Shown one piece after another: positions 1 to 64,000 of a stretch of 64,000 nucleotides of DNA. The stretch is from Diplonema japonicum. Lineage: Eukaryota; Protista; Euglenozoa: Diplonemea. Each line of letters opens with the position of its first letter. Positions within the stretch are counted from its first letter, which is position 1. The notes below the pieces were generated by a model that was not told the DNA's origin, ran no database searches, and was given only the letters and a program-made list of their open reading frames with translations. The DNA is taken from assembly GCA_964019335.1 (NCBI GenBank), contig OZ025760.1, forward strand, positions 62,001 through 126,000. The letters are read 5' to 3'. A program made the translations under genes and the position numbers.

Positions 1-657
1 AATCAAGGTGCCGATGGTGGAAAAAGGGATGTTGTCCGTCCCGTTGTCGCAAAAGGGGTAGTTGTAGAAGTTGATTTCAGGTGGGTAGGTGGGCGGCCCC
101 CCGAACACAGTGTACCTCATAATGGAGATGATGGTTGTGTAGCCCCACAGTTTGATGTTTGCAGGGGTGGCGTGCTCCATGGAGCCCACCCAGAGGTTTG
201 TAAGGACTTCGCCAGGCGGGCCGAAGAAGAGCAGTTGTTTCCTTTCGTTTGCGGGGAACTTTATAATGGAGTTTAAGGCTTCTTGTGGAGGTGACGTGGT
301 GCACGGTTTTGAAGCAGTTGTGTTGGCTCTCTCGAGGGTTCTGGACGGGGGCCTTGGTGGCACTACTGCCGATGGTTCCTTTCTTCCCAAGAGGCCGCAT
401 GCTGGCTGAAGTTTGTGCGATCTTATCTGTTGGACAGAAGGCGGTGGGATGCCTCTGCACCACCCCGTCCCCCATCCTGCGTTGTCCTTCCCCAACCCAT
501 GCCTGAAGCCCCCTGTTACCGTCCGACTTCGCAGCCCGCCCTTTCTCGGTCCTGCTGACCGTGTCTTAGCCCTCCTCACTGGCGACGACCTCTGCCCTAC
601 CTCAGACGCACGCCGTGGCCGTTCGATGGTTACTACCGATGCTTGCGCTTCTTCCAT
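1..657 (-). CDS. Dual-specificity phosphatase-like protein, 5' part (runs off the window start)
   Basis: Manual translation from ATG at 657 stays open to position 1 (absent from the ORF track): ...PGEVLTNLWVGSMEHA...GYTTIISI...INFYNYPFCDNGTDNIPF, matching the N-terminal half of a DSP domain. The catalytic HCxxGxxR would lie outside the window. Confidence 0.65.
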   Translation of the reverse strand, partial: MEEAQASVVTIERPRRASEVGQRSSPVRRAKTRSAGPRKGGLRSRTVTGGFRHGLGKDNAGWGTGWCRGIPPPSVQQIRSHKLQPACGLLGRKEPSAVVPPRPPSRTLERANTTASKPCTTSPPQEALNSIIKFPANERKQLLFFGPPGEVLTNLWVGSMEHATPANIKLWGYTTIISIMRYTVFGGPPTYPPEINFYNYPFCDNGTDNIPFSTIGTLI

Positions 658-696
658 GAAATGGGATTGCGGGGGAAGAAATGGCCACCCGCTCTG

Positions 697-757
<61 letters not shown>

Positions 758-864
758 AGGCGGGGGTAAAGGGAGGATAAAAAAAAAAAAAAAAAACAAC
801 AAAAATTCTAATTTTTTTTTTTTTTTTATCTGTACACGATTTTTTTCTTTTTTTTTCTTCTAAA

Positions 865-1722
865 TTACACCCTCCTGACAGCCCCGCCGTCACCCAGCGC
901 TGTGTTCAGATGGTTCAGAATCCGTGAAAAGCTCTCCAGCTGTTCCGGCGGCGGCGACATCTCAAGCAGCACCTCTCTAGCAGAAGCAACTGCTGTCTCC
1001 TTGGAGTGGATGGAGGCGGCGAGTGTGGCGTGCTCTGATGTTAGGGTGCTGATGTTGCCCTCCATCTTGCAGCGTATCTGGTTCACCCGCAGCTCCGTTT
1101 CTTCAGAAAGCTGGCGCATCACCTCAAGGGAGTGGTCCTGCACACCCTTCAGGCGTGAAGTGTGTTCGGCTTTGAGCTCAGCCATCTGTTCTTGGTGGCG
1201 ATCTTCAAGTGCTGTTTGAGCACGCCGTGCTGCTTCTATCATAGCTGTTTGCACTCTCTGTGGGTCATCTACAGAATCGAGAAGGTTTTGAAGCCTGCAC
1301 TTTAACTGGTCGTTTTCTTTCACCAGGTTTGTCACCATCTCTTCTGTTTCTTTCTTGAACTCGACATAGATCTTTTCCTGTTCACAATGGTTTTCCAACA
1401 GCTTTGTCTTGTAGCTCTTCTGCTTTTCCATTACCAAATTCTCCGCGGCGCCGGTGACCGACTCCAGCTCCCTGCTCCACTCCATCCTTTTCTGCACCAT
1501 CTCCTTCTGTATCTTCTCCACCTCCTTGGCCCTTGCTTCTTCCCGTTCCCTTCCTTTATTTCGTTCGCCTTCCAGCGCCTCCGTGAACACCTCCTTTAGT
1601 TTTTGTTTCTCTTCCCCTAGGCTTTTCACCATCATCTTCAGCCTTTGAATCTCACGGAGGGCACCCCCTAAGGTGGCAGGGGGCACACTTGATACATACG
1701 GTGCTAAGCCCAACGCATCCAT
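865..1722 (-). CDS. Coiled-coil hypothetical protein (285 aa)
   Basis: Long E/K/Q-rich ORF with heptad character; A-rich leader before the ATG. Confidence 0.8.
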   Translation of the reverse strand: MDALGLAPYVSSVPPATLGGALREIQRLKMMVKSLGEEKQKLKEVFTEALEGERNKGREREEARAKEVEKIQKEMVQKRMEWSRELESVTGAAENLVMEKQKSYKTKLLENHCEQEKIYVEFKKETEEMVTNLVKENDQLKCRLQNLLDSVDDPQRVQTAMIEAARRAQTALEDRHQEQMAELKAEHTSRLKGVQDHSLEVMRQLSEETELRVNQIRCKMEGNISTLTSEHATLAASIHSKETAVASAREVLLEMSPPPEQLESFSRILNHLNTALGDGGAVRRV

Positions 1723-2627
1723 TTCCCCCCCTTTTTTTTTTTTTTTTTCCGTTCCTAAATGTGAATAAAGGGGCGGGAATTTAAAAAAAAAAAAAAAAAA
1801 AAGAGTTTTTGGTAATCAGTGAACAGAGGGTTCTTCTTTGACGCAACATGAGAGGTTGCACAGGGGGTGCCGTGCCTCTTAGTTTTCGGATTTATCTTGC
1901 AACTCCTCATCAAGCAAGGGGGGAAGGGAGGGGGAAGGGGGAGAAGTAAAAATATCGATACATCTTCTTTTTTTTTCTTTTTCTCTTCTTCTGGTGTGAA
2001 GGCGGCCATATGGAAATACGGCTCTTAGATCCCCTGTAAAGAGCGGGAATTTAAAAAAAGAGAAAAAAAAGAGAAAAAAAAAAGCGAAGAGGAGGAGGAA
2101 GGGGGGGGGGGGGGGGGAAACAAAAAGATATCGTCCTTTTTTCTTTTCTTTTTTTTTTTACTTTTACAGTAACAATAATCAACATTAGGGGTTGCGGACA
2201 AATTCAAAAAAAAAAGGAGAAAGGGGGGGGGGAAGAAATAAAAATTTAGCTATTTCACTTTATATTCTTTTCACAACAGTCTTGGAATTTACCCTGTCCA
2301 AGGAGACAAAGAGAGAGAGAGAGAGTAGAGAAAAAAAAAAAAAAAAAAAAACCCCTCCTAGCGTAAAGTTATGTCCCCTCCCAAGTGCATGAACGTAATC
2401 TATCAAAGCGGAAGAAAGGAAAAAAAAAGAGAGAAACGAAAAACGGGGAGAACAAGGAGCAACATTTCTTTCACTCCCTTCCGTCGTTATTTACACAGAA
2501 GTGGGGGGGGGGGGGGGGGGGGTGTTATAGTTTTATGTAATATTGTACGTATTTACAAAAGAAAGGGGGGTGGCGAGGGCGTGCGGTAAATATATATTTG
2601 GCATTATTCTCCCCCCCTTTTTTTATT

Positions 2628-2738
2628 TCACTCGAGGCCCCATTGGAAGACCGTCAAATCTTCACCCCCAGAGGTCCACAGCACATTGTCCTTGCAATGC
2701 CACGCTACGTTGGTGACGGATGATTGACCGGTTCTGGC

Positions 2739-2782
<44 letters not shown>

Positions 2783-3106
2783 TTCCCCGTTCTTAAACAC
2801 ACCCAGTGGTCGACTTCGGGCGTCTCTTCAGCTCTCCCTTCATATCCAACCCGCTACCGATGCACGGGTGCCTGAACACCTTAACTTGACCATGTTCGTC
2901 AGCCGTGGCAAGAAGCGACCCGTTGTGCGACTTCGCCAAGGAGTTGATATCCGATCCATCGGAGTCCTTCGGCCAGATCCCCTGCACGGACCACCCCATG
3001 AAGGAGGTCTGCGTGGCCCAGACCACATCCTTGCTGGCCTCGGGGCTAACGACCTCTGCCTCTGGCACAGAGTAACATGTCAGAACGTAATCCTACAAAA
3101 AAAAAA

Positions 3107-3157
<51 letters not shown>

Positions 3158-5022
3158 TTAGTTCATACCTGTGAGGAGGTCTGGATGTACTTTGAATCGC
3201 TGGACCAGTCGATGCTGAGGATGACCCCTGTGTTCCCTTTGCACTCCGCGATTCTCTTGAACCCGTCGTCTACGCAGTAGATGTCCACAACATTGTCGGC
3301 ACCGCCCACCGCAAGAAGCTTCGAACAGGGTGAGAACTTCGTGGTCTGCACCCTTCTCTTCCTGTTTCTTACTCTGTACTGTTCGGAGAAGCCGTCGGTG
3401 ACGTTGAAGAGCGCCACGGAGCCCTGGAGGAACCCTGCTGCGAGGTAGTTCCCGTCTGGCGACCATGAGAGCGACCTGGCGGGGCCGCCAGCTCTTTCGC
3501 TTCCGATGCCAATGCTGCACTCGCAGTTGTGCGTGTCGGAGTTCCAGATCTTCAGCACAGCGTCGTCGCACACGGTGGCGAACCGTGGTCCGGAGGGGTC
3601 CTCGCAGACGGCCCACAGTTCGCCGTATCGTTGCTTTGCGTTGATGTCGCCACTGTGGAAGGCGACGAGGGGTTCCTTTGTCTTTGCCTTGAGGTCGATC
3701 TTCGAGATGGAGGCGTTGACGCAGCCCACCAGAAGCTTGTCACCCGACGCGTGCAGCGAGCGCACGCTGTTGCGTGCACAGCCATCCGCAAGGGACAGGC
3801 ACCACGTCTTCACGAACGCGTCGTCCCATAGACACACGTACCCGTCCTGCCCTCCCGACACCACCCCCATGCTGGTCAGCGCCAATGATGTCACCGGGCC
3901 GTTGTGAGCATAGATGATGCTCTTTTTTGTGTTTTGTGTATTTTCTTTTTGTTTTGTTTTGTTATTTCATACCGCCAGCTGCTTACTCTGCGAGCCCAGC
4001 ACGTATATCTCGCCCCCTGCTGTGCCGACAAGCATCTCGCCGTCGTTGCTGTGCCCGATCGACAGGAAGGCCTGATTCCTCCCCTTCTTCCCGAGGTTTG
4101 CGGAGGTTTTCACAAGACCTCCGTCTTTCATCTCCCAAAAGAAGAGGCATTTCACACCCGATGTGAGGAAGCAGGAGTTGGACTGAGGCAGCCACATGGA
4201 GTCGAGGGTGAGCTTGCTGCACCCGTCTGAGGATGTCTTCTGCCCCGACTCCCACGCGTAGACAGCAATGCTGTATGTATCGTCAAGACCGATGGAGGTC
4301 AGCAGCGACCCGTCCGCAGAGAATGACAGAGACACGACGCCTCGCTTGTGAAAACCGCCGAGCTTGGCCTTCTCGACTTTGGTTTCAACGTCCCACACAC
4401 AGATGACGGGGGCCTTGCCCAGCTGGGCGGTGGCAACCATTTTCGTAGCAGGGTGGTAGGCTATGGCGATGATGTCATCGGTGTGTCCTTGGAAGAAGGA
4501 CTGCGTGTTTGTCGAGAAATCGTGGACAATGCCAATGGACGCTGCGAAGTACACTGCCCTCTTGTCGTCAACCCAGAAGAGGGTGTTCCGGACGCACCTT
4601 GTGCGGTACCCATAGACGTACTGGAGCTTCAGGTTCACAGGTGGTGCGAGGTCGCGGTCGGGGTCGCTGAACTTCCAGTCTGTTGGAGGAACCATCGACA
4701 GCAGCCATGGCTTGGAGAGTGATAGGTCTTGCCTTTCCTCCTCCGTTGGCTCCCTCCACACAAAGTCCTCGCCTTGTTCGTCTGTCCCATCGTCCGCCAC
4801 AGGGGTCTGCTTTGCCGCCATTCTCATTGCCAATCGGGGTACTTCCGTCTCATCCTCGTAGTCGGACCCCGCACTCGCGCCATCTTCAGGGTCACCTTCC
4901 TCGAACACAAAGCCGCCGCCGCCGCTTTTCTGGCTCTTCAACACCTCTTGCAGCTTCTTAATACATGCCTCTTGTTTGTCCAGGTGTTCCTGGACCGACT
5001 GCGCAGAGCTGCCCGCTCCCAT
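2628..5022 (-). CDS. EML: EML/EMAP-family HELP-WD40 microtubule-associated protein, 4 exons
   Basis: HELP motif LKLQYVYGYR..RNTL, FFQGHTDDI, GWSVQGIWP..SDGSDIN and WD repeats. GT-AG introns at 3922-3972, 3093-3168 and 2734-2802 join the ORF pieces in frame. MGAGSS N-myristoylation motif. Confidence 0.9.
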
Positions 5023-5353
5023 CGATGCGAAAGAGTTGTTTTTTTTTTTGAAGGAGGAAAAAAAAAGGGGGGGGGGCACCTGACGGGGTTAGAGCCGGGG
5101 GAAAAAAAAAAAAGAAAAAAAAGAATGCTACGTAATACACAGAGGTGAGGAGGGGGGGTCTTTTTCTTTTCTTTTTTTTATAATCACAGTAAATACACGT
5201 TGTTTCAATAAACCCCATCTTGACGCTCCGGGAGGGGGATATCGGTATAATGTGTGTACCACGGTAGATATATATATTTCTTTTTCATTTTATTCTTTTC
5301 TTTTTCTTTTTTTTCTTTTTTTTTTTTTTGCATTCTAGGTTCCGATCTATTTG

Positions 5354-6643
5354 TCACACCCAAGAGGCGTCTGTCCACGTTCTGAGCATGGATTTCCGTT
5401 CTGATACAGGGGGGAGGGGAGGGGGTTCGAGCCCAGGGGGTGAATAGGCAACTGGCTCGGGAACAGGAACAGGTGGAGTCCGAGGAGGGGGAGGTGCAAC
5501 AACCGAGGGCATGGGCTCCTGTTCGTAGGTGGCCTTCCTCCTAGGCTTAGGACGGAAATAAAGAACACCCACGGCGGCCCAACAGAAGGCAGTAAACGCT
5601 CCTAGCACCAACCACAGCGGGGCATCCGAGTCATCTGAGACCGAGGGTGCAGGAGGTGTGCCTTTGGCACTGCATGAGGTACTGTCCCACTCACATGTCT
5701 CGTTTCCAAACCCGCACAGCCCCCTTGAGTGCATTGCCCTGCACGACATCTCCTTGAAAAGCACGCCTTCTATCCCCAAAGGCACGCAGTACTCCAAGTC
5801 CCCGCCGCCCCCGTGACACGATGCAGGGCAGCACGCCACCTTCCAAAGGAACTCCAAATGCAGCTCTGCCGCTGTCAACCCGTTCATTCTCAGCTTCGGG
5901 TCAACAGGCACACATCCGCAGCATGGTGAACAGCTGCCCGAGAAGGTCACCCGAAGCACCTCCTGAGCATCATTCAAAACCCAGTACGCAGCCACCCGTT
6001 TCGGGTCGATCAGCATGATGGAAGCAAGCTTCGCAACCCAACCTGTGGTGCTGAAGCGTGCATCTCCCAGCTCCTGCAGCAAGTAAGGCCGCACGGAGAG
6101 AACAACCTCCGTGTCCGGGAAGGTGTAGGTAAAGGAGACACCCTCTGTGGAGGTAGCAGTGCGCAACGTCTGCGAGGGTGTGCTGGTGACAGTGAGCGTG
6201 GGAAGGGTCAGCGATAGTGACACACTGGAGGTTGCAGTGAGGGAGGTGGTCATGGTGCCAGACAGAGATGCCGTCAAGCTGGCGCTGTTAGTGGGTGACA
6301 GGGTGGCGGACAGCGTCTCTGTGAAGGTTGCCGTGGGAGAGACAACGATGGTCAACGAGAGCGTGTCTGTGAGGCTAGCTGTCAGCGACGCAGTGCTGGT
6401 GGGGGTCAAGGTTACAGACACAGACTCTGTGGCACTGAGGGACAGACTGTGTGTGACTGACAATGTGGCCGTGCTGCTGGGAGTCAAGGTGGCTGACAGC
6501 GTGATGCTGGGCGACAGGCTGTTCGTGGCCGTTGGCGTGGCGGTGCTGGTGAGGGTCGCCGTCTCGAGGGTCCTGGTCAGCGACAGCGACGGCGTCATGG
6601 TTGCCCCCACCACCCACAGCACCACACCTAGTTGCAGAAGCAT
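5354..6643 (-). CDS. Mucin-like type I membrane protein
   Basis: Signal peptide, long Thr/Ser-rich alternating repeat, Cys-rich domain, TM helix (LWLVLGAFTAFCWAAVGVLYF) and Pro-rich tail. Confidence 0.85.
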   Translation of the reverse strand: MLLQLGVVLWVVGATMTPSLSLTRTLETATLTSTATPTATNSLSPSITLSATLTPSSTATLSVTHSLSLSATESVSVTLTPTSTASLTASLTDTLSLTIVVSPTATFTETLSATLSPTNSASLTASLSGTMTTSLTATSSVSLSLTLPTLTVTSTPSQTLRTATSTEGVSFTYTFPDTEVVLSVRPYLLQELGDARFSTTGWVAKLASIMLIDPKRVAAYWVLNDAQEVLRVTFSGSCSPCCGCVPVDPKLRMNGLTAAELHLEFLWKVACCPASCHGGGGDLEYCVPLGIEGVLFKEMSCRAMHSRGLCGFGNETCEWDSTSCSAKGTPPAPSVSDDSDAPLWLVLGAFTAFCWAAVGVLYFRPKPRRKATYEQEPMPSVVAPPPPRTPPVPVPEPVAYSPPGLEPPPLPPVSERKSMLRTWTDASWV

Positions 6644-6695
6644 TTTTCGTTCATGCCCTCCCGCCTGCGATGATTTTTTTTTTTTTTAGAGGACC

Positions 6696-6735
<40 letters not shown>

Positions 6736-6864
6736 AAGAAGAAAGGAGAAAAAAAAAGAGGGAGGAAAAAGTCTTTCCCCCCCCCCCCCCCCGTTACCGC
6801 ACGTTCGAAGCTTCGCACGGAGGTTAGAAGGCAGAGTGGGTGGCAGCAAAAAAAAAAAATAAAT

Positions 6865-8450
6865 GGGTCGATTTCAAAAAAAACCCCCCCCCCAAAATGA
6901 GGCCAATTGACACTTTCGTTGCATCTTTGGGCATGCCGCCCCCTTTAAAAAAAATTCTCCATATTTCCCGGCCCATATTAGGAAAGAACCCGGGTCAGAA
7001 ATCGCTCAAGGGTGCTATTTTGACCTATGAAAAATTCAGTCTTAGGGTAAAAATCGGGTTTTAGTGGTTTTGGTAAAGTCAGAGAGTATGCTTTCAATAG
7101 CAAGAAATAGCGAAACTCACTGCTAGAAGGTGGCTGAAATGATGTTGGAAGTGGAAACCTTCATTTCCTAGTCTTCTGCGGCTGAGATGTGCTGCTGCTG
7201 AGTGGGCGACCTCGTTTCTTTTTCATACTATTAGGCCTTCTACCGCATTTTGGGGGGGTTTTAAGAGGCTCATTCGTAGGTGTACTTGTGCTTTGGGCTT
7301 GTCATGGGGTGGCGAGTATTTTCGTAATTTGGTTACTATTCTTTCTCGTTTTTCAAGTCCGGGAAGGCTATCAGGAACGTCCTCATCCTCATCACAAGAT
7401 ACATAGACTGGGGGCCTTTTCTCTGCCCTGTCTGCAGCGAGTTCTTTGATGATGTACTTTGTTCCTTCTAGCTCGTGGACGCGCACGTAGCAATACACCC
7501 TCCGGTGTGCTCCTGAGCTCATATGCACCTGTAAAATCCGGAAACTCAAGAATTTTCTTTTTGTACGGGCCAAAGACATCAGTAACTACATGCACGGCGC
7601 ACCGTATCGTATTGGTGATGTTAGCTATTTGTTCCACAGTTTTAATTGCTGTGGAACGAGGCACCCAAAACCAAACACGAGAGAGCACACCAAAGTGGCT
7701 GTCCCTGTTGTTTTTGCCGTGTTTCTCCCCCAGAAACCACAGGGAAAACGTCCGATCGGGATATACATAACGAAGACCAAAAAGACAACAAAGTAGCAAA
7801 ATTCCTTTGCACGAAAGTGACGCCCACCGTCAGTCCAGAGTATCCACTCCATTTTTTTCTTTATTTTTTTCTGTGCCCATGCTACTGTGGAACAAGACTT
7901 TTCCAACAGTAAGGCCAGCTGCCCTTATTTCATCATGTGTGATGTGGTCAAGCCTCATGCCTCTGACCAATTGGCGCCGTGTGGTGTCTTGTTGGCTACT
8001 AAATCAACCAGAAAATGATAGCAGAAGTGCCGCTAGAAGTTCCCCTTTACACACTACGTCACAAACTAGTGCAGCACAGTCGTTGCCACTGAGCTTCTCA
8101 AAAACCTCTGTGGCGAGTGTCCTGATCGCCGTGGTGTCCCATTTACCCTTTCTCGGTCCGAATACCATTTTTTTTTACCCCTAGCTTCTCAACAGCAAGT
8201 TTAAAAGCATCCATTTTTGTCACCCCCTCTTTTACTGAATTTGTGCAAAGTGAAAAAACCCATTTTTGCCCCTAGGACTGAATTTTCTGGGTACTAGTAA
8301 CACTCACTTTCCCATTTTCTGGGGTGTTTTCTTTCCTAACCTGGGCCGGGAAAGTTGTAGAATTTTTTTTCTTTGGGAAAAAGTACTCAGAGAAATATTG
8401 AAAGTGTCAATTGGCCTCATTTTTTTTGGGGGGGGTTTTGAAACGATGCC
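6865..8450 (-). mobile_element. Decayed DNA transposon with terminal inverted repeats and a frameshifted transposase
   Basis: IR core tgaggccaattgacactttc (~6898) / gaaagtgtcaattggcctca (~8400) extends imperfectly to GG..CC termini. 8-bp direct repeat aaataaat on both sides. Transposase-like pieces WTDGGRHFRAKEF and EKHGKNNRDSHFG lie in different frames. Confidence 0.75.
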
Positions 8451-8504
8451 AAATAAATAAATAAGTAAACACGTCCGTTCTCTTTTTTCCTTTTTTTTCC
8501 CCCC

Positions 8505-9610
8505 CTACTTGAAAATATTTTTTAGCTTCTTCTTCATGGCCTTCTCGCCTGTTTTCTTCTCAGGGGATGTTTTAAGCTGGAGCTTTTGGGTCAGCTCCTC
8601 GCGTCTGCGTGTCTCATCCTCCTTTTTGTGTTTTTTTTTCTCTTTTTTTGTGCCCCCCTCCAACACCCTTTTCCTCCACATACCGATTCCACATAACTCG
8701 CTTGCCTTGCTTTTTTCAGCGGTGGCGACGGGTCACCATCGATACCACCATCTGTGAAAAGGAAGTTTTCAGGTGTTTTCTCATGAGGGGGTGTGACGAG
8801 GATGAGGTTTTCCTCTTCTTTTGCTGGGCAAGGTTCGCGAACAGCAGGTCCACCGGTGTATAGGGAGTACAAGGAAGGTGCAATATCACCACCGCCAAGC
8901 GGTGTTAAGCCACCATTACGCAACGCATGGAGCAGCTCGGGGGACTTAAGCAATTCCTCATAATAAGAATCAGGTTTGAACGCGGGAGTGTGCTTTGTCT
9001 GCCCTGGGACAGGACCAAAGGCGTCGTAATATGCCTTAAGCTCTCTGTCTTTTGCGAGAAGCGTTTGGTGAAACAGGTTTTTGCAGTATGCCAAAGCGGA
9101 AACGACACCTGTTAAAGGTTGCACCAACAACTCGGAGATAATTTTGACCCCTTCGTGGGGAGGAAGCTTGGATAAGGTCATCTCCCAAGCAAGGGGTACC
9201 GTCGCACCGCTGCTCGTGAGCCGCAAGGAGGTCTCGATAGAGAGCTTAATGTCAGAGTCGACGCAGGTTGCTTTGCAAACAGTGCCAAGCCCCTCTGATA
9301 TGACACTGCAGATGGCTTTGTAGTTAATGCTTAAGTGGCGAAGTTTTGTCTTGACTGTCTGATCCACTGACATCTCGGTCTCGTTGCACGCCCACACCTC
9401 TGTGTTTCTTCTTCCCACTATGAGTACAGAGTAGCTCCCCTCCCCCTCCCAGTACTTCCCCACGAGACCGCCTTCTTCTTCCAAACTTGTCTCTGTTTTG
9501 AGTATAGAATCGGACCCCGATCCCTGTAGCCTCTCTCTTGAAGCACACCCTACCTCCACCCACTGCTCCTTGGCGAGCGGCGTCCGATGGGACTCTGGGA
9601 AATAGTTCAT
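8505..9610 (-). CDS. NHEJ1: XLF/Cernunnos non-homologous end-joining factor, 2 exons
   Basis: LVQPLTGVVSAL...LLAKDRELKAY resembles the XLF coiled-coil signature. Removing intron 8622-8683 gives a C-terminus KKKLKNIFK, like the XLF Ku-binding motif. Confidence 0.75.
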
Positions 9611-10198
9611 TTTTTTTTTTTTTCCCTTCTTTGGAAAGCGTACTATTATTATTGGCGGGGGGGGGGGGGATACAAAAAAGAAAGAAGGGGGGGCAGTGAT
9701 GACCTGATTACTTGTTTTTTTTTTCTTTTTTTTTTTACCCCCTTCTTTTATAACACAAATAAAAGAGGGGGTAGACTTTGCGCCGGCTTCTCTTCCTACA
9801 ATTATTTTCGCATCATATCTCTCCCTCATGCAAATGAGAAAAAAAAATAAACGAGACCTTATGGCAAGAAACGTGACGTCGTTTCGATACTATGCCTCCT
9901 TGCTACCTCTGTCTGCATCCCCCCCCCCCCCCCCCCCCCCGAATGTGACTCCTTTCGATACTTTACCTCCTTTAAATTATTTCATGATACATTTACACTC
10001 ACGTTATTTCCTTTTTTTTTTTTTTTTTTTTAAAGTCACTCTGGCCTGTTACAAGGCGTTCTGACTGGAAACTGAATCACAAATAAAACATGGCTAGAAA
10101 AAAAAAATGGGGCAAAGGGGGTGGGAGAAGAAAAAAAAAATGAACTATGGCAAGGTAATGTTTTTCTTTTTTTTTTTTTTTTTTTTTTTAAAGCCTGT

Positions 10199-10485
10199 TT
10201 ACATCCCTTCGTAGATCTGTCCAGGGAAGCACTGGTCGAACTGTGTGGTGGGTGTTGTCAAGTGCTGGGTGTTGAAGAGCATACCGTCTGCTTGGGGTGC
10301 TTGCTTTCCCAGTGGGACTTCATCTCAATGTTACGGGCTGTCGCCTTGAATTCAGTTCTGCACACGCTGCACGGGACCTTGGGTGCTGCGGCCTTCTTCA
10401 CCTTACCAGACACATCCAACTCAACACCGTTCCTGGCCCTTTCGGCGGCCTTGGACTTCCTCATGTCTGCGTGCGACTTGCCCAT
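10199..10485 (-). CDS. Small C2H2 zinc-finger protein (ZNF706/At2g23090-like), copy 1
   Basis: CSVC...HWESKHPK; intron 10241-10284 gives the C-terminus FDQCFPGQIYEGM*. Confidence 0.8.
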
Positions 10486-10885
10486 TTCTTTTTTTTTCTT
10501 TCTCTTCTTGTGTGTCTGTAATATAATTGATAGAGAACCCACTCGAGGACCGGGATAAAAAAAATAAAGAAATGCAAAGACAAAGAATGGGAAGGGGGGG
10601 GGACCAATGATAATAAAAGAAGGGGAAAAAAAAAAAGAAACTGGCATGCGAGAGGGATTAATAAACAAAGGGGGGATAATTTTTTAAGGCTCTTTTTTTT
10701 TTTTTTTTTATAAAGAAAGGGGGATCCTCAAGGCAAGGTGATAATAGTGATCTGATTTATTATTATTGGGACAGACTATGCGGCATTTGTCGATGGGGGG
10801 GGGGGGGGGGGGGTTTGCTTCAAGGGCAAACCCCACCTGAGAACTACCCATGGCGAAAAAAAAAACCCCCCCCCCAACCACCTGT

Positions 10886-11175
10886 TTACATCCCTTCGTA
10901 GATCTGTCCAGGGAAGCACTGGTCGAACTGTAGTGTGGTGGGTGTTGTCAAGTGCTGGGTGTTGAAGAGCATACCGTCTGCTTGGGGTGCTTGCTTTCCC
11001 AGTGGGACTTCATCTCAATGTTACGGGCTGTCGCCTTGAATTCAGTTCTGCACACGCTGCACGGGACCTTGGGTGCTGCGGCCTTCTTCACCTTACCAGA
11101 CACATCCAACTCAACACCGTTCCTGGCCCTTTCGGCGGCCTTGGACTTCCTCATGTCTGCGTGCGACTTGCCCAT
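10886..11175 (-). CDS. Small C2H2 zinc-finger protein, copy 2
   Basis: Coding sequence identical to copy 1 by inspection; intron 10928-10974. Confidence 0.8.
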
Positions 11176-11719
11176 TTTTTTCTTTTTTTTTTTTTTTTTT
11201 TTCCCTTTTCTTGTGTGTCTGTAATATAATTGGTAGAAAACCCACCCAGCACTGCTAATGCAGTAGATCGGTGGGGGGGAATGCAAAGACTAAGGGACAG
11301 ATGATAAAAAAAAAAAAAAAAAAGAGGCCATTTTAGAGGGGACGAGAATTGTTCGTGTGTCTGAAAGCTATCCCCTTCCTCAAAAAAAAGAAAAGAAAAG
11401 AAAAGAAGAAGAGGGAGGGGGGAAACTCGCGAGAGGGATAAAAGACAAAAAGAAAATAACTACTCATCTATAGAAAAAAAAATCAGATGCTCTGCTTTCA
11501 TAGTTTTAAGGGCAACCACAGCTTGATGACGAGAAACAAAAAAAAAAAAAAAAAAAAAAAAGAAAAAAGAAAAAAAGAGTCGGCTGATTGTTTGTGCAAG
11601 CCGTTTTCACCTACAGTAGGGGTAAACGGGCAAGCTGCCTCTACTCTTTTTTTGCAATAACAATTCTTTTCAAAAATTTGTTTACTTGTTCCAGCAAAAA
11701 AAAAAAAAAAAAAAGATGT

Positions 11720-12393
11720 CTTTGAAGGGAACCTGCAGTATGTGACAGGATCGCCTAACGACAATCAACCCATCTAGTGTTTGATCCCTTCTGTCGTGGT
11801 AGTGCCTTTAGGCCCGTCGTGGTATCTCATCAGCAGCTTGGGCGTGAAACCAACTAGCGAGTTGTTGAGGATGCAATGCGTTCGCAGTTGTTCCTCTAGG
11901 ATCGGGTGGGTTGCCTTCGGGGACGCGAAGACCGGACGAGTGGAGTATCCAATGATGGAATGGCTGTGGAGCCCCAGGGTACGCAGTGAGTGTACTGACT
12001 TCTTAGTTCTGCTGAAATCAGGTGATCAGACTTGTCAGGCCTATGTCCATATCAGAGGTAATGCCGTGTAGACGGGCGCAACTTGGCCAGCTGACGTGGT
12101 CTTGCACCAGCCGAATGCGGTCAGTGTTGGCCGTTCTGCAGTCGGCGTGCGCCGGGCATTGCCAGATCGTATGCTGTAGTAGGGAGCTGGTCCCGTTCCC
12201 AATGTTATGGTGTGCCACACCCCGGGCATTTCGTATGTGAGCCGTTCATGTCGCCGTAAGCTCTGGGGTGTAGGGGAAGCATCGCGCCCGCAATGGCACA
12301 AAGTATCCTCCTTGCTTTCTGCGGGTCGGTGGTCGTCACCTCGTTGTGGAGGAAGTTCGTTTTCTCCTCGTCAATGCCTGTTTCGACCCCCAG
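11720..12393 (-). mobile_element. Fragment of non-LTR retrotransposon (LINE) ORF, zinc-knuckle region
   Basis: Disrupted frames give GIDEEKT..ILCAIAGA..CPGCG..LQHTIWQCPAHADCR..WPSCARLHGI, the CCHC region C-terminal to LINE reverse transcriptase. Boundaries approximate. Confidence 0.6.
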
Positions 12394-12395
12394 GT

Positions 12396-12426
<31 letters not shown>

Positions 12427-12447
12427 AAAAAAAACCCAACCACCTGT

Positions 12448-12737
12448 TTACATCCCTTCGTAGATCTGTCCAGGGAAGCACTGGTCGAACTGTAGTGTGG
12501 TGGGTGTTGTCAAGTGCTGGGTGTTGAAGAGCATACCGTCTGCTTGGGGTGCTTGCTTTCCCAGTGGGACTTCATCTCAATGTTACGGGCTGTCGCCTTG
12601 AATTCAGTTCTGCACACGCTGCACGGGACCTTGGGTGCTGCGGCCTTCTTCACCTTACCAGACACATCCAACTCAACACCGTTCCTGGCCCTTTCGGCGG
12701 CCTTGGACTTCCTCATGTCTGCGTGCGACTTGCCCAT
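12448..12737 (-). CDS. Small C2H2 zinc-finger protein, copy 3
   Basis: Same coding sequence and intron as copy 2. Confidence 0.8.
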
Positions 12738-12890
12738 TTCTTTTCTTTTCTTTTTTTTTTTTCCCCTTTTCTGTGTGCTTGAAAAAAAAAAAAACCCCCA
12801 CCCATTTTTTTCAAGATCAAAAAAAAGAGGAAAAATAGCACCACCTTGTGACCTTCTTGAGGTTGAAATAACATATTTGCCATTGATTCC

Positions 12891-12928
<38 letters not shown>

Positions 12929-12983
12929 CTTTAAAAATAGACAGAGTGAATCAAGGCCGGAAAAAAAAAGGCGAACAGAATGA

Positions 12984-13847
12984 TTAAAAATCTTCGAGCA
13001 GCTGGGTGAGTTCCCTGCTCTGTTCGGAGTGCGGCCCGCCCCCGAGGACGGCGAAGCGCAGCGCATCTTCAAGGTACCCCCGCGCGAGGCGAGGGTCTTC
13101 CTCGCAGACATAATAAAACCTGTAGCAGTCCGACCACAAGAAGCATTCGTGAAGCCCTTCTTCCATCAACAGTGACCGAATCTCCAAAGGGACCTCAGGT
13201 GTGGAAAGTGAAAGGGTGGGACCTAACGAAAATAAATCAGAAAGGCGAACCCGTCGCGCGTCAGAAGAAGGGGAAGCTGCCGAACACGACTCGCAAAGAC
13301 AAGAAAAATGAAAATTATCCTTGAGTTGTGCGCACCGCTCGGAAGCTGGACACAACAAGTCAATGTAGCTAATAGTGATCTCTGTGCCAATTGGAACATC
13401 TATGCAGGCGTGAAGGGTCGCCGTGCAGCCCCTTACCACAACCTGGCAGTTTGGGTTGCAAGAATGGTTCACCCTGCTTATGGTGAAGAATATCTGGTTT
13501 GAATCCCCGAACCCGTTCGCCACAAGCCTTCCCTCCTTGCTGTCCTCGGCCTCGTTGAAACACAGGTTCGCGAACTCGGGGCCGTTCTTGCCGCCCTCGT
13601 CTTCCTCCCAGATTAGTTCTCCTTGCTTCACCGGCCTTCCTGAAAACATCCCCACACCTGTTGTCTCGGTCACCCGGAGGTCTATCACGGGGTCTCTCTC
13701 AAATTCGTCGCTTTTTATTTTTTCAAAAGGCTCGTTCGTTCCTATGCGGGACACGGTGTGGCCCTCTCCTTCGTCGCACGAGACCACGCGATATTTTGCT
13801 GCTGTGTCATTCTTGTGGGTCAGGATGGACCCTGGGAGGTATCGCAT
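12984..13847 (-). CDS. SET-domain (SMYD-like) lysine methyltransferase
   Basis: GVGMF..RPV..GELIWEE, RVNHSCNPN, EITISY and post-SET CLCESC. Confidence 0.88.
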   Translation of the reverse strand: MRYLPGSILTHKNDTAAKYRVVSCDEGEGHTVSRIGTNEPFEKIKSDEFERDPVIDLRVTETTGVGMFSGRPVKQGELIWEEDEGGKNGPEFANLCFNEAEDSKEGRLVANGFGDSNQIFFTISRVNHSCNPNCQVVVRGCTATLHACIDVPIGTEITISYIDLLCPASERCAQLKDNFHFSCLCESCSAASPSSDARRVRLSDLFSLGPTLSLSTPEVPLEIRSLLMEEGLHECFLWSDCYRFYYVCEEDPRLARGYLEDALRFAVLGGGPHSEQSRELTQLLEDF

Positions 13848-14360
13848 TTCCTTTTTTCCCCTCCCCTGTTAGGATTAAAAAAAAGGGGGGCAAAAAAAAA
13901 AAGAAAAAAAGAAGGAGAAAAAAAAAAACAACATGAAACAAAAAAAAAAAAAAAAAAAAAAAGTAACCACCTCATATCTCTAAAGTGCAAAGGTGTGTCC
14001 GGGGGGAGGGGTGGCCCCCTTTATTTTATTTTATTTTCCCCCTTTATTTTCTTAGTGAAAATCTTCTTTTTTTTTTCCCGTAGAGAAAGGGGAAGAAGTC
14101 GAAAAAAACAAAACAAAAAAAAAACACACAACATTCTTTTATAGCATTTAAGCTGGGTCTTAAAGAAAAAAAAGGGGGGAGACATTACTCGTACACGTTT
14201 TATAGTTTTGGACATTCGCTTCTTCTACCCGAAATATTATCATACATGAAGTGGGGGGGGGGGGGGGGGGGGGGCTTAATCTTGCTGGTTTTCGCAGAAA
14301 AAGTGTCCTAACGAAGTGTTGGGGTTGTGGGGGAAAGTTGGAGATGAAAGAAACAAACAA

Positions 14361-14395
<35 letters not shown>

Positions 14396-14472
14396 CTGTA
14401 TCTCGCCATCTTTTTCTTTCCCTACTTCTTCTAGGGTTACGAAACGAGAAGAAGAAAAAAAAAAAAAATAAA

Positions 14473-14988
14473 TAACTATTTATTGCCAACAAATTATGAG
14501 TCATTATTTAACTCGAGTTCCCGAATTTTTTGCACGAGGGCCTGCAGGGCCCGAGTGCAAAAAAACGGGTAACGAGAGTTAAATAATGGCTCATTTGGCG
14601 GCATTCACTTTTCGTCATTTGAGTCACTCACTCTTCACTGCTTTCACTGCTGTTTTTTTTCACGCAGGTCAGCCTTTTTGGGGAGTTTCTTAAGGTAATA
14701 TGGGGTTGCTATTTCGCCGTGGCATTTTAAGGGGAAGTAAGGCACTTATTCCCACTTTTAAGGGCTGGAATGGCCTCAGATGGCCAAAAATAGTCAAAAT
14801 ACCCCCACCCCAAAAAAACTTTTCAAGGGGTTGGGTGCATTTTTTTCCACGACAAGACCCATTTTTTCACTCTGAAGGGCCATTATTTAACTGCAAAATC
14901 TTATTATTTAACTAGTTAAATAATGGCGATTTCGCGTTAAATAATGAGGCCCCTAGTGAGTGAAGAAAATGACGAAGAGTGAAATAAA
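14473..14988. mobile_element. Non-autonomous Crypton-like element, copy A
   Basis: Starts taactatttattg; long imperfect hairpin centred on gagggcctgcagggcccgag; internal inverted repeat of the right end. Same architecture as the YR-containing elements at 26787 and 31540. Confidence 0.6.
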
Positions 14989-14995
14989 AAAAAAA

Positions 14996-15568
14996 ATAAC
15001 TATTTATTGCCAACAAATAATGAGTCATTATTTAACTCGAGTTCCCGAATTTTTTGCACGAGGGCCCGCAGGGCCCGAGTGCAAAAAAACGGGTAACGAG
15101 TGTTAAATAATGGCTCATTTGGCGGCAAGTAAGTCGTTTTATTTCACTCTTCGTCATTTGAGTCACTCACTCTTCACTGCTTTCACTGCTGTTTTTTTTC
15201 ACGCAGGTCAGCTTTTTGGGGATTTTCCTAAGGTAATACAGGGTAGCTATTTCGCCGTGGCATTTAAAGGGGAAGTAAGGCACTTATTCCCACTTTTAAG
15301 GGCTGGAATGGCCTCAGATGGCCAAAAATAGTCAAAATACCCCCACCCCAAAAAAATTTTTCAAGGGGTTGGGTGCATTTTTTTCCACGACAAGACCCAT
15401 TTTTTCACTCTGAAGGGCCATTATTTAACTGCAAAATCTCATTATTTAACTAGTTAAATAATGGCGATTTCGCGTTAAATAATGGCCGTTTCGCGTTAAA
15501 TAATGGCCATTTCGCGTTAAATAATGAGGCCCCTAGTGAGTGAAGAAAATGACGAAGAGTGAAATAAA
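14996..15568. mobile_element. Non-autonomous Crypton-like element, copy B (head-to-tail with A)
   Basis: Near-identical to copy A, with three ~22-bp tttcgcgttaaataatg repeats near the right end. tttatttcactcttcgtcatt (~15138) is inverted at the terminus. Confidence 0.6.
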
Positions 15569-15761
15569 AAAAAAAAAAAAAAGGAGGGCATCTCCAACAA
15601 CTACAACAAGAACAATCGCCATGATAGGGAGAGAGAGAGAAAGAGAAAGTGTTGCCAACAACTCACTGTCAGCGTGCCTACACCATGATACTTTCTTCGC
15701 TCTTGCGACAAAAAAAAAAATCTAAACATATAAAACTTTTCTTTAAAAAAAAAAAAATATT

Positions 15762-17875
15762 TCACAAGTCCGGCAAAGGACGGGACCGCTGTGGCAGGTC
15801 TTCAACAGTCTTGAAGTAGCACTCAACCTTTTTTTTTTTTTTTTTTCTTTTTTTTTTTTTCATACCGCAAAGCTCGCATCCATATATTTGTTATCCTTGT
15901 CTTTGTTCGCTTTGTCCAGCTCGGCCTTTGTGAGCCGAAGCACGTTTCCTGTTGGGAGGAAGGAGGTGTTGAAGAAGAACTGGAATATCTTGTGAGACTT
16001 CCCCGTCATCCTGTCGAGGTGAAACAACTGCACCTGGATGTCGCCCCTCACCACCACCATCCGCGCGAGCTTGATGTCAACATCCTTCTGCGCCACGACG
16101 TATCTGACGGTGCCTTCCTCCTTCGAGTCGTAGATTTTCTCATTGAGATCACTGGACTGGGGGGAAATTCTGTGCACCACCAGGAAGGGATCGCACCCTC
16201 CATCATGATACCGCGGGGTTACGGTTAGCCTTAAAAATTGAAATATCACAGCTCTCTCAGGTGGGTGGACACCTGCGTGGTTTAACAACAGCGAGTTGAA
16301 GTAATGGACGTAACGAATCTGAGAAGGGATTGTGACGCCCTTCCCGTCGCTCGTCCGCTGGTTGCCGTAAAGAGTCAGCGATTCCTCCGCTGTTTTCACC
16401 AAACCACTGTATAGTAAATACGCGCAGATCATGGTTCCTGTCCGGCCTTTTCCCGCCTTGCAGTGTATCGACACCACCGCGTTCGGGTCGCTGTCTAGAA
16501 ACTTCTTAACGTCCTTGCAAAAAACCATCATATGGGAAAACGGTGGTGGGCAGTGGTCGAAAAACGGGTATCTAACGTGGTTCCCCTTGAACCTCGCGAG
16601 CTCGTAGGTCCGTTCCTCACACAAATTATAAATCTTGTAGCAACCCGGGTGGTTCTCCTCAAAGAAATCTTCCACCACCTCCATCCTGTTACGATAATAC
16701 GCTTCTTTTCCAATCGCGGGAAAACCCATTGCGATTATACTCGGGGTGATGTACGTAAGGTCCAAGTCGTACCCGTTCTCTTGGTATCTGATTTTCTTCT
16801 TGGACACCAAGCCTCGGATGTGACGAGACGGAAGCAAGCCACGTTCGGACTGTGCGGTGAAACCGCGTTTTCTCGTTTGAGTGTTCGACCTACCGCGTGA
16901 CGGTTTCGGTGCATCGTGAGGAAGAGAAAGGTTCGCAAGTGGGATTTGAACCTCCGATACAGATTGCGTCGTCAGAAAATCAACGGACCCCGGAAGCCTA
17001 TGTGTGTGGGAATGCGTTAAATGCACCACTAAAAAATTACCGTCCATCCGTGTGTCGGCGGTGGTGGCGGTTGTTGTGATATTCTGTTTTCGGACGGTAT
17101 TTCGCCTGCGAACCTTGTAGGCTTTCCCCCTCGCCGACCTTACTATTGATACAGGTTGTTTTTCATCATCATCTCTATCACGGTCACCGCTCTTCACAAC
17201 CTCAAGCACACGGGACAGAGGAAGCATCTCAATCTCAACTCCTTTTTCCGTACTAACATGTTCCCTGACGTAATCAAAAGCCCGAAGCGGGACGTCTCCA
17301 TATAGGTACTCGGAGTGCGGGAGATCTAAATCGTACAAACGTAAAACGTACCTGTCCGGGTCCACCAGGAACGAGTACCGTGAAGAGAGCTTCTTCGCGA
17401 CCGTGAGCTTCGCTGTGCTCGCTGTGATATACTTCGGGAGGAGGAATTTTGTGCGCACGTTGACATTTTCGCGTTGAAAAATGAAGGTTAACAGGATTTT
17501 GTCGCATGATGATGTGGGGTCGTCTTCAGAGGTCGATGCCTCGTGCACTATAGAGGTTGTGAAGGTTGAGCATCTGAGGTGTCTTTCTAACAAGGAGCAC
17601 GACATTTGGTCGTCTTCTCCGCTGCCGTCTTTTAAGGTGGTCTCTGGGGAGCGGAGGGACACCTTTGTGTCCTCCTCTTCTTCTTCTTCTTCTTCTTCAT
17701 CGTCGTCATCTTCTATTGTCCACCGTGAACCTGTAGCTCCGGTCACGCTTCCCCCTAGCAGGCTGCCTCGACCGTTCAACGGCAGTGCTGGCTGAGACAG
17801 CAACGAGCTCCCTAAAAGACCCTTCTGATACCCCAGTACCGGGCTCCCCAAGCTTAGGTCCGTCGTGTTGAACAT
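15762..17875 (-). CDS. PTEN: PTEN-family phosphoinositide phosphatase with long N-terminal extension, 2 exons
   Basis: VSKKKIRYQENGYDLDLTYIT, FFDHCPP, HCKAGKGRTG, TIPSQIRY and a C2 domain. Intron 15828-15865 restores FA/VECYFK. Confidence 0.92.
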
Positions 17876-18105
17876 TTGATCATATTTCGCATCTCGCGCG
17901 TGAATTTTTTTTTTTCTTTCTTTTTTTTTCGGGAATGGGGGTTGGGAAGAGAAAAAAAAAAAAGAAAAAAAAAAAAAAAAAAAAAAAAAGGAGGTGGGGG
18001 AAGGAGGGGATGGGGACAAAGAGTTCATGGAAGGTGATAAAAAAAAGATAAAATCTTAGAAATAAAAAGAAAAGTGGGGAAGGGGGGGGGGAGAAAAGGA
18101 GAAAG

Positions 18106-18140
<35 letters not shown>

Positions 18141-18381
18141 AAAAAAAAGCCCATGAAAAGAAAAGAAGAAGAATCTTGGACATGCGTATCGGGTTTTTTT
18201 TTTTTTTCCCCATTCATTAAAAAGGATACTACGGAAGAGAACAAGGGGAGAAGAAAGAAGAAGAAAAAAAAAGAAGAAGAAGAAGAAAAAAACTAACCTT
18301 TCTTTTTATCATTTTATCACAACTCCCCCGAACTCTTTTTCTTTTTTTTTGTAGAAATAGGTTTTTTTGTCTTTGTTTTAA

Positions 18382-18652
18382 CCCCTAAACGCCCGGGTAC
18401 CCCACATTTTCATTGTTGCTTTGAATGCTAAAAAACTGTTCAAAAAAGACTAGAACCACCCAGAGGTGGTCCTGAGCCCACCTTTTCACAGAAATGATAT
18501 GTTTCGGGCCTTTGGGAGTATTTCACCCGCCCAAGCATCATTTTCAGTCCCTCTTTCGACCCTCCTCATCGTCTTTTCCTTTTTTTTTTTTTTTTTTTTT
18601 TTTATTTTGACTATCTGATTTCAATTTACGCTTGGGCGTGGGCGTTTAGGGG
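18382..18652. mobile_element. piggyBac-like MITE
   Basis: 13-bp TIR cccctaaacgccc / gggcgtttagggg, flanked by ttaa and ataa. Confidence 0.6.
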
Positions 18653-19067
18653 ATAAAGAGGAGGGGGGGATGGGACAGGGCATTCCAGCTAAAGGAGAAA
18701 GTGATGACAGTCAAGAAGAAACGAAGAAAAAAAAAAATGTAGCTTATTCGCTCAGCTAGGTGGCTCCATGCGGCAAATGCTACACAGCAAGGGTCATCAC
18801 TTTCCCCCTCTTCCCTCCCCTTTCACAAAAGAGGGGGAGTCCTTAACCCCAAACAAAGTCAATACTGTAAAACGTAAACTTTTGTAAGGAAAATAAGACC
18901 GCGAAGACGAACTTAGGTTGTTAAGGTCCGGGACCTTAGGGGGGGACGCGCACCATCACCGTAGGGAGATCATCGAAAGGAAGAAATCACTAGAAAGCTA
19001 CGGACGGTTTTTCGTTTTACAGCATTTTCGTAAAATACAGCTGCCCCAAAACATTTCTTTTCTTTTT

Positions 19068-19105
<38 letters not shown>

Positions 19106-19485
19106 TTTTTTTGATTTTATAATTTATTTATTTTAAATTATATAACAAGTTGTTTCGTGTTCATCGTGTAAATCGGGGGGAAAAAAAAAAAAAAAAAAAA
19201 AAGGGAGCGGGTTTAAAAAAAAAAAAAAAAGAAAATAACAAGAAGTTGACTAAGTTTGTAACTTATAATTGCCAATAAGGGAGCGTTTCTGATTATCAAA
19301 AAGAAGAGTATCCACACAAACGAAAAGGTAAATCGCCAAATGGCAAGCTAGGTCACTAGTCTGGTAAAGAAAGAAAGGAAAAAAAAAAGTAAAAACAAAA
19401 GGGGTGAGGGGTACAGGTTAACGCATCCTCTTCAAAAAAAAACAAAGAAAAAAAAAAAAAAAAAAAACCACCCATCCTCTCTTGT

Positions 19486-19518
<33 letters not shown>

Positions 19519-21491
19519 CTGAGGCATCTCTCTTATCTTTATATAGATCTATAAAAGCACAAGAGAAAAGCAATTGGAACTCAAGAGAGAAAAGGGGAAA
19601 AAAAAAAAAAAAGAAAAAAAAAAGAATAGGTACTGCAGGAAAACCCTCCAGAAAACAAAATTGTACAAATCTTGGGGGGGGGGGCAAAAAAGGAAATAGA
19701 AAAACCTTGACAGAAAAACTCATGTCTAGAGAAGAGAGAGTGTAGAGTGTTTGACTATATAAATTGTTTTGGTGCACAAGCAATTTTTTTTTTCCCCTTT
19801 TTTTTTCCCCTCCCCCCAAGATCAGTGGAGCGGTGACTAAATGTGTTTTAGTACTTTTTCCCCCTTTGCAGCCCCCCCCCCCCCCCCCCCCCCACTAGGA
19901 AAGTTATAGACAAAAAAAGAACCCCGATGAAACTCTATTGCAGAAACATAACGTGTATCTCCCACCCGCCTCATCTGATGAGAGCAGGATCTTTGAAAAT
20001 CTTCCTTACACTAAGCCCCCTCCCCCCCCCCCCCCCCCCCGATTGACCTTTCGGGCATCGGAGGGGGAGGAGCTCGCTTTTGAGTTGAGAATGGGGGAAA
20101 TCAAGCGCAAACAAAAAAAAAAAAAGAAAAAAGGCGGAGAGGGAAAGGGATTTAGAGTGTACGTTTAAGCCTTTTTTTTCTTTTTTTAAAAAAAAAAAAA
20201 AGAAAAAGCTCCGTACTTACTTTTTTGCAGAAGGGGAGGGGGGGGTGGGGGGGGTTCTTGTTTAATAAACGAATAAAGTACAGAAAGGAAAAAAAGGGGG
20301 GGTATTTTTCTTTCTTTTTTAAAAACCCACTAAGGAACCAAGGTACTGGCTAGATCAGTCAATAAAGAAAAAAGAAAAAAAAAACCCCCCTCTCAGCAAG
20401 TGCTGAAAGAAAATAGTGTTTACCCTAGTTCTTTTTTTTTTTTTTTTTTGGCTAAAAAAAAAAAAAAACAAGCAGCGGTGTTTTCATTGGGTTAAAAAAC
20501 TAAATAAGAAATAAAAAAAACCGAACAATCGCAAAGAGAAAAAAAGGGAGGGAGAAGGGGGGGGAGGGCAAGCAGGGAAAGGGAAGTAAAGGCCAGAGTG
20601 CCGCCCGCGGCCTGTGCCCAAAGCCGTAAATTAACTTTAAAAAAAATAATGTATTGAGCTCTTAGAGTAGAGGCCAGCATGACAAAGCCAGGTAGTATTC
20701 GAAAAAAAATATAAAAAAAAAACCCCCCCTAGGTTTGTTTTTTTTTCTTCTTTGAGCAATTCATAAATAAAAGATGAAGAAAAAAGGAAGGGGTTCTATT
20801 TTTTGAAGCATCTTTTCATATCTTATTTCTTTCTGGAAGAGGGGAAAAGGGGAAGGTACTATTTCTATCCCCACTGGCTACAGGATTGACCTGGACCAGC
20901 CATAGTCGATGTCTTCCTAACTTTCTTTTTTTTTTTTTCCTTCTACTGTACTGGTGTGTTCTTCTGTTTCAAAAAAAAAAAAAAAAAATTGTTCTCCATA
21001 TCTTTACTCATCCTTCTAGAGGGATGTAACATAATGGGCAGATTAGTTGGTTAAGGTAGACTTTCTAGCAAGAGAGCTGCTGGGTCTTACCTTCCAGACG
21101 ATGAACTAATAAGCAAAAAAAGAAAAAAATAAAAAAGACATGAAGGGAGTAAAGAAAAGAAAAATTTTGCACACCCAGCAGTAAGTCATTCATTCAAATA
21201 GCTTTTTATGTACAGCGAAAAAGCCTGGTGTAAGGGGAGAGGAGACTAACTGTTCTTTCCAATGGATAGTCCTTAGCACCGATACAGAGAAGATAGAATA
21301 AGAAAAAAAAAGTAAAGAAAAAAAATACTCCCCCTTGCCCAAGCAGTCAACTTTTGTTCTTTTTCTTTTTTTTTTAAATTATTACGGGTGGTGGGGGAGC
21401 GGTCAAAAGAAATCTTACAATATCTAGAAGCCCTACCGACACCCACCCACATCATCTTACTTCATCGTTCCTTGCACGAAAGGAAGGACGT

Positions 21492-23779
21492 CTAACTCCG
21501 CTGAACTGTTGGTTGATTAAAAAAAGTGGGAGTGCGAAAAGGAGGGAAAAAAAATTTATACCTCATGCTTCCTATGGATCTGTGCGAAATGCGTTTTTCC
21601 AACGGTGAAAGTTCGGGGGAGGTAGGGCGCATGTCAAGATGCCATGCGTTTTGGGATTGCTTTTCACCGAGGCTGTCGAGGTGCGGGAGGGGATGGAGGG
21701 ACCCTCTTCCTGGAGATCCCATGGTGCGGGTCGGGGAGTCGATGGGAGAAAACCGCCTACATTTCTGAACGGGGTTGAGAGAGGAAGGGGGCGAAGGAGA
21801 CAAGAGAGGACTCGTAGCCAGGAGTCTGCGTTCTTCTCTTGCAAGCGTCGCGCGCCGCAACCGCAGTTTAACCTGGACTTGTGCCGTGTACCTTCTGATA
21901 TACGCACGGGCTCTTGAAGTCATTGGTTTTGGTAACACTGAATTAACTGTCCCACTTTGGAAAGCGTTCACCACATCATCGCGACTGATACATATCGCAT
22001 CGCCTTCGAAGCTTGGATGCCTCGCGCCCTCACATGCCACAAACGGGTGAACTTTCAACTGGTCTAGTCCCATTCTGTTCTTCGGGCTTTTATTCAACAT
22101 CACCCTCATCAGGTTCTTGACGTCCGGATCCGTTCCCAGCGGGATGAATACCGCGTCGTTCTGTATCCTGTTCATAATCTCTATCTTCGTGTCGCCGCTG
22201 AAGGGCACCGTTCCCATCAGAAGCACGTAAACAGTCGCACCCAGCGCCCAGATATCGGTGGCCTTTCCTTGAACATTCGCTGAGCCTATTATATTTTTTT
22301 TCGGCAATTTGACAAAGGTGCCGAAATTGAAAAAAGAATCGCGGACGGCAGGATTTGAACCTGCGCGGGCAGAGCCCAATGCATTTCGAGTGCACCTCCG
22401 TAACCACTTGGATACGTCCGCTGACAAGCCAGCGGCGCGGGAAAATCTGATTTCTTATCAGGCATACCTTCACAAAGCTCCGGCGGTAGGAAATAGGGGG
22501 TGCCTTCCAAGCCTTCGATTTGGTCGTCACCATCATTGATGATGGCTGAGACACCGAAATCGCAGAGGAAACAGTTATCGTTGCAGTCGAGAAGGATGTT
22601 GCTTGGTTTGATGTCCCTGTGCACAATGTTGTGCCGGTGGAGGTAGGAAAGAGCGGAGGCGATCTGGCGGAGGTACTTTGCGACCCTGTTGGGAGGCAGG
22701 GGGGTGCAGGTGCCTTCTCGCGAGAGCTCCGCGATGACGCCGCCGTTGATGTAGTCGAGGAGAAGGTACATTTTGTTTGCGGTGGGGTCGTCGATCACTT
22801 CATACAGGCGCACGATCCTGGGGTGGGCGATCTTTTTCATGATCGCCAGCTCGACCCTCGCCTGCGCCATGTAGTTCCCGTGAAAGTGCCTCATTTTCTT
22901 GAGGCGCTCCTTGTTGATGATCTTCAAAGCGTAACCTTTTGAAGTGTGATCGTCGCCTTTCACAACCAACTTTACTTTTGAATACGACCCTGCCCCAAGG
23001 TCCCCCAGAACAACGTAGTTGTTGATCATTTTGTTTCCGTCCGTGTCCTTGCTTTTGCTCAAACGGTGCGTCTCAACGACTCTGTGGTCCGAGATGGAGG
23101 CGAAGGAGTCGAACCTCTCGCCCCTCGCAGGGGAGGGCTCAACTACTAGCTCAGGAATGAAATCCATGGGGATAGGTTCATCGGGGCTCATTGCACCAGG
23201 TTCACCGAATCTGAATCTGTTCAAGCATTGCGGCGAACGTGGGGTCTCCGCCGCCTCAGTACTCACCTGGCTCACAGCAGGCGGCAGCTCTAGACAACAC
23301 TCATCTTGGAACGGAGCCGAATCTTCGTTTTCCTCCGTGACCAGTTTGAACGACCCGTCACCGTTCGCCTTGAATTTCCGTTGTAACGGAAAATGAGGGG
23401 TCGGGGGATCGAGGTTCATAAACTGCCCCATTTTCAACTTCCCCGCCAGCCTTTCTGTCTCAGCGGTTTTCTCAGGCACCACACAAAGCGCCCCCGTCAC
23501 AGTGTTCCACAGTTTTTTTGTGATAATTTCCCGTTCGTCGGCAGACGCCGTGCGGTAAAAATCGTCAAACTCTGGGATCCGAGCTCTGTTCCCGAAGCTG
23601 CACTGCGGGGAAGCACCGGCCATCACTCCGGACCACCCTGTCTGTATCACTGAGCACACAGCCTCCAACCCTCGTATATACCCACCCAAACCATGCGGAG
23701 ACCCTTCATGGTGCCGGAATGAACTGGCACCAAAAATGGGCGAAGGGGGCATCGAGGTTTCCATTGTTGTGTCTCTCAT
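21492..23779 (-). CDS. CAMKK/SAK1-like Ser/Thr protein kinase, 2 exons
   Basis: GAGSYSKV, YALK, HRDIKPSN, DFG and GTPYFLPPE. Intron 22286-22467 joins ELCE-G-SANVQGKATDIWALG. Confidence 0.9.
22340..22421 (-). tRNA. tRNA-Ser(CGA), inside the kinase intron
   Basis: GCGGACG acceptor stem paired with CGTCCGC, CT-CGA-AA loop, long variable arm, GGTTCAAATCC T-loop, G discriminator and downstream T6 terminator. Confidence 0.93.
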
Positions 23780-24021
23780 AGTCTCAGAACAAAAAGAAGA
23801 AGAAAAAAAAATTCTTCTTTTTTTTTTTTTTTTTTTTTTCTTCTTTCCCGTTTTTTTTCCTCTTCTTTTGCCCCACCCAGGCTGTTGCAATGATGTTCTT
23901 TTTCTGTCTCCGAAAGGTAATAACAAAAAACTGGAATAAAGGGGGAGGAGGAGGGAACACATTTTTCTTTCTTTTTTTCCTTTTTCTTTTCCCCCTCTAT
24001 TTTTCGTTGGATAGGATAAGA

Positions 24022-24178
24022 CATAGTATCCAGGGTTAACCGATCACCCGCTGGTTTTTAATTACAATCGGGTTTTAAATTGACGTCAAATGAAATGAAA
24101 GGCGAGCATGCAACCATGCTTAAAACCCTTCTATATGTTTCAAAGCCCGAAGGTGATCGGTTAACCCTGAATACTATG
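24022..24178. mobile_element. 157-bp MITE with CATAG termini
   Basis: 27-bp TIR catagtat(c/t)cagggttaaccgatcacc with one mismatch; 6-bp direct repeat ataaga on both sides. Confidence 0.8.
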
Positions 24179-24225
24179 ATAAGAAAGAGAGAAAAAAAAA
24201 AAAAAAAAAAAAAAAAACTGGATTT

Positions 24226-25635
24226 CTATCGTGTAATGTAGTTCATCCTTCTCCGCCTCCTACTCAGCTTCCCAGCCACATACGGCATGCCTAACACATG
24301 CAGCTCCACACAAATATCTACCTTGTTCCTCCTCAGTGCTTGGTTCGTGACATCGACACCAATATAGTTCTTGTGGAGCAGGTACGCTTGCAGATCATCC
24401 CCGCTGAGCACAACCTTGGCATCAGCAAGCACGGCAGTGAAGCTGTCAGTGTGCATCGTGGAGTGCATTAGAATGGAATTATTATTCCTGTCACGAACAG
24501 TATGGATGCCAGGGGTGCTCAATGCAAATTGCAACACTTCTACAGAGTGGCGGGTCTTTACAGCATAAAAAGACGGTGGTCTCCCAGCCACGTCGGGAGA
24601 CGTGAGCAAAGAACGCAAGGCCTCTAGACCTGCCATACAATTCTCTTCTGCTACAAAACACGTTCCGAGGTAAAAATGAAGTGCTGTTCGACCCTTCACG
24701 TCTGTCATGTGTAGGTCGGCACCCTTTGATATTAAGTACGGGACCGTCACACCCCGTGCGCTGTTGCGTACAGCGTGCATTAGTGGTGTTGAGCCTTTCC
24801 GGTCTGTCACAGCTATGCGCACAGGGAAACTGTTCTCCGGGTCAAAAATTACGTTCAGATCGTCTTCGGTGAGCGGGCAGTACCGCAGCAGCAACATGAA
24901 CATCGTTGGGGACGCATTGCTGTCTGCCTTCCAATCCCCCAACCACAGCTCCTCTTCGCATCGAACGTTCAGATCGAATCCGTTACGGAGCAACATTTTG
25001 AAGCATTTTTTGTGGTCGTCGGTGTTCTGTTTGAAGCATTCCATCATCAGGTTCGGTGCATTGCGCACGACAGGCCCGATGCTGTCGATGATCCTGTCAA
25101 GCTTCTTCGGAGATGGGATGGCAAAGGCATGGAACGATTTGTGCTTTCGAAGGTTTTCCCCAAGGTGCGTGCAGTGTCGTACGATTTCCCTTATGACCGG
25201 GGGGGTGTCGTCGCCAACGATGGCTTCTCGTAATATCCGGATGCTGTTGGAAGGGTCTTCTCCTGCGGCGGAGATCTGTTCCAGGAGAACAAGTGCGTGC
25301 TCGAGAAAGGCCCAGTCCTTCCCCTGGACAATCTGCAGCAAGGGTTCAGTGAAGGTGGAAGCCTGCCACGGATCGATTTCTGCAAACACACCTTTCATCT
25401 CTACAGCTGCAAAGGTCACCCTGTCCAGTACCACCTCCAGCATCGTCCCCTCAACTACACCAGCCTCCGACACTGTGTCGTGCATGTCCAGTTCTTCGCC
25501 TTCGCACCTCACCTTTGTTATCTCCGCACTGTACCCTGCCTTCCGCACGATATCGCCGACTGTCCATGTGGAACCCTGTACTTCCACAGCCACAGTCCCT
25601 TTGTCGGGCGTTGCTACATAAGCAGTGTATGACAT
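24226..25635 (-). CDS. Ubiquitin-like domain plus ankyrin-repeat protein
   Basis: N-terminal Ubl-like segment (WTVGDI...LDMHDTVSEAGV); ankyrin motifs GSTPLMHAV and GRTALHF. Confidence 0.8.
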   Translation of the reverse strand: MSYTAYVATPDKGTVAVEVQGSTWTVGDIVRKAGYSAEITKVRCEGEELDMHDTVSEAGVVEGTMLEVVLDRVTFAAVEMKGVFAEIDPWQASTFTEPLLQIVQGKDWAFLEHALVLLEQISAAGEDPSNSIRILREAIVGDDTPPVIREIVRHCTHLGENLRKHKSFHAFAIPSPKKLDRIIDSIGPVVRNAPNLMMECFKQNTDDHKKCFKMLLRNGFDLNVRCEEELWLGDWKADSNASPTMFMLLLRYCPLTEDDLNVIFDPENSFPVRIAVTDRKGSTPLMHAVRNSARGVTVPYLISKGADLHMTDVKGRTALHFYLGTCFVAEENCMAGLEALRSLLTSPDVAGRPPSFYAVKTRHSVEVLQFALSTPGIHTVRDRNNNSILMHSTMHTDSFTAVLADAKVVLSGDDLQAYLLHKNYIGVDVTNQALRRNKVDICVELHVLGMPYVAGKLSRRRRRMNYITR

Positions 25636-25737
25636 GTAATGAGGGCAGCTGAGGTGTTTGAAGGGAAGGGAAGATGAGCAAAAAAAAGGGGGGGGGGGGG
25701 TGGGGGGAAAACACCAAAAAAAAGGGGGTCAGAATAT

Positions 25738-25774
<37 letters not shown>

Positions 25775-25796
25775 TAAAAAATTCGGTATTATACAA

Positions 25797-26378
25797 TTAG
25801 TTCCCTTGCTCGTCATTTTCTTCCTCGTCTTCACCGGAGCATAGCTCGTCTCTTAGGTGCCCGAAGCCGGACCATTCCGACTCTGCCTCAGTGTCGTAAC
25901 CGGCTATTCTTCCGAGCCGCCTAGCGCCTTTACAGAGGGCTGGGTGGCCCTGTCCGTCCTTAAGAACCTGAATGTGTATGGAGAGGGGGCACTCTGTGTT
26001 GTTAAACACGACAGAGAGAGGGTGGTCGCGAGCTCCTTCCTCGAAAGGTTGCAAACGAACGACGAGTCGGGCGTAGGTATTGGCTGGGAGGCGCTCTGTG
26101 GTGCACTCCACCACGGAAATGAACTCGGTAGGGCTGGTTACAGAGACGTTGCCTGCAGTGCCGTGGCAGTATCTCAAATCTAAGTAAACTACGAATTCGT
26201 ACTCTACAAGCTTGTGTACAAATCCAAAACTGGTGGAAAAACCATCATCTCCCCGGATTAGAACCTGTGGTGCCCGTTCTGCTGAGAACGTATCTTGGTC
26301 CCTCTTGTCCAGCCACAGCACCTCTCGTTTTTCTACCTCGTCGGGTGTACACACTATCACAGATCGCTGTCGTTTCAT
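25797..26378 (-). CDS. C20orf27/ADISSP (UPF0687)-like protein
   Basis: C-terminal VLKDGQGHPALCKG...DTEAESEWSGF resembles the family signature. The upstream ORF extension is homopolymer UTR. Confidence 0.65.
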   Translation of the reverse strand: MKRQRSVIVCTPDEVEKREVLWLDKRDQDTFSAERAPQVLIRGDDGFSTSFGFVHKLVEYEFVVYLDLRYCHGTAGNVSVTSPTEFISVVECTTERLPANTYARLVVRLQPFEEGARDHPLSVVFNNTECPLSIHIQVLKDGQGHPALCKGARRLGRIAGYDTEAESEWSGFGHLRDELCSGEDEEENDEQGN

Positions 26379-26786
26379 TTCCTCCCGTTTTGCTCCCCCT
26401 TCACCCCTCCTTTTTCTTATTTTTTTTTTAAAATTTCTTTTTAGAATAAAGGGAAGGGAAGTGGTAAAAAAAAAAAAAAAAAAAAAAAAGATGGGGATGG
26501 GGTAAAAAAAAAAACAAAAAAAAAAAAGCACAAAACAAAAAAAAAGCCAGGAGTAAAAAAAAAAAATAATAATGGGAAGGATGGCAGGGGGGGTACAAAA
26601 AAGAAGGGGGGAGGAAATGTAAAAAAAAAAAAAAAGGAAAAAAACGAAAAAAAGACATCAGCTTTTTTTTTCCCCTTCTCCCCCCCCCACTTTTTCTTTT
26701 ACAACGAAATATGTTTTTTTTTTTTTTTTCTTAAAAAACAAAATAAAAAGTAAAATAAAAAAAAACCCAAGGGCGGAAAAAAAAAT

Positions 26787-27410
26787 TAGCTATTTATTAA
26801 ATGAAAATCAGATAGCCTGATTTCACGCGTGGGGACCCCGCAAGTGAAATCATGCTCTGATTCAATACTGCATTTTATTTAATGATGAGCTGCTCTCGAA
26901 AAGAATTTAGGTGCTAAGTGTGGCTTCGCTGCTGCCTGCTTGTAGCGGTGCAATGCTCGAGTCTTTACTGAACACGGTACTGGGTTTGGTATGATCAATT
27001 CGGCGAATTAATGTTGACGTTTATGTCAAACGTGATTCTGTGCACTGTTGAAGAAGTGGGCTGTGTCGAAGGGGGCAGGGCTGAAGGGGGCGTGGGTTTG
27101 ATCGAGTGGTAGGTGCAAAACCTCTCCCACTCCTTCTTGTAGGCTATTTTGCTTGCCGTTGGAAGCATGTCTTCCATCACAGCTTTGGCCTCTTTCTCGA
27201 GGCTGATGCCCTTGGCTCGCTTCCCGGTCGCCTTCTCCCATTTTGCTAGAAATGACTGTGGGCGTGAAATAAAGTACCTGATTTTCACGCCCAGCAAAAT
27301 CAGCAACGTTTGGCTTAAAAACATGAGGAAAAAATCAGATACTTTATTTATAGGTCTGGGCGTGAAATAAAGTGAAACCTGATTTAGAGAGCTGCTCAGA
27401 ATTAAATAAA
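26787..27410 (-). mobile_element. Internally deleted Crypton-like element with YR N-terminal fragment
   Basis: tagctatttatt left end with hairpin; ttttatttaatgatgagctgctctc inverted at the right end; ORF piece MLPTASKIAYKKEWERF. Confidence 0.65.
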
Positions 27411-27648
27411 AAAATTAAAAAAAAACCCCACCATTTCCCCCCCCCCCCCAATTTTTTCCCCCTCTTCTTTTCATCTTTCTATAGTCGTACATTGGGGATA
27501 AAAAAAAAAGGGGCGAAACTATATCTTAAGCCGGAGGAAAATAAACAAAAAAAAAAAAAGAAAAAAAAAAAAAAAAAAACACTCAAAAAAAAAAAAAAAA
27601 AAGAAAAAAAGGGTGATTGAAACAAAAAAAAGAAAAAAATCCCTCCTT

Positions 27649-30472
27649 CTACACGAAAGCAGCTGTCATCAGCTCAGTGTGCTCCATCTCGTGTAGGACG
27701 GAGAGACCGGTCGCAGGGGCGGCAGATGGACGGCGCCCGTTGAAAACAATGGCTCTGGGGTCTTCGATCTCCTCAAGGATGTTTTCAATACGGACCTCCG
27801 CGTACAACCACGCTCCCATGTTCTTGGATTCTTCCTGGCACCACTGCAGCTCCGCGTTGGGGTATTTCTTAAAAGTGGCCTCGACCTCGTTCCACGGGAA
27901 GGGTGACAGCTGCTCAACCCTTACAAGCGCAATGTCTTCAACGTTATTCTTCTTCTTGTAAGCGTTCAACGCAAACCAAATCTGCCCTGAGCACAATATC
28001 AACTTTCGAATTTTTTCAGGCTCGACCACATCCTTGTCGTCAATCACTGGGAGGAATTCGGTAGGCGGCGTAAAATCAGCCAACGAAGATACATTAGGAG
28101 CACGCAGAGTACTCTTCGCAAAGAACACAATCAACGGCTTTCTAAAATCCCTGTGAACCTGCCTTCTCAACACATGGAAATACTGCGCCGGGGTAGTCGG
28201 ATAGCACACCTGCCAGTTGCATTGTTGAATCCCCTGTACAGGGTCAATATGCGGGTTCTCTTCCGGTTCCGCCGTCATTTGCAAAAACCTCTCCAGCCTC
28301 CCTGAAGAATGCTCAGGGCCTGCACCGTCGTATCCGTGAGGAAGGTTCACCACCAACCCTGACTGACGGAACCACTTAACTTCACCAGCCGACAAGAATT
28401 GATCGAAAATGACCTGCGCGGTGTTCGCGAAATCTCCAAACTGCGCCTCCCAAATGACAAGCTGGTTCGGGGATTCTGAATTGAACCCAACTTCGAACCC
28501 AAGCACACCAAATTCCGACAGTGAACTGTTCTGAATCGTCACATCAGAGTTGCACCCCTCGAACTCCCTCAATGGCATCAGTTTTTCACCAGTAGCCTGA
28601 TCGTGAAGTACTGAATGCCTCTGCGAGAATGTCCCTCGTTCCACATCCTGTCCGGAAAGACGGACATGGTTGCCCTCGGCAAGGAGGGTTGCGAATGCAA
28701 GCGATTCTGCAGTCGGCCAGTCGATTCCCTGTCCAGCCTTGATGCTCTCTCCTCTTGCCTCGATGATCCTCTTCACAACGCCATGCGGTTTGAAACCGGC
28801 GGGGAAGGTTGTCAGCTGTCTTCCGAGATCGGTTAGAACCTCCGCGCTTTTGGCTGTCGGGTTGATACGAGCCAGCTGCGTCGGGGATTTGAAGCCTTTC
28901 CAGAAGGATTCCAACCATTCCGCTCTGGGGGAGCGGCCTTGGTATTGGTACTGGTCCAGGTTTTTGAAGTCCTCCTTGAGCAGTTCGTTCACCTTTGCGG
29001 TCTCCGCTTCAATGTCCTCCCTTGTAAGGATGCCATCTTCAACAAGCTTATCACCATAGATCTTCAATTGGGTAGGATGCGCCGCGATCTTCTTGTACAT
29101 TGAAGGCTGCGTGAAAAGAGGTTCGTCGGACTCGTTGTGCCCGTACCTCCTGTAGCAGATGAGGTCGATGATTACGTCTTGCTGGTACTTTGCTCTCCAT
29201 TCTGCCGCGAGTTTGAAGACCTTGATGACCTCAGCAGTGGCGTCAGCGTTCACGTGGAAGATGGGTGCACCGAAAGCCTTCCCGAGGTCAGAGCAGTAAG
29301 GTGTGCTCCTTGACGAGATCGGGTCGGTGGTAAACCCGATCTGGTTGTTGACAATGATGTGGATGGTGCCGCCCACGTCGTACTCCTTCAGGTCCGACAG
29401 GCCCATCGACTCGAAGCACACTCCCTGTCCTGCGAAGGCAGCGTCGCCGTGCATGACGATCGACATAACGCTCTTCTTCCCGTCTTCGTCGCCCTTTCCT
29501 CTGAACAGTTGCTTGGCTTTGGTCTTCCCTTGTACCACAGGGGCAACGGCTTCCAAGTGAGAAGGGTTCGCGGCCAGAGAGATAGACATGTCCTGTCCGC
29601 TGCGCATTTTCTTCTTCTGCGTGAAACCCAAGTGGTACTTTACATCTCCTGAACCGAATTCCAATGATTCCATGTGCCCTCCTGAACCCTGGAATTCACC
29701 GAATATTGCCCCGAAAGGCTTTCCTGCGAGGTTTGCCAGGACGTTCAGTCTGCCTCTGTGGGGCATGCCCAGGACAACGGCTTCAACGCCAAGCTCGGAA
29801 GACTTCTCGAGAAGTTCTGACATGGCAGGGATGAGGACCTCAGCCCCGTCGAGACCGAACCTCTTCACGTTGCTGAACTTGATCTGCAAGAACTTCTCGA
29901 ACAGCTCGGCCCTGGCCAGGTGGTGGAAGATCTCCCTGTGGTCAAGCGTGACCCTCTGCTCGTCGGGGGTCTCGATCCGCTTCCGCAGCCACAAGAGCTG
30001 CTTGGCATCGTGAATGTGCATGTACTCCCAGCCCACCTTCCCAGCATAGATGTTTCTCAACGTGGTGTACAGCTGCCTTAATGTCATGGGCTCCTGGTTA
30101 AGTGCAAGCAGCCCACCAACCTTATCGCTGACCGCAAGGTGGATGACCTGTACAGGATTTTTTTTTTCCCCCCCCCCATACTTGGTCGAGTTCTGAATCG
30201 GAAAACCCGAAGTCGGCCGGGTGGAACAGGGGTCGGTCGCTTACCTTAGCAGATCCGGGTCTTCTCTTCAAACCCTCTCCTTCCAGTTTCAGCGGGTCGA
30301 GGTCGGCGAGGCGGTGGCCTCTAACCGCCCATAGACGGAGCATCCACCCAACCCTCATGGCGTTGAGGACAGACCTGGGGGTGTTGGAGGCAGCGCTGCT
30401 GGACTTTGAGGAGATGGGTCGGAGGTTCTCCGGCATGATGGGCTCAGAAGTGTCGGTGACTACTGACTGTTT

Positions 30473-30508
<36 letters not shown>

Positions 30509-30730
30509 TTGTTGTTTGTGTACCTTTTCGAATAGGTCTTTCACTTCTTCTGAAACGGAAGTGGGGTCTTCGCACCACTGGTCGAACATCCTGTCCAAGT
30601 AGTCCCCGTTTGCACCGGAGAACAGATTGTCGAATGCATGAAGCGAGACCCTATCTGTCTTTGCGCTGTTCGCCCTCAACGCCCTCCCTAATCCTCCCAA
30701 CTTGGAGGCGGTTTTTGCTGCCCGCAGCAT
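27649..30730 (-). CDS. OGDH: 2-oxoglutarate dehydrogenase E1, mitochondrial, 3 exons
   Basis: KRFGLDG, GMPHRGRLN, GDVKYHLG, HGDAAFAGQG, WEAQFGDF and GPEHSS. Introns 30467-30523 and 30148-30181; Arg-rich transit peptide. Confidence 0.97.
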
Positions 30731-31539
30731 TTTTATTTTTATTTTTCTGTTTTTTTTTCCGATAAGAGAGAAAAAAAAAAAAAAAAAAAGAAGAAGAAAA
30801 AGAAAATATTACGAGGGGCTAAAAAGGATGGTTAGAGGCAACGGGAGTAAGAATTGGGAATTTTTCCTTTTTTTTTTTTTTGCTTCTTTGTTTTTTTTTT
30901 CTCGGAAAGATGGGGGTGCTTTTTTTTTCCCGCTCTTTCCTTTTATCTTCCCCAATCGTTCACCCTGAGGGCTTAAAAATCTTCTTTCCCCCCCCCCCTT
31001 TCCTTATCGGCATTTTTTTTTTAAAAACAAGGGGGAAGAGTGCAGCCTCTATAGTTCCTGTTTTTTTTTTTTTTTTTTTCCTTCCCACTCGTATTTACGG
31101 ACTTGCAAAGAAAAAAAAAAAAGAAATAGAAAAAGAAAAGAAAAGTAAAAAGAAAACAATAAGGGAAATTAACCATCGAGAAATAGAAGGCAGGGGGACA
31201 GCTTCCACCATTCTTCTTTTCTCTCTTTTTTTTTTCTTTTTTTTTTTTTTTTTTTTTTTTTTCCCTTCTTGTCTTCATTCTCTTAATGGGGATAGACCGG
31301 CAATTTTCTTGTACCTGCGGTAGGCCCTTTCGCGAGGATTTCTTCTCCATTTTATTATTCATTTTGGTTTCAAGCTGCGGGTCTGTTTGATCTCGATAAT
31401 AAGAGCTGTGTGGTCGGGCCATTGAGCAGTTCTACTTGGGCAATCAGTTTTCCATCCTCCCTTTCCCGAGCCCTGCACCGAGAGAACTCTACAGCAGTGG
31501 GTCAAAAAATGCAGTTTCAGCAGTTGGACGAAAAAAAAA

Positions 31540-32536
31540 TAGCTATTTATTTGCAACAAATTATGGCCATAATTTACTCGAGAATCGTGGGTTTTTTGGC
31601 CGAGGGCCCGCAGGGCCCGAGGTCAAAAAATAAACGGTTCGAGAGTAAATGGGATGGCCATATTTTGGTGCAAAGTAAGTAATTTTATCTGATAGTTCAG
31701 AAATTGAGTCACTCCGATTGACCGAGAAAGTGGGCCAAAAACCCAAATTATGAGCTATCAACTGTCAATAATAGCTATCAAATTATGAAAAACGGCCTAT
31801 TTTCAGCTGATTCAGGCGGAAGTGCGGTGACCCTACACATTTTTTAGTCCCCCAGGCAACCCCGTTGACCTGCGATATTGCATTTTTCCAGGTTATAGTT
31901 CTCCGTTACACGAAGACCCCCGAAGAAACCGCATACGAACAAAGCCCGTACAGTAAGAAGCGGTTCAGCGGCTCAGACCCAGGTCACTCCATAGACATGA
32001 GCTCCGCTCCTCGAGATCCTCCCGTTCGAAAGTAGATGCTTTCGTCGGGGGCCCTTGTTCTTCAGCAAGCGCTTGCAAAAAAGTTTGACACGGTCCCATT
32101 CCCCAACCTTCTGGTTGCACTTTTCCTTAAAAACTGCCCTTATCTGGGAGTACTTGGTTCAAAGAGAAGTAGGGGGCAGCGCCGTTTTTCTTCAGCTTCC
32201 TAAGATGAGCGACTTTAGTCGGTTCTTCGTCTTTGTCCCATGAAAGTCAACCCATGTTTTCAGGTACTGTGCTTTGCTTATTTCGGGTAGAAGACTCTCT
32301 TCTTTCTTCGTTTTCGGCATTTGATGATCTTGAGCCCAAATGTGTTAAAAAGAATTTCACTCTGCCCCCAATAATGTCACTTTCCTATAATTTGGCAGCC
32401 ACGGGCCATAAACACCTAAATCCTGCTCATAATTGAGCTATCAAATTATAGCCCGGATTATCAAATTATGAGAGGGGGGTAATTAGATTATAGGGGGGGT
32501 TAGGAGTGAAGAAATTTCTGAACTATCAGATATAAA
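31540..32536 (-). mobile_element. Crypton-like element with a pseudogenised tyrosine recombinase
   Basis: Minus-strand fragments ESLLPEISKAQYLKTWVDF, PTSL*TKYSQIRA, PTKASTFEREDL and ALFVCGFFGGLRVTENYNL (YR G-x-R-x-x-E box). Hairpin gagggcccgcagggcccgag; tatctgatagttcagaaatt inverted at the right end. Confidence 0.75.
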
Positions 32537-33039
32537 AAAAAAAAAGGGATCCAGAAATCGGCCAAAAAAATACCGCAGGTCTAACGGAAAAAACCTCCAT
32601 TTTGAACCGGGGGGGCTGTCTTAATCCAAAGAATGTTTTAAAAAAATTGATTTTAAAATCCCCGGCGAAATTCGACCTTACCTCTCTAAGCACTTTTGAG
32701 AAAGCCTTCTTGGGCCATCAGTGTTGAGGCAGTTTTTGCACCCATCTTTCAAATTTAATTCGTAACCCCCCTTTTTTTTTTCTTCTTTTGCAGCCCATTT
32801 TCTGAGCCCGTTCTAATGGGTTTCCCTTTGTTCTTCTTCCTTTACCATTTTCTGGAAAAAAAAATAAAATAGAAAAGCGAAATTAATCATGTTAACCGAC
32901 AATAGGAAAGAAAGTGTGCCCACAAACAGAATAATGTGCACACCACACGGAAATAAAAGGAGGGGGGGTTCGCCTTTTAAGAAAAAAAAATTTAATTTAA
33001 CAAAAAAAAAAAAAAAAAAAAAAACAATTCCTCTATTCA

Positions 33040-35088
<2,049 letters not shown>

Positions 35089-36553
35089 TCAATGGGGTCT
35101 TAATAAAGAAGAGGAAAAGGCCTTTGATGGGGGGGTTTTTTTTTGTGGGATTATTTCATGGGTTGAGATTTGAAGAAAAAAAAAAAGAAAAAAAACGAAG
35201 ATTTGACCAAAGGGGGGGGGGTTCATATGGCATAATTTATCGTTTTGGTTGCCGCTAAGGTGGGGCACTCGCCTCCCTTTAAGAAAGAAAGAAGAAAAAA
35301 CAAAAAGTCTTTGGCACCTCCAAAGTGATCATACTTAACTCACCTCTCTTTAATTACAGAGTGGGTTTCATCATTTCAACTGCTTTTTCTTTTCTTCCCT
35401 CCTGTTGGGTCTTCCACCCTACAGCAAAGGGATAAGAAAAAAGATCACAATGAGAGGGGGAAAAAAAAGAGGGGGGGGGGGGGGGGGGGGGGGTTGTGAA
35501 AGCAACCTCACACCGAAATAATCGATCCAATCTTATGAGTCTTTCCCTTCTGGGGGTCTACCCGCGGATGGTCCCCAGATGGCGTTTATATCTTCCTATC
35601 CTTTTCTTTTTTCTTTTCGGTAACATTCTTTCAGGTGGATATGGGGGGGGATACAAAAATGACACTCTTTCATGTTTCTTCTTTTTTTTTTTTTTTTTTT
35701 TCCCCTTTATTTTTAGTATCTTTCTTTTCTTTTCTTTTCTTTCTTTTTTTTTTATATTTTCTGTTTATTGTTCATAGCTCTTTCTCTTTCCTTTTTTTTT
35801 TTTTTTTTTTTTTTTTTTCCCCTCCTTTCCCGCCGCCACCAATGAGAGAGCAAATTTCACTTAATACCCAAGAAAACTGCCGAAAATTTAACTTACCCAG
35901 GGAAGAAGAAAAAAATAGTCCAGAATTACTCGGAAAAAAAAAAAAAAAAAAGAAAAAAAGAAAAAAAAAAAAAAGAAAAAGAGACATTTAAGGGTACCTG
36001 CGGTATGTGACAGGACGCCTCCAAAAAATACTGTAAAGTGAAAAATGTCGGACATCCCGGACGCCAAAATAACCCGGATGTTTGTCAGCCCGGGAGGAGC
36101 CCCTGCGTGGGGATAGGCCGGGTAGGATGAGGACCTTGGAGGCACTATTTCATCAACCAGGGGTACAAAGATTGAGCAAGGTTTTTCACCATGGAAGTCA
36201 GGGCCCTGATCGTTTGTCCGTTCAGGTGTTTTCCACAGTAATTCAGAACTAACTTAACTAACCTTTTTGTGCACAAAGTGGATTTAAGCACTTTACTTGG
36301 TTACTACTTTCAGTACACAGATGTTTACCTGTGTAGCCTCAACAGTTAATCAGTAGCATTGTTCACAATAAAAAAACAAGGAAGGGAGGCCCATCAGGTA
36401 GGGTGTGAATAGTGTTCTCTTCCCCGGCAACGCTGGATAGCGAGCATTCTCCTTTTCCCTTTCTTTTTTCCTTTTTTTTGGGGGGGGGATGGAGGAAAAA
36501 AAAAGAAACATCAGAAGAAGAAAAAAAAAAAAAAAAAACAATTCCTCTATTCA

Positions 36554-37299
36554 TTAGCTAAGCATCCCTTCGTTGGATGGGACCGAAGGGCCCAAGGCAG
36601 GTGAGTAGCGAAGGGTGGGGCTGATCGGGGTGAGGGTCTTCTCGTCATCCGGGTAGGTCGTGCTCCCATTCACACTTCCGCTCTCGCCATACTTCTTCGC
36701 TTGCTCGAGGTCTTTGAAGGACAGCTGAAGGATCATAAGAGGGGACTCCAAAACCCTGCAGTCGAAGTCTGACTTGATGCTCGACCCTTCCCTGAGGACC
36801 CTTGCCCCGAGGAAGGTGTTGGGGCCGTACTCTGCCCTCAGCTTCTCTTCCCCTGCAATCGCTTCCACCTTTCCGTCGAAGATGAATGTGAAGTACTCCA
36901 GCGGCTTCCCCTTGCGGTACACCCACACGTTCTCAGGAGCTTCCAAGAGTTTCGGTGCCTCGCGCTGCGGGAGGCGGATCTCCTTCACCCCTGCGTTCAT
37001 CACCATGTTGTACAGCTGGTCGTACGACAGCATCGCCAGAGGGTCCGACAGGGAGCTCTCCAGGTACTTCGTCACTGCTTTACCTTGGTCCGTTGTGAGC
37101 CTTGTCCTGACGTGCTTCAGGAGCCCGATGGGCATCGTGTTCACCCTGACAGTCTTCTTCAGCCTGTGCGCCCCGATGTCCTCGTAGCAGTCGTGCTCAT
37201 CCACGATCTCCTCTCCGACAAGCTGCTCGATCACATCCTCCAGTGTCACCACCCCCACCACGTCGATCGTGGGGTCGCCAGCCTCTTTCGTGAATGTCT

Positions 37300-37331
<32 letters not shown>

Positions 37332-37576
37332 TTTTCAGACACACCTCAGTCACCATCGCAATGTGCGACTTCCCCCTCCTGAAGGTATCCAGCACCCTGT
37401 CAAGCTTCGTGTTCTTGTCGAGCATGATAGGCATTCTGGGGGGAAAATATGCATTTGGCCATCCCACCCCACATACCCACGGCTGTAGAAGCTCAGAATC
37501 TGTGCCACAGTGACCTTGTCCTCAACACGGACAGTGATCAAGTCCTTTGCGTAGAGGACACCAACATACGTTTCCC

Positions 37577-37674
<98 letters not shown>

Positions 37675-38567
37675 AAGCAATACCTCTCTTTCCCCACCTG
37701 CTCAGGATTGGGCGAAAGCTCCACCACAGGGATCCTAGAGTGACCGCGACGCCAGATCTCGGTGAGGCACTCCATCGTGAGGACGGTGTTGAGCTCCAAC
37801 TTGAAAGTCTTGTCGTCTGCCGTCATGACAGACTCGACGGTGGTCTTCTGCATGTCGAGTGCACGGGAAATCATCTTGAACTCAGACTTCTCCAACTTGT
37901 CCTCGTGGAGGTGCTGCCACAGAAGCTGCTTGATCTCCTGCTTGTCGTAGATCTGCCCAGCGTCACCCCCGATGGTGCGGTCGAGCATCATGGCGATGGG
38001 CTTTGCGAAGATGTACAACACGAACATGAAGAAGGAGACCAGGGGGATGGACTTCGAGCCGATGTACAGGGCGTGCTTGGAGCATGTTGCTTGGGGCACG
38101 ATCTCACCGAAGATCACAATGAAGACGGTGGAGAAGATGAACCCAAGGAGACCGTTGGTCACGCCAGCCAGCAGGATGGGGATCATCACATTCACCATCA
38201 CATTCCCCAAGAGCAAGGTGCACAGCAGCAGGTTCCCATCCTCACGCAAGGGTATGATCCTCTGGGCGTATTCTCGTGTGGGGGAAGTCCCTGCTTCGGC
38301 AATGGCCTTCAAGGCCATCGAGTCCAACCCGAGAAGACCCAAGGTCAGCCCACTGAAGCATCCACTAAGAGCCAGCAGGACCGCACCCATCGAGATGCTT
38401 AACGGCAAAGGAAGCCCTGATGAGGAGTTATCCACGGGCGGTGCGTAGGGTGCACACTCGCAGCACTCAGTTTCGTTCTTCTGCAGCACCTCTGCTGCGG
38501 CTACAGTGCCCCCGCCCGCCAAAGCGGCCAAACATAAGATAGTCACATACCAGTGAGTTTTTACCAT
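36554..38567 (-). CDS. CNNM: CNNM-family metal transporter, copy 2, 4 exons
   Basis: Near-identical to copy 1 with the same three introns. Differs near the C-terminus (YGESGS vs FGGSSS; SNEG vs SKEG) and in repeat lengths. Confidence 0.93.
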
Positions 38568-38820
38568 TCAATGGGGTCTTAATAAAGAAGAGGAAAAGGC
38601 CTGGTATGCTGTTTCTTGGAAAAAGAAAATATATGGATAGCAAAGATAAAAAAAAAAGGAGAAAAAAAAAAGGGGGGTGCAAAAAAATGATTATGGTGAG
38701 AACAAAGTTGATTACTGATAGGAGGCAGGGGGGGGGGGGGGGGGAATGTGATTGGAAAAAAAAAAAGAAGAAAAAAAAAATAGGGAAAAAAAAAATAGGG
38801 AAAAAAAAAAATTGATTTCA

Positions 38821-39551
38821 TTAACGCCTCTTTCTCTGTGATACTTTTGACTTTTTCGCTCCCATTGATTTGACCAGGTTCTTTGGGGTTTTCGCTTTTT
38901 TCTTTGCTGAGCTGTCGAATTTCCCCATGGAAGCTGTCGCAAGCTTTGCTGTAGTGCTGTCGATGTCGGCCATCTTTGATGTGTCGGCCGCTCTTCTCTG
39001 GTTGGCTTCTTCCCTCTTCTTCTGCTTTTTGACCCTTTCATTTCGTTCCATCTGTGCATCAAGGAATGCGTCACCCCCTTCCACCTTCGGGACGTAGTTG
39101 TCTGGCACCTCTCTGAGCCAGTCCCTCTCACGGTCGTCCTTCCGTCTCTTGGCACCGTAGGTGGCCACCCATTCGCCTCTCTCCTCGTCGAATTCCCTCT
39201 TGGCAGTTTTTCTCGTTTTGATACCCTTTTCTTTTTTAAATTCTTCCCATTTTGTAAGGTCCTTCTCCTTCGGGGGTGGCTTTTCCCTCGGGATCTGCGT
39301 GCTCGGGTAGGGCAGCGTCGCCTTTGAGATTTTTTTTTTTTTCTTTTTTTTTGTCATACCAGCCTCCCACCGTCCACCTTTTCGCTCGGCAGCCCGAACA
39401 GTTCCGCCACCAATAATTGGGTGTCCTTTTCAGCATTTTGCAAAAGCACGTCCTCGCTGAATGATGTGTAGTGTGTCTTGTTCAGCAGCATCATGTTTCC
39501 CAAATCCATGGAGATCTCCTCCGGGATGCTACTCTTCGCAACTTCTGTCAT
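38821..39551 (-). CDS. RRS1: Ribosome biogenesis regulatory protein RRS1, 2 exons
   Basis: DLGNM, TQLLVAELFGLP, IPREKPPP, TKWEEF and ATASMGKFD; intron 39322-39359. Confidence 0.93.
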
Positions 39552-39859
39552 TTTCTTTTCTTTTTTTTTTTTCCTGTGATTACTACTACGAGAAGGAGGG
39601 AGGGGGAAAGAAGAAGAAAGAAGAACCATAGACCGCAGTCAAGAGTCATACAAGCAACTTTCAGGAGAAAAAAAAAGAGAGAGAGAAAAAAAAGGGGGGG
39701 GGAGTTTTTTTTTTTGTAAAATTTGAGGCCAATTGAAGTTCATAGAACGGGGGCTCTAAAACAATGATGCGATTGACTACTGCGGAGAAAAAAAAAAAAA
39801 AAACAAACAATCGGAAGGCAAAAAAAAAAAAAATCAGAAACTGGAAAGTCTCTTTTATC

Positions 39860-39890
<31 letters not shown>

Positions 39891-39900
39891 GGGCATCAAA

Positions 39901-41118
39901 TCAAACCCCGTCCCGTGAAGAAGTGATGAAAAACTCGCTATAAGTCCTATTAATGGAAGGGGGGAGGCGTGCGCGGCTAGTCTGGACGAACTCCTTGTCG
40001 GAAACCAAGTCCACATACAGCGTCAGGAAGCACACAGGCAGGAACGAAGCCAGAAGCTGCGGGTCCTTACCGAGATACGTGGAGAACTCGTCCAGGTCTA
40101 AATGCTGTTTTGTGGCGTGGAAAGGCGGCGCACCTGTACTGTCCTTGGACTTCGACTTTTTCGCGAGAAGAGCGGCTCGCTCCTCGTCGGCCTTCTTAAT
40201 CTGCGAAAATATCTGCAAGAACACCTTGACTTGGTAAGGAGTGTACCCTTGATGCCGTTGTGCGACGCCGTCTTGCCATCGGACCGCCTTCCATGCTCTG
40301 AGCTTGTCCAGATGGATGAAGCCCCGCCTGTCGTGGTCGTACAAGGAGAAGCATTGCTTCTCAAACTTTTCCCGTCCGGTCCCGTTCACCATCTTCGTGA
40401 TCATTGCCATCATCTCGCTGAACAGAACGAACTCAACATTGTCGTCTATAATGTGTGGACAGGAAAGCCGTTCTAACTGACTCCGTGTGGGGGTGTAATT
40501 GAACACTGCCATTATCTTCTCCATTTGCAGGGTGTGCACATTACGCAACGGGGATATCACATCCATCTGCATCAAACAAGCTTCCAGTTTATTCCGGAAA
40601 ATGACGCCAGATCCATCGCTTGAGCAGCTTCCCAACGCGGCAGCTACTATGTATAGGTTCGTGTTCTTGTACTTGCTTATTTCTTCAGATAGCCAGCTTG
40701 ATCTTGTCTGGATTGCCTCCATTTTGTCTAAAAAAGCGGGTGAACCCGGAATCAAACCGGTGTCCCATTGCCGTCTGTGAACCGGCCGCCCGCCTGGAAA
40801 CCAAGCGCAAAACAGTTCCGGTTCCCGTACGCAGTCTGAAAAACTGTAGGATGACACCAGGTCCGCTTCTTTCTTCTTTATTCCGGAATACGCTACCACG
40901 TTCTCACCCTGCTTGGATATCAGTACCTTGCTGTACCGGCCTTGAACGTTTATCGTGTCGCCGGGTTCGATGCTCTGGCAGGTTCTTTTTTCATTCAACA
41001 CCTTGACCCTTCTACGGTGGGACAGGTTCGAGGCTGTGTACTCGCATCCGATTAGTTTATCGAAGGACAGCTTCGGCTCGTAGGTGAGGTTGCCTGTGTG
41101 TTTGATCCTGGGGAGCAT
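39901..41118 (-). CDS. EF-hand calcium-binding protein
   Basis: CFSLYDHDRRGFIHLDKL EF-hand. Start set at MLPRIK; the upstream ORF extension is homopolymer. Confidence 0.7.
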   Translation of the reverse strand: MLPRIKHTGNLTYEPKLSFDKLIGCEYTASNLSHRRRVKVLNEKRTCQSIEPGDTINVQGRYSKVLISKQGENVVAYSGIKKKEADLVSSYSFSDCVREPELFCAWFPGGRPVHRRQWDTGLIPGSPAFLDKMEAIQTRSSWLSEEISKYKNTNLYIVAAALGSCSSDGSGVIFRNKLEACLMQMDVISPLRNVHTLQMEKIMAVFNYTPTRSQLERLSCPHIIDDNVEFVLFSEMMAMITKMVNGTGREKFEKQCFSLYDHDRRGFIHLDKLRAWKAVRWQDGVAQRHQGYTPYQVKVFLQIFSQIKKADEERAALLAKKSKSKDSTGAPPFHATKQHLDLDEFSTYLGKDPQLLASFLPVCFLTLYVDLVSDKEFVQTSRARLPPSINRTYSEFFITSSRDGV

Positions 41119-41229
41119 CTTTTCTTTTTCTTTACAACTCGCCTCCCCACTTTTTTTTTTTTTTTTTTCTTTTTTTTCTTTTTCACGATGCAAAAATGGA
41201 ATAGGAGAAAAAAAAAATATGTATGTCGC

Positions 41230-41272
<43 letters not shown>

Positions 41273-41426
41273 TGGGATGGTGTTATAAAGACAGCAAAAG
41301 AACGACAAAAAAAGGGGGGGGGAACACTTTTTTTTCTTTTTTTTTTCTCTCCCCCCCCCCCCCACTTTATGCCCACCCCCCCCAAAAAAAATGTTTCCCC
41401 CTTTTTCTTTATACAGAATACCGAAC

Positions 41427-41480
<54 letters not shown>

Positions 41481-41482
<2 letters not shown>

Positions 41483-42386
41483 AAATCCAATTCTCGGCTA
41501 TCTGTGTCGCGTAGTAAGTGAGGATGAGCTCCGCACCGGCACGTCGGAACGCGTTCATGGTACTGAGAACTTCTTCCTCCTCATCAACTTCACCCGCCTC
41601 TACCGCGGCTTTAATCATAGCGTATTCACCAGAAACGTGATAGACCGCCAGGGGCAAAGGGAGGGGTCTAAGCGAGGCAAGAACATCAAGGTAAGGTAAG
41701 CCCGGTTTCACCATTAGAAAATCAGCGCCTTCTTGTACATCGTGGTGGCATTCAAGGAGGGCTTCCTTGGCGTTTGCGAAATTCATTTGGTAGGTCTTTT
41801 TGTCAGTTCCGGGGGTGGGCGCAGATCCGAGCGCGTCTCGAAAAGGTCCGTAGAACGCGGAAGCGTACTTGGCAGCGTACGACATAACTACAGCGTGGGG
41901 GATGGCTTTTTTGATGGCAGCAACACGGCCGTCCATCATATCGGAAGGAGCGACAACATCGGATCCAGCTTGGATCTGGCAGATGGATTGTTTTACAAGA
42001 GCTTCGACTGTGGCGTCGTTATCTACTTTTCCATTGAGGACGATCCCGTCCTGGCCTGATGAGCTGTATGGATCGAGAGCAACGTCGGTGATTATCTTTA
42101 ACCCGCCTTTTCCCACTACTTGGTCGATCTCACGCACTACACGTGGGATCAGTCCGTCTGGGTTCCATGCTTCTTCGCCGTGGTTCGACTTCAGGTTGTC
42201 CGCTACTTTTGGGAACAGCGCGACGCCCCACAGTCCCGCGTCCCTTGCCCGTTCAACCTCCTTCAACACGGAGTCGAACGTGTGTCGGGTCTGCCCGGGC
42301 ATCGACGAGATCATCTGATTCGCAGCACCATCATGGACGAACAACGGCTGGACCAGGTTCTTCTGAGACAGTACCGCCCGACGCAT
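41481..42386 (-). CDS. hemB: Porphobilinogen synthase (ALA dehydratase), Asp-rich non-zinc type
   Basis: DVALDPYSSSGQDG, APSDMMDGRV, YAAKYASAFYGPFRDA, KTYQM, MVKPG and YHVSGEYAMI; both Schiff-base lysines are present. Confidence 0.96.
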
Positions 42387-42492
42387 TTATTATTATTTTT
42401 TTTTTTGTGTCGTTTTCTTAGGTAGAGGCAGTGGCGTGACGTCAAGGGAAGAAGAAAAAAAAAGAGAGGGAGGGTGGGGGGAAAGTATCAAC

Positions 42493-42539
<47 letters not shown>

Positions 42540-42909
42540 CACCATTTACACCCAAGCCACTATGGCAGGCGGACATTAAGGGAGGGAGGTGGATACTGGC
42601 GGATTTTATTTTTATTTTTTTTTTTAAAAGTGGAAATATGGTAGATTTTTGGGATATTCTTATCCGCCAACGGACACCCGAGGGGGTTATTAACCTTAAA
42701 AAAAAGTGATGCAAAGAAAAAAAGAATTTTTTTTTGCAATATATTTTTTTCGAATTTGTGGGGAGGACAGTCACCATATTCTACACAGGCCCCTGACGGA
42801 TACTAGAAAAAGCAACGGATTTTTCCCACCTGCCATAGTGGCCTTGGGTGTATTTTTTTTTTTTCCCTCTTTTTTTTCGCACACTTTTTTTTTCCTCCCG
42901 TCTTTTTTT

Positions 42910-43539
42910 TTACAACGCTTTAGCCGCCTCAACCGCGAACGGGGTCAGCACCGCTGTCGCCCCGGCTCTTTTGTATCCGATCAGCGTCTCCATGACGATC
43001 TGTTCCCTGTTGAGCCATCCTTTCTTTGCAGCTTCTGTTATCATGGCGATGTCTGCGTGTGGCTGGACAGCTATGGTAGGGGTGTTAGAGGATTCCGTGT
43101 GGGAAAGGATCAAGTCCAGGGATTTGAACCCGGATGTGGAGTAGCAGATGTCTGCTTGAGGCGTGGAAGTGACTGTAAGGTTTGGTGAAGCAAGGATGGT
43201 GTCCGGGAGGACCATTCGGCGGGCAGCGTTCAGTAGTTCATCTGAAGGCATTAATATTACATCTGATCCTGCTTGTGACAGTTCTATGGCTTCCTCTACA
43301 CTCGATCCGTTCACAAACACCGCAAGGTCTCCCGCGTCCTTTTTAACATCTTTCACCCACTCCGGGCTCGCGTTCAAACACGCCACGCCTTTTACCCCCG
43401 CGTCCACCACTTCCCCAACTCCACCTTCTTTCATCATCAATTGCACCAAATCCCCTTTCCCAAGCCTCACCTCCTGAAATATTTCCCTCAGGGCCCCGCT
43501 TGCTCTAAGCCTTCTTAGTCTTATCATGGGGAAACTCAT
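42910..43539 (-). CDS. Degenerate porphobilinogen synthase paralogue, predicted catalytically inactive
   Basis: Intact 209-aa ORF retaining RLRRLR..LRE..QEVRL and AMI..AAKKGWL...METLIGYKRAGA. Lacks the metal loop and both catalytic lysines. Confidence 0.8.
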   Translation of the reverse strand: MSFPMIRLRRLRASGALREIFQEVRLGKGDLVQLMMKEGGVGEVVDAGVKGVACLNASPEWVKDVKKDAGDLAVFVNGSSVEEAIELSQAGSDVILMPSDELLNAARRMVLPDTILASPNLTVTSTPQADICYSTSGFKSLDLILSHTESSNTPTIAVQPHADIAMITEAAKKGWLNREQIVMETLIGYKRAGATAVLTPFAVEAAKAL

Positions 43540-43546
43540 TTTTTTT

Positions 43547-43577
<31 letters not shown>

Positions 43578-44027
43578 TGTGCTCCGTGCTGGAAAATTTG
43601 TTTTTTTTTATGATCGAGAAACGAGTAGTTGGGGTAGTTGGGAGGGGTAGGAGTTGTTTTTTTTCTTTTTTTTTTTTTTTCCTCTTTTTTTTTCTTTTTT
43701 TTTTTTCTTTACCGTAGGAGAATTAGGGGAGCAGGATAGTAGGAAGACAATAAAGGGGAGGGGAGTTAGGGGTGCGGGTGAAAAAGAAAGACCAAAAAAA
43801 AAAAAGAAAGTCCCCCGGAAGAAAAAAAAAAAAAAAAAAGAAAAAGAAAGAAAAAAAAGAAGAAAAACATTGCTTTGACATTATTATTTTTTTTTTAAAA
43901 GCAAATATAACTTTCCGGAAATTCGAGGACTAAAAAGGAAAGAGAAAAGGAAAACAGGGGGGAGGTGCCAACCTTACGGGAACATAAAGAAAAAGAAGAC
44001 GGAACAGTGGCATAAAAAAAAAGAAGG

Positions 44028-44058
<31 letters not shown>

Positions 44059-44174
44059 GTGGTCGAAAGATGAAATGAAAAAAAAGGGGAGAAGAAAAGG
44101 GTAGGCAGGAAGAAGACAGGGATAAAAAAAAAGTGGGGAAAAAAAAAGTTAGTGTATCAAAGACGAAGAGAAAC

Positions 44175-44227
<53 letters not shown>

Positions 44228-44370
44228 AAAAAAACTGTTAGATCGCTCATCTCTTCTGTAAGAAGGAAGTCACTTCATTTTATTTTCGTTCTTTTTTTTT
44301 TCCTTTATGAGACAAATAAGTTTTAACTTTCCCTCTCCTCTTTCACTTCCCCCCCCCCCCCCCCCCTTTC

Positions 44371-45015
44371 TTAAATTTTATTGGTGGCCCAGAGAATGAT
44401 AATAGCAAGCGCAAGAACGGAGAAGAACAAAAGCCAGCATTTCAATTTTCGTGATTTCTTAGCACTGGTGTTTGCCATGGACAGCTGTTCTTGTCCGGCT
44501 TCGACGTGGTCAGCTCCGCGCGAGACATTTGTGTCAACTTCATCGATCATCTCACCTTGGTTGTTGACCATTCTGTCAAGCTCGTTGGCAATGTCGTAGA
44601 TTTCCACCACTGTGCTCTCGATTTCTTTGATTTCCTCCTCTCGTTCTGCGACGAGTAGTGCGTTCCAGTCCACCAGTTGAGCTCTTTCCTGCATTCTCTG
44701 GAGCAGCGCCTCATCCTCTTCCCCTTCCTCTTCTTCGTGCATATTGGCCTCTCTCTCCGCGTTGTGGATCTGCCGTTGCCGGTTCGCGTTCTCCTTGCAG
44801 ATATCCCGATACTCATGCACCACTTCCGCGACCTTCCTTTCGTACTGCTTCAACACTGTACCTTCCGTGCCTTTGTCGTCCGCGCTCACATTTCTTTTCA
44901 ACCTTCTTAGATCCGCTGATGCCTGCGCCACGCTCTCCTTCGCGGTTGTGAGGGATTTTTTCAGCTTTTCCCTCAAAGCCTCCCCGTCGCTGCCCGTCCC
45001 AAGCTTTCCAACTGT

Positions 45016-45086
<71 letters not shown>

Positions 45087-45367
45087 TAATTTGTGAGAGG
45101 GGGAAATAAAAATATACCAGATCTCTGCAGAGTTTGCGTATTCCTCTGCAATTCTCTAATGCTCTCCTCTAGTGTCTCTCTTGCAGCTTGGAACGATGCG
45201 CTTAATCCGCTGTGGGGTGGGTTTGTTTGTTGTTGTTGTTGTTGTTGTTGTTTTTTTTTTTTTTTTTTTTCCTTTCTTTTTTCTCCTGCATACCTAGAAA
45301 TAATCTCCAGTTCTGCATCTCCAATCGCACCGCTACCTCTGCTTGCGCTTCTTTTGTTATACGCCAT
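44371..45367 (-). CDS. Syntaxin (Qa-SNARE, STX7/Pep12-like), 3 exons
   Basis: SNARE motif EREEEIKEIE...MVNNQGEMIDEVDTNV and C-terminal TM. Introns 45210-45293 and 45012-45117 join the frames. Confidence 0.9.
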
Positions 45368-45531
45368 TTTTTTTTTCTCTTTTTTTTTTTTCCTCTCCCC
45401 TCCCTTTTTTCTCTTTTTTTCCTTTTCCTTTTCCCACCCGTCGATAGGGCCAACTTTTAGGTCTGGTAAAAAAAAAAAAAAGAAAAAAAAAAAAAAAAAG
45501 AGAAAGCATGGAAAAAAAAAATGTCGAATAT

Positions 45532-45966
45532 CTAAACAGTGGTTGGCCCAAATAGAATTTCTGCTATGTTGTCCAAAGACGAAAAAACGTCGGGAGTGAA
45601 CCCAGAGGGGTCGATGAGGTGGAGGTCGGTGGGCTGTGGGTAGGTGACACTGAAAACAAGGAGCGTGTTTTGAGTCAGCGTGCAGACAGAGGTGATGGAC
45701 GAAGGCGTCTTGATGTGCGCCACGCTATGTGCAGGTGCAGGATCTGCGTTGTTCCCGAAATCAGTCGCTGTTGCAAAATAGTCCAAATACACTTTTGGGT
45801 CAACTTTTGTGTCATCCAACGCATACAAAACCACACCCTGCGTGTCCATCACAATCGCACTTGATAGCTTTCCAAGCATATAAACCTTCTCAACTTTATC
45901 AACTTCTTTCTGTATTTTCATGCGTTGCTCTCCGCTTGCTGCGTCTCCTGACACGCAGCATCCCAT
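45532..45966 (-). CDS. Small dually acylated hypothetical protein (144 aa)
   Basis: MGCCVS myristoylation/palmitoylation start; alpha/beta pattern reminiscent of roadblock/profilin folds (weak). Confidence 0.65.
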   Translation of the reverse strand: MGCCVSGDAASGEQRMKIQKEVDKVEKVYMLGKLSSAIVMDTQGVVLYALDDTKVDPKVYLDYFATATDFGNNADPAPAHSVAHIKTPSSITSVCTLTQNTLLVFSVTYPQPTDLHLIDPSGFTPDVFSSLDNIAEILFGPTTV

Positions 45967-46407
45967 ATCCTCCCTGAAGTAAAAAGGTTTTGGATTGGTT
46001 TCTCTTGGTTGGAAGCAGTAGTGGCGAAAACAGTGAGAACGACCGCGTTGGGAGAGGTTTGGGAGGAGCGAGCAGTAGGGGCACAGAGAGAGACTGAGTT
46101 CCTCTTTCAAAACCGCATAAAATATCCCGGCAAAAAGAAAAAAGAAAAAAAAAGAAAAAGAACGTACAACAGAACTGGGTTAGGAACTGGACGTGTTGTT
46201 GGAGGGAAGGAGCCCCTGCTAGAAAAAAAACTTGATACAATTTCAGTGCGCAGGGGGGTGCTCTGTTCAGGAAGAAATTCTCTCTAAAAAAGAAAACCTA
46301 AAGATTTTTCAACAAATTTTTATAACATGCTTGACCACAAGAAAAGAAAAATTGGAGAGAGCTATTTCCTCTTATTATCAAATACATCACCGGGGCGGCG
46401 ATCGACA

Positions 46408-46480
46408 TCCCCCTTGGCGCAGTCGGTAGCGCGTCAGGCTGTTAACCTGCAGGTCGTTGGTTCGAACCCAACAGGGGGAG
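46408..46480 (+). tRNA. tRNA-Asn(GTT)
   Basis: TCCCCCT/AGGGGGA acceptor stem, CT-GTT-AA loop, GGTTCGAACCC and T9 terminator. Confidence 0.95.
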
Positions 46481-46499
46481 TTTTTTTTTGACCACCTAC

Positions 46500-48554
46500 T
46501 CAGAGGGGGTAGGATCGAAATGCAACATCTAAAGTGTCGTTATTCTCAACAAGCACCCTTGTAAAGGGTTGCTGCTCCTCCAGGGAGCACCAAGTCACTC
46601 CAACTTTGACTTGCTTTTGGGAGTTCTCAAGGAGTTTGTTACACCGCCTTTCCAACTTGAAGCAGAGTTCGATAATTTCGTTTTCGTCCAGCATGGCAAA
46701 CACATCATGTAACACATGGAAATCCTTGCTCACATTCCGTTCCAGCCCATACAGCAAACGCACAGTTTCTACACCCTTCACTATCCCTCCAAACGCCTTC
46801 AGCTCGCTGTACACGCTGTGGTCCCATGTTGATCTCTTTAAGAAGCCGTCGACCGCGTTCTCCGTCGTTCCATGAGACAGTGGGACGTTGGGGTCGCACC
46901 CAGCTCTCAGCAGGTACAGGATGTAGTTGTAGCTGCCTGTCCTAGCGGCGTGACCCAAGGCAGTACTGCCTTCCGAGCATTTGTCTGATAACATTGCGGA
47001 ACACTTATCGATGAGGCTGACCGGGACTTCATTGTACCGCATCCCTGCATGCATGAGAATGTTTCTCTTGAGGTCGTCCGTCTCAAATAAGCTTGTTCCA
47101 GTTAAGTCAGACAGCTCTTGGTGGATGTTGGCTCCATACTTCGCGCTGATGTGGATGAGGTTAACACCTTGTGGGTAGGGTGTGGAATCTGGGCAAGTTT
47201 TCAGAAGGTATTTAACCACTGCGAGGTGTCCTGCCGCGACGGCTGCGCTCACTGCGTTGAAGCCCTGAGGCGTGCGGAGCAAGTGGTCGGCACCGCAGTC
47301 TTCTACGAGGTACTTTACGATGTCCAGATTTCCGTGCTTGCTGGCGGCGATGAGTGCGGTTGTGCCGTATCTTCGTGGGGCCACATGGTTCACTTCAGCG
47401 CCTTGCTGGACAAGGTACTCGACAAGGCTGTGTTCTCCATGTCGGCATGCTGCAACAAGCGGTGTTCCTTGCCCTTTGTAGTTCACATCTCCACCGCCCT
47501 TCACCAGCGACTCCGCAGTGGCAACGTCTCTGCAATGAAGTAGACAGACGCTTGGGTCCCCACCAATCTCTATCAAAGCATCCACGACTTCTACCAAACC
47601 GGCTTCCGACGCGCTCTTCAAGTGCCTTGTTGCCCTCCTCGCGGACTTCCCCATCTTGCTGTGCATGTTTTTTAAGACGCCAGCAACTTTCCCGTCGAGG
47701 TGACGGTGCCTCGATTTCAGCAACATTGGGACAGCAAAGCGGCTCACACCGATATCGTGTTGAAGCATGAGCTCTGCTGCGGCAGGGTCTGACAGGAGTA
47801 ATGCTTGAGCCACGCATCCCATGGGGACAGGGACTTTGCCCTTCATGTAAGAAAGCAAGCAACGCAGCTTTGATAAGTCCTCAGTCGTCATCAGGTACGT
47901 AATGGTTCGGTAAAGTCTTTTAGGAGGACGGCCAAACAGGACACCATAGTCTGCACACAGTTTGTACAACAGCTCCCAGTTTGCTGAGTTGATGGAAATG
48001 CAAGGTTCGAATCTGTTCGGCAGGGCGGTTCTGCCATTCTCGAAGAAGTGGGCCGCGACGTCGTAGTACCCTCGCTTCAAGGCCATCCCGAGGGCAGCAG
48101 GATCGAAGTGTTTGAAAGGTGGCTTCGTTGGGACGGTCAGCATGGCAAGTGCAGTTAAGGGGGAACCACTCTCAAGAGCGACCATGACAAAAGGCTTGAA
48201 CACACAACAATCCGCTTCAATATAATCCCTAGCAATCGCTGCAGAGCCGTACTTAATGGCATGATAAAACCCCACGTGAGACAAATCGACCTTGAGACTA
48301 CAAAGTCGGGTAAGAGCCATTGCTTTCGCGTCCCCTTGCACTGTGACGGTGTCTCCCTGTGTCATCCCAAGGCTTTCCAGAGAAACGCTTTTTTCCGCCT
48401 CCCCGTACTTCTCCTCTCCAATCATCAAGATAGCAGCCTTCGCGGGGCATCCTATGATTTCCGCTGCTGCGGTCTTCAAATCTTCCACACGCCACGTGGG
48501 TTCGATCTCTACCACGTGTGATACATTCCCCGGACACTTCAGCTCGACTTCCAT
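46500..48554 (-). CDS. Ubiquitin-like domain plus ankyrin-repeat protein
   Basis: N-terminal Ubl (WRVEDLK...LESLGMTQGDTV); ankyrins TPLVAAC, TALIAAS and TALGHAA. Confidence 0.87.
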   Translation of the reverse strand: MEVELKCPGNVSHVVEIEPTWRVEDLKTAAAEIIGCPAKAAILMIGEEKYGEAEKSVSLESLGMTQGDTVTVQGDAKAMALTRLCSLKVDLSHVGFYHAIKYGSAAIARDYIEADCCVFKPFVMVALESGSPLTALAMLTVPTKPPFKHFDPAALGMALKRGYYDVAAHFFENGRTALPNRFEPCISINSANWELLYKLCADYGVLFGRPPKRLYRTITYLMTTEDLSKLRCLLSYMKGKVPVPMGCVAQALLLSDPAAAELMLQHDIGVSRFAVPMLLKSRHRHLDGKVAGVLKNMHSKMGKSARRATRHLKSASEAGLVEVVDALIEIGGDPSVCLLHCRDVATAESLVKGGGDVNYKGQGTPLVAACRHGEHSLVEYLVQQGAEVNHVAPRRYGTTALIAASKHGNLDIVKYLVEDCGADHLLRTPQGFNAVSAAVAAGHLAVVKYLLKTCPDSTPYPQGVNLIHISAKYGANIHQELSDLTGTSLFETDDLKRNILMHAGMRYNEVPVSLIDKCSAMLSDKCSEGSTALGHAARTGSYNYILYLLRAGCDPNVPLSHGTTENAVDGFLKRSTWDHSVYSELKAFGGIVKGVETVRLLYGLERNVSKDFHVLHDVFAMLDENEIIELCFKLERRCNKLLENSQKQVKVGVTWCSLEEQQPFTRVLVENNDTLDVAFRSYPL

Positions 48555-48769
48555 CTTTTTGGAACTGTCAAATACAGTTGAGGGGAAGGAGAAAAAAAAA
48601 AAGAGAGAGAGGGGGGGGTGCGAGGGAATGGGAAGAGGTAGCTTCTTTTTCGTATGTTAAAAATTCCGAATGACGAGAGCCGACGAAGAAAAGAAGAAAG
48701 AAGAAAAAAAGAAAAAAAAAAAGTTTGTAAAAACATTTTCTTTTTCTCTTCCCCTCGTTTCTTTCTTCA

Positions 48770-50446
48770 TCAGTAAAAGCTCCTTCGAGAGGGGTGAATG
48801 GAAGCCGCGGACTTTGGGCGTGTGGGGACGGAGGGCTTGAGCGACTTAGACCGGGAAGGCTCCGGCCGGAACCCAAGCGGGTTGTTAGTGGTGAACCAGG
48901 TACCAGAGTGGGGGTGTTCAAGTGGCACAGCGGCAGCGAGGCTGGAAGAAGGCCGGGAGAAGCTTGAAGAAGGTCTGATAGACGGAGCCGAACCGGGACG
49001 ATTTCGCTTCACGGCAGGAGAAGGAGAAAGAGCTGGAGACGGCGCACGGTTGTACTGAAGCCACCATGACCTGCCATCGGAGTGAATGACCTCGCCTGAA
49101 TCATCCCTGACGTTGTTCACAGCTGAAATCATCGCTGCTTCAACCTCCTCCTTCTCACAGCGGTCTCTGTGGTTCAGTACTCTCTCGGCGTCCCGCAGCT
49201 TAAGGTACACGCTGTACCATTTGTTGTTGATCAGCGTGAATTCCCTTTCTTCATGGCATACGAGTTCTTTGCGTTTCAACCGCTCTACAAGCACAGCTGT
49301 GTTGTATGTTTGATCGGGTCGGGTGTCTTTGAACTCGCAGAAGAGCTTTCCCCACGATACACGTTCGAGCTTTGTTGCCACGTTTCGCTGAACGGACTCT
49401 TTGTTCTGCAGAATAAGCGGCTTCACCGCGGTTCGGTACATCAAAGCCACTTGATTCCTGCAACACCCTTCGAGCCTTGTCACCAGGCTGAACTTGTATT
49501 TCCGGAGGAGTTTGCAGTGCGAGGAGAGCAGGGTTTTCGAGAATATCCAAACACCCTGTGTCGAAAAATTTTGAAAATTCTCGAGGTGCGCCAGTTTCGA
49601 CTGCTTGGAGAGAATGAGCGAAAAGTCAACGCACGCAGATCTGAACACAACCGATGTTCTCTTCACCCATTTCAAAGAGAGCTCCTCCCGCATTGCAGCC
49701 TCTGTCGCCAATGCGTCTTCGATAGTTCTCAGCGACACTGTTTCAGCCACGATTCGGTGTGTTCGTCTAAGGTTTGCAAGGACAGACTGACACTCTGATG
49801 CTATTGTGTACCTTTCTGTTGATTCCACTACCATGAATTGAAGCAAGCGTCTGTGCTGGTGTTCTTGAACCTGGAGGAGCAAGAACAAGCGGGTTCGCAG
49901 GGCTTGGAGGTGCCACGTTTGGTAATGAAAAAACATGTACGCTCTTCTCGAACCCTCATCGGTGATGAGCCTTCTGGTGTAGAGGGCTCTCTTGGCCTCG
50001 TAGAACTTCATCCCGCAGATTTTTCGTTTCATCATTTCCTCGAGCTTGACCATGCCGCGGTCCCGAGCTCGCATGAGCTGGACTCTGTTATACCGTTCCT
50101 TTTTCACGACGGGTTGGATTGCGAGGACTAGTTTTGAATAGGCTGGGATTGGTATGGTAGATATTTTTTCCAGCCCTGTGGTTTTGAAGGCTAGCTTCCC
50201 GCGCCCTGCAACTTGCGGAATAGGTTCGTCTTCCTCAATTCGAACCTGCACCCTTGGTCGCTCGTGGTTGTTATGCACTCTATGAAAATCCTTGAAATCT
50301 TTCGTTTTTAAACAACACTCGTCCGCTGCCTTTGAAAACGCGATGTTCATGGGGTTGATCAGAAGCGCCTTGTGCGTGTTTAAATACTTGGATGCCATCC
50401 TTCCACTGCCGCCCACTGTCGTTCGTTTTTTATGTACAATGTTCAT
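48770..50446 (-). CDS. Hypothetical helical protein with Ser/Pro-rich tail (558 aa)
   Basis: Long ORF preceded by a poly(A) leader; no recognised motif. Confidence 0.78.
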   Translation of the reverse strand: MNIVHKKRTTVGGSGRMASKYLNTHKALLINPMNIAFSKAADECCLKTKDFKDFHRVHNNHERPRVQVRIEEDEPIPQVAGRGKLAFKTTGLEKISTIPIPAYSKLVLAIQPVVKKERYNRVQLMRARDRGMVKLEEMMKRKICGMKFYEAKRALYTRRLITDEGSRRAYMFFHYQTWHLQALRTRLFLLLQVQEHQHRRLLQFMVVESTERYTIASECQSVLANLRRTHRIVAETVSLRTIEDALATEAAMREELSLKWVKRTSVVFRSACVDFSLILSKQSKLAHLENFQNFSTQGVWIFSKTLLSSHCKLLRKYKFSLVTRLEGCCRNQVALMYRTAVKPLILQNKESVQRNVATKLERVSWGKLFCEFKDTRPDQTYNTAVLVERLKRKELVCHEEREFTLINNKWYSVYLKLRDAERVLNHRDRCEKEEVEAAMISAVNNVRDDSGEVIHSDGRSWWLQYNRAPSPALSPSPAVKRNRPGSAPSIRPSSSFSRPSSSLAAAVPLEHPHSGTWFTTNNPLGFRPEPSRSKSLKPSVPTRPKSAASIHPSRRSFY

Positions 50447-50938
50447 TTTTTTTTTTCCCCCCTCTCCCTGTAAAAAATGATTTTTTGAGGAAAAAAAAAA
50501 AAAAAAAAAAAAAAAAAACGGGGAAAGCAGAAGAAATAAGCAGGAAGGATATCACAAGGAGGGGGAAAAAAAAAATGAAGCGTGTGTGCTTGTGTATAGG
50601 TGCAGGCCAACTATTAAGAGGAGAAAGAGGAGGGGAGAGAGAGAGAAAAAAAAATTAAGGTCCTTTTTCAACTATGTGTTAACATAGCATCAGGGGGGGG
50701 GGGGGGGGGGGGGGGGGGAGGGGGGAGAAAAAAAAAGCAAGAAAAGAAAAGCAAAAGAAAACTCGACATTTTAAGGTTTTGCGCTTTCGCGCTCACCTGC
50801 TCGTCTTCCAGTTTCTTTAAAATCACTATGAATAGGGAAGAGCGTGATAGCAACAATTCTCCACCAAGAGGAAAGAACCTATTGCATTGCTAACAGATGT
50901 CACTGACAAATATACTATCGTTATTAACTCTCTCTTTA

Positions 50939-52023
50939 TCACCTCCTTTTAATGCATCGATGGTTCAAACTTCTGTTGCGAGAAGATCTTAGCGCGGAGA
51001 CCGCCTGTTATGTTATGCTTTTTTTTTTTTTTTCTTTTTTTTTCCCGACAACACGGGTATGATCCCACGTACCATCCCAGCAAGAGGTTGCGATGTAGAT
51101 GAGATGCTGCTGTGCCGGGCTTTCGCACGCTGCTTTGCTCCCCCCCGGGGTGCTGAGGTGGCGGTGAGTGGCACCGCAGGGGGTGAAGACCGAGGATGAG
51201 AATGAGGATGAGGATGAGGGGGCTGAAACTCAAACATGTCCCGAATAGCATTCAATGCCGACGAATCCATCTCTTCAACAGGCACGACACTTGAGGACCA
51301 AATCGGGGTAATAGGCGGAGATGAAGGCGACCGACCCTGCCAAGACATCTGATGCGAAAGCGTGTTAGCCTTCGCAGGGGGTGATGAAGGCGGCGGTGGT
51401 GTCCGCGGCTCCCTTGTTTTCACCCATTCCCGGATCTGCTTGGACAGCTCCACCGCAGGGATGAGTTCCAACGATTTAAGCGGGAGATTCGTCAAAGGAG
51501 ACGTCGGGCAGGACTCGAACGAGTGAAACCATTCCTCGATCGCTCTCTTCTCGTAAAAATGACCATCCGATGTCTGTACCGGCACACGCATGATCCCGCA
51601 AGTGATGGGGCAGAGGTACTCCTGCGGCGCTTCATCGGAGTAGAGATCCCATTGGTCAGCAAACTCAGGGAGTTTTGCCACGGGTCTCTGAGGTTGCACA
51701 TCGTCATCAATGCCAAGCCCTGGTAGAGCATCTGTGATGTCCATAGAGCTTTCCTCCACGGCAAGGGACAGAGCGAAGAGCCTCCTTCGCAGCTCACACG
51801 CAGACTGTAGTTTTTCCCTCACATCCCGCAGCCTCACCGTCAGTGCCGCTGCGCGTGTTACTAAGTTCTCCGCCTCGACCCTCTCCCGTTGGTATTCTGA
51901 CAGCCTCCCTGCTATCCTGCTTTGCATCACCTCCAGTTCCCTTGTCAGGTGCCGCAGCCGGTTCGACCGCTGCCCGAACCTATGCATGCTGCTGTTATTT
52001 GTCTGTTTCATGTAATTTGCCAT
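50939..52023 (-). CDS. U-box E3 ubiquitin ligase
   Basis: PQEYLCPITCGIMRVPV..DGHFYEKRAIEEW..TSPLTN. Probable terminal intron 51005-51072; unspliced, the ORF stops at 51013. Confidence 0.85.
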
Positions 52024-52217
52024 TTCCCACCTCTTTTTTACCCCCTCCCTGTAGTGTTTTGTTGTTGTTGATGCGGGAGTAGGAAAAAAGATTTGCTTTT
52101 AAGTCTTACCCTCTTCCCCCCCCCGTTTTTAAGGGGGGGGGAGAGGAGGGGGGATTGGTGATGGTGATGTTCTTTCTCTCTCTCGTTTTCTCAAAAAAAA
52201 AAAACTCCTTCTTTCTC

Positions 52218-55200
52218 TCATTCGGTGGCACATCTCTCTCTCACCCACTCAGCAACGTTTTCCATGAGCCCGCCAGTCTGTGGGATACCGTGCCCACCGA
52301 CGTGCTCGATTTTCTTAGTGTTCCTTTGATTGAGTTGTTGGCAGGCATGGTAGGTTGCGAGGCACGACTCGCCTAGTGGCTCGTTCGGGTCGAAAACATG
52401 AAGTGTCGGGGAAGGGGTAGGGGGGGTGTGGGGTGCGATGGTGCTGAACAGTACCCCCCAGGAGGCAAGGGATGCGGTGAGGATGTGGCTGGCCATGGCG
52501 GCTCCTTGGGAGAAACCCAGAACACCGTCGAATGGCCCGTGGGTAGAAGCCAGCAAAGAGAGAAGCTGTTCGCTTTCGTCGAGACCTTCTTTGTCTGTCC
52601 CGTCCCAGCCATCTGAGAAACTCCTAACTCCGCTTTGTTCCTTACTCGGACAAGACCACCATTCATAGCTGTCTATCTCTTCAGGCACGTCAGGGTCACC
52701 AGGCCCCTTCCCGATTTGCGGTGCATCTATAAATACAAGCTCGCATCCTGCCTTCGTCAGAGTTTCCACTTGCGACAATAGAACTTGTTTGTTGGTGCGG
52801 AACCCGTGCAAACACAATATCTTGCACTTTCTTTCTGTCCTGCTTGCGATGGTCAACACATCTCCGTCGTCCCTCTTCTTCAGCGAGATCGACTTGGCCA
52901 CCGTCCTCACAGTCGCAGCGTCGTAGAGTTCAACGTTGGGCAGCCCCAGCTCCGTACGTATCGCGTGTGCTAATTGCAGCTGGGACAGGGAATCGAACCC
53001 GAGGCTTGCCAACCCCGCGTCTATGTCAACTTCTTCGTGTCGAAGCTTGAGCCTACCTGAGACATGTTTAAGCAACACCTCCATTGCCCGCTCTTTGGAG
53101 ACCCCTTCAGACGGCTTCTCATCCTGCTTTTCAAGAACGATCCATTTGAGTTTCCTTCGGACGAGCTTGCCAAGCGTGATACCGCTCACTCCCTCGATCT
53201 CCACACAGACCATGACGAAGCTAAGGTTCTCATTTGTCGCGACGCTCCTTGCAACAGCTGCCCACATACTCGCGCAGACTGTTGGCCCTATTAAAACAAC
53301 AACAGTAGGGGTCGTGGCTTGCGGTATGGCTTGCACCTCGGTGAGCACTACAACATGACAAGTTTGGGCTATCCGCGCAATGTCCTCAGCAATGGGACGA
53401 AGCTCCAGAGGGGACGTGATCTTTGTTGTCTCGCTGGAGGGGGCAGCTGCCGACACGTTGGGTTTGATAAGAACCTTGCCGATGTGCTTTCCTTTGTTGA
53501 GGAAGTCTAGAGCGTCCACGGCGGACTCGATGGGGTACGTCACTGAGGGCAGGGCGGGGAGGTCATTGCCAAGACAGTAGTCCCATGTTTCTTTCAGAAG
53601 TTTCGAGCCTAAGGATGGTTGGAGAAGGAGGACATCAAGGTGAGCAGACATGTACTGCTGTCCCATCGAAAACAGGTTCAGGTCCAGGTTGGTGTGGTCC
53701 TGCTGGTCGCGTTTGCCAAGTTCCACGAACTTCCCGAAGGGCTTCAAGAGGGATATCGAGGTCTTCAAGGCTTCGTCAGAGAGAGAGTTGACTACGACGT
53801 CGACACCCTCCCCAGCGGTGGTCTCCATGACCCCTTGGTGGAAGGCGGTGTAGCTACGGGAGTTGAAGATGTTCTTTGGGTCCACCCCGCAGGTCTCTAC
53901 CAAGAACTGTCGCTTCTCGGAGGTCGAACAGGTGCAAAGCGGGATCCCACCCATCTTCAAGACTAAACGAACGCACGCTTGGCCTACGCCGCCTGCAGCA
54001 GCGTGGATGAGCACCGTGTCGCCAGGCTGGACCTTCGCAAGCCATTTCACAGCAAGCCATGCTGTGCCGTACGCTAGTGAGATTGTTGAAGCATGCTCTA
54101 AAGATGTGCCTTGCGGAACCTTGACGCACCTGTGGGTAGGGAGTACTGCGTGGCTTCCAAGGCCGCCTTTCAGTGGCAGTCCTGCTGCACGGTCTCCTAC
54201 TTTGAAATCAGTAACGGACTCTCCCACTGCCACCACTGTTCCACAGCACTCGCCGCCCACCTCTCCAAGTCTTGCTGCGGACATCACACCAGATGCTAGA
54301 AGGACGTCCAAGAAATTCAGCGCCCACATCTCCGTGCGTATCAGAACCTCGTTGGGGTCGAACGCTGGCGGGGAAACGGGGACTGTTTCGGTTTCGAACC
54401 CAGCAGCACCTCCCTTCACCAGCACCTTGTATCCTTCCTTCGCAGTCGTGTCGCCTTCGCCTTCTTCGACTGGGGAGACCTTTGGAGCTTCACACTCACC
54501 GTCCGCTGTGATCCTCAAAAAATCTGGAAGACTCGAATCCAAGCCGGCCAATGCTGCGACATGTTTGAAAGACTCGGCTTGGTTGTTGATGTAGGTTGTT
54601 TGCCATTCCGGTGGAAGGACGCTTTGGCAGGCTAAGCTGAGAACAGATGTCCCGTAGTCAACGTGAGACGATAAGGGCACGGTGTCACCCTGGAGGTCCT
54701 TGAGGAGAACGAGAGCGTCGAGAAGCAGACCTTCAGGGATGCGATCGTGAACGGTTGTCGTAGGAGGGAAGCAGTCCGCAACGTCTTGTGAGAAGGGTAC
54801 AACGGCCACGTTCATGGAACGGTTCCGCACCGCTTTCGCAACGGAAAAGGGCGCGAGCACCATCTGCTTCACAACAGGAGCATCCTGCAAAGGAGTCACC
54901 ACCTCGAACCCAGTCACATATCCCACCATATCAGGTCCCTTGATGACAAGGTCAAGCCTGCCATCTGCAGACCGTGTGCTTGCAGTGGTTGTGAATGTGT
55001 CAGATAGGATGCTCCCCTTTGTCTTCTTGATTATCGTGAAGGATTCCAGCCTATAAGGCAGCCCGTTCCCTCCAATGAGCGACGCCACTTGAGTGCACGC
55101 ATCGATCGTGGCGGGGCTGTACCCGCAGTAGCTTCCATTGTCAACTTTTGCTTCCACCTCAGCAGTGAGCCTCTTCCCGTCGTCGCACGTTTCGATTTTG

Positions 55201-58200
55201 GTCACGGCTCTGAAAGGGCCTAGGTATTCGAACCCAGCCGACGCCATTTTTTCGTAAAGCGTGGCAGGCTTAAGCAGCTTTCTATCCTCGTTGTTGTTCG
55301 ATATGTTTATTAAAGGAGCGACTCCTGGGCTGTGTGCAACCCATGCTTCGGCGTGAACCCGCATTTTCCCTTCATTGTTGAAGTCCTGACTCGACACCAT
55401 GACCCTCCAGTTCTTCAAAGTCGTGTCCACTGTCGTGACCACTTCTCTTGACGTGTGGCTGCCCTTCGCAGCTGTCATCTCCAGCGTGCTTCTGAACCTC
55501 ACCCCCGTGAGGGTCACGCTGTCTCCCTCGCCTTGCCGCACCGCGTCCACAGCCGACACCATCATCTCCAGCCACATGGTGGCGGGCACCACCATCGCCC
55601 CGCTGATTTTATGCCCCGTAAGATACCCCACCCCAGCTTGATGCCACTCGATAGGGTCCATCGAGGTCGGCCACAGTGTGGTACAATTGTACGTTCCGGG
55701 GTGTGTTGACTCACTCGGATGTCCGATCACCGGCTCGGACCTGACGGGGATGATGTTCTTGACGAGGTTAAAGGGAAGTTGAAGTGCTCGCGTGTAGGCC
55801 GGCCAAGACACAATCTTGTTGAACATTACCACAGGGGACAACGGGGATAAAAGATTCTCACGCGTGAAGAACCTGACAGCCTCCGAGGGTGTGAAGAAGG
55901 ACTCGCCGGATAAGGGGTTGATGTTAAAAGCTTCGGACATCCCCACCGTCCAGCCTCCCCATTGGACTGCCTTGACGAGGAGGCCGTTGCGGATGTAATG
56001 CACGGCAGAGGCATCAGTGAAGGCGTTGGCAGCAGAGTAGATGGACTGCCCGGGGGGTCCAAGGACAGAGCTTGACGAGGAAGTCAAAAAAACAACGGTT
56101 TTTGAGGATTTCCGTGCCACTGCTCCGACTAAGTTTTGCACACCGTGCATCTTCGCCCCCACCGCATCCCGAATACCAGCCTGCTTGACGTTCCCAATGG
56201 TCATGTCTGACACTACACCAGCACAGTGGAAAACATACGAAATCTCCCCCGTTACCTCTTCTACAACCTTCGCTGTCCGTTCCTTGTCCATGACATCGCA
56301 TTGCATGTACCGTACGCCGTGTTCTTGGTCTTTCTGTGCAGGTGGTCGGCGGGAAAGGGCGATCGGGTTCCCTTTGGCGTCTCTCACCCATTTTGCAATG
56401 GACAGGCCAATACCCTTCGACCCTCCTGTTATAAGCACGGTCTTGCCCGTCACGTCCAGCGGGGTTTGCTTCTCTTTGAACGGTGTTCGAACGAGCCTCG
56501 AGGCTGCCCATGTGCCTTCCTCACTCAGCGTTACTTCCTCGTCGGTGTATACTCTATGGACGGCATTGTCGATTCTTGATTCTTGTCCCTTTAGGATGAC
56601 CCTCCTTGTTTTGACATTTGGCACTTCTCTTGCAACGCTTCTGAAAAAGCCCAGTAAAGTAGACCCGCCCACACCTTCTCTTACCAGAAGGAGGATCTCC
56701 TTCAGGGCTTTTTCCTTGACGACATGCTGGACCACCTCCACGACCTCCTTCAGGACGTTGAGGTTGGCCTCCGCTTCGACTTCTTCTCCCAACCACACCA
56801 TCAGAAGCCTGCCGTGTTTCTTCACCCCCTTGACGACAGTCTCGATGTCCCTGCACGGCATTACTCCCTCCGCAGCCTTGTGCTTTGCGTTCTGCACGTA
56901 CCAACAAGGCCATAAAGAGGTTGGGCATTGACGCGGGGAAGGGATGGTGAGGTATTCGTGCGTGTAAACATGCGAGTGGACTGGCTGCTCGGTTCTCGGC
57001 AACAATGTTTTTTGTTTTTTACTGTGGGGCATCGCAGCGCTGCTCTCCGGCCAGCATTTCTCTCTCGCATATGGTACAGGCGGGACCCAAGTACACGGCA
57101 CCTCCGAGGTTCCCTTCCATGCCTTGTGCTTCGCAGCAAGCGCTTTCTTCCAGTCAACACCCGCACCGTGCTGCCAAGCAAGGGACAAACCGTCCCAGAG
57201 AACCTGCTCCTCTTGCGATGGGACGCTCTTCAGAGGCTTCGCCATCAAAGGGCACACAGGAACGCCGTCGCCTGCTTCCTTGATACAAGATGTGAGCAGC
57301 TGCGGGCCTGCCTCAAGAACAACGAACGGACGGAAGTCTTGAGAGATGGAAGCAACGGCCTGCGTGAAGTTCACAGGCAAGCGCATGTGGGTAGACCAGT
57401 ACTCAACAGACGTAGCCTGGTCGGGGGTGATACGCAAACCTGTGACAGTTGAGTAAAGAGGGATCTTTGGAGGGGAAAGCGTCAGGTCTTGAAGGACCGA
57501 ACGGATGTAAGGGATGCCAGGGTCGACGGAGGAGGAGTGGAAGGCCGCGTCTGTGGGGATGCGTTTCGGTACCCATTCGGGTTTGTCCTTCTCAATGGTT
57601 TCCAGCTCGTCGAAGGAACCAGAGATCACGCTGCGAGAAGGAGAGTTCAGACAGGCGATCTCGAGGGTATTCTTGCCTTTCAGGCACGGTGCGATCTCGT
57701 CCTTCCCTGCCATGACAGAGACCATGCCGCCTTTGTTCTTTTTTACGAGTTCATCGATGACGTGCCCGCGTGCTTGTACGAATTTGACTGCATCCTTCAG
57801 CGTGAAGACCCCTGCAACTGTTGCCGCGGTGACCTCTCCCAGTGAGTGCCCGACCACTGCAGAGATCCGCACCCCGAATACCTGTGCCACCACCTTGGCC
57901 AAGCTGTATCCTACGGCGAACAGCAACACCTGCGTACCTGCGTTGTTCCTCGGGTTGCATATCTCTATTCCAGCTACTTCTTCCACGCCCTTGAAATACT
58001 TTTTAAACAGTGGAAGCGTCTTAGCATTCTTAAGCCCCTCGCAAAGCCCGTTCGACAGCCCGCCCTGCCCTGGAAATGAAAGCACCGTGGGTACGTTCTT
58101 ATCGCTCAGGCTTTTTACCGGGTGGTGGCCCACGGAGGTCGACACGCGGTACTTGAAAGCGTTCCGTTCGGACAGCGTTTTTTCAATGTTCAGAACGGCG

Positions 58201-61200
58201 GTCGGCTCGGACTTCGCAAAGGATGCAATTTCAGAAGCAGACTGCACGGCCGCCGGTCTGGACTTAGCTGAGATCAAGAACGTTGCGGGGTACCCCACCG
58301 TCTCGACAGGAGCCGCTGGGACAGGGTCATACCCCTCACATATGAGATGCACATTAGTGCCACCTACACCGAAGCTGGACACGCCACAACGTCGGTGACC
58401 TGTCCACGGGGCCAGGACAGTTTGGATGGAGAGAGGATGCGTGATTTCGGAGATGGGATGGGAGTGATTCGCGGTGGGGACCAGTGCTTTGTGGTGAAGA
58501 CACAGAATTGCCTTTAAAAGCCCTGCTGCACCGGCAGCAGTGTTTGCATGCCCTATGTGGCCCTTCACAGACCCAAGGGACAAGGGTGTTTTCCGACTGC
58601 CGTATGTGTCGAGCAGCGCCGCGATCTCGATAGGGTCGCCGACTGCGGTGCCCGTCCCGTGGCCTTCGATCATCGACACGGTGGAGGGATCGACCCCAGC
58701 GTCGTGCAGGCATTTCGTGATGGCGTCGACCTGCCCGCTGCGGGAGGGGGAGTTGTAACTGTGCTTCCGCTTCCCGTCGTTAGCAACGCCGCACCCGAGA
58801 ACCACAGCGTAGATACGGTCACCGTCACGCTCTGCATCGTCTAAAGGTTTCAAGGTGAAGGCGACACCAGCACTGCTAGGCAACGTGCCCGTGCCTGAAG
58901 AGTCATACGGACGGCAACGACCATCTACAGACCACACCATGCCAGGCTGATGGAGGTATCCTGTGTCCTGCGGGAGCTGGATCGAAACTGACGCAGCGAC
59001 AGCCTTCTTGCACTCTCCCGACCGCAACGCAGCAACAGCCGCTGCAACGCACGACAGCCCGCTACTGCACGCAGTCTGGATGGTCTGAGAAGGGCCGTGC
59101 AGGTCTAGGAGGTACGACACCCTTGTAGCACAGTAGTCTTTATCGTTACCCACTTCCAACGCCCAGTACTTAGCGGGATCGTCAACCCTGCACTCCATGG
59201 TGTCCTCTTGTAAGACGTCTGTTAGGTATTGCGGGAGGGAAGACCCCGAAGCGTACACCCCAACGCTCTTCTCCCCAGGCGGCCCCGAGTCGGCCAGGGA
59301 TTCCCTGCATAACTCAAGCAAGACGCGTTGGTTTGGGTCCGTGATAATGGCTTCTTGTTTCGACATTGACCAGAACTCCGGGTCGAAGCCAGTGATGTGC
59401 TCGTCAGGGAGGAGTATGCCGCGTGCTACGTAATCAGGGTTGCCCGCCATGTGCTGGGGTGGGGTGACATCCGTAGAGAGGTCGGAAGTGGTTTGGAGGC
59501 TCTCCCACACGCAGGGAAGGAGGTGCCCGTTGTCAGTGGGCCACCTGACCCCGATCCCTACGACAGCGATCTTCTTGTTCAGCGAGGCGGGGCTGCGGAT
59601 GCTGGGGACCGAAGCGTGCTTTTTCCCGTTGTCAATGAAGCGTGCCTGCTCCTCGATCGTCGACAGCTCGATGAGATCCGCCACACGGAGCGACAAGATC
59701 TGCGACAGCCTTGTTATAGTCAGAGAGTGCGCTCCTATGTCATACATCGATGTTTGTTCAGGACACGATACTGCGGGGTCACCAAGAAGCTCGACCCACG
59801 CAGCACGCACACGGCTGGACGTCAATTCACTGTTGTTACCATTAGGAGCCGAGATGAGTCGGGTCTGAGGAATGCCGACCTTTGCATCAACAGGGACACC
59901 GGTCTTGTACCATGTTAGAAGGACCCTCGAGTCGAGCTTTCCGGTAGGTGTAACAGGGAACCGGTTGATGAACACCAATGTTGTCGGGTAATGGCTGGAA
60001 GGGAGGTCTGTCTCCTTCAAATGCTCCGCCAAGGCGGACGCTGTGGGGTTGCTCTCCAGTGTAACGTCGAGGTTCACCTTCAAAAAGCCGATCAAACAGT
60101 CGTTTGCAACGAGGGGGACGCCGTCGAGGATCTCGGTTCGAAATATCTTTTCAGGGATCTTCTTGAGGTGTTTTTGTATCGCACCGAGGTCGATCCGGAA
60201 CCCGCGTACCTTGGCCGTCTGGTTCAGCCGTCCCGCGATCCCGTAGATCTGCGCTTTCCCGTGGTACTGCGTGCTTCTGAAACAGCCTCGAAGAAGGTCC
60301 CCTCCGAGCTTATCAATGTCGAATGTTACAAGCGAGTCCTTTGTGAACCATGTAGGGGTTCCTTCATATGTTCCAAATGAATCTGAAGCTGTTGGATCGC
60401 CCAAGTAAGTAGTGCCTTCGGGTACACCGGAACCACTCACACCCAGCTCTTTCAAACCCGTGTCTTTGTAAGGAATGGGCCTGACGGAGACGGTGGGGAG
60501 GGGGAGCCCGACAGGCGCGTACTGCAGCTCCGGAAGGCGGTCGGAGATGATCGACGTGATTTGAGGAGTCAGTTCGAATGTACACACGTCGCCTGCTTCT
60601 GTTGTTGATAAAAGGTTCAAAATCAGCGTATCAGGTAGTTTATCGTGAACCAGTTTTAAGGTGTCAATCGGCAACGGTTCACCGGAGAGAACCGCGATTC
60701 GCAAAATCCCGCCGATTCTGGCGATGGACGCGTCTTGCGAAAGAGCGCGGAGAAGCGACGGTGAGAAACAATCGATCCTGGTGATCCCGACCTTCTCGAT
60801 GAGCGTGATAAGCAAACCGGAATCGATGATACTTGAGTCTGGGATTAAACAGGTGGGGCGGCCCCGTGCCATGCCCATCCACCAGTACCACAGCGGAAAC
60901 ATATTAACGCCGATGATATCTGTATCGTCCATTGGGTAATATTTTTCACGGAAGGAGAGCATGTTGGAAAGGTGCAAGTGGTTCATGATGACACCTTTTG
61001 GTTTACCTGTTGACGTGCCGGTGGTCCAATCGACGAAGGCGGGCGTGGAGGGTGTAATATGCGGTAAGTGGTCGATGGAGAGCTTCGGGTTTTCCGTTTT
61101 GCAAATTTCGTCTATCTCAAGAATCGGGACTGTAGTGTGTCTGTCGGCATCGACGTCAGATCTGCTCCCGTAGATTAGGAACTTGGGGTCCCATGTTTTC

Positions 61201-61480
61201 CATATATGCTCCCGTTGTGGTTCTCCTAACCTTAAGTCCACCACGGTGAACGGTGCTCCCTTCAAAGAACAGGCTAAGCATCCTATCACCCACCGTTTTC
61301 CCTTCCCCACGCAGAGGGCTCCCCGCGCCCCGTTCGGGATCATCTCCGCAACCTGTAGCGCGGCATTTATCAACTCCTTGAACGTCATCGTCTCTGCCTC
61401 GTTTCCATAATACAGTGCCGGGTCGTCCGGTGTCAGGCGGTAGCGTTCTAATATCAGTGTGGGGAAAGGTTTGATGTCCA

Positions 61481-61481
<1 letters not shown>
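52218..61481 (-). CDS. Hybrid NRPS-PKS megasynthase A-T-KS-AT-KR-DH-ER-ACP-FSH1 hydrolase (3087 aa, intronless)
   Basis: A: TTGTSTGKPKG, GRLNQTAKVRGFRIDL, TGKLD. T: GAHSL. KS: TACSS, HGTGT, GHANTAAG. AT: GHSLGE, AFHS. KR: TGGSKGIG, YSAAN. DH: HKISGAMVVP, DACTQ. ER: LNFLD, HAAAGGVG. ACP: GFDSL. FSH1: LCLHG, GFSQG, GGH. Confidence 0.95.
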
Positions 61482-61511
<30 letters not shown>

Positions 61512-62003
61512 AATACCCCTTTCTCCCCCCCTTTCTTTTTTTTTTTTGCAAACCTGAGGGGGGGGAAAAAAAAAGAAAAAAAAATTCTCCGCCATGTTTT
61601 TTGTTATCCACTTCTTCATATCAACAAATGTTGTTTTTGAGAATCGCTCCACGGCTGAGAGGGCAAATCAGAAGAAATGGCCCTCCCCCTCAGCCCTTGC
61701 GACACTGGATGGGGTGTTAATTCTCGGAGACGGTAATGTCCCAATTGGGGTTGAGGAGAGACTTCTCTGCGCTGCGATGAAGAATTATAAGAAGAAACCC
61801 GAAGGAAAAAATAAAAAATAAAAAAAAAATACTGAACGAAATAAGTAGTATAAAAAAAAAAAAAGAATCCAACCACCCCCCCCCCCCCCCCCCCCGCACC
61901 TCCTACTAATCTCTCTTCAGAGATTTTTCTTTCTCTTCTTTTTTTTTTTCTTTTTTTTTTGTATCTATTTTTTTTTTTTTTTTTTGTATATCCCCCCTGT
62001 CTT

Positions 62004-62474
62004 TCACACGCTTTCCTCAGGCTGGACATGAACAAGAGATGTGTGAGGCATGGAAGTAGCTTTTGCATTAGGGTCTGGGAGGCCTAGCCTGCGTCTCTCC
62101 TTAGCGCGCTCCTCAAGGAGCTTCTTCTTGATATATGCCTCTTTCTTGGTCTTTCTAGCCAGCTGTCTATCATGCTCATCAATAGCGTATTGAAATCTAC
62201 TCTGAGTGATACCCAAGGCGTCCGCTACTTTCTCTCCCAGGTAATCGGCTGTTGCATACATTTGATATAATACAGGATACACCGCTCTCCAAGTCTTTTC
62301 TACCACTTCGTACTTAAATGGGACTTCGTACCACTCTGGGCTTGCGCTGTAGTAACCCTCAGCTTCAGGAGTGGGTTCCTCTCGGTCTTTAGCCTCTTCT
62401 TCTATTTGTATTTCTATCTCTGTTTCGTCATCTTTCTCCTCTTCCACCAAGCTTTTGTGCTCCTCTTCGGACAT
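62004..62474 (-). CDS. FAM177-family protein
   Basis: DYLGEKVADALGITQSRFQYAIDE matches the FAM177 signature. Confidence 0.8.
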   Translation of the reverse strand: MSEEEHKSLVEEEKDDETEIEIQIEEEAKDREEPTPEAEGYYSASPEWYEVPFKYEVVEKTWRAVYPVLYQMYATADYLGEKVADALGITQSRFQYAIDEHDRQLARKTKKEAYIKKKLLEERAKERRRLGLPDPNAKATSMPHTSLVHVQPEESV

Positions 62475-63063
62475 TTATTTAACCCTTTCTCCCCCTTTTT
62501 GTTGTATGTTTTTGGTTTGGGGGGGGGGGGGGGGGGGGAAGGAGGGAAAAAAAAAAAGAAGAAGAACTGGCCATGAGGCACATTAAATATTAGGTGGCAA
62601 GGGGGGGGTTTTTTTTTTAACGAGAGAGGATCTCGTTTTTCGCTCGTGAAGTAATAATTTCTTATTTTTTTCCCCCTCTCGAGTGTTTAAGCCCGCCCCT
62701 CCTCACCCACAAAGTGGGGAAAAAAAAAAAAAAAAAAATAGGGCGTTGATTGCAACACTAAGTGGTGTTAAGTGTGCAACGAAGCATGAACTACTTGATT
62801 ACAGGGCGCATCTCGGCCGAGCTGTGGCTTCTTTTGTGTTCCGCGTCGTGTCGTTAATGCGTGCAGTGTGTTCCGGGTAACCAAGATTCCGCGCCCGTGC
62901 AGTTTGCTGCCGAGCATCTGCAATACGTTCTTCCACTCGGGCGCTACTGAAATGATTTTAAGTCAGAATAGAGAAGCGAAAAAATGGATAAAAAGGGGTG
63001 GAATGGCGCTACCGGTGATGACCCTTTATATTAAAAAAAAAAAAAATGGAAAAAAAAATAAAA

Positions 63064-63399
63064 TCATTGTTCAAAGATGTCCCTTGCAAGGTGCTTCGAA
63101 CATCTTTCTAAGGGGTCGAAGTAGTCAGCGCAGTGCTGGGTTCCTTGGTACTCTCCCACCGACCGGATCGACTTGAAGCACCTCCAGAAGCTGTCGGCTT
63201 CTGCCGGGCACGCACCGGCCTTCCCCACGCAGTGCAGGCAGGTCTCATACATTTCCACCCCTACTGCATTCAATGCTGTTCCCCCCTTCTCGGCCTTCTT
63301 CAGCTCTTTAGAATAGTTTTTCCAGTACACCTTGCAGTCCTTTGCCGCTTTTCTCCTCTGCGCTTCGGTCAGAGGGACGTACCCACCTTCGTCACCCAT
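63064..63399 (-). CDS. Small twin CX9C protein (possible mitochondrial intermembrane space)
   Basis: C-PAEADSFWR-C and C-ADYFDPLER-C. Confidence 0.65.
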   Translation of the reverse strand: MGDEGGYVPLTEAQRRKAAKDCKVYWKNYSKELKKAEKGGTALNAVGVEMYETCLHCVGKAGACPAEADSFWRCFKSIRSVGEYQGTQHCADYFDPLERCSKHLARDIFEQ

Positions 63400-64000
63400 C
63401 CTTGTTGTGTATCTTCTGTTTTTTTTTTTTTTTTTTATAGGCCATGGTGCGTTGGGCGGCTAAAAGAATTTATAAAAAAAAAAAAAAGAAGAAAGAGAGT
63501 GTAACATTTAACCATTAAAAGGACCATGAAGGCATATGTGTCCTTAAGAAAAAATGTGACACTTTTTTGTGCCCCACAGCCCTTGGACTGCCGTCTGCAT
63601 CTCCGTCTATTCAGAGGTTAGACAAAACACTTCAGCACTGGCCAATCAGCGAAGGCACTGTGAAGGCCGTGCCAAAAATCAATAAAAAGCACAATTTAAC
63701 ACCTGCAAAGCGTGCAATGTTGCCCTGTGCCATCCACTGCGTTTCTATCATCGCTGTTCTTCAGCCTCCATAATTGTTCAGGTAACAAGGGTTCTTGACC
63801 AAGTGGGAAACACACATTTAATACTCCACGTATAACAGCGATGCAAGCAAAATCAGTTAGGCAGGAAACTTCGACAGCTGACCAAGGTGGGGAGGCAAAC
63901 AGGATGCACACATCTTCGGTATTGCAGCTCATACAGCAAACTGGTGTTCTACATGAGAGTGGTCCCGGACTCGCATGTGGGATGCAGTTCGAGAGCAGAT

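Follow-up and report, generated by a model that had tools for sequence, protein, structure and literature searches.

The window analyzed here, a stretch of 64,000 nucleotides from the genome of Diplonema japonicum, contains an NRPS-PKS hybrid gene at positions 52218-61481 on the minus strand. The open frame (52218..61652, minus strand) spans 3144 codons, and its first ATG, at 61481, gives a protein of 3087 amino acids followed by a stop codon, encoded without an intron in the uninterrupted frame anticipated by the initial annotation. Homopolymer-rich non-coding sequence lies 5' of this ATG, and the starts of homologous proteins coincide with it, residue 3 of the hybrid aligning to residue 9 of its homolog P0002. 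The adjoining genes encode FAM177, U-box, ankyrin, SNARE and ALAD proteins, and no biosynthetic genes were found among the gene's neighbors in the window. The earlier remark that tailoring genes are missing nearby carries little meaning in this genome, where genes are arranged as one-strand polycistronic arrays. The genome also encodes PPTases and a BBOX/TMLH-family dioxygenase. Transcriptome records of the hybrid family come from relatives only.

A chimeric assembly, or a pseudogene in decay, is an extremely remote explanation of the gene. Homopolymer tracts flank the gene and could in principle cause mis-joins, although no positive support for such an event was found. The stretch from AT to ACP (52900-58800) is covered by single contigs from three independent studies with 0 differences, which argues that the order of its domains is not an assembly artefact and disposes of the chimera that the initial annotation had named as a way to be wrong. 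Furthermore, all 3087 codons are open, the catalytic motifs are invariant, and the domain layout is maintained in seven proteins.

Domain organization and catalytic motifs

Pfam analysis places the domains in the order A-T-KS-AT-KR-DH-ER-ACP-FSH1 hydrolase (Table 1), within about 100 bases of the positions originally proposed. PP-binding was matched in two stretches. KR was matched in one stretch only, ahead of DH and ER as first noted, and no second KR follows the ER; the gap of 112 residues between ER and ACP contains no Rossmann motif and leaves no room for one. The alternative raised at the outset, a true KR behind the ER, is thereby contradicted.

Table 1 Features of the D. japonicum hybrid in protein order
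Feature	Residues (aa)	Window position	Strand	Motifs and residues	Pfam match (aa, E-value)	Evidence
Adenylation (A) domain	10-547	59841..61454	-	core motifs intact	AMP-binding, 15-334, 5e-29	Pfam, family HMM, alignment, tree
Carrier domain T1	554-625	59607..59822	-	DIGAHSL, Ser586		Pfam, family alignment/HMM, motif check
KS	634-1063	58293..59582	-	Cys805/His941/His978; GNDKDY at 778-783	KS, 636-1005, 9e-40 and 2e-36	Pfam, alignment, KS tree
AT	1130-1420	57222..58094	-	GHSLGE, Ser1213; AAFH	AT, 1183-1404, 2e-29	Pfam, alignment
Post-AT linker and alpha/beta region	alpha/beta region about 1570-1665	56457..57041	-			low-confidence AF2 secondary structure, ClbB alignment
KR, catalytic part	1676-1870	55872..56456	-	TGGSKGIG, Lys1777/Tyr1815/Asn1819	KR, 1681-1845, 9e-30	Pfam, alignment
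DH	1935-2215	54837..55679	-	HxxxGxxxxP His1957, GFEYLGPF, DACTQ Asp2127	DH, 1952-2172	Pfam, alignment
DH-ER linker	2216-2359	54405..54836	-	poorly conserved		alignment; pLDDT below 35
ER	2360-2683	53433..54404	-	HAAAGGVGQA (NADPH-binding site)	ER, 2376-2672	Pfam, alignment, ClbB match
ACP	2795-2870	52872..53099	-	LGFDSL, Ser2831	PP-binding, 2802-2863	Pfam, alignment
FSH1-family serine hydrolase	2882-3080	52242..52838	-	GFSQG Ser2991, Asp3031, His3064	FSH1 (PF03959), 2884-3069, 2e-20	Pfam, alignment

The catalytic motifs of every domain are present and invariant in a family alignment of seven sequences, in agreement with the initial description of an intact enzyme. These include the A-domain core motifs A3/A5/A7/A8/A10 and the motifs of a type I cis-AT fully reducing PKS, namely Cys-His-His in the KS, GHSxG in the AT, HxxxGxxxxP and DxxxQ in the DH, and DSL in the ACP; the NADPH site and Lys-Ser-Tyr-Asn residues of the KR and the NADPH site of the ER are likewise family-invariant. 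The AT motif AAFH resembles the malonyl-type HAFH. In the KR, whose best solved match is EryKR1, VSD occupies the position of LDD, which suggests a B-type enzyme. The alpha/beta region upstream may constitute the structural subdomain of the KR, and the alignment with ClbB begins at residue 1607. The DH displays a double-hotdog strand pattern in a low-confidence AF2 model too poor for the three-dimensional arrangement of the domains, and the linker between DH and ER is predicted to be disordered.

At the N-terminal end, the NRPS portion consists of A and T only and falls short of a complete module: as initially observed, no condensation domain (PF00668) was detected by Pfam at E<=0.01, and the FDxS loop of the A domain is deleted. 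At the C-terminal end, the hydrolase domain exceeds the Pfam FSH1 cut-off (73.8 bits versus 21), has yeast Fsh1 (1YCD) as its solved match, and shares the Ser-Asp-His triad of FSH1/LovG-type serine hydrolases, with all three residues invariant in the family alignment. In lovastatin synthesis, LovG frees the product from the PKS. Unlike these hydrolases, the putative hydrolase of the hybrid sits in cis, on the same polypeptide as the ACP, and is presumed to be the release domain. The domain set as a whole supports the earlier idea of a self-contained enzyme that loads, extends, reduces and releases its substrate.

Order of the reductive domains and its precedents

The hybrid departs from the canonical order KS-AT-DH-ER-KR-ACP. 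For comparison, 115 bacterial modular PKSs were parsed, yielding 153 DH-containing modules. KR is last in all 153 (40 with DH-ER-KR and 113 with DH-KR) and precedes DH in none, and the string KS-AT-KR-DH-ER appears in a single paper among the literature searched. Both observations favor the view that the hybrid represents an unprecedented type of reducing PKS module with rearranged domains, but precedents make this view highly unlikely. PUFA and enediyne synthases also place KR before DH. The Escherichia coli colibactin synthase ClbB (C-A-T-KS-AT-KR-DH-ER-ACP) carries KR-DH-ER-ACP after KS-AT, and its Pfam coordinates give no hint of an annotation artefact; an acidobacterial module (L042) reads KS-AT-KR-DH-ACP. 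The complete nine-domain layout is shared by Hematodinium AKG25415.1 and a further five proteins from diplonemids (P0002-P0005, P0121 and P0267 all have this order), and the same dinoflagellate domain content has already been published (PMC8283056). The KR-first order is genuine and has precedents, including a characterized enzyme, and the initial proposal of a novel architecture does not stand.

The PKS part of ClbB has the same order as that of the hybrid and matches it collinearly, with 30% identity between the ER domains. When scored with family HMMs, the KS, AT and ER of ClbB outscore all 485, 325 and 49 canonical PKS domains, respectively, so that ClbB ranks first for ER. In contrast, the KR and DH of ClbB have low identity to those of the hybrid and rank low. 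Since the KR and DH of the family show no particular closeness to their counterparts in either ClbB or the BurA-like group, the history of the reductive part appears mosaic and uncertain; the ER tree falls into three groups. ClbB also differs in possessing a condensation domain and an A domain of the canonical alpha-amino-acid type with FDxS, neither of which the hybrid has, and in lacking the hydrolase domain and the GNDKDY motif in the KS, both of which the hybrid has. Additionally, ClbB operates inside a multi-enzyme line.

Protist and bacterial relatives and the adenylation domain

The hybrid family is conserved in diplonemids and occurs in at least one dinoflagellate. The orthologue in Paradiplonema papillatum, a species amenable to genetic manipulation, is PKTS1. 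Hematodinium sp. AKG25415.1 (P0267/P0122), a member of the family alignment with the same Pfam order, aligns with the D. japonicum protein over its full length at about 33% identity. A 'ZmaK-like' NRPS/PKS hybrid has been described from the dinoflagellate Amphidinium carterae (comp26075_c0_seq1; Williams, Bachvaroff and Place 2021, PMC8283056) with A, two T, KS, AT, KR, DH, ER and a terminal FSH1; by this published description, its domain content equals that of the present hybrid, whose host is a diplonemid (Euglenozoa) rather than a dinoflagellate. According to the same study (PMC8283056), syndinians lack the gene, a statement contradicted by Hematodinium AKG25415.1. No report of such a hybrid in diplonemids was found in the literature searched.

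The nearest A, T and KS domains belong to alphaproteobacterial TE-A-T-KS-AT-KR-ACP hybrids (L002, L037 and others), whose KR comes immediately after the AT, as in the diplonemid protein. These bacterial proteins have no DH or ER and stop at the beta-hydroxy stage, and they carry an N-terminal thioesterase instead of a C-terminal FSH1 domain. With family HMMs they rank top for A (132-155 bits versus 48 for ClbB) and for T, and are among the best for KS (394-413 bits). The KS tree joins the protist family with the bacterial hybrids at 97, with ClbB next at 87, subject to long-branch warnings. GNDKDY marks one KS clade and is missing from the ClbB KS, so the initial suggestion that it typifies NRPS-fed KS domains is not supported as a general rule.

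In the A domain, the equivalent of Asp235 is absent, the loop is shortened to NMFP-LWYWW, and Asp298 is invariant. The FDxS Asp loop is lost through a 3-residue deletion, and six residues are missing after A5, ahead of a conserved xDV; both deletions are common to the protist family and the bacterial TE-A-T-KS-AT-KR-ACP hybrids, the family reading NMFP---LWYWW and TTE------AGDV, compared with FDxS in canonical A domains. These features agree with those described for BurA-A and ATRR-A, in which a shorter hydrophobic loop stands in for the Asp235 loop and the pocket has its acidic residue elsewhere (PMC7496086), an assignment made through the published description and the bacterial relatives. 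BurA, a gonyol-forming NRPS-PKS hybrid of Burkholderia likewise compared by its published description, loads DMSP through its A domain (PMC7496086). In the A-domain tree, the protist family and the bacterial hybrids fall on one side of a branch with moderate support (SH-aLRT 80.7) and long protist branches. In three of the bacterial hybrid loci, the next gene encodes a carnitine/choline O-acyltransferase.

The starter is thus probably an unusual, positively charged onium acid or omega-amino acid. Less likely, a beta- or omega-amino acid of the ordinary kind (beta-alanine or GABA, for example) is loaded, yielding a longer omega-amino acid by a ClbB-like aminoacyl extension: a primary amine could be held by the conserved pocket Asp, the better solved matches include beta-aminoacyl-ACP synthetases (7dq5, E 4e-18), and ClbB extends an aminoacyl chain with the same reductive order. 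However, BurA-like hybrids rather than ClbB are the group to which the A domain belongs, its conserved aromatic stretch LWYWW would fit a cation-pi cage, and carnitine acyltransferase genes adjoin the bacterial relatives.

Proposed chemistry and biological implications

On balance, we favor a working single-module synthase that would extend an onium- or omega-amino-acid starter once with malonyl, reduce it fully and release it by hydrolysis. Its BurA/ATRR-type A domain, lacking the alpha-amino-binding Asp and retaining the pocket Asp, would activate a distally cationic carboxylic acid, in the first instance a betaine or sulfonium acid and otherwise an omega-amino acid, and load it onto T1. The KS would condense this starter with malonyl-ACP supplied by the AT; KR (B-type), DH and ER would fully reduce the beta-carbon; and the fused FSH1 hydrolase would cleave the thioester. 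The predicted product is the starter lengthened by two carbons, as a saturated acid: gamma-butyrobetaine from glycine betaine, or 5-dimethylsulfoniopentanoate from DMSP. The order of the reductive domains is probably a matter of history: A, T and KS would share stock with the bacterial TE-A-T-KS-AT-KR-ACP hybrids, where KR stands straight after AT, and KR probably comes first because DH-ER was placed behind a KR-only module, inserted between KR and ACP as in ClbB and not nested canonically as DH-ER-KR.

The module might instead iterate in a FAS-like manner, building a long saturated chain on the starter and hence an omega-functionalized lipid rather than a small osmolyte-like acid. Many eukaryotic single-module type I PKSs do iterate, fatty-acid synthases need KR, DH and ER together, as present here, and FAS and PKS could not be distinguished by the authors who described Hematodinium sequences (PMC4802802). 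Iteration is nevertheless unlikely, as the closest characterized analogues, BurA (PMC7496086) and ClbB, which carries out one malonyl extension with full reduction (PMC5490422), extend once; the hybrid KS groups with those single-pass hybrids; and other large KS-bearing frames in the genome could serve as FAS.

Within the favored single-extension scheme, a more speculative and rather unlikely possibility is that the diplonemid and dinoflagellate family is a one-protein omega-onium-acid synthase, converting glycine betaine or DMSP and malonyl-CoA into gamma-butyrobetaine or 5-dimethylsulfoniopentanoate. If so, it would provide a thiotemplated, lysine-independent route to a carnitine precursor or to marine zwitterionic osmolytes, and carnitine itself would be made likewise by the bacterial TE-A-T-KS-AT-KR-ACP relatives whose genes adjoin those of carnitine acyltransferases.

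The domain order by itself is a curiosity with precedents, although the family does offer a natural case of a PKS module with KR, DH and ER in reaction order rather than nested. The value of the finding lies in the link drawn here between the dinoflagellate 'ZmaK-like' hybrids, their undescribed diplonemid counterparts and BurA-type loaders of sulfonium and betaine acids. Should the predicted chemistry hold, assembly-line synthesis of gamma-butyrobetaine-like or sulfonium acids would take place in dinoflagellates and in abundant marine heterotrophs, with consequences for the supply of carnitine and for the pools of zwitterionic osmolytes in the sea.

Domain organization and genomic integrity of the synthase

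The minus strand is open over 3144 codons (window 52218-61652) and encodes a 3087-aa protein from the first ATG at 61481, which is preceded by homopolymer-rich sequence and at which the starts of homologues align. The intergenic stretch 5' of the gene (window 61482-62010) consists of long homopolymers (A, T and a G tract of ~25), and the extension of the ORF through it, to an in-frame GTG, is non-coding. The domain boundaries are listed in the table.

Domain boundaries of the D. japonicum hybrid synthase according to Pfam
Domain	Position (aa)
AMP-binding (A)	15-334
Carrier domain 1 (T)	near 554-625
KS and C-terminal extension	636-1005
AT	1183-1404
KR (one stretch)	1681-1845
DH	1952-2172
ER	2376-2672
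Carrier domain 2 (ACP)	2802-2863
FSH1 serine hydrolase	2884-3069

The initial annotation had described a protein with KR ahead of DH and ER, no condensation domain and intact catalytic motifs, and these features are borne out. Pfam places KR before DH and ER, and no Rossmann motif occurs in the 112 residues separating ER from ACP, so no KR is hidden behind the ER. Pfam likewise detects no condensation domain in the 3087-aa protein, and every catalytic motif checked is present and invariant in an alignment of all seven family members. The AT carries AAFH, near the malonyl-type HAFH; the KR has VSD at the LDD position, which suggests a B-type KR, the type that feeds dehydratases. The motifs of DH, ER and ACP are intact, and the FSH1 domain, which matches yeast Fsh1, keeps its Ser-Asp-His residues. 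An AlphaFold2 model of aa 1481-2680 from a seven-row alignment (pLDDT 54.7, pTM 0.34) was used for secondary structure only. It displays a double-hotdog DH, a low-confidence DH-ER linker of 175 residues and then the ER, together with an alpha/beta region ahead of the KR Rossmann fold that is read as a putative KR structural subdomain.

In runs of three separate studies, single contigs each bridge window 52900-58800 unbroken and without a difference, ruling out a chimeric assembly as the source of the domain order; one of these contigs spans 51018-61509. The library type of these spanning contigs is not recorded, and they show contiguity, not transcription. Additionally, run X11 (organism B, possibly RNA) contains three short contigs that match the 3' part of the gene (window 52900-54300) at about 97% identity, indicating that the gene also exists in a closely related strain or species.

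Every ORF in the window that exceeds 200 aa is encoded on the minus strand, an arrangement like that of euglenozoan polycistronic arrays. The flanking genes (FAM177, U-box, ankyrin, SNARE and ALAD) form no gene cluster, in agreement with the reported lack of nearby tailoring genes; this lack is nevertheless expected in a genome with such arrays and carries little meaning. Elsewhere, the 62.5-Mb D. japonicum genome contains further KS-bearing frames and three PPTase matches. Candidate native PPTases lie at G000:C43:302490 and C23:459635. One KS match (G000:C96:289717-290439, minus strand) lies inside a 21,455-aa open frame that may encode a giant multimodular PKS. Another 4163-aa open frame contains both KS and PPTase (ACPS) matches (G000:C10:393036-394946, minus strand), a layout reminiscent of fungal-type FAS alpha subunits.

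Distribution of the KR-first order

To assess how unusual the order is, HMMs built from the family were used to parse its best whole-protein matches, 115 bacterial modular PKSs. DH-ER-KR modules numbered 40 and DH-KR modules 113, and KR-first modules were absent, so the order is unusual. It nevertheless occurs in a characterized enzyme: the literature assigns the string KS-AT-KR-DH-ER to ClbB, from the colibactin pathway of E. coli (PMC5490422). The clbB gene of strain CFT073 is annotated as frameshifted, and its two open pieces were read separately, unjoined and unrepaired. According to Pfam, the first comprises C-A-T-KS-AT and the second comprises KR (340-511), DH (547-799), ER (850-1142) and ACP (1246-1307). 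The match to the D. japonicum protein is collinear, both proteins sharing KR-DH-ER-ACP. A second bacterial case of KR before DH is a KS-AT-KR-DH-ACP module in an Acidobacteriota MAG (L042:20045-25480). KR also precedes DH in PUFA and enediyne synthases.

Of the named proteins, PKTS1 of Diplonema papillatum is the closest (41-44% identity), in keeping with a diplonemid origin. The complete A-T-KS-AT-KR-DH-ER-ACP-FSH1 order is shared, according to Pfam, with proteins from D. papillatum (P0002), the transcriptomes of Lacrimia lanifica (P0003) and Sulcionema specki (P0121), two ENA contigs (P0004 and P0005) and Hematodinium sp. (P0267, AKG25415.1). At least three relatives thus transcribe a member of the family, which extends from Euglenozoa into dinoflagellates. 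A search of protein representatives with the A-T part returned the five diplonemid relatives first, followed by multi-A NRPSs with summed scores, a ranking that is uninformative on single-A relatives. With the FSH1 part, a word-index homologue search returned family members only, a blank from such an index meaning little, and the ESM Atlas yielded nothing beyond generic FAS/PKS clusters scoring below 0.9. A literature search for diplonemid type I PKSs found no mention of them.

A dinoflagellate "ZmaK-like" hybrid has been reported to contain precisely the same set of domains, among them FSH1 (Williams and co-workers, PMC8283056; PMC9027781), the published order being given in a figure only. 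ZmaK-like genes have been stated to be absent from syndinian dinoflagellates (PMC9500876, PMC9027781), which the full layout of the Hematodinium protein contradicts. The proposal of a new, rearranged architecture therefore fails: the architecture is already known from a characterized bacterial enzyme and published dinoflagellate transcripts.

Bacterial relatives and evolutionary origin

Bacterial genomes scanned with the most conserved peptides of the family gave 80 loci. The top A-domain scorers were alphaproteobacterial proteins with the Pfam layout TE-A-T-KS-AT-KR-ACP (132-155 bits, versus 48 for ClbB); these proteins also scored best for T and were among the highest scorers for KS (394-413 bits). 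The A domains of this group and of the protist family share two deletions. The first removes three residues, eliminating the FDxS loop and its alpha-amino-binding Asp (NMFP---LWYWW in D. japonicum, NVFF---VWE in the bacterial group). The second removes six residues after core motif A5 and precedes a conserved xDV, whose Asp is residue 298 in D. japonicum. Canonical A domains, including that of ClbB, have neither. Compared by description, both deletions match features published for DMSP-loading BurA and betaine-loading ATRR (Trottmann and co-workers, PMC7496086).

In the A-domain tree, one branch separates the family and the alphaproteobacterial group from 51 other sequences (SH-aLRT 80.7). A first KS tree carried a long-branch warning; its repeat with better sampling unites the same two groups with a support of 97. 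ClbB branches next (87), and canonical actinobacterial KS domains are set apart (100). ClbB has the best-scoring ER with the family HMM; the ER tree comprises three groups, too few to show whether ClbB and the family are sisters. By HMM scores, the KR and DH of the family show no particular closeness to those of ClbB or of the alphaproteobacterial group. With moderate confidence, these comparisons suggest that a BurA-kind, KR-only hybrid gained DH-ER behind its KR and exchanged its thioesterase for an FSH1 hydrolase. Such an addition would account for the KR-first order with no need for a permutation.

Predicted chemistry

The predicted substrate of the A domain is a carboxylic acid with a distal positive charge and no alpha-amino group. 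The AT would be of near-malonyl type, and a B-type KR would feed the DH, followed by the ER. LovG, a relative of the FSH1 family, releases a PKS product, and by analogy the FSH1 domain is a candidate for product release. One pass would lengthen the starter by two carbons and give a saturated acid, converting glycine betaine to gamma-butyrobetaine or DMSP to 5-dimethylsulfoniopentanoate; the module may also be used iteratively.

At three loci from Hyphomicrobiaceae and other alphaproteobacterial MAGs (L002:8729-17911, L004 and L005), a carnitine/choline O-acyltransferase gene (PF00755, 555 bits; 59-61% identity among loci) comes immediately after the TE-A-T-KS-AT-KR-ACP hybrid. These loci may represent a thiotemplated carnitine-type pathway; a literature search combining carnitine or butyrobetaine with PKS found nothing relevant. 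The D. japonicum genome encodes a 425-aa ORF with GBBH-like_N and TauD domains (L082:1250-2524; G000:C12:625249-626523), which assign it to the gamma-butyrobetaine/trimethyllysine hydroxylase family. The acyltransferase neighbours and this protein are circumstantial points in keeping with the predicted products; the starter may alternatively be an omega-amino acid. While the claimed architectural novelty falls, the predicted onium-acid chemistry of the family is specific and easily testable.

What the first reader, a model, noticed from the sequence alone, without database searches (positions are those of the whole stretch)
59900..61481. Adenylation domain looks betaine/onium-specific: possible one-protein route to carnitine- or gonyol-type zwitterions
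Seen: the A4 region reads GVNMFPLWYWW, lacking the Asp that binds alpha-amino groups and rich in aromatics, followed by IPD..IID..LL..LI..GIT and NLLSTTE. Known: the fungal glycine-betaine reductase ATRR has an A domain that binds a quaternary ammonium in an aromatic cage, and Burkholderia BurA loads DMSP and extends it with malonyl toward gonyol. The resemblance to ATRR is from my memory of its motifs. Inference: betaine or DMSP plus one malonyl extension, then KR (and DH/ER), would give carnitine/butyrobetaine or gonyol-like osmolytes released by the terminal hydrolase.
Basis: inference. Interest (0 to 1): 0.85.

Follow-up and report, generated by a model that had tools for sequence, protein, structure and literature searches.

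The report
BurA-related onium-type loading domain, protist PKS
The loading domain of this marine-protist megasynthase is a close cousin of the bacterial BurA domain that activates the sulfur osmolyte DMSP, so the enzyme probably extends a small positively charged acid by two carbons into a saturated zwitterion; the exact substrate is still unknown.

Summary
Residues 191-201 of a 3087-aa intronless ORF (61481..52218, minus strand) read GVNMFPLWYWW, and the Asp235 loop of amino-acid A domains is missing.

I fetched real BurA orthologues from two Burkholderiaceae bur loci and a BurA-like gene from this same genome (Diplonema japonicum, per an earlier scan note). All three share these features with this domain:
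- a shortened A4 loop, seen in none of 160 canonical A domains
- Phe236 (Met in the diplonemid BurA-like gene), Trp239, Ser278 and Lys517
- an S-T-x-E A5 motif
- an Asp at pocket position 330

Trees place this family as sister to BurA A domains (UFBoot 100, SH-aLRT 99). The grouping holds at SH-aLRT 94 after the pocket columns are removed.

Pocket positions 299, 301 and 322 differ (V/S/L here, F/M/A in BurA), so the substrate may not be DMSP.

The architecture is not BurA's. It matches the domain set of the dinoflagellate "ZmaK-like" transcript: A-T-KS-AT-KR-DH-ER-ACP-FSH1. All reductive motifs are intact, so the expected product is saturated (butyrobetaine- or dimethylsulfoniopentanoate-type), not carnitine or gonyol.

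The scan had already flagged the separate BurA-type gene elsewhere in this genome; that gene better explains gonyol.

I could not obtain an ATRR sequence. No biochemistry exists for this family.

The parts
52218..61481 (-). Whole gene: 3087-aa single-exon hybrid NRPS-PKS (stop codon included), orthologue of Diplonema papillatum PKTS1
   Evidence: ORF list and translation; Pfam domains; orthologues
59901..61481 (-). Adenylation domain, residues 1-527. NRPS-type fold. AlphaFold model has pLDDT 84 and pTM 0.82
60990..61028 (-). A3 motif, WTTGTSTGKPKGV (residues 152-164), the ATP-binding P-loop
60861..60917 (-). A4 region, IIGVNMFPLWYWWMGMARG (residues 189-207). The loop is 4-5 residues shorter than canonical and has no Asp235. 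F195 corresponds to position 236 and W198 to position 239
   Evidence: MAFFT and hhalign; model has strand 190-192 and helix 198-205
60750..60764 (-). SPSLL (residues 240-244); S242 corresponds to pocket position 278
60678..60692 (-). VLSGE (residues 264-268); V264 corresponds to position 299 and S266 to position 301. These positions differ from BurA (F and M)
60585..60617 (-). A5 motif, NLLSTTEAGDV (residues 289-299). L290 corresponds to position 322, D298 to position 330 (the acidic pocket residue shared with BurA) and V299 to position 331
59931..59951 (-). A10 motif, TPTGKLD (residues 511-517); K515 corresponds to Lys517, which binds the carboxylate
59622..59816 (-). Thiolation (carrier) domain 1, residues about 556-620; GAHS motif with Ser586
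   Evidence: PP-binding has 2 stretches; sequence
58467..59576 (-). Ketosynthase, residues 636-1005 (Cys805; HGTGT; GHANTAAG)
57270..57935 (-). Acyltransferase, residues 1183-1404 (GHSLGE; AAFHS, a malonyl-type motif)
55947..56441 (-). Ketoreductase, residues 1681-1845 (TGGSKGIG; K1777, Y1815 and N1819 invariant)
54966..55628 (-). Dehydratase, residues 1952-2172 (H1957xxxGxxxxP1966; D2127xxxQ)
53466..54356 (-). Enoylreductase, residues 2376-2672 (HAAAGGVGQA NADPH motif, invariant)
52893..53078 (-). Acyl carrier protein, residues 2802-2863 (LGFDSL)
52275..52832 (-). C-terminal FSH1-family serine hydrolase, residues 2884-3069 (GFSQG nucleophile; D3031 and H3060/H3064 invariant). Presumed release step

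Best explanation
The N-terminal 527 residues form an NRPS-type adenylation domain of the BurA kind. Such domains lack the Asp that holds an alpha-amino group. Instead they present Phe236, Trp239 and Asp330 to a positively charged head group on a small carboxylic acid: a sulfonium or quaternary-ammonium ('onium') acid such as DMSP, glycine betaine or beta-alanine betaine.

The proposed mechanism runs as follows. The acid is adenylated and loaded on carrier Ser586. KS and AT condense it once with malonyl. KR, DH and ER reduce the beta-carbon fully. The C-terminal FSH1 hydrolase releases the product, an omega-onium saturated acid two carbons longer than the starter. DMSP would give 5-dimethylsulfoniopentanoate, glycine betaine would give gamma-butyrobetaine, and beta-alanine betaine would give delta-valerobetaine.

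Shown here:
- the domain order and the intact motifs
- the shortened Asp-less loop
- the shared pocket residues
- the sister relationship to BurA A domains

Inferred:
- that the substrate is cationic
- which acid it is
- that the module acts only once
- that hydrolysis releases a free acid
For: 1. Architecture is A-T-KS-AT-KR-DH-ER-ACP-FSH1, with the catalytic motifs invariant in six orthologues.

2. I fetched two bacterial BurA orthologues (2795 and 2801 aa). They have TE-A-T-KS-AT-KR architecture, a LuxR-type regulator upstream, and a SET-domain gene plus a TauD gene directly downstream, as in the published bur locus. I also fetched a BurA-architecture gene from this same genome.

3. In alignment, all of these share the shortened A4 loop with this family. 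A4 reads GLNVFLAWE in BurA and GVNMFPLWY here. A5 reads NAYSTWESLDV in BurA and NLLSTTEAGDV here. Pocket codes (positions 236, 239, 278, 299, 301, 322, 330, 331, 517) are FWSVSLDVK here, FWSVSLDAK in Perkinsus and FWSFMADVK in BurA. None of 160 canonical domains has the short loop.

4. IQ-TREE (LG+C20) places family plus BurA together: SH-aLRT 86 with 91 rows; UFBoot 100 / SH-aLRT 99 with 63 rows; SH-aLRT 94 after deleting 74 pocket columns.

5. BurA-A is experimentally DMSP-specific. It is described as having a shorter hydrophobic loop in place of the D235 loop and a pocket acid, D606. ATRR-A has F201, W204, W270 and E304 (PMC7496086; bioRxiv 10.1101/559534). The spacings 3/66/34 between those ATRR residues equal those between F195, W198, V264 and D298 here.

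6. The pocket is conserved from diplonemids to Perkinsus at only 27% overall identity.

7. DMSP, glycine betaine and gonyol were measured in D. papillatum, which carries the orthologue PKTS1 (PMC8611851).
Against: - There is no biochemical evidence for any member of this family.
- Overall identity to BurA-type A domains is only about 21%, and both groups sit on long branches, so attraction is possible.
- Three pocket positions differ from BurA (V/S/L against F/M/A). The third aromatic residue of the ATRR cage (W270, inferred to be position 299) is Val here.
- Loss of Asp235 is also typical of domains that load aryl, keto, hydroxy or fatty acids.
- I could not align ATRR, Ebony, SwnK or the dinoflagellate sequences.
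- Equating BurA D606 with position 330 rests on numbering: the aligned Asp is residue 588 or 599 in my two ORF calls.
- The D. papillatum osmolyte table, as held (one file was cut when stored), lists no butyrobetaine, valerobetaine or dimethylsulfoniopentanoate.
- Expression in D. japonicum was not shown.
Confidence: 0.55

Rival explanations
1. The domain loads a small omega- or beta-amino acid with a protonated primary amine (beta-alanine or GABA). Asp298 forms a salt bridge to the amine. The product would be 5-aminovalerate or 6-aminocaproate.
For: A cationic substrate fits Asp330 together with the missing Asp235. BurA-A still accepts a protonated-nitrogen analogue at about a quarter of its DMSP activity (PMC7496086). 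From my memory only, published beta-alanine codes (V-D-W-V-I-S-L-A-D-K type) resemble W-S-V-S-L at positions 239-322.
Against: Phe236 and Trp239, with no second H-bond acceptor, favour a methylated onium head, as in BurA and ATRR. As I recall them, beta-alanine domains keep an Asp at position 236, whereas this domain has Phe. The nearest relatives are BurA domains.
Confidence: 0.15
2. The substrate is not cationic. It would be a short hydroxy, keto, aryl or fatty acid, as in other A-T-PKS fusions, and the shared features with BurA reflect common descent rather than shared specificity.
For: Most characterised A domains without Asp235 load aryl, keto or hydroxy acids (bioRxiv 10.1101/559534). 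Fungal A-T-PKS fusions load aryl acids (PMC9972472, listed). Three of nine pocket residues differ from BurA.
Against: A buried, invariant Asp at position 330 in an otherwise hydrophobic pocket is hard to explain for a neutral or anionic ligand. Profile, sequence and fold matches are to NRPS A domains and DltA, not to FAAL or acyl-CoA synthetases. The pocket residues shared with BurA are exactly the head-group residues.
Confidence: 0.15
3. The starter class is the same, but the single module works iteratively, like a fatty-acid synthase or a fungal HR-PKS. It would then make a long-chain omega-onium fatty acid rather than a C2-extended osmolyte.
For: It is a lone, fully reducing KS-AT-KR-DH-ER-ACP module with a hydrolase, which is the layout of iterative synthases. 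Diplonemids are rich in betaine lipids (PMC8611851).
Against: BurA, the nearest characterised relative of the loading part, extends only once (PMC7496086). No such lipid is known. Nothing in the sequence decides the number of cycles.
Confidence: 0.12
4. The A domain is a degenerate relic, and the synthase is primed some other way.
For: The A5 motif is LSTTE instead of YGPTE, and the domain scores only 99 bits against a TIGR01733 cut-off of 317.
Against: A3, A7 (D382), A8 and A10 (K515) are intact and invariant. The unusual residues are themselves invariant across diplonemids and conserved in Perkinsus. BurA, which is active, has the same S-T-x-E motif. The model is confident.
Confidence: 0.03

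Closest known systems
BurA (gonyol-forming NRPS-PKS of the Burkholderia pseudomallei-group bur/mal locus); its A domain loads DMSP
   Same: The A domain has the same shortened, Asp235-less A4 loop. Phe236, Trp239, Ser278, Asp330, Val331, Lys517 and the S-T-x-E A5 motif are also the same. It is the sister group in trees. As in BurA, an A-T pair feeds a KS-AT module that uses malonyl.
   Different: - BurA has an N-terminal TE, and KR is the only reductive domain Pfam detected in it. This protein has no N-terminal TE, a full KR-DH-ER loop and an FSH1 hydrolase.
- Pocket positions 299, 301 and 322 are V/S/L here and F/M/A in BurA.
- Overall A-domain identity to the diplonemid BurA-like domain is about 21%.
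- This is a nuclear eukaryotic gene with no biosynthetic neighbours.
ATRR (fungal glycine betaine reductase, A-T-R1-R2)
   Same: The published features are no Asp235, an aromatic pair F201/W204, and an acid at E304. The spacing of those residues (3, 66, 34) matches F195, W198, V264 and D298 here.
   Different: The third cage residue, W270, corresponds to Val264 here. ATRR reduces its substrate rather than extending it. No sequence comparison was possible, because I could not fetch ATRR. No A-T-R-R gene was found among the five A-(T)-R ORFs examined in this genome.
Dinoflagellate 'ZmaK-like' hybrid NRPS/PKS transcript (Amphidinium carterae comp26075; Williams et al. 2021, PMC8283056)
   Same: The domain inventory is identical: two thiolation domains, A, KS, AT, KR, DH, ER and an FSH1 serine hydrolase. 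Its function is unknown. Alveolate relatives of this family exist in Perkinsus.
   Different: Homology to the dinoflagellate sequence itself was not tested, because no sequence was available. That paper put the ZmaK-like and BurA-like A domains in separate clusters and proposed no substrate.
LovG-type FSH1 esterases that release products from fungal HR-PKS (from my own knowledge, not tested here)
   Same: The C-terminal domain belongs to Pfam FSH1 and keeps a Ser-Asp-His set. This suggests hydrolytic release.
   Different: Here the hydrolase is fused in cis to the carrier protein. I made no direct comparison with LovG.

Membership tests
BurA/ATRR-type zwitterion (onium-acid) adenylation domains | [quoted passage not shown] | tested here: met
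   L-INS-i and hhalign place a 5-residue gap over the s-F-D(235) stretch. BurA and the diplonemid BurA-like domain show the same gap. Of 160 canonical domains, 156 have 23 residues between the anchor columns and none has fewer than 22; this family has 20 and BurA has 18.
BurA/ATRR-type zwitterion (onium-acid) adenylation domains | An acidic residue sits at a second pocket position (BurA D606, ATRR E304) | tested here: met
   D298 (position 330) aligns with the Asp of BurA's W-E-S-L-D and of the diplonemid BurA-like W-E-G-A-D. It is invariant in all family members. That this Asp is the published D606 is inferred from numbering (residue 588 or 599 in my ORF calls).
BurA/ATRR-type zwitterion (onium-acid) adenylation domains | An aromatic cage for cation-pi binding (ATRR F201, W204, W270) | tested here: inconclusive
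   F195 and W198 match BurA's F and W and the spacing of ATRR F201/W204. The third position (299) is Val here, Phe in BurA and Trp in ATRR. An aromatic-rich A4 helix is not diagnostic on its own, since 12% of canonical domains have one.
BurA/ATRR-type zwitterion (onium-acid) adenylation domains | Phylogenetic grouping with a characterised member | tested here: met
   Sister to BurA A domains: SH-aLRT 86, UFBoot 100 / SH-aLRT 99, and SH-aLRT 94 without the pocket columns. ATRR was not in the tree.
BurA/ATRR-type zwitterion (onium-acid) adenylation domains | Adenylation of DMSP or a betaine, with rejection of neutral isosteres and amino acids | not testable with these tools
   This needs an enzyme assay.
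BurA orthologue (gonyol synthase) | TE-A-T-KS-AT-KR architecture, with KR as the only reductive domain | tested here: not met
   This protein is A-T-KS-AT-KR-DH-ER-ACP-FSH1. A different gene in the same genome (G000:C72:389239-397071) has the BurA layout.
BurA orthologue (gonyol synthase) | The same specificity pocket as BurA | tested here: not met
   Six of nine positions are identical. Positions 299, 301 and 322 are V/S/L here and F/M/A in BurA.
Dinoflagellate 'ZmaK-like' NRPS/PKS | Domain set: A, 2 T, KS, AT, KR, DH, ER, FSH1 | tested here: met
   Pfam result compared with the description in PMC8283056.
Dinoflagellate 'ZmaK-like' NRPS/PKS | Sequence homology to the A. carterae transcript | not tested
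   No dinoflagellate sequence was reachable. Perkinsus fragments with the same A4 and A5 motifs and the start of a KS were found.
Canonical alpha-amino-acid NRPS adenylation domain | Asp235 binds the alpha-amino group, and the TIGR01733 score is above its cut-off | tested here: not met
   There is no Asp235. The TIGR01733 score is 99 bits against a cut-off of 317.
Canonical alpha-amino-acid NRPS adenylation domain | Core catalytic motifs and the NRPS A-domain fold | tested here: met
   A3, A7 (D382), A8 and A10 (K515) are present. The best PDB fold matches are DltA, Txo2, EntF, PltF and GrsA.
Fatty acyl-AMP ligase / acyl-CoA synthetase | Best profile and fold matches are to FAAL or FACS | tested here: not met
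   FACS profiles score 51 bits or less, against 99 bits for the NRPS profile. PDB sequence and fold hits are led by NRPS A domains. In the tree the genome's own FAAL and FACS-like domains fall outside.

The most novel reading that the evidence does not exclude
PKTS1-type synthases could be a trimethyllysine-independent route to gamma-butyrobetaine. Glycine betaine would be loaded, extended once with malonyl and fully reduced, then passed to the genome's BBOX-like dioxygenase to make carnitine. That would be a one-protein carnitine-precursor pathway shared by diplonemids, perkinsids and probably dinoflagellates.
Probability: 0.08. Interest if true: 0.9.

Novelty: new variant of a known kind. 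Interest (0 to 1): 0.62.

Why it matters
Diplonemids are among the most abundant heterotrophic protists in the ocean, and DMSP-derived sulfonium compounds and betaines drive marine sulfur and carbon cycling. BurA is the only enzyme known to feed an onium acid into a thiotemplate line.

A second, eukaryotic, fully reducing line with a BurA-related loading domain would have three consequences:
- It would give the orphan dinoflagellate 'ZmaK-like' gene a testable function.
- It would predict a saturated zwitterion not yet reported from these organisms (m/z 163.079, 146.118 or 160.133).
- Together with the BurA-like gene in the same genome, it would show that protists vary the reductive loop on a common onium-loading unit.

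D. papillatum is genetically tractable and has published metabolomes, so the prediction can be tested directly.

Tried and rejected
1. Fetching ATRR. Three homologue searches and the one all-library HMMER search returned no A-T-R-R protein. The HMMER list was swamped by multi-module NRPSs whose scores sum over several A domains. The ESM Atlas gave only generic AMP-binding clusters. Papers give the ATRR and BurA pocket codes only as images.

2. Looking for an ATRR in this genome. The five A-(T)-R ORFs examined have no second reductase domain in Pfam. By their motifs one looks Lys2-like and others acyl-CoA-synthetase-like.

3. Finding the bur locus through the SET-domain Pfam family. This was useless, because 360 of 401 Burkholderiaceae genomes have a SET gene. 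Using my own A domain as the query hit only ordinary NRPSs. The search succeeded only once the diplonemid BurA-like A domain was the query.

4. A DNA pattern for WYWW plus TTExGD. It found no real match in 185,579 prokaryote species genomes and one protist contig in metagenomes.

5. Gene neighbourhood. The neighbours are a U-box protein, an ankyrin protein and a FAM177 protein, which is not informative.

6. Expression. All five runs that hold this stretch are kept only as contigs of unknown library type. Their contigs break at the low-complexity tract 61477-61590, so there is no evidence either way.

7. The idea that carnitine synthesis has a gap. I rejected it as support, because both a TMLD-like and a BBOX-like dioxygenase exist.

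8. The first candidate for the BurA-type gene (C111) turned out to be an ACBPx3-FAALx2-KS-AT synthase.

Full report
**The gene.** The flagged stretch is the 5' end of one uninterrupted 3144-codon open frame on the minus strand (52218..61652). The first 57 codons translate an A/T-rich low-complexity tract. Met58 (nt 61481) lines up with the N-termini of the orthologues, so the protein has 3087 residues. Pfam finds AMP-binding (15-334), PP-binding (two stretches), KS (636-1005), AT (1183-1404), KR (1681-1845), DH (1952-2172), ER (2376-2672), a second carrier (2802-2863) and an FSH1 serine hydrolase (2884-3069). The neighbours are a U-box protein, an ankyrin protein and a FAM177-like protein, with no biosynthetic context.

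**The family.** In 5.8 billion clustered proteins and a 1.84-billion-protein representative library, the only proteins above 30% identity are five full-length orthologues with the same domain set. They are D. papillatum PKTS1, Lacrimia lanifica, Sulcionema specki and two unnamed ENA assemblies, at 39-47% identity. Truncated gene models from Perkinsus marinus and P. chesapeaki (27% identity, A-T and the start of a KS) and one protist metagenome contig carry the same A4 and A5 motifs. A DNA pattern for the two motifs found nothing real in 185,579 prokaryotic species genomes. The domain inventory equals that of the dinoflagellate 'ZmaK-like' transcript, whose function is unknown (PMC8283056). I had no dinoflagellate sequence, so that link is an inference.

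**The observation.** Three controls show which parts are unusual.
- The aromatic richness of the helix is not unusual: 12% of 1095 canonical domains have four or more aromatic residues in it.
- The loop is unusual. L-INS-i and a profile-profile alignment against 160 canonical domains both delete the s-F-D(235) segment, and none of the 160 has a segment that short.
- Asp at pocket position 330 occurs in 3% of 1212 canonical domains, nearly always alongside Asp235.

The resulting code for positions 236, 239, 278, 299, 301, 322, 330, 331 and 517 is F W S V S L D V K. An AlphaFold model (pLDDT 84, pTM 0.82) has a strand at 190-192 and a helix at 198-205, consistent with that register. Its best PDB neighbours are DltA and NRPS A domains, not fatty-acyl ligases (sequence searches agree).

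**The comparison with BurA.** I could not reach an ATRR sequence (see Tried and rejected). An earlier scan note said this genome also holds a BurA-type megasynthase. I located it at G000:C72:389239-395094, with a second frame at 395110-397071. The first frame encodes TE-A-T-KS-AT and the second encodes KR. The two frames are 15 nt apart; I searched them separately and did not join them.

Using its A domain as the query on 401 Burkholderiaceae genomes gave two outstanding hits at E about 1e-61, in ORFs of 2795 and 2801 aa. Their architecture is TE-A-T-KS-AT-KR. They have a LuxR-type regulator upstream and a SET-domain gene plus a TauD gene immediately downstream. That is the published bur locus layout, with BurB as the SET-domain methyltransferase (PMC7496086).

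**What the alignment shows.** BurA, the diplonemid BurA-like domain and this family share the shortened A4 loop.
- A4 reads G-L-N-V-F-L-A-W-E in BurA and G-V-N-M-F-P-L-W-Y here.
- A5 reads N-A-Y-S-T-W-E-S-L-D-V in BurA and N-L-L-S-T-T-E-A-G-D-V here, where canonical domains have N-x-Y-G-P-T-E.
- Pocket codes are F W S F M A D V K for BurA, M W S F M A D T K for the diplonemid BurA-like domain, F W S V S L D V K for this family and F W S V S L D A K for Perkinsus.

So the residues that the BurA and ATRR papers assign to the charged head group are shared: a hydrophobic short loop, aromatic residues, and one pocket acid. Three residues deeper in the pocket differ. The aligned Asp is residue 588 or 599 in my two BurA ORF calls and 592 in the diplonemid BurA-like protein, close to the published D606. 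Equating them is an inference. The published ATRR residues F201, W204, W270 and E304 have spacings 3, 66 and 34, the same as F195, W198, V264 and D298 here. That agreement is suggestive only, because the spacing from 239 to 299 varies and 34 from 299 to 330 also occurs in an ordinary A domain (seen in the alignment).

**Phylogeny.** With 70 canonical domains, other ANL domains of this genome and FAAL/FACS outgroups, the family (support 100) is sister to the BurA clade (98) with SH-aLRT 86. Without the long outgroups, and with a different canonical subsample, the joint branch has UFBoot 100 and SH-aLRT 99. After removing 74 columns around A4, position 278, positions 299-301 and A5, it still stands at SH-aLRT 94. 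The resemblance is therefore not only convergence in the pocket.

Caveats: both groups are long-branched, pairwise identity is about 21%, and the sample lacks ATRR, Ebony and the aryl- and keto-acid types.

**Product.** KR (K1777, Y1815, N1819), DH (HxxxGxxxxP and DxxxQ), ER (HAAAGGVGQA), both carrier serines and the hydrolase triad are intact and invariant. The AT has a malonyl-type AAFHS motif. One round would therefore give a saturated acid two carbons longer than the starter. That points to gamma-butyrobetaine-type or 5-dimethylsulfoniopentanoate-type products rather than carnitine or gonyol. Gonyol, measured together with DMSP and glycine betaine in D. papillatum (PMC8611851), is better explained by the BurA-like gene. 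The genome has both a TMLD-like dioxygenase (233 bits) and a BBOX-like dioxygenase (225 bits), so carnitine synthesis shows no evident gap. Whether the module iterates cannot be read from the sequence.

**Verdict.** The specific acid and product remain inferred, and part of the proposed chemistry (carnitine, gonyol) is unlikely given the intact DH and ER. The domain is not a BurA orthologue. It is a new, eukaryote-wide variant that joins a BurA-related loader to a fully reducing module.

Noticed in passing
G000:C72:389239-397071 (L043:4240-10000 and L044:4111-6072), plus strand: A BurA-architecture gene in the same genome. The first open frame (1952 aa) encodes TE-A-T-KS-AT. A second frame (654 aa, KR) follows after 15 nt, probably across a micro-intron. 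It was already flagged by the scan as a candidate gonyol synthase. Its A-domain pocket code is M W S F M A D T K.
   Followed up: partly
G000:C96, about 198-291 kb, minus strand: A single open frame of 21,455 aa with at least eight strong AMP-binding matches and a KS match, that is, a giant NRPS(-PKS).
   Followed up: no
G000:C111:44754-52820, minus strand (L041/L042): A 2689-aa open frame with three ACBP domains, two FAAL-like AMP-binding domains (DIP2-like), a KS and an AT. This is an unusual acyl-CoA-binding/FAAL-primed PKS.
   Followed up: no
G000:C17:321651-322841 (L023:1081-2271) and G000:C12:625249-626526 (L020:1369-2646): A TMLD-like dioxygenase (233 bits) and a BBOX/TmpA-like dioxygenase (225 and 236 bits). 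The two dioxygenases of the canonical carnitine pathway therefore seem to be present.
   Followed up: partly
G000:C94:66273-70946 (L036:4274-8947), minus strand: A C-A-T-R protein with the HDPLQRD motif, which I recall as a Lys2 signature. It is probably an alpha-aminoadipate reductase.
   Followed up: no
window 61477-61652: An A/T-rich homopolymer tract just upstream of the start codon translates as FFFFFFPPP...KKKKKKEKKK. Contigs from all four laid public runs break at 61477-61590.
   Followed up: no
L004 (metagenome contig Ga0214917_10026050), 1-1620, minus strand: A complete A domain of this family from an unidentified protist, with NLFSLWYWW and FSTTETGDV motifs, next to WD40- and JmjC-like genes.
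   Followed up: partly
L047-L049 (Burkholderiaceae) and protein P0245, second A domain: A small group of bacterial A domains with a slightly shortened A4 (N-F-I-D-F-L-W-E) and odd A5 motifs (G-T-S-E-F-W-D-A-T and G-T-T-E-V-A-G-D-V). They fall outside the main canonical clade, next to the family-plus-BurA group.
   Followed up: no
window 52218-61481: The reductive domains come in the order KR-DH-ER, not the usual DH-ER-KR. The scan noted this separately (s1-867062).
   Followed up: no
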